Assembly: GCA_965205675.1 (NCBI GenBank)
Contig: OZ242186.1
Coordinates: 1,088,001-1,152,000 of the forward strand
Length of the DNA stretch: 64,000 bases
Direction: 5' to 3'
DNA from: Nitrosopumilus sp.
GTDB taxonomy: Archaea > Thermoproteota > Nitrososphaeria > Nitrososphaerales > Nitrosopumilaceae
A program made the position numbers and the translations under genes. The first letter of the stretch is position 1; each line of letters begins with the position of its first letter. The notes beneath the pieces were generated by a model, which did no database searches, was not told the DNA's origin, and saw only the letters and a list, made by a program, of their open reading frames with translations. This document shows positions 1 through 64,000 of this stretch, one piece after another.

Positions 1-1
1 A

Positions 2-538
2 GAAGCTAAAGCTGCAATTTATTCTGGAAGAGTAAAGATTGACGGGGTTGTAAGAAAATCACTACATCATGCAATTGGATTAATGGATGTAGTAGAATTA
101 CAAGATGTCGCAGATATTTATCGTCTAGTTCCAACTGAAAACAAATTACTAAAACCAATTAAAATTAACGAGTCAGAAAAATCTAAAAAGCTAGTCAGAG
201 TCACTACTAAAACTATCATTAAGAAAGGTAAATTACAAATTGGATTCCATGATGGGCGCTCAATAATTTCAGATGTCAAAGTAAACATTGGAGACACATG
301 TCTAATTCAAATTCCAGAACAGAAAATTCTCAAAGTAGTCAAGTTAGAAAAAGGTTGTCAGGGACTAGTAACAAGAGGAAATAACGCAGGGCAGATAGGT
401 AAAATTGAAACCATAGAAGAAGGAACATTCATTCTTCCAAAAAGAATTATCCTTGCATTAGGAGATAGAAAAATTGAAATTCCTGCTGACATCATTATGC
501 CAATTGGAAAAGAGGGGCCAATAATTCAATTAAAGTGA
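2..538 (+). CDS. rps4e: 30S ribosomal protein S4e (5' end outside window)
   Basis: GKLQIGFHDGRSI, GNNAGQIGKI motifs; position upstream of L5. Confidence 0.95.
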   Translation, partial: EAKAAIYSGRVKIDGVVRKSLHHAIGLMDVVELQDVADIYRLVPTENKLLKPIKINESEKSKKLVRVTTKTIIKKGKLQIGFHDGRSIISDVKVNIGDTCLIQIPEQKILKVVKLEKGCQGLVTRGNNAGQIGKIETIEEGTFILPKRIILALGDRKIEIPADIIMPIGKEGPIIQLK

Positions 539-542
539 TCAC

Positions 543-1064
543 ATGTCTCAAGTAACAGAATCCCCAATGAAAAAAATCTCTTTAGAGAAAGTAGTCTTAA
601 ACATGGGTGTAGGAAAATCTGGCGATGCTATCAACATTACAAAGATGGCCCTAGATCAAATATCTGGAAAAAAATCTTCTGCACGTAATGCAAAAGAAAC
701 ACAAAGGGATTGGGGAGTAAGAAAAGGAGAACCAATAGGGGTGGCAGTTACAATTAGAGGAGATGACGCAGTAGTATTGCTAAAGAGATTACTTGAAGCT
801 AAAGGCAACACAGTAAATGGCAAATCATTTGATAATTTTGGAAATTATTCATTTGGAATTAGAGAACACATTGACATTCCGGGAGTAAAATACGATCCTC
901 AAATAGGAATTTTAGGTCTAGGCATTTCAGTAGCATTAACTAGACCAGGATATGGGATTCGAACACGAAGTAAACACAAGGCAAGTGTTGGAAAATCACA
1001 CATCATTAAAAGTCAAGAAGCAAAAGACTATCTGGCAAAGGAATTTGGAGTTACTGTAACATAA
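543..1064 (+). CDS. rpl5: 50S ribosomal protein L5
   Basis: KVVLNMGVG, FDNFGNYSFGIREHIDIPG. Confidence 0.97.
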   Translation: MSQVTESPMKKISLEKVVLNMGVGKSGDAINITKMALDQISGKKSSARNAKETQRDWGVRKGEPIGVAVTIRGDDAVVLLKRLLEAKGNTVNGKSFDNFGNYSFGIREHIDIPGVKYDPQIGILGLGISVALTRPGYGIRTRSKHKASVGKSHIIKSQEAKDYLAKEFGVTVT

Positions 1065-1243
1065 TGGCAAAAGACAGATCATATGAAGCAACAGGAAGGA
1101 AAAAACACGACTTTGGAAGGGGTTCAAGATGGTGTAAGCGATGTGGAGACTATACAGCAGTTATTCAAAAATATGATTTAATGTTATGCAGACGATGCTT
1201 TAGAGAAGTAGCAACATCTTTAGGGTTCAGGAAGAACAAGTGA
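1064..1243 (+). CDS. rps14: 30S ribosomal protein S14 (59 aa; absent from ORF track)
   Basis: Own translation MAKDRSYEATGRKKHDFGRGSRWCKRCG...LCRRCFRE; ATG overlaps the rpl5 stop. Confidence 0.95.
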   Translation: MAKDRSYEATGRKKHDFGRGSRWCKRCGDYTAVIQKYDLMLCRRCFREVATSLGFRKNK

Positions 1244-1250
1244 GATAACA

Positions 1251-1643
1251 ATGCCGGCAACAAACATTTTAGCAAATCTATTTGTCACACTTTACAACAA
1301 TGAATCTAGAAGAAAATCAGACTGTGTGATTCTTCCAACATCAAAACTTGGAATTGAAGTTCTAAAAACGCTACAAAAAGATGGATACATTGGAGAATTT
1401 GAACACATCGATGACAAAAGAGGTGGAAAATTCAAGATTAAACTATTGGCAAAAATAACAAAATGTGGAGCAATTTCCCCAAGATTCAAAGTCAAAACAG
1501 ACGAGTATAATAATTGGGAACAGCAATACTTGCCAGCATATGACAGAGGAATGCTTTTAGTTACAACAAACCAAGGAGTAATGTCCCATCACGAAGCATC
1601 ACAGAAAGGAATTGGAGGGTTTTTGATAGGTTATGTCTACTAA
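1251..1643 (+). CDS. rps8: 30S ribosomal protein S8
   Basis: GYIGEFEHIDDKRGGKF, TTNQGVMSHHEA. Confidence 0.97.
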   Translation: MPATNILANLFVTLYNNESRRKSDCVILPTSKLGIEVLKTLQKDGYIGEFEHIDDKRGGKFKIKLLAKITKCGAISPRFKVKTDEYNNWEQQYLPAYDRGMLLVTTNQGVMSHHEASQKGIGGFLIGYVY

Positions 1644-2190
1644 ACAAATTGAAGAATTCAAAGATGAAGTGGCAATACCTGAAAAAGTCACAGTAAGACT
1701 AGACAAACACATGTTACATTTTACAGGACCGTTAGGAAAAACTCACAAAAATTTTAGAAACATTCCAGTAAATATAAAAGTCACTAAAGATAAAATTCTC
1801 ATCACTGCAATAAATTCAAAAAAAAGAGATTATGCAATATTACATACAGCAAGATCAATTATCAGAAATATTTGTGAAGGTCTAATTACAGGTTATACAA
1901 TTAAAATGAAAATTGTATTTTCTCACTTTCCAATCACAGTCAAAGTAGAAGAAAAGAAAATCTTAATTGAGAATTTCCAAGGAGAACGTGCTCCAAGAAT
2001 TACAAACATCGTAGGAAATACAAAAGTAGTTCCTAAAGGTGAAGATGTAATTCTTACAGGCGAAGTATGGACAGATATTACTCAAACTGCAGCAAACATT
2101 GAACTAAAATCTAAAGTAAAGAACAAAGATCATAGAGTATTTTTAGATGGTATCTATGTATTTGAAAAGAAAAAAGGCATAGACAAATAG
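1633..2190 (+). CDS. rpl6: 50S ribosomal protein L6
   Basis: SHFPITV, QTAANIE, DHRVFLDGIYV. Confidence 0.97.
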   Translation: MSTKQIEEFKDEVAIPEKVTVRLDKHMLHFTGPLGKTHKNFRNIPVNIKVTKDKILITAINSKKRDYAILHTARSIIRNICEGLITGYTIKMKIVFSHFPITVKVEEKKILIENFQGERAPRITNIVGNTKVVPKGEDVILTGEVWTDITQTAANIELKSKVKNKDHRVFLDGIYVFEKKKGIDK

Positions 2191-2208
2191 AATCTCTTTA
2201 TTTTACAA

Positions 2209-2496
2209 ATGACTCTAGATCCTGAATTTTCAAAACAAACAACTGATTTAATCCAACAAACATTAGAATTATACAAATCTGCAGGAGCTTCTCCAAGAAT
2301 TGGTGAGACATGGGAATGTGGAAACATTGGTGATTTTTTGTGTGGTTTTTTTGTAGGAGAAATGGTTGGTTCTGCACTAAGTGCATTTCAGATTGTACAT
2401 CAGAGAGAACCAACAGCTGATGAACACTTGGAAATTATCGAATTAGTTGAAAGCCATGCAAAAGAAATTAAAGAATTTTTTGCCAAATTTAACTAA
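2209..2496 (+). CDS. hypothetical protein
   Basis: 95-aa ORF co-oriented with the r-protein operon; W.CGN..DFL.G..VG resembles ORF 31132-31443. Confidence 0.75.
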   Translation: MTLDPEFSKQTTDLIQQTLELYKSAGASPRIGETWECGNIGDFLCGFFVGEMVGSALSAFQIVHQREPTADEHLEIIELVESHAKEIKEFFAKFN

Positions 2497-2567
2497 AGAT
2501 TTTCCAATTTTAGTTGATTTTGTATAGTCGGAAAGATTAAATCACTTTTGCCAAGGTAAAATCGTGT

Positions 2568-2641
2568 GCCTCCCTAGCTCAGCGTGGTAGAGCAACCGGC
2601 TGTTAACCGGTTGGTCACCAGTTCAAGTCTGGTGGGAGGCG
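2568..2641 (+). tRNA. tRNA-Asn(GTT)
   Basis: GCCTCCC/GGGAGGC acceptor stem, ACCGG-CTGTTAA-CCGGT anticodon arm, GTTCAAG T-loop. Confidence 0.97.
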
Positions 2642-2647
2642 CTCTTA

Positions 2648-2669
2648 TTTCTAAACTCGAGTTTTGAAA
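2648..2669. repeat. 22-bp palindrome, imperfect copy
   Basis: TTTCTAAACTCGAGTTTTGAAA just after tRNA-Asn. Confidence 0.7.
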
Positions 2670-2715
2670 CATTATATTTTGGTATTTGTGACATGTCTGC
2701 AACCTAAAATTAATT

Positions 2716-2743
2716 ATATTTCTAAATTCGAATTTAGAAATAT
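2716..2743. repeat. 22-bp palindrome, perfect (extends to 28 bp)
   Basis: ATA-TTTCTAAATTCGAATTTAGAAA-TAT. Confidence 0.85.
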
Positions 2744-2831
2744 TGATCGGTTGTTAGTAATTAGTTCACTCTATTAGACAACATAGATCTAATAGATGAT
2801 CGTACATTAATTATAATGCAGGAGGTTTACA

Positions 2832-3080
2832 TTGGTTAGAACTAGAAGGGCCAACAGGTATTGTGTTGATTGCGGAGCAAGATTGGTGTATTACCCAAGA
2901 TTATCAAACCCAAAAGCTCCAAATGAGCACAGAGTACTAGTGTATGCATGTCCAGATTGTACCGAAGACTTTGAAAAACCAAAAATGTTTTCAATTAAAC
3001 GCAATCAAGTAAAAGATCCTCTAGAAACAGTAGAAATTGAAATTACACAGTTGCAGAAAAAAGCAATAGTAGCAAAGTAA
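2832..3080 (+). CDS. small zinc-ribbon protein
   Basis: CVDC ... CPDC. Confidence 0.75.
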   Translation: MVRTRRANRYCVDCGARLVYYPRLSNPKAPNEHRVLVYACPDCTEDFEKPKMFSIKRNQVKDPLETVEIEITQLQKKAIVAK

Positions 3081-3092
3081 AGAGAAGGGACA

Positions 3093-3320
3093 ATGACATA
3101 TCAAGAAAAAACTAAAAGTAATCTATGGTTTTTGTTACCGATTTTTTTTGGAATCATTGGAGGAATAATTGCATTTTTTATTTTACGAAAAAACGATCCT
3201 CGCAAAGCTAGAAATTGCCTGTATCTGGGAATTATACTTATGTTTGCAGGAATCATATTAAATGGATTCATCGTATATTCAATTCCAGGTTTAGAACCAG
3301 GTTTTAATGTAAACATCTAG
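3093..3320 (+). CDS. small membrane protein
   Basis: Two hydrophobic segments. Confidence 0.75.
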   Translation: MTYQEKTKSNLWFLLPIFFGIIGGIIAFFILRKNDPRKARNCLYLGIILMFAGIILNGFIVYSIPGLEPGFNVNI

Positions 3321-3358
3321 TAATGCGTTCTTTGTTTCTCTAGTAGAGATAATGATTA

Positions 3359-3380
3359 TTTCTAAACTCGAATTTAGAAA
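3359..3380. repeat. 22-bp palindrome, one mismatch
   Basis: TTTCTAAACTCGAATTTAGAAA. Confidence 0.8.
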
Positions 3381-3434
3381 TATTACAAATTCAGCATGAT
3401 AATCATTTAGTTTAGAATCATATAGAACCAATTT

Positions 3435-3896
3435 GTGAGATTTTCTATGAACACATCTAAAATGAGAGATAATGTAGAAAGATGGATAATTCACGAAGGT
3501 CTTACTTTTGAAGAAATAAAAAAAACTGAAAATATCTTTCAAGTGCTAATAAACCATGCAGGGCAATATGGAATTCCAGTAGAAGTATTTGAGCCAAAAA
3601 AACAACCAGGTATTTTGGTTGTTGGTGCAAAAGTAATAATGAAAAATAACCAAATTGCAAGATATTTAGGATTTAGCGTAGAGGAAAAAGAAAAATTTGA
3701 GAAAAAGATGGGCGATTTTTGTTATTCAATACAAGCAATTAACAAGATGATCACAGAGGATGGAAAGCAAAAGATAGGCATCTATGTTGTGATGGATGAT
3801 AAAGAAAACATCAATCAGCAGACAATGATTAAAGCAGTAGATAGTGTTTCTGAAAAATACGATAGGGTTTCCAGATTTTTACTGAAAACATTTTAA
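3435..3896 (+). CDS. DUF2299-like archaeal protein
   Basis: DNVERWIIHEGL N-terminus; size. Confidence 0.6.
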   Translation: MRFSMNTSKMRDNVERWIIHEGLTFEEIKKTENIFQVLINHAGQYGIPVEVFEPKKQPGILVVGAKVIMKNNQIARYLGFSVEEKEKFEKKMGDFCYSIQAINKMITEDGKQKIGIYVVMDDKENINQQTMIKAVDSVSEKYDRVSRFLLKTF

Positions 3897-4087
3897 AAGA
3901 AATAAAAGATTTATCAGCTCTGCATATGCAACTTTGTTTTATTATGATATGTGAGATAATTTCTAGAAAAATATTTCTTATTTTATTTCTATTAATCAGA
4001 AATTTCTAAAAAATAAACTTTTTGTTTCATTAACCAAGGCAGCTATCCTTATGAATTATTTTTATACGTTTCCTTTCTTTTCAGACA

Positions 4088-4594
4088 TTAGGGCACGGCT
4101 TTCGTTAGAGGTTGCGAATAGACATCATCCCAATTCTCAACGGGGTTTAATGCAACTACATGAATTTTTACTGGAACAACTCCCTCATTTACACCATTGT
4201 GTTCTATATCGATTGCCTCAACAAACGAATCTCCCGCATGATAATTTCTAGCAGTTCCTTTATTTTGACATTGTTCAATGTCTATAGAATTATCATCTTC
4301 ATAACAATAGTAAACGGTAAGATCTCCATGCAAAATAGTTACAATTAGAGGAACGTCATGAGTATGCCATCCACTTTCTGCACCGGGTAAAATCTCAACA
4401 AATTGAACATCAACGTTTGGAGGATCTGAAGGATACTCAAAGGATTGTTTCAAGATAGTCTGGTTGATGAAAGCTAATTTTTCAACAAGAATTCTGTTTT
4501 CATCTGTAGTCATTTCTGCATGAATTAATATTCCAGAAAAACCAGCAATTATAATTCCAGTAGCAATTGCAAAGATTATTTTTTTATTCATCAT
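4088..4594 (-). CDS. secreted/anchored cupin-domain protein
   Basis: N-terminal TM; GWHTH...GDL, AGDSFVE...H cupin motifs. Confidence 0.85.
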   Translation of the reverse strand: MMNKKIIFAIATGIIIAGFSGILIHAEMTTDENRILVEKLAFINQTILKQSFEYPSDPPNVDVQFVEILPGAESGWHTHDVPLIVTILHGDLTVYYCYEDDNSIDIEQCQNKGTARNYHAGDSFVEAIDIEHNGVNEGVVPVKIHVVALNPVENWDDVYSQPLTKAVP

Positions 4595-4774
4595 TGCTCT
4601 GATAATGTGAAGAATTTTGGTTATTTAGAGATAATGCTGTGTTTCCCAACATGACTAAAGTATACAACTATCACTCAAATAAGATTTAGAACAAAATATT
4701 TTACATGAAACATAATTGTTCTTTCTAGAGATTGTTTCATATTATAGTTGGTACCGTTCTCTTTTGATTTGATT

Positions 4775-5853
4775 AGACCTCTTGCGTAATTAGACATATT
4801 TTACCATATTACACAAATTCCTTCACAGCAAGATCCAAAGCTAAGAACAACTTAACACATTTCATGTTAACATACAAGCAACTCTCAAAAAAGCCAAAAT
4901 CCCTTCTCTCTTTTACTGGAGTGACTAGGCAACAGTTTGATGTGATTCTAAAGGATGTCAGAAAGAATCACCGTATAGAAGAAAAGAAGAGATTACCCAA
5001 AGCAAAGAGAAAAAAAAGTATCGGAGCTGGGCGAAAGTTGGATTTGAGTCTTGAAGACCAGCTTGTAATGTTGTTTGTTTACTATCGGATGTACCTGACA
5101 TGTGAATTGACAGGATATCTGTTTGGATTAGACCAGAGCAACGTCTACAGAAACATCAGATTTAGAGCCTGCAGTAAGAAAAACAGTTCCTATTCCTGCA
5201 AAACTATACTCTGATTCTAAAAAGATAAATGATGTACAGCAACTCCAACTGTTCTTTCCTGAATTAATTGCAATGACTGATGGTACTGAACAACCAATCC
5301 CAAGACCCCAGAACAAAAAGAAAAGAAAGACTCACTATTCAGGCAAAAAGAAAAAACACACAATAGAAAACCAAATCACCATAAACCAGAAAGGTGAGAT
5401 AATCCACAAACCCCCACATTCTCCAGGTAAAAAACATGATTATGCCATACTGAAAATCAGACATCCAGAACTGCCCGAAGATGTGATGATATTTTATGAC
5501 CTTGGGTATTTGGGAGTGGAAAAAGATTTCCCAGAACAGACAAGCATTCTACCATACAAGAAAAAGAAAGGAAAAAAACTGACCATACATCAAAAGGAAT
5601 GGAACAAGATGCAGTCAAGAATCCGAATAAAAGTAGAACATATTATCTCTCAAATCAAAAAGTTTAGGATTAATTCTGAGACATTTAGGAATAGATTGTG
5701 CAGGTATGATGCAATAAGTGACATCGTATGTGGAATTGTAAATTTCAAGACAAGATGGAAGCAAGAGTTTGTTGTGATTCCATAAGATTAGAAATTATTT
5801 GAAATTAAATTCAATGAAAGATAAGATTTTGTTTGTAATTACGCAAGAGGTCT
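4775..5853 (+). mobile_element. IS5-family (ISL2-like, HTH+DDE) element copy 1; transposase split into ORFs 4864-5214 and 5273-5785
   Basis: TIR AGACCTCTTGCGTAATTA at both ends, ATT target duplication; DGTEQ, DLGYLG, RIKVEH motifs. Confidence 0.93.
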
Positions 5854-5944
5854 ATTATACATGATTATTTGGATCTAGTTTCTGCACAATCCTATGAGTC
5901 TTGCCCCTTTTCCAAACGTATCTTGACTTTAGTCTGGAAATGAT

Positions 5945-5972
5945 GGGGTGAACTAATTTGAGGATAATAGAA
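5945..5972. repeat. isolated IS-end remnant, identical to 46572-46599
   Basis: GGGGTGAACTAATTTGAGGATAATAGAA at both sites. Confidence 0.6.
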
Positions 5973-6032
5973 CAGAATCGATTCATACATAAATTTAAAT
6001 ATTTTAAACTACCGCCTATAAAGCAGATAAAA

Positions 6033-8045
6033 ATGATAGAATATTTAAGATTATCATCATTATCAATTATGTTATTTACTATTTTTGTACTTACAATCCC
6101 AAATGATGATGTCTATGCGCAAGCATTAGAACCTACCCTGAATTTTATATCTGCGGAATACGATGCAGAATCATCGGAACTGAGGATTGAGTTTGATGGT
6201 GAAATTGATGATACCGTTAGGATCGGCCCAATAACATTAAACGGAACAAAAACGGGAGGGATCACACTGTCATCAAATGAAGATGCCGTTTACACTTCGG
6301 CTAATATGGTCATCATAACATTAAATTCAAGCAACGGATTTATCGATGCCGTTTATAATAATCCAAATATTTTTGGACCACTGTTGTTAAACCTTAAGGC
6401 ATGTGAAACCCCAGATGAATCTAAATGTATAGACCCAAAGAAAGACCCAGAGACAGAATCAGGTACAGATTCCGGTGCAGTATCAGGTGCAGGATCAAAT
6501 GCAGAAAAGACAAAAACAAACTATGCATCTCCTAATAACCCCATTACTATAATCAAATCTGAAGAAAAACCCACAATAGAAAGGCATAACAATAGCCTAG
6601 AAGATGAACAGGGTGCCATATATAATGATGTAAAATATCTTACGGGTACAGCCACAAATATGCGCATAATAGAGGTATACCAAAATGATAGAAAGATCGC
6701 AATTACAAATACAGATGATGGTGGACATTGGGAGGTTGACGTAGCACTAGAACCAGGCCCCAACTCATTTCATGCAGTAGCTTGGAATCCAGGATGTGAA
6801 AGATCCGAAAAATCTGATAAATATCCTGAAGAAGAACCTGAAGATGGCCATGACCTTTATGGCATGCCAGATGCAGTTGGACCACGAGGTTATGTTTACT
6901 ATGACGAGGGATACAACCCCCCCCCCCCCACGTGTTATATCAATGACGGAATAGTACACGGAGCAGTAGGTTCAGGATCAACTACAGGCGGACCATCTGG
7001 CGATACTGATGATTCAGACAAATTAGGAAGAGACTCCAATGATTGGAGGAAAAAGCCAACCTTTGGAAAATCATGGGAGGCATCTAGTGAACAAATAGTA
7101 CAAAATGGCTTTGCCTTTAACGGACATATTCTGGATATAACTGACAACTGGCATACAGACTTTGAACTCACTGAATCAATAATTGGCGATACCAACCATG
7201 TTGATATCAAGGTGTACTCAAACGAGATACTACAATATGTGACTTTATCTTTAGGAGTACCACAAGTTGGAGATGCTACCAATGCCGAAACTGACATCAT
7301 TGTAAATCTACAAAGAAATTACAACGTGGAGCAGGATAACAATAGTGACAGCGATTACACAATTACTGAGATACACCATGAACAGACAGAACCTCTAATT
7401 AACGAAGATTTCACTAGAGCTAGCATATCAAAGATAAAATGTATTGATTCATCTACAAACAAGTATTGTCATACCATCGCAATAGACTTTACGATATCTG
7501 CCCCTCTAAAGTCAAATGTTCTTGCAATCTCTGCAGGTGATGGGGAGAGACACAATACCGTCACATACATCAACGACGGTGTTGCCTTTACTGGGGATTC
7601 CTTACTAGAGCCTGCCAAACACGAATTGTTTGTAAAAAAATCATCTCAGGAAAAGGGTATAATGTTGGAACTAGTCCAACTGGATAGAAGATATGCTTTG
7701 TACGAGGACCAATTTGGGAATCAATGGACACATAATAGCTTCATGACTTGGAATAAGATAACACCAGAGGGCTTTGAGCGATTCGAAGATACTCCCACAT
7801 CACACATGACTCGAATGCACTCTGCATGGAATGGTATTGTGGAACATGAAGTAAACCGAGCTACCAGTATATTTGATAGCAGTAAAATTCAGGGCACACC
7901 TGATGAGCCACACACTATCACAGATGACCGATCAGGTGAGGACATATCAAAGTCCCTCAAAAACTCTGAAACCAAAGCTTTGGAGCTCTGGTCTTCAGAT
8001 ATACCATATTATTACCAATCTGTCGATGATGATGAATTTCAGTAA
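6033..8045 (+). CDS. large acidic secreted/surface protein with Ig-like domain
   Basis: Probable start MIEYLRL... with signal peptide ending VYA; GHWEVDVALEPGPNSFHAVA Ig-like segment; Gly/Ser linker; C13 tract. Confidence 0.75.
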   Translation: MIEYLRLSSLSIMLFTIFVLTIPNDDVYAQALEPTLNFISAEYDAESSELRIEFDGEIDDTVRIGPITLNGTKTGGITLSSNEDAVYTSANMVIITLNSSNGFIDAVYNNPNIFGPLLLNLKACETPDESKCIDPKKDPETESGTDSGAVSGAGSNAEKTKTNYASPNNPITIIKSEEKPTIERHNNSLEDEQGAIYNDVKYLTGTATNMRIIEVYQNDRKIAITNTDDGGHWEVDVALEPGPNSFHAVAWNPGCERSEKSDKYPEEEPEDGHDLYGMPDAVGPRGYVYYDEGYNPPPPTCYINDGIVHGAVGSGSTTGGPSGDTDDSDKLGRDSNDWRKKPTFGKSWEASSEQIVQNGFAFNGHILDITDNWHTDFELTESIIGDTNHVDIKVYSNEILQYVTLSLGVPQVGDATNAETDIIVNLQRNYNVEQDNNSDSDYTITEIHHEQTEPLINEDFTRASISKIKCIDSSTNKYCHTIAIDFTISAPLKSNVLAISAGDGERHNTVTYINDGVAFTGDSLLEPAKHELFVKKSSQEKGIMLELVQLDRRYALYEDQFGNQWTHNSFMTWNKITPEGFERFEDTPTSHMTRMHSAWNGIVEHEVNRATSIFDSSKIQGTPDEPHTITDDRSGEDISKSLKNSETKALELWSSDIPYYYQSVDDDEFQ

Positions 8046-8524
8046 TCTCATGCAATGTCAAGGTCTCGTACATACCAATATCAAAAATAACAACTCTAGA
8101 CCTCACACCACAAAAGCACCACGATTAACTTGTGCATGTCAATAGATAGTTCTGTTAAATGATGTTTTTAGCAGAGTCAGTTGAGAATATTCTTTCTTGT
8201 CAGAGCGGATCTCTTTTCAGTTCTTCTCTTAATTCATCATACATACTGTTTAGAAACTCTTCTGCGTGTTTTTTTACTTTTTTCTTATTTTCTATAGACT
8301 CAAAATCAAATTTACCATCATCAGTTAGTTTGAAATACCCTTCACCAAATTCTTTGTTTAATCCTTCTACTGTTCTAGGTTTAAGACATTCTTTATTATG
8401 AGACAAAGCATTACGAAGAAACCTAAGTTTTTTATCAGTAGAACGCTCGTTACATGCTAAGAAAAGATTTCTAATTATTCCTTCAAAATCACAATGTTTC
8501 TCATCTTGTCTGGCTTTACTAGAC

Positions 8525-9766
8525 TGGAGTGGACCCCTGTTTTTAGTACCACTTTTTGCATAATCTTACATACAGTCTGATTCATTTATGTTTTCATCTC
8601 CCATAACTCCATGAATTCATCAGGAGTAAGGTATCCTAACGCTGAATGAATCCTGGAACCATTGTAATCGATTCGTGCTTTCTCTAGAGCAACTTCGGCT
8701 TCCTGATAGTTTGCAAACTCGTACCTCCACAAGTATTCCTTCTTGAGTGTTTTGTGGAATGATTCGACATGTCCGTTTTGTTCTGGCGTGTGGTGCCAGA
8801 TGAATTCGTGTCTTATTCCAAGTAGAACAACTGCTTTTCTGAAATCTCGGCTGTTGTATTGCGAACCGTTGTCAGTTCTGAGAATCAGTTTTGTGCAATC
8901 AGGCTTTGCAGTAGCTACTGCATTAATGATGCTGTCAATTGCAGTGCTCTTTGGAGCTGCCACATCAAATGAATGCCAAATCCATTTCCTGCTAAATGCA
9001 TCAATCACGTTAAAGCAGTAGCACCATCTGTCAACCCCACACCAGACATATGTGATGTCTGTCTGCCACAACTGGTTTGGTGCATCAGGCTTGAATAATG
9101 TTCTGGCAGATTTGATGATGTCATTTTTGGTCTTTTTAGGCTCAATCCAGCCCAATTTGTGAAATATTCTTCTGATTTGTTTTCTGTTTACAGGCTTGTT
9201 CAGTTCCCTTGAGACTTGGGATGCCATGCGTCTGGTTCCATAAGTTGGCCTTTGTTTTCCAATCTTTTGAACTACATCAGTTACTGCAGGATCTGTCTGA
9301 ATCCTTCTTGGTGACTTTGAGTAATACCATTTGGATTTTGAGACTCCAATTAATAACAATGACTTGTTCAAACTGATGTGTTTGTTCAGTTGATTCACTG
9401 CAGTCATCTTTTCTGGTTCTCCAACGTTTTTTTTAAAATGTCATTGGCAATTGTGATCTCGCCGATTAGTTTTTTGAGGGAATCATTTTCCTTTTGCAGA
9501 TTCTTGCAGACATCTCCGTTTGGTGTGCCATTTAATGATGCCTTGCCACCTTCTACAAATCGTTCCCTCCATTGGTAGAATGTCTGTGGATGAATATTGT
9601 ACTTTCTGCACAACTCTGCAGTTGCAATGTTTGTGTTTAGTGACTCTAAAACCACTCTTGACTTTTCTGCTGATGTGAATTTGCTCTTTACCATGAGGGT
9701 AAGCCTCCCAAGTTATCTGAAAAGTGTATGTATGCTACCGGTCCTACTCTAGAGGGGACCAGACCA
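8525..9766 (-). mobile_element. IS3-family element copy 1 (orfA 9404-9694, orfB 8586-9407)
   Basis: TG...CA ends, 1242 bp, AGAC duplication, WQTDITY/DNGSQY/ESFH DDE, A8 slippery site. Confidence 0.95.
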
Positions 9767-9906
9767 AGACCTCTTGCGTAATTATAGAGATTTTTTCTCA
9801 AATTTTGTATTTTAACAGAATTCATACCTGAAAATTCAAATTTCTCAACCAATTTGAAAAATCCTGCAGCAAAATTCACGCCTAGAAATAATTACGCAAG
9901 ACGTCT
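9767..9906. mobile_element. 140-bp MITE with IS5(ISL2-like) TIRs
   Basis: AGACCTCTTGCGTAATTA...TAATTACGCAAGACGTCT; ACT duplication at 8518-8520 and 9907-9909. Confidence 0.85.
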
Positions 9907-10144
9907 ACTCATGTAATATATTTTTTCGATACATTTTCTATTTTTACCATCAATTAATTTTGAAAAATTTTCATCACTCATTCTTAAAACAGTCAAATTA
10001 GTAGTAAGAAATTCCTTATCTTCAAAACGCCCACTAAGTTTAACATTATCTCCAGCAATCTCAGCCTTGTTGCTCTTACAGACTGTAACATTTGTAGAAT
10101 ATCTAAAAGAGTTATACTGGAAATACGGCAAAATTGCAATCATG

Positions 10145-10435
10145 CTAGACTGAGCATCAGTTCACAAATCAAAGAAGGTCAAGGAATATCTTGCAAACAA
10201 TAGAGATGTCAAACTAAATAGTTGCCAAAAGGTTCACCGTACTTGAAGAACATGATAGAACAATGATGGAAGATAAGCAAGTATGCGTTGTTGGTTTCAG
10301 AATATTATGCGATGTTTGCGATGATGAATGATGCAGTGTCAAAATATTTTAGAGTAACAAGATTCAAGCTTGATGTTGCAAATTATATCTTTAGAAATCC
10401 CGCAAAAATGTTCACGAACTTTTGATCGTCACTAT
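10145..10435 (+). pseudogene. IS630 transposase C-terminal remnant
   Basis: HKSKKVKEYL...PKGSPYL...SKYFRVTRFKLD with stops/frameshifts. Confidence 0.75.
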
Positions 10436-10865
10436 ATGTGAAGATTGTGGTGAACACATCACATATTCTAAAAATCGCATGCAAACTCATGCAGAACTTT
10501 TGAAAAACATCGATGTCCAAAATGTGGGAATTTTGCATTAAAAACATTAAGTTCAGATATTTAATTGAAACATGGGCATAACTATTTACAAAAGATGATA
10601 AATTGTTAGTTTTACAAAATCGAGCCTAGGCGTTAAACCCCCCTTGAAAATTAGTATGTTTAGGCATAATACGAAATTTTCAAAATCAGGCGTTTTGGTG
10701 GGGGGTTGAACACTTGTGCCTACATACAATATGCAACCCTAATTCCACCCAGCTCTACCATCTAAACATGCCCAAACTATTATTGTCGTGCGTAAAAGCT
10801 CAACCCCTTATTTTTTGATAAAAATGTGGATTTGGTTGAAAAAATAGTGCAAAAAATAAACAAAA

Positions 10866-11375
10866 TTATTTCAAAACTTTGTAATGTAATTGAATCAAAT
10901 GATCATAATCTATTGTTTTTAACAATTCAAGTTTTGATTCATTCTTGATATTAGTAAATAATGGAATACCATCACCAAGAACGATTGGAATAACAGACAA
11001 GATTATTTCATCCACAAATCCCAGATTCATGAAAGTTGAAATTATTTGTGACCCACCAATTAACCAAATATCCAGTCCAGGAACAAAAAGAATCTCTTGC
11101 ATCAATTTTTTAACATTATTTACAAAGTGAACATTTTTGTCTTTATTTTGATTATTGTTTCTAGTAAACACGTATGATTTCTTATCCTGGTACGGATATG
11201 CTCCAAATGATAGCACTTGATCGTGTGTATTTTTACCCATAATTACAGTATCAATAGATTTGTAAAAATCATCATGTCCAGAAGGCATATTTTTTGAAAA
11301 CCAGTCCACATCACCGTTATTTTTGGCAATATACCCATCCAAGCTTGTGGCAATGTATAAAATAATTTTTCTCAT
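10866..11375 (-). CDS. dihydrofolate reductase / RibD C-terminal family protein
   Basis: IATSLDGYIA, IMGKNT, IWLIGG, PIVLGDGIPLF; probable start MRKII. Confidence 0.9.
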   Translation of the reverse strand: MRKIILYIATSLDGYIAKNNGDVDWFSKNMPSGHDDFYKSIDTVIMGKNTHDQVLSFGAYPYQDKKSYVFTRNNNQNKDKNVHFVNNVKKLMQEILFVPGLDIWLIGGSQIISTFMNLGFVDEIILSVIPIVLGDGIPLFTNIKNESKLELLKTIDYDHLIQLHYKVLK

Positions 11376-11453
11376 AAGACTTGTCAAAAAGAGATAGTTA
11401 ATAATCACATGTTGAATCATAAATTTTGATAAAAATGCTTCTAAAACCGGTTC

Positions 11454-12555
11454 TATACTCTCTAACAAAATTTTATGATCTGTTGATCTGATTTATTTTA
11501 CCAAATGCCATATTGATCAAAACATTACACATCAAACCATGAATAATCAAAAATTAATTCAAGCATACAAAGATGAAAAGAACGTCAAGGTAAAAGAAAG
11601 GCTATTTTTGATAAAGCGAGTATTACTTGAGAACCAAATTGCATCACATGTTGCAAAGAATCTTGGACGTGTACGTTCATGGGCATACAAATGGTTAGAT
11701 AGATTTGCAGAATATGGAATTGCAGGACTGCAAGACTTGCCTAGAACTGGCAGACCAACTAGTATACCAAAAAAGAAACTAGTCAGCATTCAACTACAAA
11801 TTGCAGAAAAACAATCCGGCTGGAGTGCAAAGCAAGTGATGAATCTGATTTATCAAAAATCAGGTGTAAAATATCATGAGGTTCATGTGTACAGATTATT
11901 ACACAAATGGGGATTTGTTCCAAAGGTTGCAGCAAAGAGATTTGTAAATTCAGCTAGTGTTGAGGAAAAACTCTGGTTTAAAAAAACTCCAAAGAACAAA
12001 TAGCCTCAAAAATAGCAAAAGGCTTTACAGTTCTTGCACAAGATGAGTCCATCTTTACTGCTGATGCGATATTTAGAAAAAAGATGTGGGTAAAGAAAGG
12101 AACCCGTCCAATTATTCTAGTAAACGGGTCACATCAAAAAACAATCATTTTTGGTGCACTGACTCATGACGGCAGGCAATTATTCAGACAATATGAAAAA
12201 TTTGATCAGTACTGTTTTTTGGATTATCTAAAGGAATTGCACAGAAAGTTTGGCAAGATTCTAGTCTATGTAGACCGAGCACCACAACACAGATCAAAAC
12301 TAGTACAAAAATATCTTGATGAGAATGCAGATGATGTTCTATTGAATTGGTTTCCAAAAGGCTCACCACAGTTCAATGCAGTTGAGGAAGTATGGAAGCA
12401 AGGAAAATACAATTTGTTGGTGTCACAGTATCAACCATCTCTAAGTAATCTGAAAAATAACATCTCCAAATATTACAGAACCAGACGATTCAATTTAGAC
12501 ATTCTCAAGTATATGCAACGAGAGGATGGTTGACGAACTTATGTTAGGAAGTATA
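11454..12555 (+). mobile_element. IS630-family element type A (ORFs 11539-12003 and 12084-12533 joined by -1 frameshift)
   Basis: TA-flanked imperfect TIRs; TTT-A7 slip site; -1 frame gives QDES; DRAPQH, NAVEEVW. Confidence 0.9.
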
Positions 12556-12657
12556 AATGAGTAAGCATTGTGCCATAAACAACACTCAATTAAGACTTTC
12601 TTCCCCCCTTGTTCAATCCTCAAAACAATCATTCTTTAGATAAATCCACTAAAGAAT

Positions 12658-13731
12658 AGACCTCTTGCGTAATTACAAACAAAATCTTATCTTTCATTGA
12701 ATTTAATTTCAAATAATTTCTAATCTTATGGAATCACAACAAACTCTTGCTTCCATCTTGTCTTGAAATTTACAATTCCACATACGATGTCACTTATTGC
12801 ATCATACCTGCACAATCTGTTCCTAAATGTCTCAGAATTAATCCTAAACTTTTTGATTTGAGAGATAATATGTTCTACTTTTATTCGGATTCTTGACTGT
12901 ATCTTGTTCCATTCCTTTTGATGTATGGTCAGTTTTTTTCCTTTCTTTTTCTTGTATGGTAGAATGCTTGTCTGTTCTGGGAAATCTTTTTCCACTCCCA
13001 AATACCCAAGGTCATAAGATATCATCACATCTTCGTGTAGTGCAGGATACTTTATTTTCAGTATGGCATAATCATGTTTTTTACCTGGAGAATGTGGGGG
13101 TTTGTGGATTATCTCACCTTTCTGGTTTACGGTGATTTGGTTTTTTATTGTGTGTTTTTTTGCCTGAATAGTGAGTCTTTCTTTTCTTTTTGTTCTGGGG
13201 TCTTGGGATTGGTTGTTCAGTACCATCAGTCATTGCAATTAATTCAGGAAAGAACAGTTGGAGTTGCTGTACATCATTTATTTTTTTGGAATCAGAGTAT
13301 AGTTTTGCAGGAATAGGAACTGTTTTTCTTACTGCAGGCTCTAAATCTGATGTTTCTGTAGACGTTGCTCTGGTCTAATCCAAACAGATATCCTGTCAAC
13401 TCGCATGTCAGGTACATCCGATAGTAAACAAACAACATTACAAGCTGGTCTTCAAGACTCAAATCAAACTTTCGCCCAGCTCCGATACTTCTTTTTCTCT
13501 TTGCTTTGGATAATCTCTTCTTTTCTTCTATACGGTGATTCTTTCTGACATCCTTTAGAATCACATCAAACTGTTGCCTGGTCACTCCAGTAAAAGAGAG
13601 AAGGGATTTTGGCTTTTTTGAGAGTTGCTTGTATGTTAACATGAAATGTGTTAGGTTGTTCTTAGCTTTGGATCTTGCTGTGAAGGAATTTGTGTAATAT
13701 GGTAAAATATGTCTAATTACGCAAGAGGTCT
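12658..13731 (-). mobile_element. IS5 (ISL2-like) copy 2, additional frameshifts
   Basis: Same TIRs and near identity to copy 1; flanks AAT/ATT. Confidence 0.92.
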
Positions 13732-14709
13732 ATTCATAAAATTCTGATTCAACATTAACATGTTTGCACTGTCTCCAAATCTCTTCAATCATACTCAAAT
13801 GCGGGGAGCCTCTCAGAAGATATGCCAGTTTGACATCTTCGTTTTTACGCAGATATTTTTTTACATCATTAGCTTTGTGTTGTGGTGCTCTATCGACGAT
13901 AACAAATATTTTTCCAAATTTTCTACGAGCTGCCTCCAAATAATCTATAAATGCAATTGAATTAAATTTTTCATACGATCTAAAATTTTTTGATTATCAT
14001 CATTTCCATAAACCAAAAATCTTTGGTGCGATCCTCTCCAACGTACAATCATTCGTTGGTGTACATCTGTCCAGTATTTTTTACCAAGACGTACATCGTC
14101 GACAAATACTGATTCGTCTTGGATAAATACTGTAAAACCTTTCTTTTTTGCCTTTTCTATGCGTGAAATGATGCGGTTTTTCCACTTGCGGCACACATCC
14201 TTGGATGCTGCTCGCACATGTACCTTTTGTGGAACCTTTGGTTTTAGATTCCATTTGTGCATCAAACGACGCACATGAGTGATATGATATGTAATGCGTG
14301 TTCTGTAAAATATGAATTGTATCAGTTTTTTTTGGAGTCATTCCATCTGAAATTTTCTTAAATGTACGCTCTATTTTTTGTAATTTTTTGTGTGAAATTA
14401 ATGGCGGACGGCCAGAACGAGGGGTGGTCCTCCAGGCCCTCCAATCCATATCTTTCAAATGAATCAAGCCAATTCCTTACAGAATTATATGTACAAAACA
14501 TTTGTCTTGCAGTTTCAGCAATTGTGGATTCGTTGATTTTGATAATGCACATTGCATGTAATCTTGTTTTTTTGTGAATATTTTTTTTCTTTTTTGTAGA
14601 CCTGGAGTAACTCGTCATTTGTGATGTCAATGAAATTATTTCTAACTACTGATCAAAAAGTATTGCTATTTGTTTTGAAAAATTGCAAAGAATTATGCTC
14701 CGAGGTATA
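13732..14709 (-). mobile_element. IS630 type B copy 1, frameshifted and 3'-truncated by IS5
   Basis: Near identical to 18445-19536. Confidence 0.9.
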
Positions 14710-14828
14710 AGTCCAGGAAAGTTTTTGTTGTACATCAAAGAAATGGAATGGAGATACAACAACAGAGATAAAGACACTTTCTCATTATTGTTAGATTATG
14801 TGTTGGTGGTGAATAATTGATAATCACC
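14710..14828 (+). pseudogene. IS1595-family transposase C-terminal remnant
   Basis: SPGKFLLYIKEMEWRYNNR. Confidence 0.7.
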
Positions 14829-14950
14829 TAGAGATTTTTTCTCAAATTTTGTATTTTAACAGAATTCATACCTGAAAATTCAAATTTCTCAACCAATTTG
14901 AAAAATCCTGCAGCAAAATTCACGCCTAGAAATAATTACGCAAGACGTCT
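14829..14950. mobile_element. MITE copy 2 lacking left TIR
   Basis: Matches 9785-9906. Confidence 0.85.
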
Positions 14951-14986
14951 AATTATTCACTAAATGATCTGTTTTGAGATGAGTTG
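14951..14986. mobile_element. terminal fragment of IS5 (IS427-like) element
   Basis: ACTAAATGA..CTGTTTTGAGATGAGTTG matches about 39284-39311. Confidence 0.65.
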
Positions 14987-15069
14987 GATAGGCCATAGGT
15001 AAATTTACGAAGAAATGCCTCTAGATATAATGCGTTTCAACTATATACTAAAATAATTTAAGATATTTT

Positions 15070-15555
15070 ATGGCAGGAATGGGAGTTATGATAGTGATTG
15101 GAGCAACAATAGCATCAATGGTTGTTGCAAATTTCATGTATACCCAATATACTACAAATTTCATCGAATCTACAGTAGGAGAGAAGGTGATAGTAGGGCC
15201 CGTAGAATATATGGTAACTTTTGAGGGAACTCACAAGGGGAGCAGAGAAGCAGTTCCAGAAAATATTTTTGTAAAAATTGGAATTACTGCAAAAAATACA
15301 GGGGATGAAAAAACACTGTTTTCGGGAGGGCAATTATACATTGTAGATGAAAAAGAACAAAAACACGAGGCATTTTATGGTGAATTTTCATCCAAAGACT
15401 TGTGGGTAGATTGGTTAGAGCCAGGGCAAGAGATTGAGAGAACCACACAATTCGATATTCCATTTGATGATGAAAAACAATACAAAATAATTATTCGTCC
15501 ACAAAAGGAACAATCAACTGTAGATACAGCTTTGATTTGTATTACAAATTGTTGA
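15070..15555 (+). CDS. DUF4352-like membrane-anchored protein
   Basis: N-terminal TM; FVKIGITAKNTG, LEPGQEIERTTQFDIP. Confidence 0.75.
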   Translation: MAGMGVMIVIGATIASMVVANFMYTQYTTNFIESTVGEKVIVGPVEYMVTFEGTHKGSREAVPENIFVKIGITAKNTGDEKTLFSGGQLYIVDEKEQKHEAFYGEFSSKDLWVDWLEPGQEIERTTQFDIPFDDEKQYKIIIRPQKEQSTVDTALICITNC

Positions 15556-15657
15556 TCGGTAATTTCAAAAAAACAAAAAAAGTGTCAAATTTTTCTATAT
15601 AATGTGTAGTAATGTGTGACTTTTACCATATAACACCTATGATTTTCGGAAACAGTC

Positions 15658-15996
15658 ATGGCAATATCTAAAGCCAAAAGAGCCGAAGCAGCTAAGAAAG
15701 CAGCAAGAACTCGAAAGAGGAATGCAGCTAAGAAAGCAGCAGAGGCATTAAAAGCAGCAGCAGCACGTAAGAGAAAGGCAGCAGCAACTCGAAGGAAGAA
15801 GGCAGGTAAAAAAGCCGCTCCAAAGAGACGAACAGCAGTAAAAAGAAAAGCCGCTCCAAAACGTAAAGCTGTTGCTAAGAAAAAAGCCGCTCCAAAGAGA
15901 AAGGCAGCAGTAAAAAGAAAAGCCGCTCCAAAACGTAAAGCTGTTGCTAAGAAAAAAGCCGCTCCAAAGAGAAAGGCAGCTAAACGTCGTCGTTAA
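15658..15996 (+). CDS. histone H1-like Lys/Ala/Arg-rich protein
   Basis: KKAAPKRK repeats; 72-bp internal duplication. Confidence 0.8.
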   Translation: MAISKAKRAEAAKKAARTRKRNAAKKAAEALKAAAARKRKAAATRRKKAGKKAAPKRRTAVKRKAAPKRKAVAKKKAAPKRKAAVKRKAAPKRKAVAKKKAAPKRKAAKRRR

Positions 15997-16043
15997 GCTG
16001 TCTAAACTATCTTTTTTGAATTCACTCTACTGAATGTATTATA

Positions 16044-16065
16044 TTTCTAAATTCGAATTTAGAAA
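16044..16065. repeat. 22-bp palindrome, perfect
   Basis: TTTCTAAATTCGAATTTAGAAA between convergent genes. Confidence 0.85.
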
Positions 16066-16077
16066 CATCTTGAATTG

Positions 16078-16494
16078 TTACTCTTGCATCTTTAGTTCAG
16101 GTAAAACAAAAACTTTGTTTGGTTTTATTTTCAGTATGATTCTTTTTTCATCATCACGTTTGAATGGATAATGTTGGCGGCTCATGTATTGTTGTGTTAG
16201 CTTGTCTGCATGTTTGTATTCATAGTCGGGAATTAATTCATCAACGGTTCCACGAATAGTTGTCATGTCAAGAGGATTATCGTTTGACACAACAGATACT
16301 GCAACTCTAGGATCACGTAAAACATTTTTGTGTTTTATTCTACCTTCTGCTGTGTTTACTAAAACATATCCATCTTCATAATTTGCCCAGACAGGAGAAA
16401 CTTGAGGAGAACCATCTTTCATTACAGTTGCAATGTAGACAAGATTTTTTTCTGAAAACAGTTTGATTACTTTATCATCCATGATTTTCATCAT
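16078..16494 (-). CDS. PPOX-class F420-dependent oxidoreductase
   Basis: ATVMKDGSPQVSPVW, KHKNVLRDPRVAVSV. Confidence 0.88.
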   Translation of the reverse strand: MMKIMDDKVIKLFSEKNLVYIATVMKDGSPQVSPVWANYEDGYVLVNTAEGRIKHKNVLRDPRVAVSVVSNDNPLDMTTIRGTVDELIPDYEYKHADKLTQQYMSRQHYPFKRDDEKRIILKIKPNKVFVLPELKMQE

Positions 16495-16628
16495 TTAAGA
16501 TTACAGAACTCTATTTTTGTCTTGGGATAAAAAATGCACAAAAACACTCTCAAAATGTGTCTGCAAGAAATAACATTGAAGATTCATCTTGATCGGTTTT
16601 AGATGATTCATCATTATAGTGTCAACTG

Positions 16629-17129
16629 TTATTTTTTACTTGATTTTTCAAGAACATTAGTCATTGCCCGATTCATTATCTCCATTATAAGATATTGAGA
16701 GTATTCTTCAGATTTTTTGCCCTTGGATTTAGTTTTCGGAGTTAATCCTTTGAGGATTTTTTCAATTTTTGTCGAGGTATTTGTAATGATTTTAGAATAT
16801 GTAAAATCAAAATCATCAGGAGTTTGAAAATCTAATAATTTTGTAGATGTGCTATAGAATTTAGTAATGGCTCCACGAGATTCTTCAATTCTAGCAATTT
16901 CAATTAATCCAGATTCTTTTAGAATTTCTAAATGATGACGGACAGTGGTTAGTGCTTTTTTGTATCCAATCTTTTTCAAGGCTGTTGAGATTTGATCAGC
17001 AGATAATGCTTGATGGTATAAAATTTCAACAATTTTTGCTCGTGCAGGGTCATCAATTGCACGTGCGTGTCCAATACTTGTCGTAACAGTACGATTTACT
17101 TTGATTTGCTTTTCTAGTAACGTAGACAT
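16629..17129 (-). CDS. ArsR-family winged-helix regulator
   Basis: DPARAKIVEIL, TTVRHHLEILKESGLI. Confidence 0.88.
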   Translation of the reverse strand: MSTLLEKQIKVNRTVTTSIGHARAIDDPARAKIVEILYHQALSADQISTALKKIGYKKALTTVRHHLEILKESGLIEIARIEESRGAITKFYSTSTKLLDFQTPDDFDFTYSKIITNTSTKIEKILKGLTPKTKSKGKKSEEYSQYLIMEIMNRAMTNVLEKSSKK

Positions 17130-17243
17130 ACAGAACTACCTTTCAAACAGATCTAAAAGATCCTTGTATCATATTTTTTGTCTAATCGCATCAATTTTTC
17201 TTTACTTTAATTGAAATTGGACTGCTACTATTTTTATGATAAC

Positions 17244-17306
17244 CAGTACAATATGTATAGTAATGTAACCAATGTATGTAATAGCATTACAATAAGTATA
17301 GTAATG
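17244..17306. promoter_or_regulatory. candidate tandem operator upstream of ArsR gene
   Basis: CAGTAC-N10-GTAATG and CATTAC-N10-GTAATG, 41 bp apart. Confidence 0.5.
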
Positions 17307-17474
17307 AACAGATAATTATTGTAACGGTTTTAAAATTTTGAAAAAATATCAAAAAAGACAAATTCTGAAAAACATGTTAGCAAATAAGTCATCAAGGTGT
17401 TATTTTGCAAAGGATCAAAAATAAAATTCGAGTTGAGAGTTAGCTTCCAGTCAACAATGAATCAAGAATTAGAG

Positions 17475-18299
17475 TTACAGAGAATAGCCAGTTAATTTTT
17501 CATATGCAGTAACATAACGTTCTGTCATCTTTAAGATAATCTCTGTAGGAATTTCTGGTGCAGTAGGTTCTTGTCCTGCATCACGTTGCTCATCAAATTG
17601 TTTTTGATATCCATTAGTAGTCAACCAGTCACGTAGCAATTGTTTATCATATGCTTCTTGAATTTTTCCAACTTTAAAGGAATCTTTAGGCCATAAGCGA
17701 TATTCATCAGGACCAATTGAATCACCCAAAGTGATTTGATTATCTAATAATCCAAATTCTAATTTTAAATCAGCCAAGATAAATCCAACACCATCTGCAA
17801 CTTTGGCCATTTTTGTATAGATGTCAATTGAAGTTTTCTCTAACCATGTGTATTGTTCTTCTGTAACTAGATTCATCTCTAATGCTTTTGTTTTGTTTAT
17901 CGGAATATCATGTTCAGATTTTGTGGTAGGATCAAAGAAAGGTTCAGGTAGTTTTGCAGCAAGTGTTGTATCAGTTCCTTTAGAAACAGCAACCTCGCCT
18001 TTTTTCCATCTACTAACCAAACTGCCATAAAAATAGCCTCTAACCACACATTCTATAGGCAACATTTTCATCTTTTTTACGACAATCTCAGTGTCAGATT
18101 CTCGTCTGATGAAATGGTTGGGTACAGAAAGTTCATTGAACCAAAACTCTGCAAATTTGCAAAGAATCTCACCTTTTCTAGGAATGTCTTGTTTGAATTT
18201 TACATCATAAGCTGAAACCCTATCTGAGAATTTGAATAAAAGACTAGAATCATCTACATCATAAAGATCCTTTACTTTGCCACGTGTAAGAAACTTCAA
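17475..18299 (-). CDS. purC: SAICAR synthetase
   Basis: GKVKDLY, DRVSAYD, ECVVRGY, ADLKLEFG. Confidence 0.95.
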   Translation of the reverse strand: MKFLTRGKVKDLYDVDDSSLLFKFSDRVSAYDVKFKQDIPRKGEILCKFAEFWFNELSVPNHFIRRESDTEIVVKKMKMLPIECVVRGYFYGSLVSRWKKGEVAVSKGTDTTLAAKLPEPFFDPTTKSEHDIPINKTKALEMNLVTEEQYTWLEKTSIDIYTKMAKVADGVGFILADLKLEFGLLDNQITLGDSIGPDEYRLWPKDSFKVGKIQEAYDKQLLRDWLTTNGYQKQFDEQRDAGQEPTAPEIPTEIILKMTERYVTAYEKLTGYSL

Positions 18300-18444
18300 A
18301 CAATTATAGCTAATTTTGATAGAATTTAACTGCTAGGAGTATAACGATCTAAGCTTCAACTGAAAATTTCAAATTATGGCATCAAGACAACAGTTCAACA
18401 CCTTTTCAGAGTTTTCTGATCGTGGAACATCATACCTTTAGTTT

Positions 18445-19536
18445 TACCCCAGATCATAAGTCTTTTCAATTTATTGTTCTTGCAAAATACTGATACATAT
18501 TCAAATTGAATTTGTGCGTTCTAAAATATTCCATAACTGTATACCTCATTTCATGAATAGATTCATAAAATTCTGATTCAACATTAACATGTTTGCACTG
18601 TCTCCAAACCTCTTCAATCATACTCAAATGTGGAGAACCTCTCAGAAGATATGCCAGTTTGACATCTTTGTTTTTACGCAGATATTTTTTTACATCATTA
18701 GCTTTGTGTTGCGGCGCTCTATCGACGATAACAAATATTTTTCCAAATTTTCTACGAGCTGCTTCCAGATAATCTATAAATGCAATTGAATTAAATTTTT
18801 CATACGATCTAAAGAAACTTTGATTATCATCATTTCCATAAACCAAAAATCTTTGATGTGATCCTCTCCAACGTACAATTAATCTTTGGTGTGCATCTGT
18901 CCAGTATTTTTTACCAAGACGTACATCGTCTACAAATACTGACTCGTCTTGGATAAATACTGTAAAACCTTTCTTTTTTGCCTTTTCTATGCGTGAAATG
19001 ATGCGGTTTTTCCACTTGCGGCACGTATCCTTGGATGCTGCTCGCACATGTACCTTTTGTGGAACCTTTGGTTTTAGATTCCATTTGTGCATCAAAGGAC
19101 GCACGTGAGTGATATGATATGTGATGTGTGTTCTGTAAAATATGAATTGTATCAGTTTTTTTGGAGTCATGCCGTCTGAAATTTTCTTAAATGCACGCTC
19201 TATTTTTTGTAATGCTTTATGTGAAATTAATGGCGGACGGCCAGAACGAGGGAGATCCTCCAGGCCCTCTAGTCCGTATTTTTCAAATGAATCAAGCCAA
19301 TTCCTTACAGAATTATATGTACAAAACATTTGGCTTGCAGTTTCAGCAATTGTGGATTCGTTGATTTTGATAATGCACATTGCATGTAATCTTGTTTTTT
19401 TGTGAATATTTTTTTCTTTTTTGTAGGCCTGGAGTAACTCGTCATTTGTGATGTCCATGAAATTATTTCTAATTACTGATCAAAAAGTATTGCTATTTGT
19501 TTTGAAAAATTGCAAAGAATTATGCTCCAAGGTATA
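18445..19536 (-). mobile_element. IS630 type B copy 2, intact transposase 18466-19458
   Basis: 330-aa HTH+DDE (QDES, DRAPQH, IEEVW); TACC-type ends. Confidence 0.93.
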
Positions 19537-19582
19537 CATGGCATCAGTTACAATATTTCTTAGAAAAACTAAAACGTTTTAG

Positions 19583-19981
19583 TTACTTTGCTAGTTGTGT
19601 AACTAAATCAGTAGAGGTAATTATTCCAACAATTTTACCATTTTCAGTAACTGCCAGTTTTCTAATTTTTTTACTAGTCATTCTTTGAGCTGCTGCAGAT
19701 ATTAGTTCATTGTGGTTTATCGTAATTAATGGGGAAGACATTATTTTTTCTACAAAAGTATCAAAAGGCAAATTATTTGCAACAATTTTGGTTGCAAAAT
19801 CTCTATCTGTCACAATTCCCACAGGATTTTCTTTTTCTTTTACAATGATTGCCCCTATCCCTCCCTGTTCCATCATTTTTGCAATTTGCAATGCCGTAGT
19901 AAAAGTAGGAACAGTAATCAAAGATTTAGTCATTATATCCTGAACTGCGATAGAAGAATATGCAAAATCTTTGTGGCTCAT
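19583..19981 (-). CDS. CBS-domain protein
   Basis: Two CBS repeats (VGIVTDRD, VGIITSTD). Confidence 0.9.
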   Translation of the reverse strand: MSHKDFAYSSIAVQDIMTKSLITVPTFTTALQIAKMMEQGGIGAIIVKEKENPVGIVTDRDFATKIVANNLPFDTFVEKIMSSPLITINHNELISAAAQRMTSKKIRKLAVTENGKIVGIITSTDLVTQLAK

Positions 19982-20063
19982 TATCTGTTTAAGGGATTAT
20001 AATATTTAGGTGATTGTAAACCTATTACTCCCAAACTAATTTTATGTAATTATCCATGTGAAT

Positions 20064-20254
20064 TGTTTTTATACATTTCCTCTCTTTCTATACATCAGGG
20101 CATGGCTTTCGCTAGAGAATGGTTTCAATCAAAAGATGGCAGACATGTATCCATACGAGACTATTCTCTCAATGCTATCTTCATCCTAGTTAGGATTGTT
20201 CGCAGTTATTAGACGAGGCCTTGTCCCTCAATAATTACAACGCGACTTGCAGTC
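20064..20254 (-). ncRNA. candidate bridge/seekRNA
   Basis: Hairpins plus segments matching the reconstructed target and donor junction; RNA ends unknown. Confidence 0.6.
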
Positions 20255-21250
20255 CTAACTATAATTTTGTACAAATTCTCTCCTCTCCTTTAACATCCAA
20301 TAAATCACCCTCAGGATCTTTGATGCACCAGCTACTGCAGCTTTGGATGATCCTCTTTTCTTTTTAATGCGATTGTAAAATTTTGTAATGTCACTATCCT
20401 TGGCATGAATTGCATGAGTGTGTATGCATTCTGTTAGAACCCATCTCAATGTCATGCTTCCCCTTTTTGTTATTCTGCCATGGTGTATTGTATCTGCAGA
20501 GTTTCTAACTGATGGTACAACTCCTGCATATGCACACAGTTTGTGAGAATCATTGAATCTCTCAATATCTGCAATCTCTGATGCAATGACAAGCGAAGAA
20601 TAATGCCCAATTCCCGGAATCGAGTTTATCAAAATTGCATCAGGATTAACTTTTACAGCAGCATACACTTTGGAATTAATCTCTGCAATCTGTAAATTAA
20701 GGTGGCTGATTTGTTGCAAGAATCCGTCTATTCTGTAATCTCCTAGTGCCTTGAGTCTTCTGTTGTATGTTTCAGTGAATGTAACTCCTGGAATCCTGAT
20801 TCCTTCCTGTAACAATATTCCATGAACTGAATTCTTGACAGATGTTCTCCATTGGATTAGTTTTTTCCTATATCTTACAAGCTGTCTTTGTTGTACAATC
20901 TTTTTGTCTGGAACATAACATGTGGCAATGTATCCTCCTCGTAAAAGATCTGCCAATATCTTGGCATCAATCTTGTCTGTTTTCTTTTTTGATGCAGCAA
21001 TTGCCTTTGTCAAATATGGGTTTGAGAGTGTGACGTTTTTGTATCCCAAAGTATCTGTGAGAAATCGATACGTGTCATACCAGACTGATGAGGATTCCAT
21101 TACAATATTTGCAGAAATTGGTATTTTTGCAAAATGCTTCCTGATAGATTCATGAGTGTTATCCACTTTGTCATTTTGTAATACTTTGCCTGCATCATCC
21201 ATTATTGCTACTTGAAGAAACTTCTTGTGCAGGTCAATGCCCACAAACAT
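20255..21250 (-). CDS. IS110 DEDD recombinase
   Basis: GIDLHK, MESS, KTDKIDA, SIPGIG, YAGVVPSVRNS; probable start MFVGID. Confidence 0.93.
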   Translation of the reverse strand: MFVGIDLHKKFLQVAIMDDAGKVLQNDKVDNTHESIRKHFAKIPISANIVMESSSVWYDTYRFLTDTLGYKNVTLSNPYLTKAIAASKKKTDKIDAKILADLLRGGYIATCYVPDKKIVQQRQLVRYRKKLIQWRTSVKNSVHGILLQEGIRIPGVTFTETYNRRLKALGDYRIDGFLQQISHLNLQIAEINSKVYAAVKVNPDAILINSIPGIGHYSSLVIASEIADIERFNDSHKLCAYAGVVPSVRNSADTIHHGRITKRGSMTLRWVLTECIHTHAIHAKDSDITKFYNRIKKKRGSSKAAVAGASKILRVIYWMLKERREFVQNYS

Positions 21251-21403
21251 GCCTTTCTTTGGTTTCTTCCTAATCTGTTTGTTTGTAATCTTTTTTGGAG
21301 CCGAGTATTTACGAACCTTGGAACTAGATTCATTTTTTATGCTATCTGATTTCCTTGCTTTCTTATTCACATATAGTTATTGGAAAAAACTATCAATATC
21401 ATT

Positions 21404-22469
21404 AGACCTCTTGCGTAATTAGACATATTTTACCATATTACACAAATTCCTTCACAGCAAGATCCAAAGCTAAGAACAACTTAACACATTTCATGTTAAC
21501 ATACAAGCAACTCTCAAAAAAGCCAAAATCCCTTCTCTCTTTTACTGGAGTGACTAGGCAACAGTTTGATGTGATTCTAAAGGATGTCAGAAAGAATCAC
21601 CGTATAGAAGAAAAGAAGAGACTATCCAAAGCAAAGAGAAAAAGAAGTATCGGAGCTGGGCGAAAGTTTGATTTGAGTCTTGAAGACCAGCTTGTAATGT
21701 TGTTTGTTTACTATCGGATGTACCTGACATGTGAATTGACAGGATATATGTTTGGATTAGACCAGAGCAACGTCTACAGAAACATCAGATTTAGAGCCTG
21801 CAGTAAGAAAAACAGTTCCTATTCCTGCAAAACTATACTCTGATTCCAAAAAAATGATGTACAGCAACTCCAACTGTTCTTTCCTGAATTAATTGCAATG
21901 ACTGATGGTACTGAACAACCAATCCCAAGACCCCAGAACAAAAAGAAAAGAAAGACTCACTATTCAGGCAAAAAAACACACAATAAAAAACCAAATCACC
22001 GTAAACCAGAAAGGTGAGATAATCCACAAACCTCCACATTCTCCAGGTAACATGATTATGCCATACTGAAAATAAAGTATCCTGCACTACACGAAGATGT
22101 GATGATATCTTATGACCTTGGGTATTTGGGAGTGGAAAAAGATTTTCCAGAACAGACAAGCATTCTACCATACAAGAAAAAGAAAGGAAAAAAACTGACC
22201 ATACATCAAAAGGAATGGAACAAGATGCAGTCAAGAATCCGAATAAAAGTAGAACATATTATCTCTCAAATCAAAAAGTTTAGGATTAATTCTGAGACAT
22301 TTAGGAATAGATTGTGCAGATATGATGCAATAAGTGACATCGTATGTGGAATTGTAAATTTCAAGACAAGATGGAAGCAAGAGTTTGTTGTGATTCCGTA
22401 ATCTCAGAAATTATTTGAAATTAAATTCAATGAAAGATAAGATTTTGTTTGTAATTACGCAAGAGGTCT
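21404..22469 (+). mobile_element. IS5 (ISL2-like) copy 3, several small deletions
   Basis: Same TIRs; ATT on both flanks. Confidence 0.92.
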
Positions 22470-22663
22470 ATTCTTTCTGACGTCTCTTAGAATCACATCA
22501 AACTGTTGCCTAGTCACTCCAGTAAAAGAGAGAAGGGATTTTGGCTTTTTTGAGAGTTGCTTGTATGTTAACATGAAATGTGTTAAGTTGTTCTTAGCTT
22601 TGGATCTTGCTGTGAAGGAATTTGTGTAATATGGTAAAATATGTCTAATTGCGCAAGAGGTCT
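22470..22663 (-). mobile_element. IS5 (ISL2-like) left-end fragment, inverted
   Basis: Reverse complement of the first ~190 bp of the element, including TIR. Confidence 0.88.
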
Positions 22664-22688
22664 ATTGATTGATGACACGCTATTGCGT

Positions 22689-23420
22689 TTACTTGATTCC
22701 CAAGTACAGATTACCCAATTCCTGATGAGACAATAGTTCTTTGGAACTTCCATGAAATACGCACTTGCCGTTTGCCAAAAGATAGACATAGTCGGCAATC
22801 TTTAGCGCTTTTTTGACATTTTGTTCAACCATGATTACTGTAATTCCAAAATCATCACTGATCTGTTTTATCTTTGATAATGCCTCGACTGCTAATTTGG
22901 GTGAAAGGCTTGCAGTGGGTTCATCAAAGAGCATAACTTTTGGCTGGCGAATCAATGCCATGGCCATTGCAAGCATCTGGCGTTGACCGCCACTAAGAGT
23001 ACTTGCCTTTGATTTTTTATATTCTTTTAAAATGGGAAATATCTCAAAAACTTCAGAGATTCTCTCTGATTGCATCTTTGAATCAAGTGTATAGCTTGCC
23101 ATGGAGAGATTTTCTTTTATGTTAAGATTGGGGAAGATGTTATTGGTTTGAGGCAGATATGCAATCTTCATCCTTGCTATTTGATGCGGTGCCATCTCTG
23201 TAATTTTTTCTTTGTTATAACGGATTTGACCAGAATACACATCACATAGACCAAAGATGCTTTTGAGCAATGTACTTTTTCCACTACCGTTTGGACCTAC
23301 AATTATCGTAATCTCTTTTTCTTTTGCCTCAAAATTCACCCCAAAAAGAATATGACTATTTACATATCCTGAATTTAAATCACTGACATTAATTACTGAA
23401 CTATCTTGTTTTTGAGACAT
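22689..23420 (-). CDS. livF: branched-chain amino acid ABC transporter ATPase
   Basis: GPNGSGKST, LSGGQRQMLAMAMAL, MVEQN. Confidence 0.88.
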   Translation of the reverse strand: MSQKQDSSVINVSDLNSGYVNSHILFGVNFEAKEKEITIIVGPNGSGKSTLLKSIFGLCDVYSGQIRYNKEKITEMAPHQIARMKIAYLPQTNNIFPNLNIKENLSMASYTLDSKMQSERISEVFEIFPILKEYKKSKASTLSGGQRQMLAMAMALIRQPKVMLFDEPTASLSPKLAVEALSKIKQISDDFGITVIMVEQNVKKALKIADYVYLLANGKCVFHGSSKELLSHQELGNLYLGIK

Positions 23421-24176
23421 TTATCCTCCCAGATATGATTCGACAACTTTTGGATGCTTTATTATCTCATCAGAACTGCCTTGAGTAATAATTTTTCCCT
23501 GATTCATTGCAAAAACATGGTCTGCATACTGTAATGCAATATCTAATCTATGCTCGACAATCAAAAATGTAATTTTTTGCTTTTTACATATGGATGAGAT
23601 TTTCTCAAATATTTCGTGAGCTAGTGTCGGATTAACACCTGCAATGGGCTCATCCATTAGTATCATTTTGGCATCGGACATCATGGCACGACCTAACTCT
23701 AGGAGTTTTTGCTGACCTCCGCTAAGATTTTGACCAAGCGTGTTTTTTTGATTAATCAAATTTACCATCTCCATAATTTCCAATGCATTATCTGTAATTT
23801 TTCTCTCATCTTTTCTCCATTTGGATTTTAATGGGGCCCTAAGGAAAGATTCGCCAACATTATTGCGACTTGAGATTACAAAGTTCTCCAAAGTCGTCAG
23901 ATTTGCAAAAGGCTGAGGAATCTGCCAGGTTCGAACTAGTCCTGTCTTAAATGTCTCATATAGTCCCTTTTTCGTAATATCGTGTGAATTAAAGATAATT
24001 TTCCCACTCTCAGGTTTCAGCATACCTGAAATTACATTGATTAGAGTAGTTTTTCCACTGCCATTGGGGCCGATCATTTCATATAACAATCCTTCTTCTA
24101 ACTCCATGTCAATTCCATCAAGAACAGTATGCCCACCAAAACGTTTCGTAATATTGGAAATTGATAGGATTACCAT
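23421..24176 (-). CDS. livG: branched-chain amino acid ABC transporter ATPase
   Basis: KRFGG, GLVRTWQI, DEPIAGVN, VVESYLG. Confidence 0.88.
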   Translation of the reverse strand: MVILSISNITKRFGGHTVLDGIDMELEEGLLYEMIGPNGSGKTTLINVISGMLKPESGKIIFNSHDITKKGLYETFKTGLVRTWQIPQPFANLTTLENFVISSRNNVGESFLRAPLKSKWRKDERKITDNALEIMEMVNLINQKNTLGQNLSGGQQKLLELGRAMMSDAKMILMDEPIAGVNPTLAHEIFEKISSICKKQKITFLIVEHRLDIALQYADHVFAMNQGKIITQGSSDEIIKHPKVVESYLGG

Positions 24177-24229
24177 AAAATATTTCAAGGCATAAAGAAA
24201 ATTAAGGGTTTCGTATGTAAATTAGTGAT

Positions 24230-25156
24230 TTGGCATATGATCCAATTTTTTCTGATGCAATAATTTTTGCCAGTCTTTTAGCATTACTTAGTATTGGGCT
24301 AACACTAACATACATTACAACTAGGGTGCCTAATTTTGCACATGCATCATTTGCAACCATTGGAGTATATGTTGCACTAGTTGTAACACATGTCTGGGGG
24401 ATCTCGCCATATGTGGCCATTCCAATATCCTTTGTAATTTCGGGAGTTGTTGCCGTATTGTTGTACATGTTTATCATAAAACCGCTAGTTCGAAAGGGTG
24501 CATCTCAGGCAATTCAAATGATTGCAACTTTGGCATTTGATTTGATAGTCATTGCATTGCTAAACATTACTGCAGATTATATAGTTAAGACATACAAGGT
24601 TACATCAAGGGAATTTTCCCTACGCAGTTACGATGTAGAGTTTATGGGGTTGCCATTAATTGTATTTGTAGCACCAATTACTATTGCAATACTGGCAATA
24701 TCGCTACACATCACACTACGTAAAACAAAATTCGGAATCGCAATGAGGGCATCAACTGAAAATCATGATCTGGCTGAAACCGTTGGGATTAATGTAAAAT
24801 TAATCTACGGAGTGTCCTGGCTACTAGGAGGCGGATTTGCAGGAATTGCAGGCGCGCTGATGTCAATGTGGTTTCAGGGAGATCCAAATCTCGGACCGCA
24901 ATTAATTCCAAGTGTATTTGCAGCAAGTATTGTGGGAGGTTTTCTTAGCATTTATGGTGCAATTGCAGGAGGAATTCTAGTGGGGCTGACAGAAATCTTA
25001 GGAACTAGATTTTTGGCTGGGGAGTTGGGGACATGGCTTATCGCATATCGTCCATTAATTCCGTTGATTTTCATTGTGGCGACATTATTTTTGGCACCAA
25101 AAGGTTTAGCAGGTGTAAATTGGTCAAAGTTGAGGAGAGATGGCTCTAGGCACTGA
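24230..25156 (+). CDS. livH: branched-chain amino acid ABC permease
   Basis: GLTL..NFAH, TKFGIAMRA, GGFLSIYGA. Confidence 0.88.
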   Translation: MAYDPIFSDAIIFASLLALLSIGLTLTYITTRVPNFAHASFATIGVYVALVVTHVWGISPYVAIPISFVISGVVAVLLYMFIIKPLVRKGASQAIQMIATLAFDLIVIALLNITADYIVKTYKVTSREFSLRSYDVEFMGLPLIVFVAPITIAILAISLHITLRKTKFGIAMRASTENHDLAETVGINVKLIYGVSWLLGGGFAGIAGALMSMWFQGDPNLGPQLIPSVFAASIVGGFLSIYGAIAGGILVGLTEILGTRFLAGELGTWLIAYRPLIPLIFIVATLFLAPKGLAGVNWSKLRRDGSRH

Positions 25157-26204
25157 AATAACATTTCTTGTAGATCTGCTTGCAATATTTGCAGTCTATG
25201 CCATTGTCAATCTTAGTCTGAATATGGAATTTGGCTATGCCGGAATTCCAAACTTTGGCAAGGTCTTAGCAGTTGGTGCAGGTGCATTTGTTGCAGCATC
25301 AATTCCGGGTAGAATATTTGCAGAGATGGCAGGAATTCAGGGAGATTACATTTTAGATAATTTACTCATAGTCTCTCAAATCAATTTATGGCTTGCAGAT
25401 AATGTGGGAGTGGGCTTTGCCATCTTCTTTTTGACACTGGCAGTAGCTGCAATAGTAGGTGGGGCAATAGGAATACTCACATCATATCCTACAATCCGAC
25501 TACGTGGAGATTATTTGGCCATTACACTGTTGGCCTTTGGGGAGAGTGTCAGAATTATTGGAAATAATTACACCCCTCTGGCAGGTGGAACTTTGGGCGT
25601 ACAAGTACCTGATCCTTTGTCATTTTTACCTGATGAACTTCGCTTTCCAATAGCCACGATTGGGCTTGTGGCAATTGCAGTAGTAATTTATGCGTACAGT
25701 GAGAGAATGCTTCGCTCTCCATTGGGCAGGATGCTCAAAGCCGTTAGGGATAATGAAATGGCAGCAGAATCCCTAGGAAAGAATGCCACAAATACCAGAA
25801 TCAAAATAATCATAGTCTCAGCTGCCCTTGCGGCAATCGGCGGGGCATTGTATGCGTTTTATGTTGGAGGGACCATTGCATTTGCATATGACAGGGCAAG
25901 CTGGACGTTTTGGCCGTTTCTGATGATACTGATTGGAGGATTGGCAAACAACAAGGGTGTGCTAGTTGGAACCTTGATCTTTGTTACTCTGCGAAAGCTT
26001 ATCATATTCTTCAAGGATTCCTTTGAGGCGTTTGTTCCATTTGACGTGGTATGGCTTGACTTTTTGCTGCTAGGCATAATCTTGCTTGTAATTTTGCTGT
26101 ACCGGCCACAGGGAATCCTTGTTGAAAAACCGACTCCAACACTGACTGGAGGGATAGTGTCTGGCTCGGGGCTTCAAAGAATACGGAATTTCTTTTTTAA
26201 ATAA
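25140..26204 (+). CDS. livM: branched-chain amino acid ABC permease
   Basis: RLRGDYLAITLLAFGE, SPLGRMLKAVRDNE, RPQGI. Confidence 0.88.
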   Translation: MALGTEITFLVDLLAIFAVYAIVNLSLNMEFGYAGIPNFGKVLAVGAGAFVAASIPGRIFAEMAGIQGDYILDNLLIVSQINLWLADNVGVGFAIFFLTLAVAAIVGGAIGILTSYPTIRLRGDYLAITLLAFGESVRIIGNNYTPLAGGTLGVQVPDPLSFLPDELRFPIATIGLVAIAVVIYAYSERMLRSPLGRMLKAVRDNEMAAESLGKNATNTRIKIIIVSAALAAIGGALYAFYVGGTIAFAYDRASWTFWPFLMILIGGLANNKGVLVGTLIFVTLRKLIIFFKDSFEAFVPFDVVWLDFLLLGIILLVILLYRPQGILVEKPTPTLTGGIVSGSGLQRIRNFFFK

Positions 26205-26230
26205 TTGAGACTTGGGCATAACTATTTACT

Positions 26231-26443
26231 GCTTTGTTTCCCAACCCCAAATAACCATCAACACTCTTTGATGCTTTGAAATCATTTCTGATTCTATTGC
26301 ATTGCAATCATTTTATTGTACAGACAAACTTTCATTTTCAATTCATGAATCATGTTTTCTCTCTTGTGCGATGTCACATGCTCTCCAAATATTCTTTTGA
26401 ATACAGAGAATGCTCCCTCTACAATCCATCTATCCCCATAGCT
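26231..26443 (-). pseudogene. IS5-family (IS903/ISH1-like) transposase C-terminal remnant
   Basis: YGDRWIVEGAFSVFKRIFG. Confidence 0.75.
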
Positions 26444-27536
26444 TATACCTCGGAGCATAATTCTTTGCAATTTTTCAAAACAAATAGCAATACTTTTTGA
26501 TCGGTAGTTAGAAATAATTTCATTGACATCACAAATGACGAGTTACTCCAGGTCTACAAAAAAGAAAAAAAATATTCACAAAAAAACAAGATTACATGCA
26601 ATGTGCATTATCAAAATCAACGAATCTACAATTGCTGAAACTGCAAGCCAAATGTTTTGTACATATAATTCTGTAAGGAATTGGCTTGATTCATTTGAAA
26701 AATACGGACTAGAGGGCCTGGAGGATCTCCCTCGTTCTGGCCGTCCGCCATTAATCTCACACAAAAAATTACAAAAAATAGAGCGTACGTTTAAGAAAAT
26801 TTCAGATGGAATGACTCCAAAAAAAACTGATACAGTTCATATTTTACAGAACACGCATTACATATCATATCACTCATGTGCGTCCTTTGATGCACAAATG
26901 GAATCTAAAACCAAAGGTTCCACAAAAACTACATGTGCGAGCAGCATCCAAGGATGTGTGCCGCAAGTGGAAAAACCGCATCATTTCACGCATAGAAAAG
27001 GCAAAAAAGAAAGGTTTTACAATATTTATCCAAGACGAGTCTGTATTTGTAGACGATGTACGTCTTGGTAAAAAATACTGGACAGATGCACACCAAAGAT
27101 TAATTGTACGTTGGAGAGGATCACATCAAAGATTTTTGGTTTATGGAAATGATGATAATCAAAGTTTTTTTAGATCGTATGAAAAATTTAACTCCATTGC
27201 ATTTATGGATTATTTGGAGGCAGCTCGTAGAAAATTTGGAAAAATATTTGTTATCGTCGATAGAGCGCCGCAACACAAAGCTAATGATGTAAAAAAATAT
27301 CTGCACAAAAACAAAGATGTCAAACTGGCATATCTTCTGAGAGGTTCTCCACATTTGAGTATGATTGAAGAGATTTGGAGACAGTGCAAACATGTTAATG
27401 TTGAATCAGAATTTTATGAATCTATTCATGAAATGAGGCATACAGTTATGGAATATTTTAGAACCCATAAATTTAATTTGAATATGTATTATTTTGCAAG
27501 AACAGTAAATTGAAAAGACTTATGATCTGGGGTATA
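26444..27536 (+). mobile_element. IS630 type B copy 3, frameshifted
   Basis: TA-TACC...GGTA-TA ends; near identical to copy 2. Confidence 0.92.
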
Positions 27537-27680
27537 TCTAATAACTATGACAATTGTTGTATCGATATAGTTTTCTTGATCTTCTAATAGCTGTGCCGCT
27601 ATTGCAGACAGTGTCACCGAAATTATAAAACAAATCAGAAAATTTCTCTTAATTTGTAGTAACTATGAATTTAGTTTCAT
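27537..27680 (-). pseudogene. truncated membrane-protein gene
   Basis: MKLNS*LLQIKRNFLICFIISVTLSAIAAQLL... ending at IS630. Confidence 0.4.
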
Positions 27681-27738
27681 GATTTCTTTGATGGTTTATT
27701 TGATAATGATTAATTTACATCATCTCATAAACTAAACT

Positions 27739-28293
27739 ATGAAAAAAAGATGTCTTTGGGCAAAAGATGAACCCAATACAACTTATCATGATCTGGAATG
27801 GGGTCGCCCACAACATGATGATCAAAAATTATTTGAATTTTTAATGTTGGAGGGAGCTCAGGCAGGTTTATCTTGGACCACTATTCTCAAACGTAGAGAC
27901 GGCTATCGTAAGGCATTTTCTAATTTTGATGCTAAAAAAGTCTCAAAATATACTCAAAAACATGTAGAAAAATTACTCACAGATGAGTCCATTATTAGAA
28001 ATAAACTCAAAGTAAATTCTGCAATAAACAATGCAAAACACTTTCTAAAAATCCAAGAAGAATTTGGTACTTTTGATAACTATTTGTGGGGTTTTGTTGA
28101 TCACAAACCAATCAGAAATAAATTCAAAGAACATGCGGAGTTACCTGCATCTACTGAAATTTCAGAGAAGTTGAGTAAATCTCTTCGAACTCGTGGATTT
28201 AATTTCGTTGGACCTACTATTTGTTATGCATTGATGCAGGCTGTGGGAATGGTAAATGATCACACTTTTGATTGTTTTTTGTATCAAAAATAA
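27739..28293 (+). CDS. tag: DNA-3-methyladenine glycosylase I
   Basis: YHDLEWG, LEGAQAGLSW, IIRNKLK, FVGPTI, NDH...C. Confidence 0.95.
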   Translation: MKKRCLWAKDEPNTTYHDLEWGRPQHDDQKLFEFLMLEGAQAGLSWTTILKRRDGYRKAFSNFDAKKVSKYTQKHVEKLLTDESIIRNKLKVNSAINNAKHFLKIQEEFGTFDNYLWGFVDHKPIRNKFKEHAELPASTEISEKLSKSLRTRGFNFVGPTICYALMQAVGMVNDHTFDCFLYQK

Positions 28294-28322
28294 TTTTTAA
28301 GTAAGCTTGTTTTCGATCAACT

Positions 28323-28694
28323 ATGGCAGAAGGAAAATTTGCAACATCTGTTACTTGTATGGATGGAAGAATTCAGATACCTTTAGCAAATTGGATTAAA
28401 GAAAATTTTTCTGTTGATTTTGTTGATGCGATAACAGAGCCCGGAATTGACAAAACTGTTGCAGCAAATTTGGCTTTAGATTCAATTAAACATAAAATTA
28501 GCATTTCAATTAATGCCCACAAGTCTGAATTAATTGTGGTTTCTGGTCATTATGACTGTGCGGGCAATCCCGTCTCTAATGATGAACACATTGCCCAAAT
28601 CAAAAAAGGTGTCAAAGTAATTTCCTTATGGAATCCAGATGTAAAAGTAATTGGAGTTTGGGTTGATGATGCCTGGACTGTAAATCTTCTTTAA
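28323..28694 (+). CDS. beta-carbonic-anhydrase-like protein
   Basis: CMDGR and GHYDCAG zinc-ligand motifs. Confidence 0.75.
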   Translation: MAEGKFATSVTCMDGRIQIPLANWIKENFSVDFVDAITEPGIDKTVAANLALDSIKHKISISINAHKSELIVVSGHYDCAGNPVSNDEHIAQIKKGVKVISLWNPDVKVIGVWVDDAWTVNLL

Positions 28695-28705
28695 TCTGGA
28701 CATTT

Positions 28706-29971
28706 ATGAATCAAAAACTATCTACTTTTTCAAAGACAGCAGGTCCTGGAATATTATTTGCAAGCACTGCTATTGGCGTTTCGCATTTAGTTCAATCCAC
28801 CAGAGCTGGTGCGGACTTTGGTTTATTGATTCTGGGATTTGTAATTGTTGTAACTTTGTTAAAATATCCTTTTTTTGAATATGGTTCACGTTATGCAACT
28901 TCTACTCAAACAAGCATTATTGATGGATACAAGAAACTTGGAAAGCCTGCATTGTGGTTGTATTTCTTACTCACCATTGCATCTATGTTTTTTGTAACTG
29001 GTGCAATTGGATTTGTTACTGCAGGATTTTTTGAAAATCTTTTTGATGCGGAATTTCTTGGAGAATGGACTGTTGCTATATTATTTACAATATGTGTTTC
29101 AATTTTAGCTATTGGGAAATATAATGTGTTAGATAGCATGATTAAGATAATTGCAATTGTTATGTTGATATCTACTGTTTCTGCATTTTCATTTGCATTG
29201 TATAATGGACCTGTTGAATCCGTTGAAGGATTTCAGCCAAAAAATCTATGGGAAATTTCCGGAGTTTTTTTCTTACTTGCGTTAATGGGTTGGATGCCCA
29301 CAGCTATAGATCTCTCTAGTTGGAATAGTTTGTGGACTTTGGAGAAAATGAAACAAACAAAATACAAACCAAAACTAAAAGAAACTTTATTTGAATTTCG
29401 TTTAGCGTACTTGGTAGCTGGTATACTTGCAATAATGTTTGTTACATTGGGGGCGTTCATTTTTTATGGTTCTGGCCAAGAACTTCCTAACAACAATTCT
29501 CTTTTTGCCCATAAAGTAGTGACATTATACACTCAAACAATTGGGAATTGGAGTTATGTCATTATTGCCGCATCTGCTTTTACTGTGATGTTTGGAACAA
29601 TTCTTGCAGTATTTGATGGATATTCCAGGTCTTTACAACGAACAGTCGAGTTGATTTTTGTCAAAAATAATGATGAAGTGTCCTCAAAGTTTCGTATGTT
29701 ATATGTATTTTTTTTAATCATCCTTGCAAGTGGATCTTTTATAATTGTTTCTCGATTTGGAGACAATCTAAAGGAATTAGTTGATTTTGCAACTGTTTTG
29801 TCGTTTGTTATAGCTCCTATCATTGCTGTTTTTAATTTTCGATTAGTCACTGGTAAATTTTTAGCAAAAGATCATCAACCTTCAATTCTATTGAAAATTT
29901 TGAGCTTTGCGGGCATATTGTTCTTGTCTGGATTTGCTTTATTCTTTTTAATAACAAAATTTTATTCCTGA
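28706..29971 (+). CDS. Nramp-family divalent metal transporter
   Basis: GPGILFASTAIGVSHLVQSTRAGA; ~11 TM. Confidence 0.8.
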   Translation: MNQKLSTFSKTAGPGILFASTAIGVSHLVQSTRAGADFGLLILGFVIVVTLLKYPFFEYGSRYATSTQTSIIDGYKKLGKPALWLYFLLTIASMFFVTGAIGFVTAGFFENLFDAEFLGEWTVAILFTICVSILAIGKYNVLDSMIKIIAIVMLISTVSAFSFALYNGPVESVEGFQPKNLWEISGVFFLLALMGWMPTAIDLSSWNSLWTLEKMKQTKYKPKLKETLFEFRLAYLVAGILAIMFVTLGAFIFYGSGQELPNNNSLFAHKVVTLYTQTIGNWSYVIIAASAFTVMFGTILAVFDGYSRSLQRTVELIFVKNNDEVSSKFRMLYVFFLIILASGSFIIVSRFGDNLKELVDFATVLSFVIAPIIAVFNFRLVTGKFLAKDHQPSILLKILSFAGILFLSGFALFFLITKFYS

Positions 29972-30004
29972 TCCTTTAAATTCACTTGATTCTTACTTGT
30001 TAAT

Positions 30005-30520
30005 ATGAAAATTTCCAGTAAAATGAAAAAAGCATTAAATGATCAAGTTGCCTTGGAATCTTCTGCATCTAATAGCTATTTGGCCATGGCTTCTTGGTGT
30101 GAAGTAACTGGCTATCAGGGATCTGCAAATTACTTTTACGCCCAGTCTGATGAAGAGCGAGCACACATGTTAAAAATTGTACATTATCTTAATGATATGG
30201 GAGCTATTGCAACTATTCCTGCAACTAAATCACCCTTGACTACATACAAATCTCTTGAAGGATTAATTAAGACTGCATTAAAAAATGAACAAGTCGTAAC
30301 CAAAGCAATTCATAAAATAGTTGAAATTGCGCAAAAAGAAAAAGATCATTCTACTAATGTATTTTTAGAATGGTTTGTCAATGAACAAGTTCAAGAAGAA
30401 ACAAAATTTGAAACAATATTGCAAAAGTTTGATCTTATTGGACGTGACAAGCTTGCAATTAATGAAATAGACAAAATTCTTGCAATAGATGCGGCCGCCC
30501 CTGCAGAACCTGTCGTTTAG
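30005..30520 (+). CDS. ferritin
   Basis: QSDEERAH, NEQ, FLEWFVNEQVQEE ferroxidase motifs. Confidence 0.92.
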   Translation: MKISSKMKKALNDQVALESSASNSYLAMASWCEVTGYQGSANYFYAQSDEERAHMLKIVHYLNDMGAIATIPATKSPLTTYKSLEGLIKTALKNEQVVTKAIHKIVEIAQKEKDHSTNVFLEWFVNEQVQEETKFETILQKFDLIGRDKLAINEIDKILAIDAAAPAEPVV

Positions 30521-30568
30521 AAAACTAATTTATAAAATAATTAATACTGCATTATTTTCATTCATTTT

Positions 30569-30901
30569 ATGACAATAACTGTCACTAGAAAGCCTAGCGG
30601 CATTACGCAATTATTTAATACTGACACTGGTCGAGTTACCTACAAGTGTAAGGCAGATTCGGCATTCATGTTTATTGAAGCCTTTGGCGGAATTGTAAAA
30701 TTTAATCAGAAAGGAGCAATTGCTACTGTAACTGGTCATATTACATCGTTAGAATCTTGTGATGTAATAAAGAAAGGTCATTTAGAATACAAAGAAGCAT
30801 TATCAGTTATTATTTCAGAACATAAAGAATTTGCACAAAATGTTTCTGATTCATATCAAAAAAAAATTCAAGAATTAAAAAATAAATTATCTGCTCTTTA
30901 A
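30569..30901 (+). CDS. hypothetical protein
   Basis: 110-aa ORF. Confidence 0.65.
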   Translation: MTITVTRKPSGITQLFNTDTGRVTYKCKADSAFMFIEAFGGIVKFNQKGAIATVTGHITSLESCDVIKKGHLEYKEALSVIISEHKEFAQNVSDSYQKKIQELKNKLSAL

Positions 30902-30923
30902 TTTTCTACAAGTTTAAAATTAT

Positions 30924-31097
30924 CTATCCATATATCATACAATGTTCACATTCACAAACTTTTTGTTCCTTTGATTTCTTTAGGCATTTTTTATGTTGTC
31001 CTGCTTGACATTGCACGCAAATCTCCTCAATGTTATCTACGCTAGTATATTTTTTTGATTGATCAAATCCAAACCCTCCATCTTGTGGCCCTACCAT
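30924..31097 (-). CDS. small Cys-rich protein (57 aa; not in ORF track)
   Basis: MVGPQDGGFGFD...CVQC...HKKC...CECEHC. Confidence 0.65.
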   Translation of the reverse strand: MVGPQDGGFGFDQSKKYTSVDNIEEICVQCQAGQHKKCLKKSKEQKVCECEHCMIYG

Positions 31098-31131
31098 GGA
31101 TTTACTAAATCAAAGTTCTATTTTTACTTGA

Positions 31132-31443
31132 CTAATTAATTGCAGAGTTTATTGCCTTTTGTAATTTTGTCTTTTGTGTCTCAATTATTCCTCTAATTTC
31201 AAAAGTATCTACATATCCTCCGGCTGATGCACGAGTTGCTTTAAGCAGATAGTGCAAAGCCCCTTCCTCTATCTTTCCTACATAGTAACCGTAAAGAAAA
31301 TCTGTTTCATTTCCACACTTCCAAATTTGTTTAATTGCTGGAAATGTTTGTTTCATTTCTGTAGGGATCTCCCGAATTCTTCGTTGAATATATTGATCTA
31401 ATGATTTTCTAATTGATGAATCCTGTAACAACTTTAATAGCAT
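31132..31443 (-). CDS. hypothetical protein
   Basis: WKCGNETDFLYGYYVG, similar to 2209-2496. Confidence 0.7.
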   Translation of the reverse strand: MLLKLLQDSSIRKSLDQYIQRRIREIPTEMKQTFPAIKQIWKCGNETDFLYGYYVGKIEEGALHYLLKATRASAGGYVDTFEIRGIIETQKTKLQKAINSAIN

Positions 31444-31460
31444 TTGAGAATCTTTGCTTT

Positions 31461-31610
31461 TTAGTCTTTTTCCTTTCCGTCTTTTTTATTTTTGTCCGGT
31501 TTATCCCACATGTGCATTGTACCTCTAATCATAAATGATCCTACAATTATGGCAACTAATCCTCCCACTATGAATAAAAAGAATTTTCCAATATCTTTGA
31601 TGCTTGCCAC
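31461..31610 (-). CDS. small membrane protein (49 aa)
   Basis: GTG start, one TM, charged tail. Confidence 0.5.
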   Translation of the reverse strand: MASIKDIGKFFLFIVGGLVAIIVGSFMIRGTMHMWDKPDKNKKDGKEKD

Positions 31611-31693
31611 ATTGTTATCTCTATGTTTGTCTAATTATAATTGTCTGAGACAGACAATTAGATTCAATAATGAGTTTAAAGAATTCTTATCAA

Positions 31694-31792
31694 ATGTCTA
31701 AAATTAAGCAAATCGCTGCTTGGATTGCAATCATCGGTGGCGGAATAGGCTTTTTCTTCGTCTCTATTGAAATGGCTGAATTCATGCGATAA
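31694..31792 (+). CDS. small membrane protein (32 aa)
   Basis: MSKIKQIAAWIAIIGGGIGFFFVSIEMAEFMR. Confidence 0.5.
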   Translation: MSKIKQIAAWIAIIGGGIGFFFVSIEMAEFMR

Positions 31793-31830
31793 TATGAAAA
31801 CTAAATACAATCAATTTTAAAATATTATTT

Positions 31831-32271
31831 ATGATTACTGAAGAAATTAAGGATTTTTTGAATTTACAAAAACTAGGTTATGTTGCAACTGTTTCATCTG
31901 ATGGCAAACCCAACCTTTCTCCTAAAGGGACTATAATTGGATGGACTTCAAAAATTTTGGCTTTTGCAGATATTCGTTCGCCTGACACTATGAAAAATCT
32001 ACAAAGTATTCCTGATGTTGAAATTAATGTCATTGATCCTATTCTTCGTAAGGGGTACTTGTTTCAAGGCAAATCTAGAATTCTTGAAGAGGGTACTTTG
32101 TTCCAAGAGATACTATGTCATTATAGGCAAAAAGGAGTCAAGAGTCAGATAAATTCAATTGTTCTTGTAGATGTTTCTTTTGTCTCTCTTGTAACTTCAC
32201 CTTTGTATGATCTTGGTATTTCAGAAGATGAAATAAAATCAAAATGGCAAAAACGCTTTGTAGATTTATGA
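31831..32271 (+). CDS. pyridoxamine 5'-phosphate oxidase family protein
   Basis: VATVSSDGKPNLSPKG. Confidence 0.88.
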   Translation: MITEEIKDFLNLQKLGYVATVSSDGKPNLSPKGTIIGWTSKILAFADIRSPDTMKNLQSIPDVEINVIDPILRKGYLFQGKSRILEEGTLFQEILCHYRQKGVKSQINSIVLVDVSFVSLVTSPLYDLGISEDEIKSKWQKRFVDL

Positions 32272-33045
32272 TTTATTTGGTGATTGTGTAGTTTGTCTGA
32301 GATTCTCCAAGTCTTTTTTTGTATTTTCATGTTCTCTTCTTTCTTTTTCTAATAATGTCTGAACTGTTTCCAATTCTCTTAGGGTTGTGTTGAGTTTTGA
32401 TTTTAAAGATCCTACTACAGCACTTGCGGCCTCTATGATTCCTGCAGAACTTTTTTGATTTGCTTTATCTGCACCTATGAATTCTTTCTCAGATGGGGTT
32501 AAAATACTGGCATCTTCAAAAGTGTCTTTTTTATTTAGTTCTTCTTTTGCATTATATAATCTAGAGTTTGCCCCCTCTAATTCTTTTTCAACTTCTACTT
32601 GCTGTTTTTTGATATTGTGTAATGTTGCTTGTTCTTGTGCTATCTGTTCTTTGATTTTTTCGCATTTTTTTGTAAATTCATCTAACTCTTCTTTAATTTT
32701 TGAATGTTCTCCTTTTGTCTTGTTGAATTGTTCTACGGATTTTGCGTCTTTGATTAATTCTGATTTTTTGTTTCTTTCTTCAATTTCTTTATGCTTGCGT
32801 TGAATTATATCCAATTCCATTTTTTTTTGATTAAATTCTTTTTTTACTAACATTAGACTGCTAACTGTTGAATCATATTCTTCTTTTACAGATGTGATTT
32901 TTTGTGTAATTTCGTCTAATTTTCTTTGTTTTTCTCTAGATTCTTCTTGTATTTTTTCTATTTTTGTCTCAAGTTCTGTTTTCAGAGTTATTTCTTCTTT
33001 CTCATCTACAGTTTTTTCTACTTTCTTTTTACCAAAAAATCCCAT
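32266..33045 (-). CDS. coiled-coil protein
   Basis: K/E-rich heptads; GIIEAASAVVGSLKSKL. Confidence 0.75.
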   Translation of the reverse strand: MGFFGKKKVEKTVDEKEEITLKTELETKIEKIQEESREKQRKLDEITQKITSVKEEYDSTVSSLMLVKKEFNQKKMELDIIQRKHKEIEERNKKSELIKDAKSVEQFNKTKGEHSKIKEELDEFTKKCEKIKEQIAQEQATLHNIKKQQVEVEKELEGANSRLYNAKEELNKKDTFEDASILTPSEKEFIGADKANQKSSAGIIEAASAVVGSLKSKLNTTLRELETVQTLLEKERREHENTKKDLENLRQTTQSPNKS

Positions 33046-33084
33046 ATCTGTACACCCTGACTTTTTCCAAAAGATGAACCTTTC

Positions 33085-33285
33085 TTATGTCTTTTTTATT
33101 TGCCCTCTGAAAAATTTAAGATAGAATCCAATACTGCCAATAATTGTGCCTCCAATTATTGACATTGTGCCTAACTCACGCATATCTTGGTAGATATTTG
33201 GTGCAAGAAATAACAATAATGCTCCTAGTATAATTAATGCAAATCCTCCACTGTTTTTTGATCTGTTATGTTCTCCGTGAACCAT
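33085..33285 (-). CDS. small 2-TM protein
   Basis: Directly after lysS, hydrophobic. Confidence 0.7.
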   Translation of the reverse strand: MVHGEHNRSKNSGGFALIILGALLLFLAPNIYQDMRELGTMSIIGGTIIGSIGFYLKFFRGQIKKT

Positions 33286-33287
33286 GA

Positions 33288-34877
33288 TCAGATGTACTCT
33301 GAGAGTGTTTTTGCTACTTGTTTTCGTCCGATATCTGAAATGAATGGTCCTATTTTTGGCCCTTTAGATGTCCCAAGTATGATTTGGTATAATATTTTAA
33401 AGAAATCTTTTGGCTGCATGCCATTTGATTTTGCAATTTGGTATATTGTATTTTGAATGTCTTCTAGTTCTGAGTCTCCTCCCAACACGTCTACAAGTAA
33501 TTTTAGTGCCTTTTTTGCAGTTTCATCTAAATCTATTTTTATTTTTTCTTGTTCATTAAATTCATTTGAATAATTGCCTGCAAGTTCTATGAGTTTTTCT
33601 ATTTCTGTTTCTGGTGATTTGATTACCCTGTAATCTAATAATTTCTTCATTATTCTTTCAGTTCTATTTTCTTTGAATATTTTTGCCAATTCAATTAATA
33701 ATCTATAGTTTACATGTGTGCTTGATTGTTTTGGTGGATTTAAGAGATTTACATATTCATATAATCCTTTAGATTTTATCAACTTTGCTTGATTCTCTAC
33801 TTTGATTCGTTCAAAGTAAATGTCTTCTAATTCATTATATTCGTTCATAAGCGATGGAATATCATCAAATCCTAATTCTCTTGCACCTGTAATTCTTTTG
33901 TAAAGTAATAGTAAGATTGATTTTGGACTACCAAACTCTAACCATTTTTGTGCAGTAATTACATTTCCTAATGATTTTGAAATTTTCTTTCCCCCTTTAT
34001 CAAGAAACATTTCATATTTTACATGGTGTGGATGTGGGAACTCTAAAATTTCATCTGCTACCCAATCATTTACTTTGACTGAGTCCATGATGTCTTTTCC
34101 ATATGCTTCAAATCTAATATCAAATGCAGTCCATCTTGCTGCAAATTCTACTTTCCATGCTAATTTTCCCAGGTCTTTTCTAATATCTGCCTCTCCTGTG
34201 TGACCACATCCTTTGACTCTCTTTGAGCTAATTTCCGCATCATGACAAGTGTACTTTACTTTCTTTTCATCTGTAATGTATTCTGAGGCTTCTGCAGTAT
34301 AGAGACGATTACAATTTGCACATACTGGAAAATATGGCAAGTATTTTTGATATTTTTCTTGTCCCACAAGTTCTGAGATTTTATCTCCAATTTTTGTACT
34401 GTTTGCTAGGATTGTGTGGATTTGTTCTTTTAGCAATCCTTGCTCGTACGTGTCTTTTGCTCTTCTAAATTCATATTTTATTCCAACTTTGTCTAATCCA
34501 TCCAGTAAAATACTACTCATATGCATCCCATACGAATCATGACAACCGTAAGGATCTGGAATTAATGACACTGGTTTTGCAATATGTTCTTCTAATCCAA
34601 ACTCTTGCATTCCTTCTGGAATTTTCCGTAGTCCGTCTAAATCATCTGAATATGCTATCAATTCTGATTTATATCCTAAATTTTCTAATGCTAGTTTAAC
34701 ACCATATGCTCTAACTGCATCTCCTAAACTTCCAATGTGTGGTATTCCTGATGCGCCCAATCCACTTTCTACTCGGAGTGTATCTGTATTTCTACCAAGA
34801 ATTTTTTCACGTTTTAATAATTCTGAAGCTAATTTATCAATCCAAGTTCCTTTTCCAATAATTTTCTGCTCCATCAT
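33288..34877 (-). CDS. lysS: lysyl-tRNA synthetase, class I
   Basis: SGIPHIG, KISKS, GPKIGPF. Confidence 0.96.
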   Translation of the reverse strand: MMEQKIIGKGTWIDKLASELLKREKILGRNTDTLRVESGLGASGIPHIGSLGDAVRAYGVKLALENLGYKSELIAYSDDLDGLRKIPEGMQEFGLEEHIAKPVSLIPDPYGCHDSYGMHMSSILLDGLDKVGIKYEFRRAKDTYEQGLLKEQIHTILANSTKIGDKISELVGQEKYQKYLPYFPVCANCNRLYTAEASEYITDEKKVKYTCHDAEISSKRVKGCGHTGEADIRKDLGKLAWKVEFAARWTAFDIRFEAYGKDIMDSVKVNDWVADEILEFPHPHHVKYEMFLDKGGKKISKSLGNVITAQKWLEFGSPKSILLLLYKRITGARELGFDDIPSLMNEYNELEDIYFERIKVENQAKLIKSKGLYEYVNLLNPPKQSSTHVNYRLLIELAKIFKENRTERIMKKLLDYRVIKSPETEIEKLIELAGNYSNEFNEQEKIKIDLDETAKKALKLLVDVLGGDSELEDIQNTIYQIAKSNGMQPKDFFKILYQIILGTSKGPKIGPFISDIGRKQVAKTLSEYI

Positions 34878-34886
34878 TTCTTTTCA

Positions 34887-36470
34887 CTAGTTCAATGTTT
34901 TAGACATGTATGGCCCATATAACGAATACCCTAATTTTTGATAATATTCTCTTGTCCCTACTGCACTAATCACTAGTAATTTTTTTACATCAAATTCTTC
35001 TTTAGATATTTTTTCTGCTTCTTTCATTAGATTTTTACCCAGTCCGGCGTGCTGAATTTCTTCTTCTGTCTTTTCTCCAAGCTTTAATGATTTTCCATAT
35101 ACATGAATCTCTCTTACTATGCATGTATTTTGATTAATTTCATCTCTGTGTGCGTCACTGCTTGGCTTTCTTAATCTTAAAAATCCATAAATTGATTCAT
35201 TCTTATCTTCATACGACAAGAACACTTCTTTTCCTCCTGATGAATTATAATCAATTCTATTTAATTTCAAATCTCTGTTTGTTTTTTCTTTTGTCAGCCC
35301 TGCCTCTCTACATCTGATACATTTACAAGATAATCCCTGTTTGGCAAGATTTTGATGTACGATTTGTCTCAAATTCCCAGATTTTGGACCTGCGATAATC
35401 TCTCCAGGAGATATTTCTCTTTGTACTCTCATAATTCTGACCCATTTTGGAACATTTCTTTTTGCTTCTGTTAGTACATTGATCATGTCTTCATCTGAAT
35501 ATGGCGTGTACTTTCCTTGTTTGTATTCTTCATACAATGGCGTATTTTCAATGACTAGTGATGGATAAATTTTCAGCATGTCTGGACGTAATTGCGGGTC
35601 TGAAAATAACTTTTTAAAATCTGCAACGTCTTCTTCGGGTTTCATGGTGGGCAATCCAGGCATCATGTGTGCCACTAACTTGTAACCGGCATCTTTTGAG
35701 ATTTGAAATGATTCTACTACGTCATTGTAATTGTGACCTCTGTTGACTATTTTGTATACTCTTTCTTGTAATGATTGGACTCCGATCTCTATTCTTGTAA
35801 TTCCATAACTTAACATTAAATCCACGTGCTCTTTTTTGCAATAATCTGGCTTTGTTTCAATGGTAAAACCTACATTTCTTATTATTGCATGTTCATTGTT
35901 GGTTTTTGCTTCTTCTAAATTTTTAGAATCCATTACATTTAATGCATCATAGCATGATTTTATGAAATCTTTTTGATAGTCTTTTGGCATAAATAGAAAT
36001 GTACCCCCCACAATTACAATTTCCATTTTAGATGGGTTGTGACCAAACGCAACTAGTTTTTCAATTTTTGATGCAATTTGTAATTTGGGATCAAACTCAT
36101 TTTGAATTGCATTTAGTGACGACGGTTCTTTTCCGGTATAACTGTTGGGCGAATTAAATTCAATCCCTCCCGGACAATATGTACACCGTCCATGGGGACA
36201 AGCATATGGTTTGGGCATTAATGCTACTATGGATACTCCTGATGCTGTTTTTGCAGGTTTCCGCATTAACACTTTTTTTAGTTTATCAAAATCTGATTCT
36301 TTTACCATTGATAATATTTCATAATTTTTAGGAATTCTTTCCAATGCATATTTTGTACAGATTTTTATGATTTCTTCTCTTACTTGTTTTTTACTTGGTT
36401 CTTGAATTGTTAAAAGATTTTGTGTGATTTCATCACATGCTTTTAAAATAACAGGGTCAAGCTTGTTCAT
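34887..36470 (-). CDS. elp3: Elp3 tRNA U34 acetyltransferase (radical SAM + GNAT)
   Basis: CPHGRCTYC, ETKPD, QHAGLG. Confidence 0.95.
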   Translation of the reverse strand: MNKLDPVILKACDEITQNLLTIQEPSKKQVREEIIKICTKYALERIPKNYEILSMVKESDFDKLKKVLMRKPAKTASGVSIVALMPKPYACPHGRCTYCPGGIEFNSPNSYTGKEPSSLNAIQNEFDPKLQIASKIEKLVAFGHNPSKMEIVIVGGTFLFMPKDYQKDFIKSCYDALNVMDSKNLEEAKTNNEHAIIRNVGFTIETKPDYCKKEHVDLMLSYGITRIEIGVQSLQERVYKIVNRGHNYNDVVESFQISKDAGYKLVAHMMPGLPTMKPEEDVADFKKLFSDPQLRPDMLKIYPSLVIENTPLYEEYKQGKYTPYSDEDMINVLTEAKRNVPKWVRIMRVQREISPGEIIAGPKSGNLRQIVHQNLAKQGLSCKCIRCREAGLTKEKTNRDLKLNRIDYNSSGGKEVFLSYEDKNESIYGFLRLRKPSSDAHRDEINQNTCIVREIHVYGKSLKLGEKTEEEIQHAGLGKNLMKEAEKISKEEFDVKKLLVISAVGTREYYQKLGYSLYGPYMSKTLN

Positions 36471-36526
36471 AAATGATCATTTTGATTTGGACATAAATTC
36501 GTTAAATAATTTGATATATTTCGTAT

Positions 36527-36877
36527 CTATCGACGCCTAGATATCCTTCTTTTGGCTATCTTTTTAGCGGGTTTTCTCTTTACTACCTTTTTCTTTACTA
36601 CCTTTTTCTTTACTACCTTTTTCTTTACTATAATCTTTTTAGCGGGTTTTCTCTTTACTACCTTTTTCTTTACTACCTTTTTCTTTACTACCTTTTTCTT
36701 TACTATAATCTTTTTAGCGGGTTTTCTCTTTACTACCTTTTTCTTTACTACCTTTTTCTTTACTACCTTTTTTACCATATTTTCTTTGATATTTTTTAAT
36801 TCGTTTAGTTCTAATTGGATTTTTTTAATCTCTTCAATCATTTCTTTTTTAAATAATTCATTGCTTATTTCGGACAT
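36527..36877 (-). CDS. Lys/Val-rich (KKKVV) basic repeat protein
   Basis: 15-bp repeats nested in 75-bp repeats; N-terminal coiled coil. Confidence 0.7.
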   Translation of the reverse strand: MSEISNELFKKEMIEEIKKIQLELNELKNIKENMVKKVVKKKVVKKKVVKRKPAKKIIVKKKVVKKKVVKKKVVKRKPAKKIIVKKKVVKKKVVKKKVVKRKPAKKIAKRRISRRR

Positions 36878-36941
36878 GAGTTAAACTAGAGAATTTTCTG
36901 TGTAATTTAAGACTTTTTGAGAATCTATTCTGTTCTTATAT

Positions 36942-38180
36942 CTATACAGTGTTTTCTGTAGATGGATCTCCTTCTCGTTTTTGTTCTTTTCTATATTCCA
37001 TCTTTAACCATATTGGAGTAATAATTGTTGTAACTGCCACCATTATTACAATTGTAGAATATACGGATGTTGATAGAACTCCTGCTGTTACGCCCACGCC
37101 GGCCACAATCAACCCGACTTCCCCTCTAGAAATCATTCCTATCCCTACTCTCATTCCTTGTGCCTTGCTTTTCAAAAAGAACATGGCAGGTAGTCCACAT
37201 CCAAATAACTTTGTTACGATTGCTATTACAATAATTGCTCCACTTAGTATCAGAATATTCAAATCTACTGCTCTTAGATCTACTTGCGCTCCAATTATTG
37301 CAAAGAATAATGGTGCAAAAATCAATCCTATTTTGCCAATAAAGTTCTCTACTTTCTCAAATACTTTGGTAGTTGACAAAGCCATTCCTACTGCAAATGC
37401 ACCTACAATCGGTGAAAGTTCTAAGAGTCCGGCTACTGCTGCAGCACCAAAGAACGCTGCAGTAGCTATCCCTTCCACACTGCCTTTTGCTTTCCACAGT
37501 CTTGGTGTGATTACTTTTGGAATTATTATAACGGCTGTAATCAGCATTATTGCAAAGAATCCTAATACTTTCAAAATTGTTACTGTTACTTCAGTAATGT
37601 CTATGCTCTCAACTCCTCCATCTGAACCAGTAATGGATATTACTACTGACAAGACTGCAATTGCTAAAATATCATCTACCACTGCTGCTCCAATTATCAA
37701 TCTAGCTTCGGGAGTTTTGATTTTTCCAAATTCGTTTAACACTTGAATTGAAATTGCAATACTTGTGGCAGTAAGTGCTGTTGCAATCAACATTGATTCT
37801 AATGCCTCAAATCCAAATATCCCAAATACTGCCAATCCTGCAAAAAATGGGACTATTACTCCCAATGTTCCTACTGTAAATGATGCTTTACCTCCTCTGA
37901 GAAATTCTTTCGGCGTCATTTCCAATCCGGCCATAAACAAAATAACAATTGCTCCCATCTCCCCTAAAATTTTGATTTCATCATTGATGTGTAACACTTG
38001 TTTGCCATCGATTACAAAAAATTGTCCTAATGCAAATGGACCTATGATCATACCTGCAAGTAATTCTCCTAATACAATTGGAAGTTTTAATCTGAGGAAA
38101 AGTTCTGCCATTAATTTAGCCGCAAATAAAAGTATGCCTACGCCTATGATTGTTTCAATGAAATGCGCCTCTGCTGCCAT
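36942..38180 (-). CDS. CPA2 cation:proton antiporter
   Basis: GELLAGMIIGP, AAVVDD, GMISRGEV. Confidence 0.92.
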   Translation of the reverse strand: MAAEAHFIETIIGVGILLFAAKLMAELFLRLKLPIVLGELLAGMIIGPFALGQFFVIDGKQVLHINDEIKILGEMGAIVILFMAGLEMTPKEFLRGGKASFTVGTLGVIVPFFAGLAVFGIFGFEALESMLIATALTATSIAISIQVLNEFGKIKTPEARLIIGAAVVDDILAIAVLSVVISITGSDGGVESIDITEVTVTILKVLGFFAIMLITAVIIIPKVITPRLWKAKGSVEGIATAAFFGAAAVAGLLELSPIVGAFAVGMALSTTKVFEKVENFIGKIGLIFAPLFFAIIGAQVDLRAVDLNILILSGAIIVIAIVTKLFGCGLPAMFFLKSKAQGMRVGIGMISRGEVGLIVAGVGVTAGVLSTSVYSTIVIMVAVTTIITPIWLKMEYRKEQKREGDPSTENTV

Positions 38181-38426
38181 CTTCTCTCTTAATTGATGAA
38201 AAATCTGTCATATAAGGTGATACTAGATCGAAAATTATTTTGTTGTTGTTAAATTAAATCGTTCCAGATATAGAGTTATTATTCAGATCAGGAAAAATTC
38301 TGATATGGGATTCAAAAAAAGGCATTAACAAATGTGTAGAATATGAGAAGAAAATGAAAAAAGATCCTAACAAAACGGCATGTGTAGCAAATGCTGCTCA
38401 GTCCAAGATCGTATTGAATCAACGTT

Positions 38427-39311
38427 CAACTCATCTCAAAACCCTACAACACATCAAAATAATGCAATGTTATCTAACCCAAGATAATTTTCTGCCTACT
38501 CTTTCATATCTGATTGCGGTTCTTGCAGAATCCACACTTGAGCCATGCAAAGAATCTCTCCACAACATAACGAATCGTGTTATATTTTTTGCATGATTTA
38601 TTTTTTGCATGATTTATTTTTTATTGCTCCAGTATTATTTTTTCTAAGTGGAATATAGGGATTGATGTTTCTGTTTCTCAAATAATTTCTAATTGATTTT
38701 GCATCATAACCTTTGTCTGCATAAACTGAAACAATTTCCCTCACCATCTACAAAATCAGAGATGTTTTCTATTACATCAGCTAATTTTGTGGAATCATGG
38801 AATATTTGCAGAATCCATTGCAATAGATATCGGTAAACCGTTTTGTTCTACTGCAACATGAATTTTTGTGCCTGTAATCTCTTTGAAACCATCTCTTCTT
38901 ATATCGTTACCCCTTTTTTGCAGCAACCCTTGAGGAGTAAGCTGGTACTTTTTGTGAATTAATCTTACCAGATGAGTAAGCTGGTTTTATTGCAGATTTT
39001 AGAATATTTCATCCATATTCCTCTTTGTTGCCATCTGTTTAATCTTTTAATTTGCAGTATTCATCACCATACTTTTTTGGCATGTCATCCCATCTACACC
39101 CAGTAGTTAGGACGTAGATTATTCCATTGATGATTTTTCTATCTTCATCTCTCAGTCTGTCTGTTTTTGTAGGTGAAGGAACATGTAGTTCTGATATTTC
39201 CGTTGTTTGTTTGTCAATTCTTGATATTTTACGGACTAGCTTGACTGTGATTGTTCATAGATCCAAATGATCATCAATCATTTACTAAATGAACTGTTTT
39301 GAGATGAGTTG
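38427..39311 (-). mobile_element. degraded IS5-family (IS427-like) element
   Basis: 16-bp TIR CAACTCATCTCAAAAC; INGIIYVLTTGCRWDDMPKKYG, YADKGYD fragments. Confidence 0.8.
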
Positions 39312-39428
39312 TTTATACAAAGAATTAATCAATGAGATGCGTCCTTAATCAAGTCTTGATTTGCTAGCAGACTTTATTTTTGACTAAAATAATTTTATGT
39401 GTAAATTAAATCAAAAATAATCCTTTTG

Positions 39429-39578
39429 TTATCTTTGCGTGTTTTCTGTTATTTTTTTTAATTCAGAAAGAATCAAAACCAATATCTCCTTCTCGCTTAA
39501 TTTCAAAAGTTCTGTTGTTTCTTCTTCTGTAAATTTGATTTCTTCATTTATTTTTTCATATGTTTTAAGATCAACCAT
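39429..39578 (-). CDS. small hypothetical protein (49 aa)
   Basis: MVDLKTYEKINEEIKF...EILVLILSELKK. Confidence 0.45.
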   Translation of the reverse strand: MVDLKTYEKINEEIKFTEEETTELLKLSEKEILVLILSELKKITENTQR

Positions 39579-39739
39579 GTATCAAAACAAGTTACAGGAT
39601 TTATTAAATTTATCAATAATTGATTCAGCATAGATTTCTAATCAAAAAATATCATAGTTTCTAATCTCAAGTGTTGTTTTTGAGTATTTTTTGAGTTTTT
39701 ACTATACAATTTTTGTAGAATTTACAAAAAACAAAGGAA

Positions 39740-39922
39740 TTGCATAATACAAAAAAATACAAAGATAAAAATAATAAACCACTTTTAAGGATTGATTGTT
39801 TGCTTGTTGTGTATTTTCAGCACAATAATGAGGTCATAGTTACAACTAATGACGGTTTGTTAAATCAAACCATAATTGGTTTAGGTGGAAAAACATGTAC
39901 ATTTTTTGATATGATTACATAG
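39740..39922 (+). pseudogene. possible PIN-domain C-terminal remnant
   Basis: IDCLL...VIVTTND..L pattern. Confidence 0.3.
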
Positions 39923-40147
39923 AAATTTGATTGTGTAACATTTTAAAAAACATACTATCATCGTATCATATTTAGAACATTGAATGTGAGACCTGCCTCT
40001 GAATTTGTATTTCTATGTGGCAATTTCACATATGGCTTTAATTGCTTATAATGTTCATTTGTGGTTTTTCGCCATTTGAATCAATCTTTGAATAATCCCT
40101 TTATTTTGAATAGTAATATTCATCTTTGATTATGTTATACCTTATAC

Positions 40148-40339
40148 ATGACTCCGAAGATCAACTGTCCTAATTGCCAACAAAAGGAATGGCTTGAAAA
40201 TAACGAGCTAAGCTACCTCCCAACGGTTATGAAAATGGATGACGACAAGTATGCTGCTGATACCAATAATGGTGTTCATGTTAGACTGTGGCGATGTAAC
40301 AATTGCATGTATCTTATGCAATTTTGGGAACCTGATTAA
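40148..40339 (+). CDS. small zinc-ribbon protein
   Basis: CPNC ... CNNC. Confidence 0.75.
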   Translation: MTPKINCPNCQQKEWLENNELSYLPTVMKMDDDKYAADTNNGVHVRLWRCNNCMYLMQFWEPD

Positions 40340-40450
40340 TTCAAAACCAATGTAATTCTTACAATATATTTTATTTTTTTATCAATTAATTTGAAGAAAA
40401 ATTTTAGATGATCAAAATGTAAATAAACAATACGTTATTTACTTTAAGGA

Positions 40451-41500
40451 ATGGCAGGAAAAACTAAAGCAAGTACTAAAAAAGATCTTCAAGTCAAAAT
40501 CGCAAATCTTGAAGCCAAAATAGCTAAATTGTCAACACAGCTTGAAGTTAAACCAGCTGAAAAACCTGCAGAAACTAAACCAGCTGAAAAACCTGTAGCA
40601 ACTACCAAACCAAAAGGTACACTGCCTAAAGGAATGGGCACAAAACCTGCAGAAACTAAACCAGCTGAAAAACCTGTAGCAACTACCAAACCAAAAGGTA
40701 CACTGCCTAAAGGAATGGGCACAAAACCTGCAGAAACTAAACCAGCTGAAAAACCTGTAGCAACTACCAAACCAAAAGGTACACTGCCTAAAGGAATGGA
40801 TGCAAAACCTGCAGAAACACCAAAACCATCTGAAACTACATCACAGCCTCCCGCAACTGTACAAGACGCATTAGAGAATGCATACATGACTGCTGCAATG
40901 ACTGATTTCCATCAGTACAGAGCCAAAGTCACAGGTTATTCTCCAGCTCCTAACAGATACTTTGTTAGATTAACTGCTCCTGTAGGAAAAGTTCCAACTA
41001 CAAACTGGAATGATCAAAAATCAACAGTGACTGGTTACACAGCAGTCTCAAACCAGTACTATGCAACAAGAGCAAGACTAGCATATCATCCATCTGATAA
41101 AACATTTGGAAGTTTTAGTGGAGTCAATATGTCAGTTGAAGGTGCAAGTGCACAAACTCAAACACAACAAGCACCACCTCCAGAACCACCAAAACCTGCA
41201 AAAGGCACTCTTCCAAAAGGTATGGCGCAAACACAACAGGCACATCCTCAGCAACAATCAACATATCTCACAAATGATGGAAAATCTAGAGACGAAAAAC
41301 TAGCCGACTATGAAGCAGATTACTTGCAAAGATTAGAACAACAAAAGATAGATGAAGAAAAAGCCTTTCAAGAATTACTTGAAACAGAAGCTAAAGCACA
41401 CGCTACAGCCAGTAGAGGTACATTACCCAAAGGATTTGAACCAAAATCTGAATCTGAAGCACCAAAAGCATCTAGAGGCACTCTACCAAAAGGTTTCTGA
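40451..41500 (+). CDS. Pro/Lys/Thr-rich repeat protein, long paralog
   Basis: Three 81-bp tandem units; 6x GTLPKG; two VTGY motifs. Confidence 0.85.
   Translation: MAGKTKASTKKDLQVKIANLEAKIAKLSTQLEVKPAEKPAETKPAEKPVATTKPKGTLPKGMGTKPAETKPAEKPVATTKPKGTLPKGMGTKPAETKPAEKPVATTKPKGTLPKGMDAKPAETPKPSETTSQPPATVQDALENAYMTAAMTDFHQYRAKVTGYSPAPNRYFVRLTAPVGKVPTTNWNDQKSTVTGYTAVSNQYYATRARLAYHPSDKTFGSFSGVNMSVEGASAQTQTQQAPPPEPPKPAKGTLPKGMAQTQQAHPQQQSTYLTNDGKSRDEKLADYEADYLQRLEQQKIDEEKAFQELLETEAKAHATASRGTLPKGFEPKSESEAPKASRGTLPKGF
40723..41221 (+). repeat. 499-bp inverted repeat arm (partner 46648-47146)
   Basis: No mismatch seen by eye. Confidence 0.9.
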
Positions 41501-41530
41501 CCTTTTTACAATCTTTTCTTTTACTTATTT

Positions 41531-41995
41531 TTATTTTGAATTTAGAAATTCTTGTAATACTTCTTTAGAATGTTCTGCAGGTTTTACTTTGGGATATATT
41601 TTGAAGATTTTTCCTTTCTCATTTACAAGGAATGTACTTCTCATAACTCCCATGTACTCTCGACCCATGAATTTTTTCTTACCCCAAACCCCAAACAAAT
41701 TTGAGATTTCTTTGTCTACGTCTGCTAACAGTGTATATTTGATTCCCATCTTGTTACAGAATTTTTTATGAGATTCAACATTATCTGGACTGACTCCTAT
41801 AATTTCTATTCCTTCTTTTTGGAATTTTTTATAGTCTTTAGAAAATCCGTCAGCTTCTGTGGTACATCCGGGTGTAAAATCTTTTGGATAAAAGTAAATA
41901 ACGTGTTTTTTGCCCTTAAAGTCACTTGATTTTACCTTCTCCCCATTTGCATCATTTACTACAAATTTTGGAACAGAATCTCCTTCAGAAATCAT
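41531..41995 (-). CDS. bcp: peroxiredoxin BCP
   Basis: YFYPKDFTPGCTTEA. Confidence 0.93.
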   Translation of the reverse strand: MISEGDSVPKFVVNDANGEKVKSSDFKGKKHVIYFYPKDFTPGCTTEADGFSKDYKKFQKEGIEIIGVSPDNVESHKKFCNKMGIKYTLLADVDKEISNLFGVWGKKKFMGREYMGVMRSTFLVNEKGKIFKIYPKVKPAEHSKEVLQEFLNSK

Positions 41996-42098
41996 GTATT
42001 CTTCATTGGATTGTTCTATAATTAATTACTTTTTGAGATCAGTTGATCAGAAATCTAGGTCGAATCTTTTATATGGATATGCACAAGGCTTTAGCTTG

Positions 42099-42809
42099 AT
42101 GGCTAATCCAAGAGCATATCTTGCAGAAGCAATTGCAACTTATGGTTTGGTATTCTTTGGTCCTCTTTCAGTAATTCTTGCAGTTTCTGCATTTGGCGAA
42201 GAATTGACAACACAATCTGTATTGTTCATTTCGCTTGGACACGGCGGTGCCATTGCTTTGATGGTTTATGCATTCGGACATGTTTCTGGTGCTCACATTA
42301 ACCCTGCAGTTACCATTCCTATGATGATTACAAAAAAAATCGGAATTGTAGATGGAGTTGGATATATTATTTCACAATTAATTGGCGCTGTAGCCGCAGC
42401 TGCAACCCTTATGGTAATCTTACCTGAACTTGGTGCAAGAGTTAACTTTGCAACTCAAGGCGGTCCAAGTGATTTAATCAATAATAGTGTGGGTTCTGGA
42501 TTTGCAATTGAGGCAATCTTGACATTCTTCTTAGTAACTGTAATCTTTATGACAGCGGTTCACAAAAAAGCGTCTCCAGGATTACATGGATTATCAATTG
42601 GCGGTATGGTATTTCTAATTCACTTGATTGCCGTACCATTAACTGGCGCATCTGTAAATCCTGCAAGAACATTTGGTCCTGCATTAATTTCCGGATTCTG
42701 GGAATTTCATTGGTTATATTGGGCAGCCCCAATTTTGGGGGGAATTATTGCAGGTCTGATAATGAATTATGTTTATACCAAACCTGCAGAAAAAGAAGTA
42801 CAATCCTAA
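42099..42809 (+). CDS. MIP-family aquaporin
   Basis: SGAHINPAVT and SVNPART; start MANPRAY. Confidence 0.95.
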   Translation: MANPRAYLAEAIATYGLVFFGPLSVILAVSAFGEELTTQSVLFISLGHGGAIALMVYAFGHVSGAHINPAVTIPMMITKKIGIVDGVGYIISQLIGAVAAAATLMVILPELGARVNFATQGGPSDLINNSVGSGFAIEAILTFFLVTVIFMTAVHKKASPGLHGLSIGGMVFLIHLIAVPLTGASVNPARTFGPALISGFWEFHWLYWAAPILGGIIAGLIMNYVYTKPAEKEVQS

Positions 42810-42842
42810 CATTTTTAAAAATTTAAACTTTAATTTTTCTAT

Positions 42843-43280
42843 ATGACTTTTGCTGAAGATATTTCTAAAATGTTTGAGGATGAATCTCAAAAACTTGTAG
42901 TTTTGCTTGATACTGCATACTCAAAAACTGATATGAATATTCATGAAATTGTTGAGACATACTATCAAATCATGAATGTCTCGTCTATGACTATAATGCT
43001 GAAACAACAATCTAGTCTTGAGCCTAAGGAACTAATGGAAAAAATTTCACAAATTGAAAATTTAATTTCTGAAAGATTTGACTCTGTTATTCATCCAAAA
43101 ATTATGGCAAAATTATCCAAATCTATTCAAAACTTGACAAAGAATTTACAATCTGGAAATTCTATTGAAAAGTCAAAAGAACAAACAGAATTAGATGCAA
43201 AGTTGTTTGATGAATTGCGTCAAACAATGAGTACTAAAGAATTTGTTGAACAATACGAGAATGGAATTTCCCATGATTAA
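42843..43280 (+). CDS. hypothetical protein
   Basis: 145-aa helical ORF. Confidence 0.7.
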   Translation: MTFAEDISKMFEDESQKLVVLLDTAYSKTDMNIHEIVETYYQIMNVSSMTIMLKQQSSLEPKELMEKISQIENLISERFDSVIHPKIMAKLSKSIQNLTKNLQSGNSIEKSKEQTELDAKLFDELRQTMSTKEFVEQYENGISHD

Positions 43281-44094
43281 AGAACTTGCAAAAAAATTGG
43301 TTGAACTAAAAAAAGAATTTGTTCAAATCTATGATGGTAATAGTCAAATGCAAGAAATAATTCCAAAATCTAAATCGGAATTATTCCCAATAGAGCAATC
43401 TCACTTAGAATTGCTACATAAATTTGTAGCAAAGAATCCTATCTACTATAATTCCTTTGAAAAACAAATCAATTCTATTGATTGTGTCGTATATGAAGGT
43501 GACATTAACAAATATTGGTTAAACAGTATCCAACACGGTTCAAGTAAAGCTCCTTTTTCACCCACGTGGATCCTGTCTGCTTATATTGGTTCGTTATTTG
43601 CAAAAGAATTGAGATATTCTGAAATAATTGATATTGGTTCTGGTGATGGCCGTATTGCATTTTGTGCAAAAATCTTAGACATGACTTCTTACAGTATAGA
43701 ACTTGATGATATGCTTGTAGCTTTACAAAATACTCTGACTTCTATATTGGATTTTCATCCAATCTGTTCTGATGCTGTATCTTTTGATTACTCTTCTTTG
43801 AATCTAGCATGTCCAATATTTTTCATCGGGGGCTTGGCACAAATGGGCGGGGTTTCGCTTGCAACTGGAGTTTTAAATAAAGTCAATTCTATTTCTACTC
43901 TCAAGAAAAAAATTGGTTGGGCGTTTCCTGGAACCCTATCCAAAAAATATACTCTTGATCCAAAAAATGAGGCAGGGTGGGGAACTTTAATTGAAGGCAA
44001 TCATCTCAAATTTGTTCAGAGTGTTTCATTGCCCACTGCTTGGACATTTCATGACTCTGATGATACTCCATATATTTTTGCAAAATCTAACTAA
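43273..44094 (+). CDS. SAM-dependent methyltransferase-like protein
   Basis: IIDIGSGDGRI motif I. Confidence 0.7.
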   Translation: MIKELAKKLVELKKEFVQIYDGNSQMQEIIPKSKSELFPIEQSHLELLHKFVAKNPIYYNSFEKQINSIDCVVYEGDINKYWLNSIQHGSSKAPFSPTWILSAYIGSLFAKELRYSEIIDIGSGDGRIAFCAKILDMTSYSIELDDMLVALQNTLTSILDFHPICSDAVSFDYSSLNLACPIFFIGGLAQMGGVSLATGVLNKVNSISTLKKKIGWAFPGTLSKKYTLDPKNEAGWGTLIEGNHLKFVQSVSLPTAWTFHDSDDTPYIFAKSN

Positions 44095-44132
44095 TAGTAA
44101 TCCAAATTAAGCGTAAATTTCCAAAACTTTTC

Positions 44133-44207
44133 GGACTCGTTGCATAGCTTGGATAGTGCGATTGCTTGCGGAGCAATAGGTCGCCGGTTCGAATCCGGTC
44201 GGGTCCG
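44133..44207 (+). tRNA. tRNA-Arg(GCG)
   Basis: ATTGC-TTGCGGA-GCAAT anticodon arm, GGTTCGAATCC T-arm. Confidence 0.96.
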
Positions 44208-44300
44208 TATGATTTTTTACATAATATGAAAATGATACTTGCATCATATTGTGATCTACTACATTCAACTCATTTCAATACTCCCCAATACATCAAAATT

Positions 44301-45542
44301 TGGAGTGGACCCCTGTTTTTAGTACCACTTTTTGCATAATCTTACATACAGTCTGATTCATTTATGTTTTCATCTCCCATAACTCCATGAATTCATCAGG
44401 TATAAGATATCCCAATGCAGAATGAATCCTGGAACCATTGTAATCGATTCGTGCTTTCTCTAGAGCAACTTCGGCTTCCTGATAGTTTGCAAACTCGTAC
44501 CTCCACAAGTATTCCTTCTTGAGTGTTTTGTGGAATGATTCGACATGTCCGTTTTGTTCTGGCGTGTGGTGCCAGATGAATTCGTGTCTTATTCCAAGTA
44601 GAACAACTGCTTTTCTGAAATCTCGGCTGTTGTATTGCGAACCGTTGTCCGTTCTGAGAATCAGTTTTGTGCAATCAGGCTTTGCAGTAGCTACTGCATT
44701 AATGATGCTGTCAATTGCAGTGCTCTTTGGAGCTGCCACATCAAATGAATGCCAAATCCATTTCCTGCTAAATGCATCAATCACGTTAAAGCAGTAGCAC
44801 CATCTGTCAACCCCACACCAGACATATGTGATGTCTGTCTGCCACAACTGGTTTGGTGCATCAGGCTTGAATAATGTTCTGGCAGATTTGATGATGTCAT
44901 TTTTGGTCTTTTTAGGCTCAATCCAGCCCAATTTGTGAAATATTCTTCTGATTTGTTTTCTGTTTACAGGCTTGTTCAGTTCCCTTGAGACTTGGGATGC
45001 CATGCGTCTGGTTCCATAAGTTGGCCTTTGTTTTCCAATCTTTTGAACTACATCAGTTACTGCAGGATCTGTCTGAATCCTTCTTGGTGACTTTGAGTAA
45101 TACCATTTGGATTTTGAGACTCCAATTAATAACAATGACTTGTTCAAACTGATGTGTTTGTTCAGTTGATTCACTGCAGTCATCTTTTCTGGTTCTCCAA
45201 CGTTTTTTTTAAAATGTCATTGGCAATTGTGATCTCGCCGATTAGTTTTTTGAGGGAATCATTTTCCTTTTGCAGATTCTTGCAGACATCTCCGTTTGGT
45301 GTGCCATTTAATGATGCCTTGCAACCTTCTACAAATCGTTCCCTCCATTGGCAGAATGTCTGTGGATGAATATTGTACTTTCTGCACAACTCTGCAGTTG
45401 CAATGTTTGTGTTTAGTGACTCTAAAACCACTCTTGACTTTTCTGCTGATGTGAATTTGCTCTTTACCATGAGGGTAAGCCTCCCAAGTTATCTGAAAAG
45501 TGTATGTATGGGACTGGTCCTACTCTAGAGGGGACCAGACCA
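44301..45542 (-). mobile_element. IS3-family element copy 2 (orfA 45180-45470, orfB 44362-45183)
   Basis: 1242 bp, AATT duplication, near identical to copy 1. Confidence 0.95.
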
Positions 45543-45720
45543 AATTGATGCCAAGTAAACAAGTTCCAGATAATTCTCGCAATTCTTTTCATATCTTATT
45601 GCAGTTCTTGCAGAATCCACACTTGAGCCATGCAAAGAATCTCTCCACAGCATAACAAATCTTGTTATATTTTTTGTATGATTTATTTTTTGTTGCTCCG
45701 TCATTATTTTTTCTAAATGA
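45543..45720 (-). pseudogene. IS427-like remnant interrupted by IS3 (remainder at about 44266-44300)
   Basis: Similar to 38460-38650. Confidence 0.7.
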
Positions 45721-45829
45721 AACACATGTATTCAATAACAAAAATTCATCACCCTATTTTGAACTCGATTTACATACATTGTAGATTCAAGTTTAAATTT
45801 CAGGAATTAGCATAATTTGGAAGATTTTG

Positions 45830-46599
45830 GGTCATGAATATTTGTTAGACAGTATAGTATTTCGGGATCTGAGTATCTCGTTTGTTATCTTTTTGGCATA
45901 ATACACATCAGATGGCGTCTCCATCTTATCTAGATTCAGTGTATCATGTGGTCTTGTGTGGTTGTACCAATACATAAACTGCCACTGATTCAAAGTATTT
46001 TATCTTACACTCAAAGACATCCCAAAACTTTTCTAATTTGCCATTTGTCTGCAGATGTCTCACTCTTGTATGTGGATGCTTTACATGGTTTCTCATTAGT
46101 TATTGTTCAAAGTCTACTGGCTTGTTATGATCCAAGGGTTTTACATTTGACATGATTATTCATTGAATAAAATTATGGTAATGGTTCATGCCCTCTTTTA
46201 TATCCTGAAAATTTACGATATTCGTAATCAGTTAGTGGTGTTTGACATCCGCATTTACAAAATGTTTTCATGGTTTTTATAGATTCCACACATACAAAAA
46301 GTTTAGGAATCTATCTGAGACTTGGGCATAATTGATTCTATTTTTAGTCATCTCTTAAATTATTCAAATAAAAAAACTAAGGATTTTTACATCCTTATTT
46401 CATTACAACATGAAAAATATGAAAATCCTTGAGCAAAATTCTATCTGAATTCTTGACTTTCTGGTCTTTTAATTTCATTATCCACCTTATCTTTTTATCA
46501 CCTAATTTTACCATAGATATGCCAGTGTATTTTCATATACGATAGTATGGCCATAATACTTTCCTAGTTAAGGGGTGAACTAATTTGAGGATAATAGAA
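45830..46599 (-). pseudogene. fragmented IS481-family element
   Basis: MVKLGDKKIRWI N-terminus; HLQTNGKLEKF and WYNHTRPHDTL motifs; end repeat shared with 5945-5972. Confidence 0.65.
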
Positions 46600-46641
46600 G
46601 ATCAACAATATAGAAAAATGAAAATAAAGGATGTTGTTGAA

Positions 46642-47256
46642 TTAGAAACCTTTTGGAAGAGTGCCTTTTGCAGGTTTTGGTGGTTCTGGAGGTGGTGCTT
46701 GTTGTGTTTGAGTTTGTGCACTTGCACCTTCAACTGACATATTGACTCCACTAAAACTTCCAAATGTTTTATCAGATGGATGATATGCTAGTCTTGCTCT
46801 TGTTGCATAGTACTGGTTTGAGACTGCTGTGTAACCAGTCACTGTTGATTTTTGATCATTCCAGTTTGTAGTTGGAACTTTTCCTACAGGAGCAGTTAAT
46901 CTAACAAAGTATCTGTTAGGAGCTGGAGAATAACCTGTGACTTTGGCTCTGTACTGATGGAAATCAGTCATTGCAGCAGTCATGTATGCATTCTCTAATG
47001 CGTCTTGTACAGTTGCGGGAGGCTGTGATGTAGTTTCAGATGGTTTTGGTGTTTCTGCAGGTTTTGCATCCATTCCTTTAGGCAGTGTACCTTTTGGTTT
47101 GGTAGTTGCTACAGGTTTTTCAGCTGGTTTAGTTTCTGCAGGTTTTACTTCAGCTGGTTTTGATGTTAGCTGATTAGAAAGTTGATTTAGCTTTGTTTCT
47201 AATTCGGCAATCTTTTTTTCAAGATCTGCTTTGGTTTGTTTTTTAGCAGCTGCCAT
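46642..47256 (-). CDS. Pro/Lys/Thr-rich repeat protein, short paralog
   Basis: Core identical to 40451-41500; different N-terminus, no long tail. Confidence 0.85.
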   Translation of the reverse strand: MAAAKKQTKADLEKKIAELETKLNQLSNQLTSKPAEVKPAETKPAEKPVATTKPKGTLPKGMDAKPAETPKPSETTSQPPATVQDALENAYMTAAMTDFHQYRAKVTGYSPAPNRYFVRLTAPVGKVPTTNWNDQKSTVTGYTAVSNQYYATRARLAYHPSDKTFGSFSGVNMSVEGASAQTQTQQAPPPEPPKPAKGTLPKGF

Positions 47257-47352
47257 AATTTGGATGAATAATCCGGGGTTTATTTACATTTGGGTTGATT
47301 ACGCCAACCAATTTTGATCAAGTTTTATATGCTAATTCACATATTTTATCAC

Positions 47353-47727
47353 ATGGATGACTTTGAAAAAGAATTTCCAGATTTCGATTGGAAAAACATA
47401 CCAGCCTACAAACATCCAGGAGGTAAAGATTGTCCATGTCCAAAACATGAATACATTAGAGAACAGATCAATTTCACAAAACAAGTTAATGAAAAAGGCA
47501 AAGAACCATCCAAAATCACTCTAAAATTTTGCCCCGATCATTACAAAGTATACATGGATGAAGTAATTCCGGCAATGCCATTAAAATACAGAATTCTAAC
47601 AAAAATTGCACTAAAGATAGGAGCAATTCAAGTTGAACAATTAAAATACATGGAATCAGAATTATGTTTTTACTGCAAATTCGGATCTGGCGGTCATGAC
47701 AAAAAGACTGAACTTCCACCGATGTAG
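47353..47727 (+). CDS. Cys/His-rich hypothetical protein
   Basis: CPCPKH, CPDH, CFYC. Confidence 0.7.
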   Translation: MDDFEKEFPDFDWKNIPAYKHPGGKDCPCPKHEYIREQINFTKQVNEKGKEPSKITLKFCPDHYKVYMDEVIPAMPLKYRILTKIALKIGAIQVEQLKYMESELCFYCKFGSGGHDKKTELPPM

Positions 47728-47768
47728 AATCGAGTTAAGCTTATACTTGATCTGACTAGAGAATCAAT

Positions 47769-49214
47769 GTGAGGATAAAAGATATCAGAGATTTTATTGC
47801 AGAGCTTGAAAAACAAGGAGAATTAAAGAGAATCAAAATAAAAGTAGATCCAGATTTAGAAGTTGCTGAAATTATGAGACGAGAAATGTACTCCAATGGA
47901 CCAGCAATACTTTTTGAGAATGTAAAAGGATACGATATGCCAATTTTAGGAAATGCGTTTGGTTCCATGAAAAGACTAGAGATAGGATTAGAGATGACAG
48001 ATTTTACTGAAATTGGTCAGCGTATAGCAGATATGACAAAGATGGATATTCCATCAGGGTTGTTAAATAAAATTAAAAAACTTCCAGAACTTTCTAAAAT
48101 TACTGCATCATTTCCAAAAACAGAAACCAGCGGACCAGTAACAGAGGTTACATCAAAAGATGATGCATCATTTGATGATTTGCCAATTTTAAAATCATGG
48201 CCTGATGATGCAGGTAGATTCATCACGTTAGGATTAGTTGCAACAAAACATCCAGAGACAGGAATTAGAAATCTAGGCGTTTATAGAATGCAAATTGTTG
48301 ATAAAACTCATGCATTAATGCATTGGCAAAAACACAAAAGAGGGGCACAACATAGTGACATTTCAAAAGATAAAGGGGAAAAAATACCAACTGCGATAAT
48401 TATCGGAGGCGAACCAGCCACAATCTTTTCAGCAATTGCACCAGTCCCTGAAGGACTAGACAAATATCTTTTTGCAGGAATTACAAGAAAAGAAGGAATC
48501 AAAACTGTGAAATGTAAAACTATTGATTTAGATGTTCCAGCTAACGCAGAGATTGTTTTAGAAGGATATGTAGATCCTGTAGATATTAGAGATGAAGGCC
48601 CATTTGGAGATCATACAGGATACTATACACCAGTTGAACCATACCCAACATTTACGCTAACAGGGATTATGAGGAGAAAAGATCCAATATACGTTACAAC
48701 AGTGGTAGGAAAACCAATTCTAGAAGATGCATTCATTGGCAAAGTCATTGAACGTTCATTTTTACCATTAATTCAGATGTTTCATCCAGAAGTAATAGAT
48801 TTCAGTATGCCAGCAGCAGGATGGTTCCAAGGATTTGCAATTATCTCAATAAAGAAAAGATATCCAGGTCAAGCAAGAAAAGTCATGATGGGTCTTTGGG
48901 GTATGGGGCAATTATCACTCACAAAGATGTTCGTGGTAGTAGATGGAGACATCAACGTACATGATATCAACGATGTAATCTGGGCTATAACTACAAGATC
49001 AGATGCAGTAAGAGATACAATGATTATCAACAACACACCTACAGACACATTAGATCCAGCATCACCATTAGTGAATCTAGGATCTAAGATGGGAATTGAT
49101 GCAACACAGAAAACCAGAGAAGAGGGATATGAAAGAGAGATTCAACAACAAGTCAAAGTTGATGATAAAACAAAGAATCTAGTAGATTCAAAATGGTCCA
49201 GTTATGGATTATGA
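47769..49214 (+). CDS. UbiD-family (menaquinone biosynthesis) decarboxylase
   Basis: RNLGVYRMQ, EGPFGDHTGYY, SKMGIDAT. Confidence 0.93.
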   Translation: MRIKDIRDFIAELEKQGELKRIKIKVDPDLEVAEIMRREMYSNGPAILFENVKGYDMPILGNAFGSMKRLEIGLEMTDFTEIGQRIADMTKMDIPSGLLNKIKKLPELSKITASFPKTETSGPVTEVTSKDDASFDDLPILKSWPDDAGRFITLGLVATKHPETGIRNLGVYRMQIVDKTHALMHWQKHKRGAQHSDISKDKGEKIPTAIIIGGEPATIFSAIAPVPEGLDKYLFAGITRKEGIKTVKCKTIDLDVPANAEIVLEGYVDPVDIRDEGPFGDHTGYYTPVEPYPTFTLTGIMRRKDPIYVTTVVGKPILEDAFIGKVIERSFLPLIQMFHPEVIDFSMPAAGWFQGFAIISIKKRYPGQARKVMMGLWGMGQLSLTKMFVVVDGDINVHDINDVIWAITTRSDAVRDTMIINNTPTDTLDPASPLVNLGSKMGIDATQKTREEGYEREIQQQVKVDDKTKNLVDSKWSSYGL

Positions 49215-50327
49215 TACAGAAATAGGATTGTAAAAATTATCTCTTTCTTCTACTTGATAACCAATTTGGTGAATGGCATCCATAATTATTTTATCGGTAA
49301 GTTCTGTTGAACGTGCGCCAGTACATGAAACAACTTCTTCGCCAATCAGAGTACCACCAAAATCATCAGCACCATATTGTAAGGCAAGTTGAGCCATACC
49401 AACACCATTAGTTAGCCAAGAAGATTGAATGTGGGGAATTAAACCATCAAGAACAAGTCTAGATATTGCAATCATTTTCAAAAGTTGGATTCCGCCAGTA
49501 CCATATTCAACAATGCCTTCTTTATGCATCAAAGTATTGTTTGGTTCAAAATTCCACGGAATAAATGCCATAAATCCCCTAGTTTTCTCCTGAAGTTTTA
49601 CAATTTTTGAAAAGTGTTCAACAATGTCATTGTTATTCTCCACATGGCCATACATCATTGTTGCAGAACCAGGAACGCCAAGAGAATGGGCTTCATCCAT
49701 AATTCTAAGCCAATCATCACTAGATATTTTCTTTGGACTGATGATTTCTTTAATGGAATCAGTTAAAATTTCAGCACCAGCTCCGGGGATAGATTGCAAT
49801 CCCGCATCTTTTAGTCTAGATAGAATTTCTTTGGTTGATGATTTTTCAATTCTTGCAATCATATCAATTTCAGATGTAGATAATCCATGAACCCCTACTA
49901 GAGGGAATTTCTCCCTAATCATTCTAAATGCATCTTCATAATATTCAATCCTTAGATTTGGGTTATGACCGCCCTGAATCAAGATTTGACGAATCTTAAA
50001 CATATCATAAGATGTTTTTACTCTAGATTCAATTTCATCAAGAGTTAACGTGTAAGAATCTTCAGCTCCAGGGGATCTATAAAATGCACAAAACTTACAA
50101 TCAGTAATACAGACATTAGTATAATTTAAAATAATATTATTTACAAAAGATGCTTTTTTGCCAAATTGTTTTCTTGTAAGATGACCAGCAGTAAGACCCA
50201 TCAAATGAACATCATCAGATTCTAACAATCTCAAACAATCCTCAGGTCCAGGTCTTTGACCGTTTAGGGAATTTTCTAAGATATCTTTAATATCGCTTTT
50301 TTGTATCTGTTTGGTTGCTTGACTCAA
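49209..50327 (-). CDS. mqnC: cyclic dehypoxanthine futalosine synthase (CofH/MqnC radical SAM)
   Basis: NYTNVCITDCKFCAFY, PGAGAEIL, GADDFGGT. Confidence 0.85.
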   Translation of the reverse strand: MSQATKQIQKSDIKDILENSLNGQRPGPEDCLRLLESDDVHLMGLTAGHLTRKQFGKKASFVNNIILNYTNVCITDCKFCAFYRSPGAEDSYTLTLDEIESRVKTSYDMFKIRQILIQGGHNPNLRIEYYEDAFRMIREKFPLVGVHGLSTSEIDMIARIEKSSTKEILSRLKDAGLQSIPGAGAEILTDSIKEIISPKKISSDDWLRIMDEAHSLGVPGSATMMYGHVENNNDIVEHFSKIVKLQEKTRGFMAFIPWNFEPNNTLMHKEGIVEYGTGGIQLLKMIAISRLVLDGLIPHIQSSWLTNGVGMAQLALQYGADDFGGTLIGEEVVSCTGARSTELTDKIIMDAIHQIGYQVEERDNFYNPISVS

Positions 50328-50884
50328 GTGACATTCATCCTTTGGAATTTCTATTTAATCCTTGATAGAAATAATGAACTACAAAAATTAAACCAAACGA
50401 GAATTTGTGCCCAATTTTAATAAACGCAATTGTAAAATCCCGATTTTGCAACCAGTCTAGAGAAAACAACACAACAAGAAATAGCAGAGACTGAGGATCA
50501 GGCAAGGGAAAGAGGATCTGTTTAACTTTATTTCCTAATTCTTCAATCTAGGTTCAATTACAATCAAAAAAGATTTGGATCGTAATTTCTGCAACAATCC
50601 CATATCGCAGACCAAAAGTACGCCTTACATGGACCATTCCATGCATTACATCCAGATTCTAAGATAGTCTCTAAAGGGCCAGACAAATTAAATAACAACA
50701 AAGTTGGACATTCATTTGTTTACTATACTGATTCATGTGTTATGATAACTGTACTGTTTAGAAATACAGTTGGTGTTGCATATAGGCAATTTTAAGGAAT
50801 TATCAAGGGAATGCTTTGGAAAGAAAATTCTTTGAATTTTTCTCTTACATGCAAGAGAATCATCTTTTTTATTTTAACTAGATT

Positions 50885-51703
50885 CTACTTTTTAGATCTT
50901 GCAATATAAAAATCGGCATAGAAATTACCGTCATCTTCATAATTTTTAGTGTTAATTCCCATGCTATGTAGTAACAAAATAGTCTGTGCTTCTTCTTTAG
51001 GATCAGAAAAACTTCTTTGACGTATTGGTTCTATGTCGCTTTTTACAATAGAGTAGCCATAGATTTTAAAAACTTCTTCAATGTCTTTCATATCAAACAT
51101 TCTAAGAACAGAAAATGCAAAAATTGGAGGAACATATTCTGTTTCTGATTCGTTTGAATTAGATTGTCTATTTTTAATTACTTTTAGTAAATTTAAAAAC
51201 GCCTTATATCCAATATATCCCACACATCCCGTTGCAATCACCATATCAATTTTTGGCAAGGGTTCAAGCAGATTCAATTTTTCATCTTCAAGATCAATAT
51301 TTATGCCCCTCTCACACAAATTCATCTCTTCGGAGAATTTCAAAGCCTCTTCTGAGATATCTATTTGATAGAAATTTATGTTATCATTACTGTTACATTT
51401 TTCGTAGAATTGTTTAATTTCTTTTTTTGTAGGTTCAGAGCCGTCTAAAAAGAAATCACTTAATTCAGACATTGTTAACTTGTATTTTATCAATGATGAG
51501 TTAATACCGTATGAACTTCCTAAATCTAAAATGTTAATGGGTCTAGATAATGTCTCTTCAAGTTGCCCTATGATGGAGTTGTACAACGGTTTTGTAGAAT
51601 CGGATATGAAATATTTCAATCTGTTCATTTCCTTTAGATATCCACATGGAGAATCTTGTGTGTAAATATCTGTAAAATCTTTTTTTACTTTTAATTCATT
51701 CAT
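50885..51703 (-). CDS. class I SAM-dependent methyltransferase
   Basis: ILDLGSSYGIN, TGCVGYI. Confidence 0.75.
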   Translation of the reverse strand: MNELKVKKDFTDIYTQDSPCGYLKEMNRLKYFISDSTKPLYNSIIGQLEETLSRPINILDLGSSYGINSSLIKYKLTMSELSDFFLDGSEPTKKEIKQFYEKCNSNDNINFYQIDISEEALKFSEEMNLCERGINIDLEDEKLNLLEPLPKIDMVIATGCVGYIGYKAFLNLLKVIKNRQSNSNESETEYVPPIFAFSVLRMFDMKDIEEVFKIYGYSIVKSDIEPIRQRSFSDPKEEAQTILLLHSMGINTKNYEDDGNFYADFYIARSKK

Positions 51704-51832
51704 CTTGGAGTAGTGTTATAGTTTAACCCTTAATAAAATGCATATAATGATTTAGCCATGAAAATAGAACTTTAGTTATTTTTTATCATTTGGGATAATC
51801 CATTAATACTCTAAGTTGAGGATGTCTTTTAG

Positions 51833-52231
51833 ATGAAAATTGATCATATTGCTATTGCTGTAAATGATGTGGAAGAATCCGCCAAAGTATACCAACAAGC
51901 TTTAGATGTCGATAATATTGAATTTGAAACCATAGAATCTGAAGGAGTCAAAGTTGCAATTATTCATCTGGAAAATGGTAGAGTGGAGCTAATGCAGCCA
52001 ACCAATGAGAATAGCCCAATTAAAAAATTCCTTGATAAAAAAGGCCAGGGATTACATCACATGGCATTAGATACTGATAACATCGACGGTGAAGTAAAAC
52101 GAATGGAAGGTTGTGGGATACAGTTCTTAGGCAAGATAAGACAGGGCTCTGCTGGAACTAGAGTTACTTTCGTTCATCCGAAATCTTTGCATGGGGTGTT
52201 AGCAGAATTATGTTCACATCCTAAAGAATAA
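51833..52231 (+). CDS. mce: methylmalonyl-CoA epimerase
   Basis: IDHIAIAV, GLHHMAL, FVHPKSLHGVLAEL. Confidence 0.93.
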   Translation: MKIDHIAIAVNDVEESAKVYQQALDVDNIEFETIESEGVKVAIIHLENGRVELMQPTNENSPIKKFLDKKGQGLHHMALDTDNIDGEVKRMEGCGIQFLGKIRQGSAGTRVTFVHPKSLHGVLAELCSHPKE

Positions 52232-52305
52232 TCACCTCATCATATAACACAACGACATGTAATTAATGAAAATAAGGCACAAATTGAAAATTCATGATCG
52301 AGGAT

Positions 52306-52497
52306 CTAATTTATTTCATAACCTATAGTTCTCATGCCGATACAGGGTTTGTTTCCTTTACTCCAGCATTTACAAGAACAAGAAACAGCTTTTCCACTTT
52401 TCAAATCTTTAACAACTTTGTGAAAAATCCCCTCCCTAACTTTTGATTCAATCATTATTGTTTCATATTTGTTTGATTCTGGACTTGATTTTACCAA
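52306..52497 (-). CDS. small SWIM-like zinc-finger protein
   Basis: SCSCKC...KPC. Confidence 0.45.
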   Translation of the reverse strand: MVKSSPESNKYETIMIESKVREGIFHKVVKDLKSGKAVSCSCKCWSKGNKPCIGMRTIGYEIN

Positions 52498-52536
52498 TAC
52501 AGTTTGATACTTTTTCTAGTAAATTAGCATTATTAT

Positions 52537-53103
52537 CTATTCCATCATTTTCAGAGTATCCGAAGCTGTAATGATTCCTACAATCTTTGATTTTTTAGAC
52601 ACTAGGATGCATTTAGAATATCTAATTAATGGAACTAAAACATTGGCAGGAGTATCAAAGTCCACTATTGGCGGAACTGAATCCATAGTATCTGCAAGTT
52701 TCGCCTTTTTGAGCTCTGCTTCTCCTAATTCTGACAAGTGTTTTACAATTCCATCTTCTGAGACCACTCCTACTACATCCGAATTATTAAACACAGGAAT
52801 TTGACTAATTGATAACTCGTGCATTTTTTTGATTGCATCGTGAAGTGTGTTTGTTGGTTTTAATTTCACAATATCCCTACTACAGAAATCTCCCGCTGTA
52901 TGAGATGATGATTCTCCCTCTAATTTTGTAAGACTCTCAAAAATCTTTTTTGCTGTATCATAACTTGGTTGACTTCTTCCTGATTCTATTTGGTTAATCA
53001 TTGACGTGCTTACTCCAGTCATCATTGCCAATTTTTTTTGAGTAATTCCTATTTTTTGCCTAATTTGTTTTATTGATTCAATTCTTGGGAGCAATTCATT
53101 CAC
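52537..53103 (-). CDS. XRE HTH + CBS transcriptional regulator
   Basis: GITQKKLA...INQIESGRSQPS plus CBS pair. Confidence 0.9.
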   Translation of the reverse strand: MNELLPRIESIKQIRQKIGITQKKLAMMTGVSTSMINQIESGRSQPSYDTAKKIFESLTKLEGESSSHTAGDFCSRDIVKLKPTNTLHDAIKKMHELSISQIPVFNNSDVVGVVSEDGIVKHLSELGEAELKKAKLADTMDSVPPIVDFDTPANVLVPLIRYSKCILVSKKSKIVGIITASDTLKMME

Positions 53104-53145
53104 AATTATAGTTATAGGCTTTAAAATCTATGGCTTTGAATATTT

Positions 53146-53322
53146 TCAAATATCTTTGATCAATGATTTTATGTCAGATATTGATTTTGAGTTTAACTCA
53201 ATTTCTTTATGTTCTGCAATAACATGCTCGGTCACTTTTTCCATTAATTCCTCGTTACTTTGTGCAGTAGCTGACCATTTACAATCTTTACCTGCATCTG
53301 AGCAGCTTATACTTTTAGTCAT
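53146..53322 (-). CDS. DUF1059-like small metal-binding protein (58 aa; not in ORF track)
   Basis: SCSDAGKDC...EELM...EHVIAEH. Confidence 0.75.
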   Translation of the reverse strand: MTKSISCSDAGKDCKWSATAQSNEELMEKVTEHVIAEHKEIELNSKSISDIKSLIKDI

Positions 53323-53347
53323 AGTTATTGTAATTTTTTAGAATTAT

Positions 53348-56017
53348 TTATTTTTTCTTTGTTTTTGATTTCTTTGGTTGCTCAATTGCTGCTTGTGCTG
53401 CTGCAACGATAGCAATAGGAATTCTATGCGGAGATGCACTGACATAACTTAGACCCACATCGTGGCAAAATTTAATTGAATTAGGATCTCCTCCATGTTC
53501 TCCACAAATTCCAACTTCCATGTTTGGTCGGAGTCCTCGCCCTGCAGCAACTCCTATTTTGATTAAACTGCCTACACCGTTTACATCAATTGATTGGAAT
53601 GGATTTCTTTCGAGTAGCTCTTTTTCCATATATTCTGGGAGGAATTTTCCTTCCACGTCTTCTCTGCTGAAACTAAATGTTCCCTGTGTCAGATCATTAG
53701 TACCGAAACTAAAGAATTCTGCAGTAGTTGCAAGTTCGTTTGCAGTTAATGCGGCTCTTACCACTTCTATCATGGTTCCAAAGTTGATTTTTAATTTCAT
53801 TTTATGTTTTGTTTCTGCCTCTTTCTTGATGGTATCGTAAATTTTCTTGATATGGTTTAATTCTGCAATACTACTGATTTGCGGAATCATGATTTGTGGA
53901 TGTGTTTTAACTTTTTTCTTTGTCAATCCAACTAATGCATCAAAGACTGCACGAATTTGCATTTCATAGATTTCAGGATATGTGATTCCTACACGAACTC
54001 CCCTATGTCCCATCATCGGATTGACTTCTGCTAATTCTCTTGCTCTTTTTAAAACTATTTTTGCTTGATTAATTTCATTCGTATTCCCACTTGATTCTAA
54101 TTTCTGAATTTTTTCAACTAACTCTTCGGGATTGGGTAAGAATTCATGTAATGGCGGATCTAATAATCTGATCGTGACTTTATAACCTTCCATTGCTTTT
54201 AGAATTTCAATAAAGTCACTTTTTTGTAAGTGGCCTAGTTTTGTCAATATTTTATTTCGTTCTTTTATATTTTCAGCCATGATCATTTCTACAAACAAAT
54301 TGATTCTATCACTACCATTGAACATTCTTTCTGTTCTGCATAATCCGATTCCTTGACCTCCAAATCTTCTTGCAAGCTTTGCCCCTTCAGGAGTGTCTGC
54401 ATTTGCTCTAATTCCTATCTTCTTTGCTTTTTGAGCCCAATCTAGAATTTGTTCAAAGTCTTTTGTTACTTTTGGCTCCACTGTTGGCACTTCTCCGATG
54501 AAGACAGTACCGGCACTTCCATCTATGGTGATTGTGTCCCCTCTTTTGATAGTTATTCCATTGGCAATACACGTGTTATTATCATAATCAATTTTTAATT
54601 CTGGGCATCCTACTATGCACGGTTTTCCCATCCCTCTTGAGACTATTGCTGCATGAGATGATTTTCCTCCTAAACTAGTCAAAATCCCTTCTGATGAAAA
54701 AAATGCTGGAACATCTTCAGGTTTTGTTTCTTTTCTTACCAGGATAACTTTACTTCCTGCATCTCCTAACTCAATTGCTTTTTTAACATCAAATTCTACT
54801 ATCCCACTTGCAGCTCCTGGAGAAGCTGCAATTCCTTTTGCCAATTGTTTGTAATTTTTTATTTTTGATTCATTCATTGTTCTATGTAGCAATGCTTCTA
54901 ACTGTTGAGCAGGAATTCTTGTTAGTGCCTTGTTTTTATCAATTAATCTTTCTTTTACCATGTCAATTGATGTTTTTACTAATGCTGCGGCACTCATCTT
55001 TGCAGTTCTTGTTTGTAGCAAGTAGAATTTTCCTTGTTCGATAGTAAATTCAATATCTTGTGGTTCTCTGAAATGTTTCTCTAATTTTGCACATGCATTA
55101 CTTAGTTCCTTATGTGACTTTGGCATATCTTTTTTTAGTAATTCTATACCTTTTCCTGTTCTAACTCCTGCAACTACATCTTCTCCCTGAGCGTTTATCA
55201 GATATTCTCCTTCAATTTCTTTTTTACCATTATGACCATTTCTTGTAAATACTACTCCTGTTGCACTATCATCTCCCATATTCCCAAATACCATTGTAAC
55301 CACATTGACTGCAGTTCCATTTGCAATATCTTTTGTGATGTTATTTTTTTCACGATAGACTATTGCTCTTTCCCCCATCCAACTTTTGAAAACAGCTTCT
55401 ATTGATAATACTAGTTGTTCATCAGGAGTATCAGGAAATTTTCTTTTGGTATGTTCTTCACAGATTTTTTTGTATTCTGATACAATTGCTTTTAGAGATT
55501 CTACGTTTAGTTTACTATCATCTGAAACTCCTTGTTTAGTTTTTGCAGCATCTAGTACATGATCAAATTTTTCATCATTTACACCAAATACAACTTTTCC
55601 AAATAACTGAATAAATCTTCGATATGAATCCCATGAAAATCGTGGATTTTGTGTCTGTTCTGCAAATCCTTCCACTGTTTTTTCATTTAATCCTAGATTC
55701 AAAATAGTATCCATCATTCCAGGCATTGAGATTGCCGCACCAGAACGAACTGAAACTAGTAATGGGTTTTTTGTAGAATTCCATTTTTTACCTGTCTTTT
55801 TTTCCATTTTTACAATATTTTTCATTACGGCTGGCATGACATCTTTTGGAAGTTTTTTGTTGTTATCATAATACCTGTTACAAACTTCAGTTGTGATCGT
55901 AAATCCTGGAGGAACAGGTAGTTTTAGTCGAGTCATCTCGCTTAATCCCGCCCCTTTTCCTCCTAGAAGCATTCTTTTTTTACTATCTGCCTCTTCAAAT
56001 GCATAAACTGGTTTCAT
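53348..56017 (-). CDS. ppdK: pyruvate, phosphate dikinase
   Basis: LGGKGAGL, SVRSGA..SMPGMMDT, SHAAIVSRG, GICGEHGG. Confidence 0.97.
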   Translation of the reverse strand: MKPVYAFEEADSKKRMLLGGKGAGLSEMTRLKLPVPPGFTITTEVCNRYYDNNKKLPKDVMPAVMKNIVKMEKKTGKKWNSTKNPLLVSVRSGAAISMPGMMDTILNLGLNEKTVEGFAEQTQNPRFSWDSYRRFIQLFGKVVFGVNDEKFDHVLDAAKTKQGVSDDSKLNVESLKAIVSEYKKICEEHTKRKFPDTPDEQLVLSIEAVFKSWMGERAIVYREKNNITKDIANGTAVNVVTMVFGNMGDDSATGVVFTRNGHNGKKEIEGEYLINAQGEDVVAGVRTGKGIELLKKDMPKSHKELSNACAKLEKHFREPQDIEFTIEQGKFYLLQTRTAKMSAAALVKTSIDMVKERLIDKNKALTRIPAQQLEALLHRTMNESKIKNYKQLAKGIAASPGAASGIVEFDVKKAIELGDAGSKVILVRKETKPEDVPAFFSSEGILTSLGGKSSHAAIVSRGMGKPCIVGCPELKIDYDNNTCIANGITIKRGDTITIDGSAGTVFIGEVPTVEPKVTKDFEQILDWAQKAKKIGIRANADTPEGAKLARRFGGQGIGLCRTERMFNGSDRINLFVEMIMAENIKERNKILTKLGHLQKSDFIEILKAMEGYKVTIRLLDPPLHEFLPNPEELVEKIQKLESSGNTNEINQAKIVLKRARELAEVNPMMGHRGVRVGITYPEIYEMQIRAVFDALVGLTKKKVKTHPQIMIPQISSIAELNHIKKIYDTIKKEAETKHKMKLKINFGTMIEVVRAALTANELATTAEFFSFGTNDLTQGTFSFSREDVEGKFLPEYMEKELLERNPFQSIDVNGVGSLIKIGVAAGRGLRPNMEVGICGEHGGDPNSIKFCHDVGLSYVSASPHRIPIAIVAAAQAAIEQPKKSKTKKK

Positions 56018-56049
56018 TTTTACGATTAACCAATCTTAGAAAGGGGGTA

Positions 56050-56706
56050 TTAAACCATTGACTTGGCAAAATCAGCCATTATCTTATCCCAGTTCTTTGC
56101 CTTGATGATTCCACTTGCAACTAGAATCCCTTTAGAGCCTAATTCAATTGCTTTTGAAACATCTCGTCCTGAGACGATACCTGCACCACAAAGTAGTTTT
56201 GTACTATTTTTTGCACACTCTACGACGTTTGCAGCCTTTGAAATTAGTTCTGGCTTTTCTGTAGATACGGCTTTGCCTGATCCAATTAATTCTGGAGGTT
56301 CTATGGCTATATAATCCGGATTCAGTTTTACATACTTTTTTACTTCTGCTATATCCTTTACGCATAGAATCGATATCATTTTTAATTTTTTTAGTTTTAA
56401 AATTAATTTTGAAATTTCTTTACTTGAAATTCTATGTTCACTGTGATTGATTAAAGATCCTTTCACTTTGGATTTTTTTAACAATTCAGGTATGACAAAA
56501 CCAGTTGTATTTCCAATTTTGGAATCATCTACATGTTGAGCAAATATTGGAATTGAACTATTTGACACTAGTCCAATAAGATGCTGTGGTGGGGATATCA
56601 CTATTTTTATTTTATATTTTTTAGAGATTTTTTCTGCAGTTTTTACAAATCTAATTATTTTATCTCCTGCGATTTCTTCATAATTTTTACAATTAATGAC
56701 AAACAT
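56050..56706 (-). CDS. tpiA: triosephosphate isomerase (archaeal type)
   Basis: NHSEHR, IEPPELIG, CGAGI. Confidence 0.95.
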   Translation of the reverse strand: MFVINCKNYEEIAGDKIIRFVKTAEKISKKYKIKIVISPPQHLIGLVSNSSIPIFAQHVDDSKIGNTTGFVIPELLKKSKVKGSLINHSEHRISSKEISKLILKLKKLKMISILCVKDIAEVKKYVKLNPDYIAIEPPELIGSGKAVSTEKPELISKAANVVECAKNSTKLLCGAGIVSGRDVSKAIELGSKGILVASGIIKAKNWDKIMADFAKSMV

Positions 56707-56741
56707 CTTTCTTTGAATTTTTTTGTATTATATTTAATTCT

Positions 56742-57035
56742 TCATAAGGCATTTGCAGTTTTACTTTGCATGTCATATTTCTTTTTCATTGCTAACACTA
56801 TCATCATTAGAACAATTGCTGTAATATTTGTGCCTATGATAAATACGTCTGATACTATGACTCCATAAATTAGCCATAGTATTGCCCCTGCAGAAATAAA
56901 AATCATTAAAAACTTTGAAACATCTTTGAGACTTTTTGTTTTGTAACCTTTGTAAATTTGCTCTACCCATCCTGTGAGAATGAGAATACCTGCTGCCACT
57001 CCCAATATGGTTAAAAGGAGTCCATCAATTTCCAT
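56742..57035 (-). CDS. SemiSWEET/PQ-loop-like 3-TM transporter
   Basis: QIYKGYKTKSLKDVS, LWLIYG. Confidence 0.8.
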   Translation of the reverse strand: MEIDGLLLTILGVAAGILILTGWVEQIYKGYKTKSLKDVSKFLMIFISAGAILWLIYGVIVSDVFIIGTNITAIVLMMIVLAMKKKYDMQSKTANAL

Positions 57036-57038
57036 TCG

Positions 57039-59597
57039 CTAACCCCAAAAGAATTCATCTAATCCTGTTTGTTTTGGTTTTCCTAGCATTGTATCAAAAT
57101 CTAAATCCATTGATGCAGTGATTTGTTCTAGTGTTGATTCCATAAATTCCATATATTTTTTAGAATCAATTTCTTCTTTTTTAGCCAATTCTACAGGTTT
57201 TACTCCAGGTTTGTTTATAATTTTGATAAATGAAATTCTATCTCCCTTTTTTATTTCTCTAATGGATTCTAATTGCTTTGCAGCCCTTATGTGTTGAGGA
57301 ATTGTTTTAACATATTCTGATGGGGCTTTGCTCAACATTACATTAAAAGTCAATTCTTCTAATGGGATTTCTTTTGCTTCTACTTTTTTACCACATGTGG
57401 CAATTTTTTCAGAAATTTCTTGTTTGGCTTTTACGAAATCTTCCATTGTCTGAACTTTAGATAACACATCAATTAGTTCATAAAATAAATTTTTGATAAA
57501 TGCAGGCGTATGTGACTTTTTACCTGTAAGTCCTTTGACATCTACTTTACCTGATTTTGTTACGCCTAGATAGTTTTTCTTTCTATTGCTTAGTACACAA
57601 TATCTGTATGTCTTATCAATTTCTAGATCAACTCCGTGATCTTTTTTTGCTTGCTGTATTACCATCTGAATTTGTTCAGGGTTTGGATTTTTGATAAATA
57701 ACGAATCGGTATCCCCATACAGCACCTCTATCTTTACATCTTCACATTTTTTGATTGTCTCTAAAATGGTATGTCTTCCAATTGCAGTTGTCGCTTCTGC
57801 TACGGGTAGAAAGTATAATGGAAATATCTCTGCACCCATTACCCCGTAACTGGCATTGAGAATTACTTTAAGTGCTTGACTGACAACGGTGTATTGTTGT
57901 CTTTGATCTTCTGTTAGCGTTTCTTTCTTTGATAAACTCTTGTAGTAATTTACTCTCAAATCTCGTAATGATCCGATGATCATTGATGTTAAACCATTTT
58001 TCTTTGTACATGCCCAATGATGGGTTCCCGATATTGTGTTTTGCTTGCATTCTTCATGAACACATCTAACTGTTTCATATGATAAATTCTTGACTTTAAT
58101 TATGCTAGGATACAGACTTGCAAAATCCATCACAACAACATCAAAATGAATTCCTTCTTTTGGCTCAACTACAAGTCCTCCTCGATATTTTTTATCTTTA
58201 ATTACTGCATCAGACATTACCCCTTCTGATCTTCTCTGTAACTCTTCTCGTTTTGGAATTAAACAATTCCTTCGTCGATGTTCATAATACAATAAACTTC
58301 TAATCCATTGGGACACTCCCATTCTTGCAATATCATCAATGGGCATTCTGCCAATCCTTGCAATGATTACAAGTAAATCCATCATCAAATCTTTGTTAAA
58401 GCTTGTGAGTTCGTATGTTAGTAAAGCATCATTATAACAATAATTTGCTGTTTGATATAATGACAATTCGTCAAATTCTAAGCCATAATCTATCTTTTCT
58501 TTTCCAAGTAGTGCTTTTGAAACACTGTTCAAAGAAAAATCAGTGTATTTTTGACTGAATGCATAAATTTGAAATGATCTATTTGAAAGAACTTTGTACA
58601 AGTCAAGATGCACTCCTTCTTTGAGAGTTGCAGAATCCCTCATCATGTATAGCGGATTATCAGATTTTTTTATTCCTAATCTTTCAGCTCTGTTGTAAAG
58701 ATACGGTAAATCAAATTCATCCCCATTGTATGTTAGAACAAATGGAAATGTTTTGATTATTTCAAATGCATCATAAATCATGTCTTTTTCTTTGTCTAAT
58801 TCATAAAATATCACTTTGATGTTTTGGTCTAATTCGTTTGTTCCTTGCTCTGTATCTTTTGTTTTGAGCACAAATATTTGATCAAATCCATCAGATCCTT
58901 TCAGCCCTATGGCCGTTATTTTTTTTTCAGCAAGTTTTGGATCGGGAATTCTGCCAACCTCGGATTCTATTTCTATATCTACACCAAGTCTTTTTATTTT
59001 TGGAATTGGTTGATTTAGTAAATCGGCCCATTCTGAAATATATTTTTTAAATCCTTCAGGATCAACCATACTTTTACTATCTACTTTATCCCACAACAGA
59101 CTTTTCAATGCAAGTTTGACTTGGTCTGAAATTTCAAGATCATGTTGTTTTATTTTCCCATCTGTGATTTCATAGTATTTTCCAACAATTAATTTTCTAT
59201 CATACAAGTAATTTTCATAATATTTGATATCGGATTCCCATGTTTCAATTACATTTCTAATACTCTTCTCTCCCATAGTTCCTCCGATTGCAAGTGGATC
59301 CGTAACTGTAATTTTTGAGAGGTCTATTTCTTTGTCTTGGATTAGATCATATCTTTGAACAGTTTTAATTTCTAAAACATCTTCTCGTTCTTGCAAGAAA
59401 TCCAATTCATCTGGCGCTAATCTTGAATAGCAATAGGGCTTGTGATTTATTTCGTCTTTCCATAAAAATAATTTTTTAGTTTCTGGCTCATAAAATTTCA
59501 ACACTGCGGATTTTGAATTATTATCATATGTTGCAGATACCAACATTGAGGGAGGCATTGATTCAATTTTTTTAGATTCTGGTATGTTTACTTGCAT
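57039..59597 (-). CDS. polB: DNA polymerase family B
   Basis: DIE, YNGDEFD, DFASLYPSII, YGDTDS; no intein visible. Confidence 0.97.
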   Translation of the reverse strand: MQVNIPESKKIESMPPSMLVSATYDNNSKSAVLKFYEPETKKLFLWKDEINHKPYCYSRLAPDELDFLQEREDVLEIKTVQRYDLIQDKEIDLSKITVTDPLAIGGTMGEKSIRNVIETWESDIKYYENYLYDRKLIVGKYYEITDGKIKQHDLEISDQVKLALKSLLWDKVDSKSMVDPEGFKKYISEWADLLNQPIPKIKRLGVDIEIESEVGRIPDPKLAEKKITAIGLKGSDGFDQIFVLKTKDTEQGTNELDQNIKVIFYELDKEKDMIYDAFEIIKTFPFVLTYNGDEFDLPYLYNRAERLGIKKSDNPLYMMRDSATLKEGVHLDLYKVLSNRSFQIYAFSQKYTDFSLNSVSKALLGKEKIDYGLEFDELSLYQTANYCYNDALLTYELTSFNKDLMMDLLVIIARIGRMPIDDIARMGVSQWIRSLLYYEHRRRNCLIPKREELQRRSEGVMSDAVIKDKKYRGGLVVEPKEGIHFDVVVMDFASLYPSIIKVKNLSYETVRCVHEECKQNTISGTHHWACTKKNGLTSMIIGSLRDLRVNYYKSLSKKETLTEDQRQQYTVVSQALKVILNASYGVMGAEIFPLYFLPVAEATTAIGRHTILETIKKCEDVKIEVLYGDTDSLFIKNPNPEQIQMVIQQAKKDHGVDLEIDKTYRYCVLSNRKKNYLGVTKSGKVDVKGLTGKKSHTPAFIKNLFYELIDVLSKVQTMEDFVKAKQEISEKIATCGKKVEAKEIPLEELTFNVMLSKAPSEYVKTIPQHIRAAKQLESIREIKKGDRISFIKIINKPGVKPVELAKKEEIDSKKYMEFMESTLEQITASMDLDFDTMLGKPKQTGLDEFFWG

Positions 59598-59601
59598 TCT
59601 C

Positions 59602-60174
59602 TCACTCAGGATTCTCGTATTTACTAGCTAGTGTTTTTGCCCATTTTGTAATCTTATTTTTATCCAAATTTACAACTTTCACGCCTGCTTCTTTTAACAA
59701 ATCGTAATCTGTTTCAGGATAAGAGTCCAGACAGACAAATTTTTGGATTCCAATTGTAATTGCCATCTTTGTACATTCTAGGCATGGGACAAATGTAGTG
59801 TATAGTATGGCCCCTTTTATTCCGGCCTCTATTCCCAATATTGCACAATGCATAATTGCATTGGCTTCTGCATGATTGCAGAGACATCTATCAAGGGATG
59901 CACCTGACTCAATTTTTCCATCCATTCTAAGCTCACATCTTTTACACCCTCCTTCAAAACAATTTTTGATTCCTGGCGGGGTCCCATTATATCCTGTTGC
60001 TAACTGCCTATGATTTCTTACAATTACAGCTCCCACCTGCCTTGTCATACAATTTGAGCGAAGTTTTGCAAGTTCTGCTTGAAGCATGAAATATTCATCC
60101 CAATCGGGCCTGTCAAAAGAATCGTTCACATCAATCTTGTCTGTCTGATCAATATATGGATCACGTTGATTCAA
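59602..60174 (-). CDS. dCMP deaminase family protein
   Basis: TGYNG, HAEANAI, PCLEC. Confidence 0.92.
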   Translation of the reverse strand: MNQRDPYIDQTDKIDVNDSFDRPDWDEYFMLQAELAKLRSNCMTRQVGAVIVRNHRQLATGYNGTPPGIKNCFEGGCKRCELRMDGKIESGASLDRCLCNHAEANAIMHCAILGIEAGIKGAILYTTFVPCLECTKMAITIGIQKFVCLDSYPETDYDLLKEAGVKVVNLDKNKITKWAKTLASKYENPE

Positions 60175-60294
60175 ATTTTATATGCGATCAAGTCTGTTTT
60201 TTGTCAAATATTTTCTAAAGAAAGATATGACTGTTACATAGTATTTTGTCATACAAAAGCATAAAATCAATTAATTCCGATCTAAATATCAATA

Positions 60295-61803
60295 ATGACG
60301 GAATTTATTGAAAAAAAATATGTTAAAAAGGAATCAATTGAAAAACGAGATTACCAAATCAACTTGGCAAATCAAGCAATTGATGAAAATTGTATTGTAG
60401 TTTTACCCACGGGTCTCGGAAAGACTACTGTTGCGTTACATGTAATCTCCGAATATCTTTCTAAGGGTACTGGTGGAATATTATTTTTAGCTCCTACCAG
60501 AGTTTTAATAAATCAACATTATGAATTTTTAAAAAACAACCTACTACTAGATGATATTTCAATAATTACCGGAGAGGACCTTATTCAAAAACGAACCAAA
60601 CTATGGAATAACAGCATTGTTTGTGCCACCCCTGAAATTGCACGAAACGATCTAAATAGAGGGATTGTATCTTCTGCACAATTTACTTTGGTAATTTTTG
60701 ATGAGGTTCATAGAACTGTTGGAGATTATGCATACTCTGGAATTGCTGCGCGTTTTGAGGATTCTTCTGCTCGAATTTTAGGAATGACAGCTACTCTGCC
60801 TAGTGAAAAAGAAAAAGCAACTGAAATCTTGACAAAACTTCGTATTTCTAGTGTCGCAGAACGAACCGAAGACAGTCCCGATGTAAGACCATACACTCAA
60901 AAAACAAATACAGAATGGATTAATGTAGAACTCCCTATCGAATTGAAATCTATACAAAAATTATTGAAATTGGCCCTAGATGAAAGATATGACATTCTTA
61001 GAAAAAATGGCATACGTTTAGCTGAACAACAATCTCTTTCCGCATTGTTAAGAATTAGGCAGTTTGTGTTGAATCAAAATAGGCGCTCTGCAAAACCACT
61101 ATTTACTGCAATTAGAATTCATTATGCTTTAAATATTCTTGAAGCTCATGGCGTAACTCCTTTTCTAAAATTCTGCGATCGTGCAAAAGCAAAGAAAGGT
61201 GTCGGAATAAAAGAATTATTTGAAGTTGATCCTAATTTTACAAGAGCAATTCATCTTGCAAATGAAGCACAATCTCGCGGAATTGAACATTCCAAAATAC
61301 CTAAACTAAAAGAAATTATTGAATCGGTTCCGGGCAAGGCTTTGATTTTTACCAGTTACCGCGACTCTGTTGATTTAATACATACAAAATTAACTGAATT
61401 GGGAATTTCTGCAGGAATTTTAATTGGTAAAGCCGGCGATACAGGTTTAAAACAAAAAAAACAGATTGAGACCGTACAGAATTTTAGAGATGGAGTTTTT
61501 CGCGTATTGGTTGCCACTCGTGTTGGAGAAGAAGGATTGGATATTGCTGAGGTAAACCAAGTTATTTTTTATGACAATGTTCCTAGTTCTATTAGATTCA
61601 TTCAGAGGCGAGGAAGGACAGGTAGAAAAGACACGGGTAAATTAGTGGTTCTGATTGCAAAGAATACTATTGACGAAGCATACTATTGGATAGGTAAACG
61701 AAAAATGACTGCTGCAAAATTTATGGGAAGTAAAATGACCCAAGTTCTAGAACAAAATCAAGAAAATGAATTAAAAAAATCTAGTCTAGATGCATTTATT
61801 TAA
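60295..61803 (+). CDS. Hef/FANCM-type DEAH helicase (no nuclease domain)
   Basis: PTGLGKT, DEVH, IQRRGRTGR; C-terminal PIP-like LDAFI. Confidence 0.9.
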   Translation: MTEFIEKKYVKKESIEKRDYQINLANQAIDENCIVVLPTGLGKTTVALHVISEYLSKGTGGILFLAPTRVLINQHYEFLKNNLLLDDISIITGEDLIQKRTKLWNNSIVCATPEIARNDLNRGIVSSAQFTLVIFDEVHRTVGDYAYSGIAARFEDSSARILGMTATLPSEKEKATEILTKLRISSVAERTEDSPDVRPYTQKTNTEWINVELPIELKSIQKLLKLALDERYDILRKNGIRLAEQQSLSALLRIRQFVLNQNRRSAKPLFTAIRIHYALNILEAHGVTPFLKFCDRAKAKKGVGIKELFEVDPNFTRAIHLANEAQSRGIEHSKIPKLKEIIESVPGKALIFTSYRDSVDLIHTKLTELGISAGILIGKAGDTGLKQKKQIETVQNFRDGVFRVLVATRVGEEGLDIAEVNQVIFYDNVPSSIRFIQRRGRTGRKDTGKLVVLIAKNTIDEAYYWIGKRKMTAAKFMGSKMTQVLEQNQENELKKSSLDAFI

Positions 61804-62111
61804 TTTTTATATCGTTTAGAAAACTCACTAAAAATCTTTTGTTTTCTCTGAATTATTTTATTTTTCATACTTGATTCTAAATAATGTATGCTGCTGTTTT
61901 TTGCAACTAGTAAATTCTCCAATCTTATATCATATTGAGTTTGAAGAAAATATTCCACGTCTGAAAATCCTCCTTCTATCTCCAAGCTCTCAAATGTATC
62001 TTTTGCTAAATTATTGATTGATTTTTCAAGATATTCTAAAATTTCTTTCAGACTTTTTTCATCTAGTATCACAATTTTGCTTATATTGTATCTAAAAAAA
62101 ATGTTGTGCAT
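61800..62111 (-). CDS. hypothetical protein (start uncertain)
   Basis: QYDIRLENLLVAKNSSIH. Confidence 0.6.
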   Translation of the reverse strand: MHNIFFRYNISKIVILDEKSLKEILEYLEKSINNLAKDTFESLEIEGGFSDVEYFLQTQYDIRLENLLVAKNSSIHYLESSMKNKIIQRKQKIFSEFSKRYKN

Positions 62112-62310
62112 TTTATTTTCGTTTTTGCAGGTGTCAGATATCTTCTAATCGATTTTTCATTATTGTTTTGGAGGGATTTTTGATAAATCAAAGAAAATAA
62201 AAGATTGATTAAAAAAGAGAAAATTTTTTTATAAATAAATCAGAGGATATTTTAAAAAAATTAGTTAGAAAATTAATAATAATTTTGATAAAGTTAAAGA
62301 ATCTAAACTA

Positions 62311-62589
62311 CTATCCCAATCTCTTGATGATATGATATCCAAATTCGGATTTGATCGGTTCAGAAATTTCTCCCATCTGAAGCTTAAATGCAGCTTCTTC
62401 AAAGGGCTTTACCATCATTCCTTTTGTAAAATAGCCTAAATTTCCTTCTTTTTTTCCACTGCCGAGGTCTGTCGAGAATTCTTTGGCCAGTTTTCCAAAT
62501 TTCTCACCCTTTTTTATCTTCTCTAAAATGGTTAATGCTTCACTTTGTTTTGTTACTAGTATGTGAGAACATTTTATTTTATTTGACAT
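62311..62589 (-). CDS. parvulin peptidyl-prolyl isomerase
   Basis: CSHILV, GNLGYF..GMMVKPFE, GYHII. Confidence 0.93.
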   Translation of the reverse strand: MSNKIKCSHILVTKQSEALTILEKIKKGEKFGKLAKEFSTDLGSGKKEGNLGYFTKGMMVKPFEEAAFKLQMGEISEPIKSEFGYHIIKRLG

Positions 62590-62822
62590 TACTGATTTGA
62601 AGCTATTTCATGTCTTTATTTGTTAAGATTTTTAGAGTTTTCTAGAAATCATCAATATTTTACCTAATCTTACATCAAACTAACCATTAAAATCTCCCTT
62701 ATGCTGTATATTCTAAAGAAAATCAAGGTTCCACTGTTTTTGCATTCCAAATCAAAACATACAAGTCGTTTCTTAATAGATCTACACCTAAGATTTTTAA
62801 TCCTTGTTTTCTGCTAGATCAC

Positions 62823-63224
62823 ATGTTCTCATTTTTTACTACTAATGAAGCAAATGTCGCATTACCAGATGTAATAAAAAAATTTGAATATGCATTAGTA
62901 AAAAACACCGAAGTAAAGAAAATAGAACAAGAATTACAGATTAATGTATCTACTACAAATTCTTTTGAATCTTATGTAAATTTAAAACAAAAACTAAATT
63001 CTGCAATTACAAAATTCTATGAATCTGTTGAAATATTGGAAAATACAGGTGTTGTTGTCAAAAGCATTGAACAAGGATTGCTGGATTTTCCCTCAAAACG
63101 ATTTGATGAAGAAGTTTGGCTATGTTGGAAATATGGTGAAACTGAGATTAAATTTTGGCATGAAAAAGATTCAGGATTTATGGGTAGAAAACCAATTGAA
63201 GTTAATGATGATTCGTTGATTTAA
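62823..63224 (+). CDS. DUF2203-family protein
   Basis: GLLDFP, LCWKYGE...WH...GFMGRKPI. Confidence 0.85.
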   Translation: MFSFFTTNEANVALPDVIKKFEYALVKNTEVKKIEQELQINVSTTNSFESYVNLKQKLNSAITKFYESVEILENTGVVVKSIEQGLLDFPSKRFDEEVWLCWKYGETEIKFWHEKDSGFMGRKPIEVNDDSLI

Positions 63225-63493
63225 TTTTTTAAGAGCATGACAAAAGCAATTTGGTAAGAAACTGTTATTATTTACAGGTGATGCATCATCAATTACTTAA
63301 ATTCAATTTTGATGTTAAATGGATCTAGTTCAAATAACTAAGTGAATTTCATATTCCATTGGGGTTTATTTTCATCCACAAAACTGTAGACTAGGATACT
63401 AAAAATAACGGTTCGCTCCAGTTTGAATTTGTTCCAAATGATCAATTAATGAAATCCTCTCAAATTATTTTATAAGAAAATAAAAAAAATGGA

Positions 63494-64000
63494 CTAGAGT
63501 CCAAATGGGGTTTTTAACAAGACGCCACCGACTGGCACATTAGGTTCAGGGTTTGAATCTCCAATAGGTTCTTCAGTAATCACAATTGCATCATAAATCC
63601 AAGGATTTACCATATGTTGTGAGAACAAAAGGTTTCCATTATCATGAGATTTGCCTAAACTTAGCTTATAGCCAGAGTCCATATCGACAAGCCAACCTTC
63701 TTGAATCATTCCTGATGAAGTATTTTCGATGTAAGTAGTTACAATGACATGATCACCATCATCTACGGAAATTGAAAAAGTTCCAACAATGTTGCCGCCA
63801 AATGGAGCATCACCTGAAGGGGCAGTTAATTCACCATTCATAGAATTATCTTTCATCATTTTGTCATCCATCATGTGATCGTCTTTCATCATTTTGTCAT
63901 CCATCATGTGATCGTCTTTCATCATTTTGTCATCCATCATGTGATCGTCTTTCATCATTTTGTCATCCATCATGTGATCGTCTTTCATCATTTTGTCATC
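63494..64000 (-). CDS. Met/His/Asp repeat (MXKDX-like) protein, 5' end outside window
   Basis: 33-bp tandem repeat encoding MMKDDHMMDDK; C-terminal EGWLVD...ITEEP domain. Confidence 0.8.
   Translation of the reverse strand, partial: DDKMMKDDHMMDDKMMKDDHMMDDKMMKDDHMMDDKMMKDDHMMDDKMMKDNSMNGELTAPSGDAPFGGNIVGTFSISVDDGDHVIVTTYIENTSSGMIQEGWLVDMDSGYKLSLGKSHDNGNLLFSQHMVNPWIYDAIVITEEPIGDSNPEPNVPVGGVLLKTPFGL

Follow-up and report, generated by a model that had tools for sequence, protein, structure and literature searches.

Window positions 20050-21380, within the 64,000-nt stretch of Nitrosopumilus sp. DNA analyzed here as the window, hold a 1.33-kb IS110-family insertion sequence (element A) with its DEDD recombinase on the minus strand. 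We consider it highly probable that element A is an intact insertion sequence of IS1111-type architecture, encoding a bridge RNA or seekRNA that would read both target and donor; its gene would be expressed from the junction of the excised circle. The original prediction made for this locus largely holds.

The discovery of RNA-guided IS110/IS1111 recombinases is recent and has been put to heavy use, and to our knowledge all of those characterized are bacterial. We also know of no genetic tools for ammonia-oxidizing archaea. The literature searched yielded no paper linking bridge RNAs or bridge recombinases to Thaumarchaeota or to names beginning with Nitrososphaer, although supplementary tables of mining studies may list such elements. 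Archaeal IS110 recombinases as such were already known, and bridge RNAs have already been mined on a large scale (PMC11208160). The locus provides a native and well-delimited system in ammonia-oxidizing archaea whose many natural guide/target pairs are akin to a ready-made reprogramming experiment, and it points to an archaeal form of the circle-junction promoter that can be tested.

Ends, copies and empty sites

Alignment to other copies bore out the ends predicted for element A. Its own genome contains 10 full-length copies, at 98-100% identity and with identical ends, and five solo copies have in common the flank [T/A][G/A]TAATTAT, an element running from CCATGTGAAT to ATTCACATATAGTTAT, and a following T. 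All of the strings on which the original prediction relied were found where it had placed them, among them ATGTGAAT at 20056-20063 and ATTCACAT at 21365-21372 (string check). TTAT is present at both 20050-20053 and 21377-21380 and is common to target and element, which leaves 4 nt of ambiguity at each boundary. Relative to the probable core TA, the 8-bp subterminal repeat is set 5 nt inward at the left end and 3 nt inward at the right end. Some 200 nt of non-coding sequence separate the stop codon from the right tip, and 9-10 nt separate the left tip from the GTG start codon. The coordinates of these and the other features are collected in Table 1.

The empty site had been predicted by joining the element flanks, and exactly this sequence is seen uninterrupted at paralogous positions of the genome. 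The site at genome position 1994500 is identical to the joined flanks of the window copy and of copy c2, and those at 1629585 and 1159235 are identical to the joined flanks of copies c5 and c8. In the window copy, the left-end target flank forms the latter half of a ~68-bp repeat with 7 copies in the genome. An alternative assignment, with AGTTAT at the window-right end as the target, gives the empty site TGTAATTATAGTTAT; we rejected it because this sequence has 0 genome occurrences, compared to 7 for TGTAATTATTGG.

Contigs from two public runs (X3 and X4; four DNA-type runs were compared) join 20049 to 21377, skipping 1327 nt with a 4-nt ambiguity; the sides of these joints are only 20-26 nt long and the contigs may derive from a paralogous empty site, and we do not count them as independent support. 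Two further contig joints carry inserted letters and fit a variant paralogue of the repeat.

Table 1. Features of element A and its flanks, in window coordinates.
Feature	Position	Strand	Description
Target flank, right-end side	20040..20053	.	TTTTATGTAATTAT on + strand; includes shared TTAT
Whole element A	20050..21380	-	1327 bp + 4-bp TTAT; ends common to ten copies
Right subterminal inverted repeat and right tip	20054..20063	-	ATTCACATGG on gene strand
TATA-like box	20066..20073	-	TATAAAAA on gene strand, GGAAATG before; points out of right end
Conserved structured non-coding RNA region, model R1	20134..20261	-	begins 4 nt before stop codon
Module 2, donor-binding-loop-like	20141..20186	-	P4 20186-20182 with 20145-20141
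Module-2 loop, 3' strand	20146..20155	-	UAUGGAUACA; AUGGAUA = right tip ATGGA + core TA
Module 2 P5 hairpin	20171-20156	-	
Module-2 loop, 5' strand	20171..20181	-	AAGAUAGCAUU; AUAG complementary to left-tip CTAT
Module 1, target-binding-loop-like	20189..20259	-	P1 20259-20253 with 20195-20189
Module 1 P2	20245-20242 with 20203-20200	-	
Module-1 loop, 3' strand	20204..20214	-	GUCUAAUAACU = gene-strand left flank + core, then left-tip AC
Module 1 P3 hairpin	20229-20215	-	
Module-1 loop, 5' strand	20230..20241	-	GUUGUAAUUAUU; complementary to gene-strand target CAA-TA-ATTACAA
DEDD recombinase gene	20255..21370	-	371 aa; GTG start inside left subterminal repeat
Left subterminal inverted repeat	21365..21372	-	ATGTGAAT on gene strand; includes GTG start 21370-21368
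Left tip	21373..21380	-	ATAACTAT on gene strand; probable core TA, then first right-donor-arm bases
Target flank, left-end side	21381..21403	.	TGGAAAAAACTATCAATATCATT on + strand

The recombinase

The recombinase had been called intact, and its 371-aa ORF indeed carries both domains of the IS110 family, the N-terminal DEDD/RuvC-like PF01548 (E 3.4e-25, residues 43-188) and the C-terminal PF02371 (E 1.8e-21, residues 247-332), per a Pfam search. Ahead of the MFVGIDLHK motif, the protein has a basic N-terminal tail of ~40 aa. Two bridge recombinases of solved structure match the protein, ISCro4 (E 5.5e-12) and IS621 (E 2.7e-9); in the alignment with the ISCro4 chain, its motifs GID, ME, KTDKID, and PSVRNS coincide with their counterparts. 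Residues E52, D92, D95, and S251 (331-aa numbering) do not vary in alignment A1, and their predicted role is catalytic. The GTG is in frame with the open frame in 38 of 39 distinct relatives.

Two of the 10 genome copies, the window copy and c3, keep the intact gene with the full 371-aa frame, and the other 8 have one frameshift in common. Over the ~1.3 kb aligned, the copies differ from the window copy at 4-27 positions. A nested element, B, has a frameshift in every copy seen, and decayed fragments are numerous.

Predicted circle junction and expression signals

With the GTG start codon inside the left repeat, there is no room for a promoter of the gene's own. In the predicted circle junction (...CACATGGATAACTATATGTG...), the TATA-like box of the right end begins 30 nt before the GTG, and only there would the box come to lie at this distance upstream of the gene. 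The feature is widespread, with an all-A/T hexamer at the fixed place of the box in 49 of 53 distinct right ends. We infer that excision would assemble a junction promoter, from which a leaderless recombinase mRNA would be made.

A structured non-coding RNA region downstream of the gene

Two modules, each consisting of a stem, an internal loop, and a hairpin, lie within ~200 nt 3' of the stop codon. Over 33 Nitrosopumilus-like archaeal relatives, the modeled structure is 96.6% paired, compared to 29-42% in controls with slid partners, and compensatory changes are found at 15 of the 26 pairs, compared to 4-8 in the slid controls. None of 500 shuffles reached the covariation score. Pairs with compensatory changes occur in helices 1, 3, and 4 (module 1). 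The TCGC/GCGA stem and the GAGG/CCTC hairpin recognized originally correspond to the conserved helices P2 and P3, and the covariation check across homologues supports them. G-U pairs are confined to the gene strand (for instance, 9 GU at pair 4/88), which is consistent with a sense-strand RNA.

This structure is visible solely once relatives are compared. When the non-coding region was folded as a single sequence, its stability was not above that of shuffles (z -0.50; 61 of 200 shuffles folded equally well or better). An Rfam scan of 19500-22000 at E <= 10 returned three matches with E of at least 1, well under the gathering scores, none of them in the non-coding region.

A covariance model of the region, R1, matches the window copy with 116.5 bits (E 6e-27). 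It gave 97 matches in the 98 sources searched and found 30 places in the element's own genome. In a sample of 151 genomes of the class, among them the element's own, 24 were positive, again counting the element's own. The 79 related loci are nearly all assigned to Nitrosopumilus, Nitrosopumilaceae, or names beginning with Nitrososphaer, which fits the original call of a thaumarchaeal host. As judged from sequence, the anatomy of the right end is that of an IS1111-type seekRNA or bridge RNA. The RNA would be ~130-190 nt long, beginning around the stop codon of the recombinase, and would be transcribed and bound by the protein. A search for public RNA runs containing the sequence returned none.

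Proposed target guides in module 1

The internal loop between P2 and P3 is made up of the two segments originally proposed as target guides, one per strand, and across relatives these segments vary in step with the flanks. The 5' strand is predicted to pair with gene-strand DNA over the core and right flank; its complement CAA-TA-ATTACAA comprises 2-3 left-flank bases, the core, and the right flank. The 3' strand would pair with the opposite strand over the left flank and core, and it matches TCCAA-TA in the window copy and TCTAA-TA in copy c4. CAATAATTACA (+ strand, 20229-20239) and TTATTAGA (20206-20213) are the reverse complements of TGTAATTATTG and TCTAATAA, respectively. Taken alone, the 11-nt junction match is unusual rather than overwhelming (chance about 0.003-0.01): when the non-coding region was shuffled 5000 times with its dinucleotides preserved, 13 shuffles produced an exact junction-spanning match of at least 11 nt, as did 51 of 5000 random genome windows 191 nt long.

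It is covariation across the family that makes the guide/target matches solid. Between the 5' loop and the right-end flank, the mean longest exact run is 6.14, compared to 3.16 when guide labels are permuted (sd 0.15, maximum 3.78), and none of 2000 permutations reached the observed value for the 72 distinct pairs with 50 distinct guides. Between the 3' loop and the left-end flank, the run from the core is 2.70, compared to 0.37 permuted (0 of 2000; 54 pairs, 34 guides), the observed figure being lowered by a mis-cut loop in element B. These permutation figures overstate significance because the related elements are not independent. The first count covers elements with a right end found, apart from L099:2814, L099:2365, and L123, and the second those with a left end found, apart from L099:2365 and L123.

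Near-identical scaffolds within a single genome carry differing guides, each fitting its own flank (L072, 11/12; L085, 10; L071, 9). The flank match is poor in L052, L087, L135, L079, and L130. Among sub-families sharing scaffold and donor, the crossover falls at -1, 0, or +1 with respect to the 5' loop, with a few at +2, a variation that a rigid IS621-like geometry would not predict. The AC that follows the core in the 3' loop follows the left tip in L110, L116, and L127 and does not in L074, L098, and L112.

Predicted donor guides in module 2 and the proposed recombination

The donor read by module 2 would be the junction of the two ends in the excised circle, ...CACATGGA-TA-ACTATATGTG..., with the 3' strand of the loop corresponding to the right tip and core and the 5' strand to the left tip. 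The segment ATGGATA, whose reverse complement TATCCAT stands at 20148-20154, had been proposed as a donor guide; it turns out to be the 3' strand of the second internal loop and to track the right tip of the element. The two are equal in 50 of 52 distinct elements, through the triplets GGA, AGA, GGG, GAG, and AGG (L099:2814 and L130 were left out of the donor-loop counts). Agreement of the 5' loop with the left tip is partial, with a complementary run of at least 5 nt in 10 of 22 distinct loop/tip combinations. For the 'handshake' bases past the core in the 3' loop, a comparison by eye with the right flank gave inconsistent matches across families.

Given both loops, strand exchange by the DEDD/Ser recombinase would take place at a short core (probably the TA of the shared ATAA), and the element would insert at TGTAAT-TA-TTGG-like sites without a real duplication.

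These features may be joined in a broader reading that we find plausible yet short of probable: an IS1111-like bridge-recombinase clade of ammonia-oxidizing archaea, refitted to archaeal expression and with guides evolving unusually freely. The gene would be leaderless, with its start codon in the left inverted repeat, and would be on solely when excision sets the TATA/BRE-like box of the right end within 30 nt of the start. Near-identical copies in the same genome would hold different guides for each site, some directed against a sister element's left tip, and the crossover register with respect to the guide would vary slightly. The variable register, if real, would mean an RNA-DNA geometry looser than that of IS621.

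Alternative explanations

One could suppose that the element is real and that its loop/flank matches arose by chance in AT-rich DNA, the right end being an ordinary structured 3' UTR or terminator. In its favor, the matches are short, the genome has a G+C content of only 33.7%, the single-sequence fold is no more stable than shuffles, and the 11-mer alone has the chance value given above. The covariation of guides with flanks over 50 distinct guides, reached by none of the 2000 permutations, and a donor loop that follows five right-tip variants already contradict this explanation, and we regard it as extremely improbable. It is also very unlikely, in our estimation, that the guides work as single-stranded DNA in the element, like the guide sequences of IS200/IS605, rather than as RNA. 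Covariation alone cannot separate RNA from same-strand DNA, but the recombinase comes from a family shown to use RNA (PMC11187229 and PMC11208160), the helices of the non-coding region are rich in sense-strand G-U pairs, which are weak in DNA, and the guides are located 130-180 nt inside the end, away from the cleavage sites.

A further explanation accepts a bridge RNA for the family and takes element A as a dead relic here, no longer moving. The frameshift common to 8 of 10 copies, the frameshifts in every copy of element B seen, and the numerous decayed fragments would all fit. However, the few differences from the window copy argue for recent spread, the full frame persists in the window copy and c3, and the frameshifted copies stand at several distinct sites and so were mobilized, plausibly in trans. 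As such, we think a relic unlikely.

Comparison with known systems

Taking element A as an intact, bridge RNA- or seekRNA-encoding insertion sequence, we compared it to described relatives. The IS1111-type label it was given originally stands as far as architecture goes, with its 8-bp subterminal repeats (7-17 bp in the IS1111 group, per PMC11208160) and a long non-coding region downstream of the gene. The protein sequence favors neither group, being about equally far from both: the recombinase is 26.4% identical to an ISEc11-family transposase over 88% of the query (E 6e-7), no closer than to IS110-type proteins, in a comparison where the IS1111 group is represented by a single labeled reference.

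The IS1111-group seekRNA elements ISEc11, ISKpn4, and ISPa11 (Siddiquee et al. 2024, PMC11187229) resemble element A in having a DEDD transposase with a PF02371 C-terminal domain, subterminal inverted repeats, a long non-coding region downstream of the gene, and site- and orientation-specific insertion, and also in the order of the guides, where the top-strand match comes first (5') and is followed by a bottom-strand match that overlaps it in the target. In contrast to that group, element A resides in an archaeon, its serine motif is G-V-V-P-S-V-R-N-S-A instead of GL-P----S(T)G, its 371-aa protein has a basic N-terminal tail starting inside the left repeat, and its donor module is a simple internal loop.

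In the plasmid collection, the annotated proteins nearest to the recombinase are those of haloarchaeal IS110-family elements (e.g., the ISHvo9 family, Haloferax volcanii pHV4), which share 33-37% identity with it across 96-100% of the query. Run on haloarchaeal and ISEc11 loci, the RNA model gave weak matches (E 0.012, 0.28, and 0.43). Those on the haloarchaeal loci (E 0.012 and 0.28) lie upstream of the gene and do not suffice to trace the thaumarchaeal RNA family into these elements.

The bridge recombinases of IS621 and ISCro4 (Durrant et al. 2024, PMC11208160; PDB 8wt6 and 9t56) can be aligned with that of element A over almost their full length. They too have a two-loop RNA, with the target-binding loop before the donor-binding loop and each loop reading both strands about a short core, and in IS621 the circle junction supplies a promoter to the element, as it may in element A. 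The RNA of IS621/ISCro4 is encoded at the left end, upstream of the gene, whereas in element A it lies downstream, and the order of strand use is reversed between the two. The core is CT in IS621/ISCro4 and probably TA in element A, and a sigma-70 promoter driving the RNA stands in contrast to the putative archaeal TATA box and leaderless gene of element A.

Ends, copies and empty sites of element A

The genome holding the window is a single contig of 2.01 Mb (33.7% G+C) and contains 10 full-length copies of element A, the IS110-family element studied here, at 98-100% identity; with many fragments, there are 57 matches altogether. Five solo copies have common junctions, which on the window's plus strand read (T/A)(G/A)TAATTAT followed by CCATGTGAAT at one end and ATTCACATATAGTTAT followed by T at the other. 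Two flanking contexts have uninterrupted paralogues in the same genome (at 1994500, and at 1629585/1159235), and these read ...TGTAATTATTGG..., which is exactly the flanks joined. Element A is therefore 1327 bp long, with a 4-bp TTAT common to element and target. On the gene strand, the left end (the gene-start side) runs from flanking CCA through ATAA into CTATATGTGAAT, and the right, non-coding end runs from ATTCACATGG through ATAA into flanking TTACA. An alternative empty site was rejected with 0 occurrences in the genome. Every sequence string named in the original prediction, which had proposed a guide RNA of the bridge RNA/seekRNA class, was found in its place.

Among the 10 copies, only the window copy and one other (c3) retain the full recombinase frame. 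The other eight have in common a 2-bp deletion with two substitutions, located at the equivalent of window 21200-21215 (GTAGCAATAATGG to GTAATAAATGG), and their frame stops after about residue 54. The presence of these frameshifted copies at several distinct sites suggests that they were mobilised in trans. An in-frame ATG directly past the lesion could also be used, with a product that would lack the first catalytic Asp. The target of the window copy (20009-20053 plus 21381-21403) lies within a repeat of about 68 bp with seven copies in the genome, three occupied by element A and four empty, and three of the four empty ones carry GAGTAATTATTGG instead of TATGTAATTATTGG.

A predicted two-module RNA downstream of the recombinase gene

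No match to the element A region was found in Rfam. We aligned 33 non-coding regions with MAFFT and predicted a consensus fold with RNAalifold, in which an outer stem, P1, overlaps the stop codon of the recombinase gene. Module 1 (P2 and hairpin P3 with an internal loop between them) resembles a target-binding loop, and module 2 (P4 and hairpin P5, likewise separated by an internal loop) resembles a donor-binding loop. The TCGC/GCGA stem and GAGG/CCTC hairpin noticed earlier in the single sequence are P2 and P3 of this family-wide fold. In this alignment 96.6% of cells pair, versus 29-42% after shifting the partners by 1-3 columns, and both sides have changed in 15 of 26 pairs versus 4-8 in the slid controls; the observed covariation score was reached by 0 of 500 shuffles. 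A covariance model was built on the same alignment.

Module 1 follows the target and module 2 the donor

Loop strands were cut from the model-based alignment, and both ends were located for each element. When reverse-complemented, the module-1 5' strand matches the sequence directly outside the right tip, with exact runs of 9 nt in the window copy, 11 in the related locus L072, and 10 in each of L061, L085, L091 and L082. The sequence directly outside the left tip recurs in the module-1 3' strand, up to a conserved UAA. For the 5' strand, the mean longest exact run was 6.14 (72 distinct guide/flank pairs, 50 distinct guides) versus 3.16 with guide labels permuted (sd 0.15, maximum 3.78; 0/2000 permutations reached 6.14), and for the 3' strand the run from the core was 2.70 versus 0.37 permuted (0/2000; 54 pairs, 34 guides), figures that overstate independence because relatives share ancestry. 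Guide and flank match poorly in L052, L087, L135, L079 and L130. As for the 11-nt match between guide and empty site on which the original prediction had drawn, it is present, and a match of this kind arises by chance at a rate of about 0.003 (13/5000 shuffles) to 0.01 (51/5000 random genome windows).

Within one genome, copies with a common scaffold and donor carry differing guides, each fitting its own flank (L070, L071, L072 and L085). The chromosome of this Nitrosopumilus MAG has nine loci that agree in scaffold, donor loops and ends (L070-L072, L085-L087, L109, L114 and L135) and at least seven different 5' guides among them, which looks like natural retargeting. The crossover register relative to the module-1 5' loop is -1 in 13 pairs, 0 in 22, +1 in 26 and other in 11; it varies between sub-families that do not differ in loop length or donor (element A -1, the L072 group +1).

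The module-2 3' strand has the form AU-NNN-UA, and the right tip CACAT-NNN-TA. Of 52 distinct elements, 50 have the same triplet in both places (GGA 29, AGA 14, GGG 5, GAG 1, AGG 1); of the discordant two, one is a decayed copy and the other has lost 1 nt from its loop. The ATGGATA that had been matched to the predicted circle junction is this 3' strand. The module-2 5' strand is partly complementary to the left tip (AUAG/CTAT, AUGGU/ACCAT, ACGGU/ACCGT, ACUGU/ACAGT, AUGAU/ATCAT), with a complementary run of at least 5 nt in 10 of 22 distinct combinations.

Recombinase and putative expression signals

The recombinase contains both IS110-family domains (PF01548, E 3.4e-25; PF02371, E 1.8e-21) and matches the solved recombinases ISCro4 (E 5.5e-12) and IS621 (E 2.7e-9). 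The nearest proteins in a plasmid collection are haloarchaeal, at 33-37% identity, and an ISEc11-family protein shows 26.4%; it is thus the architecture, rather than the protein sequence, that assigns the element to the IS1111 group. According to Siddiquee et al. (PMC11187229), IS1111-family elements have the non-coding region downstream of the gene, and their seekRNAs carry the top-strand match 5' of the bottom-strand match, the two overlapping in the target; the predicted element A RNA has the same order. Durrant et al. (PMC11208160) report that 93% of the IS1111 elements in ISfinder have a bridge RNA predicted in their right end, and that a promoter is reconstituted by the circle form. Our literature searches found no paper on both bridge RNA and Thaumarchaeota, none on both bridge recombinase and Nitrososphaer*, and nothing on bridge RNA in IS110 elements of Nitrosopumilus; the supplementary tables of mining papers may list such elements.

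The GTG start lies within the left repeat and adds an N-terminal tail that is basic and rich in serine. Among 39 distinct relatives, 38 have an open frame running from this GTG into the DEDD domain, even though the intervening stretch varies from 42 to 213 nt. Only 9-10 nt of element A precede the GTG. In 49 of 53 distinct right ends, an all-A/T hexamer such as TATAAAAA, TTTAAAAA or TTTATAAA occupies a fixed place, with GAAA in front of it; other window starts gave 34/53 and 44/53 for the two overlapping the box by 5 nt and at most 11/53 away from the box. In the joined ends of the predicted circle, 28-30 nt separate the start of the box from the GTG, which is the spacing of an archaeal TATA box and leaderless start, and from sequence we infer that box and GTG would play these roles. 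In the window the box points outward at a CBS-domain gene, whose promoter the insertion may supply or replace.

Features of element A and its surroundings (window positions unless stated)
Feature	Position	Strand	Remarks
Recombinase ORF	20255-21370	minus	371 aa, GTG start
Outward TATA-like box, right end	20066-20073	minus	points at CBS-domain gene
CBS-domain gene	19583-19981	minus	PF00571, E 2.3e-27; starts ~70 nt beyond element A
IS5/Harbinger-like gene, broken into two ORFs	one of 21493-22401 and 18466-19458		HTH_Tnp_4 E 1.4e-10, DDE_Tnp_4 E 1e-10
IS630-like transposase	the other of 21493-22401 and 18466-19458		DDE_3 E 2.8e-15
Element B, examples	own genome contig (G000:C1) 441790-443150; L007:1500-3050		outside window

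Relatives and nested elements

Protein homologues of the recombinase occur in 32 of 201 genomes sampled from the order, and 79 related loci came from scanning species-representative genomes, with record titles nearly all Nitrosopumilus, Nitrosopumilaceae, Nitrososphaer* or Cenarchaeum. The RNA covariance model gave 97 matches across 98 sources searched; in the own genome it matched 30 places. Of 151 genomes drawn from the whole class, 24 have matches, the own genome counted, and of 32 other genomes of the same genus only 2 do, a patchy spread as expected of a mobile element. Archaeal-family elements also appear under bacterial labels, in L108 (a 1281-bp contig titled Campylobacterales) and L065/L066 (a MAG titled 'bacterium'); mis-binning is likely for L108, whose contig hardly exceeds the element in length. 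In two haloarchaeal relatives, an ISHvo9 family element and a Halorubrum element, the only model matches are weak and upstream of the gene (L140:518-636, E 0.012; L141:522-667, E 0.28), and this clade may carry its RNA at the opposite element end.

The own genome has two more sub-families, B, whose recombinase is frameshifted in all copies and has about 57-62% protein identity to that of element A, and C, which is intact (4 copies). In at least eight places, element B lies within element A's left tip, where TAACTA and TATGTG border it. Its module-1 loops match this site, one strand with the complement of AUGUGAA and the other with AACUAUA. Since B+A composites are found at A-type targets, the two elements seem to move together. 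One sub-family C copy (left tip GTAACCATATGTG, right tip CACATAGATA), at 1157725-1158967 of the own genome, adjoins the unoccupied A-type target at 1159235, about 6-7 kb past the window end.
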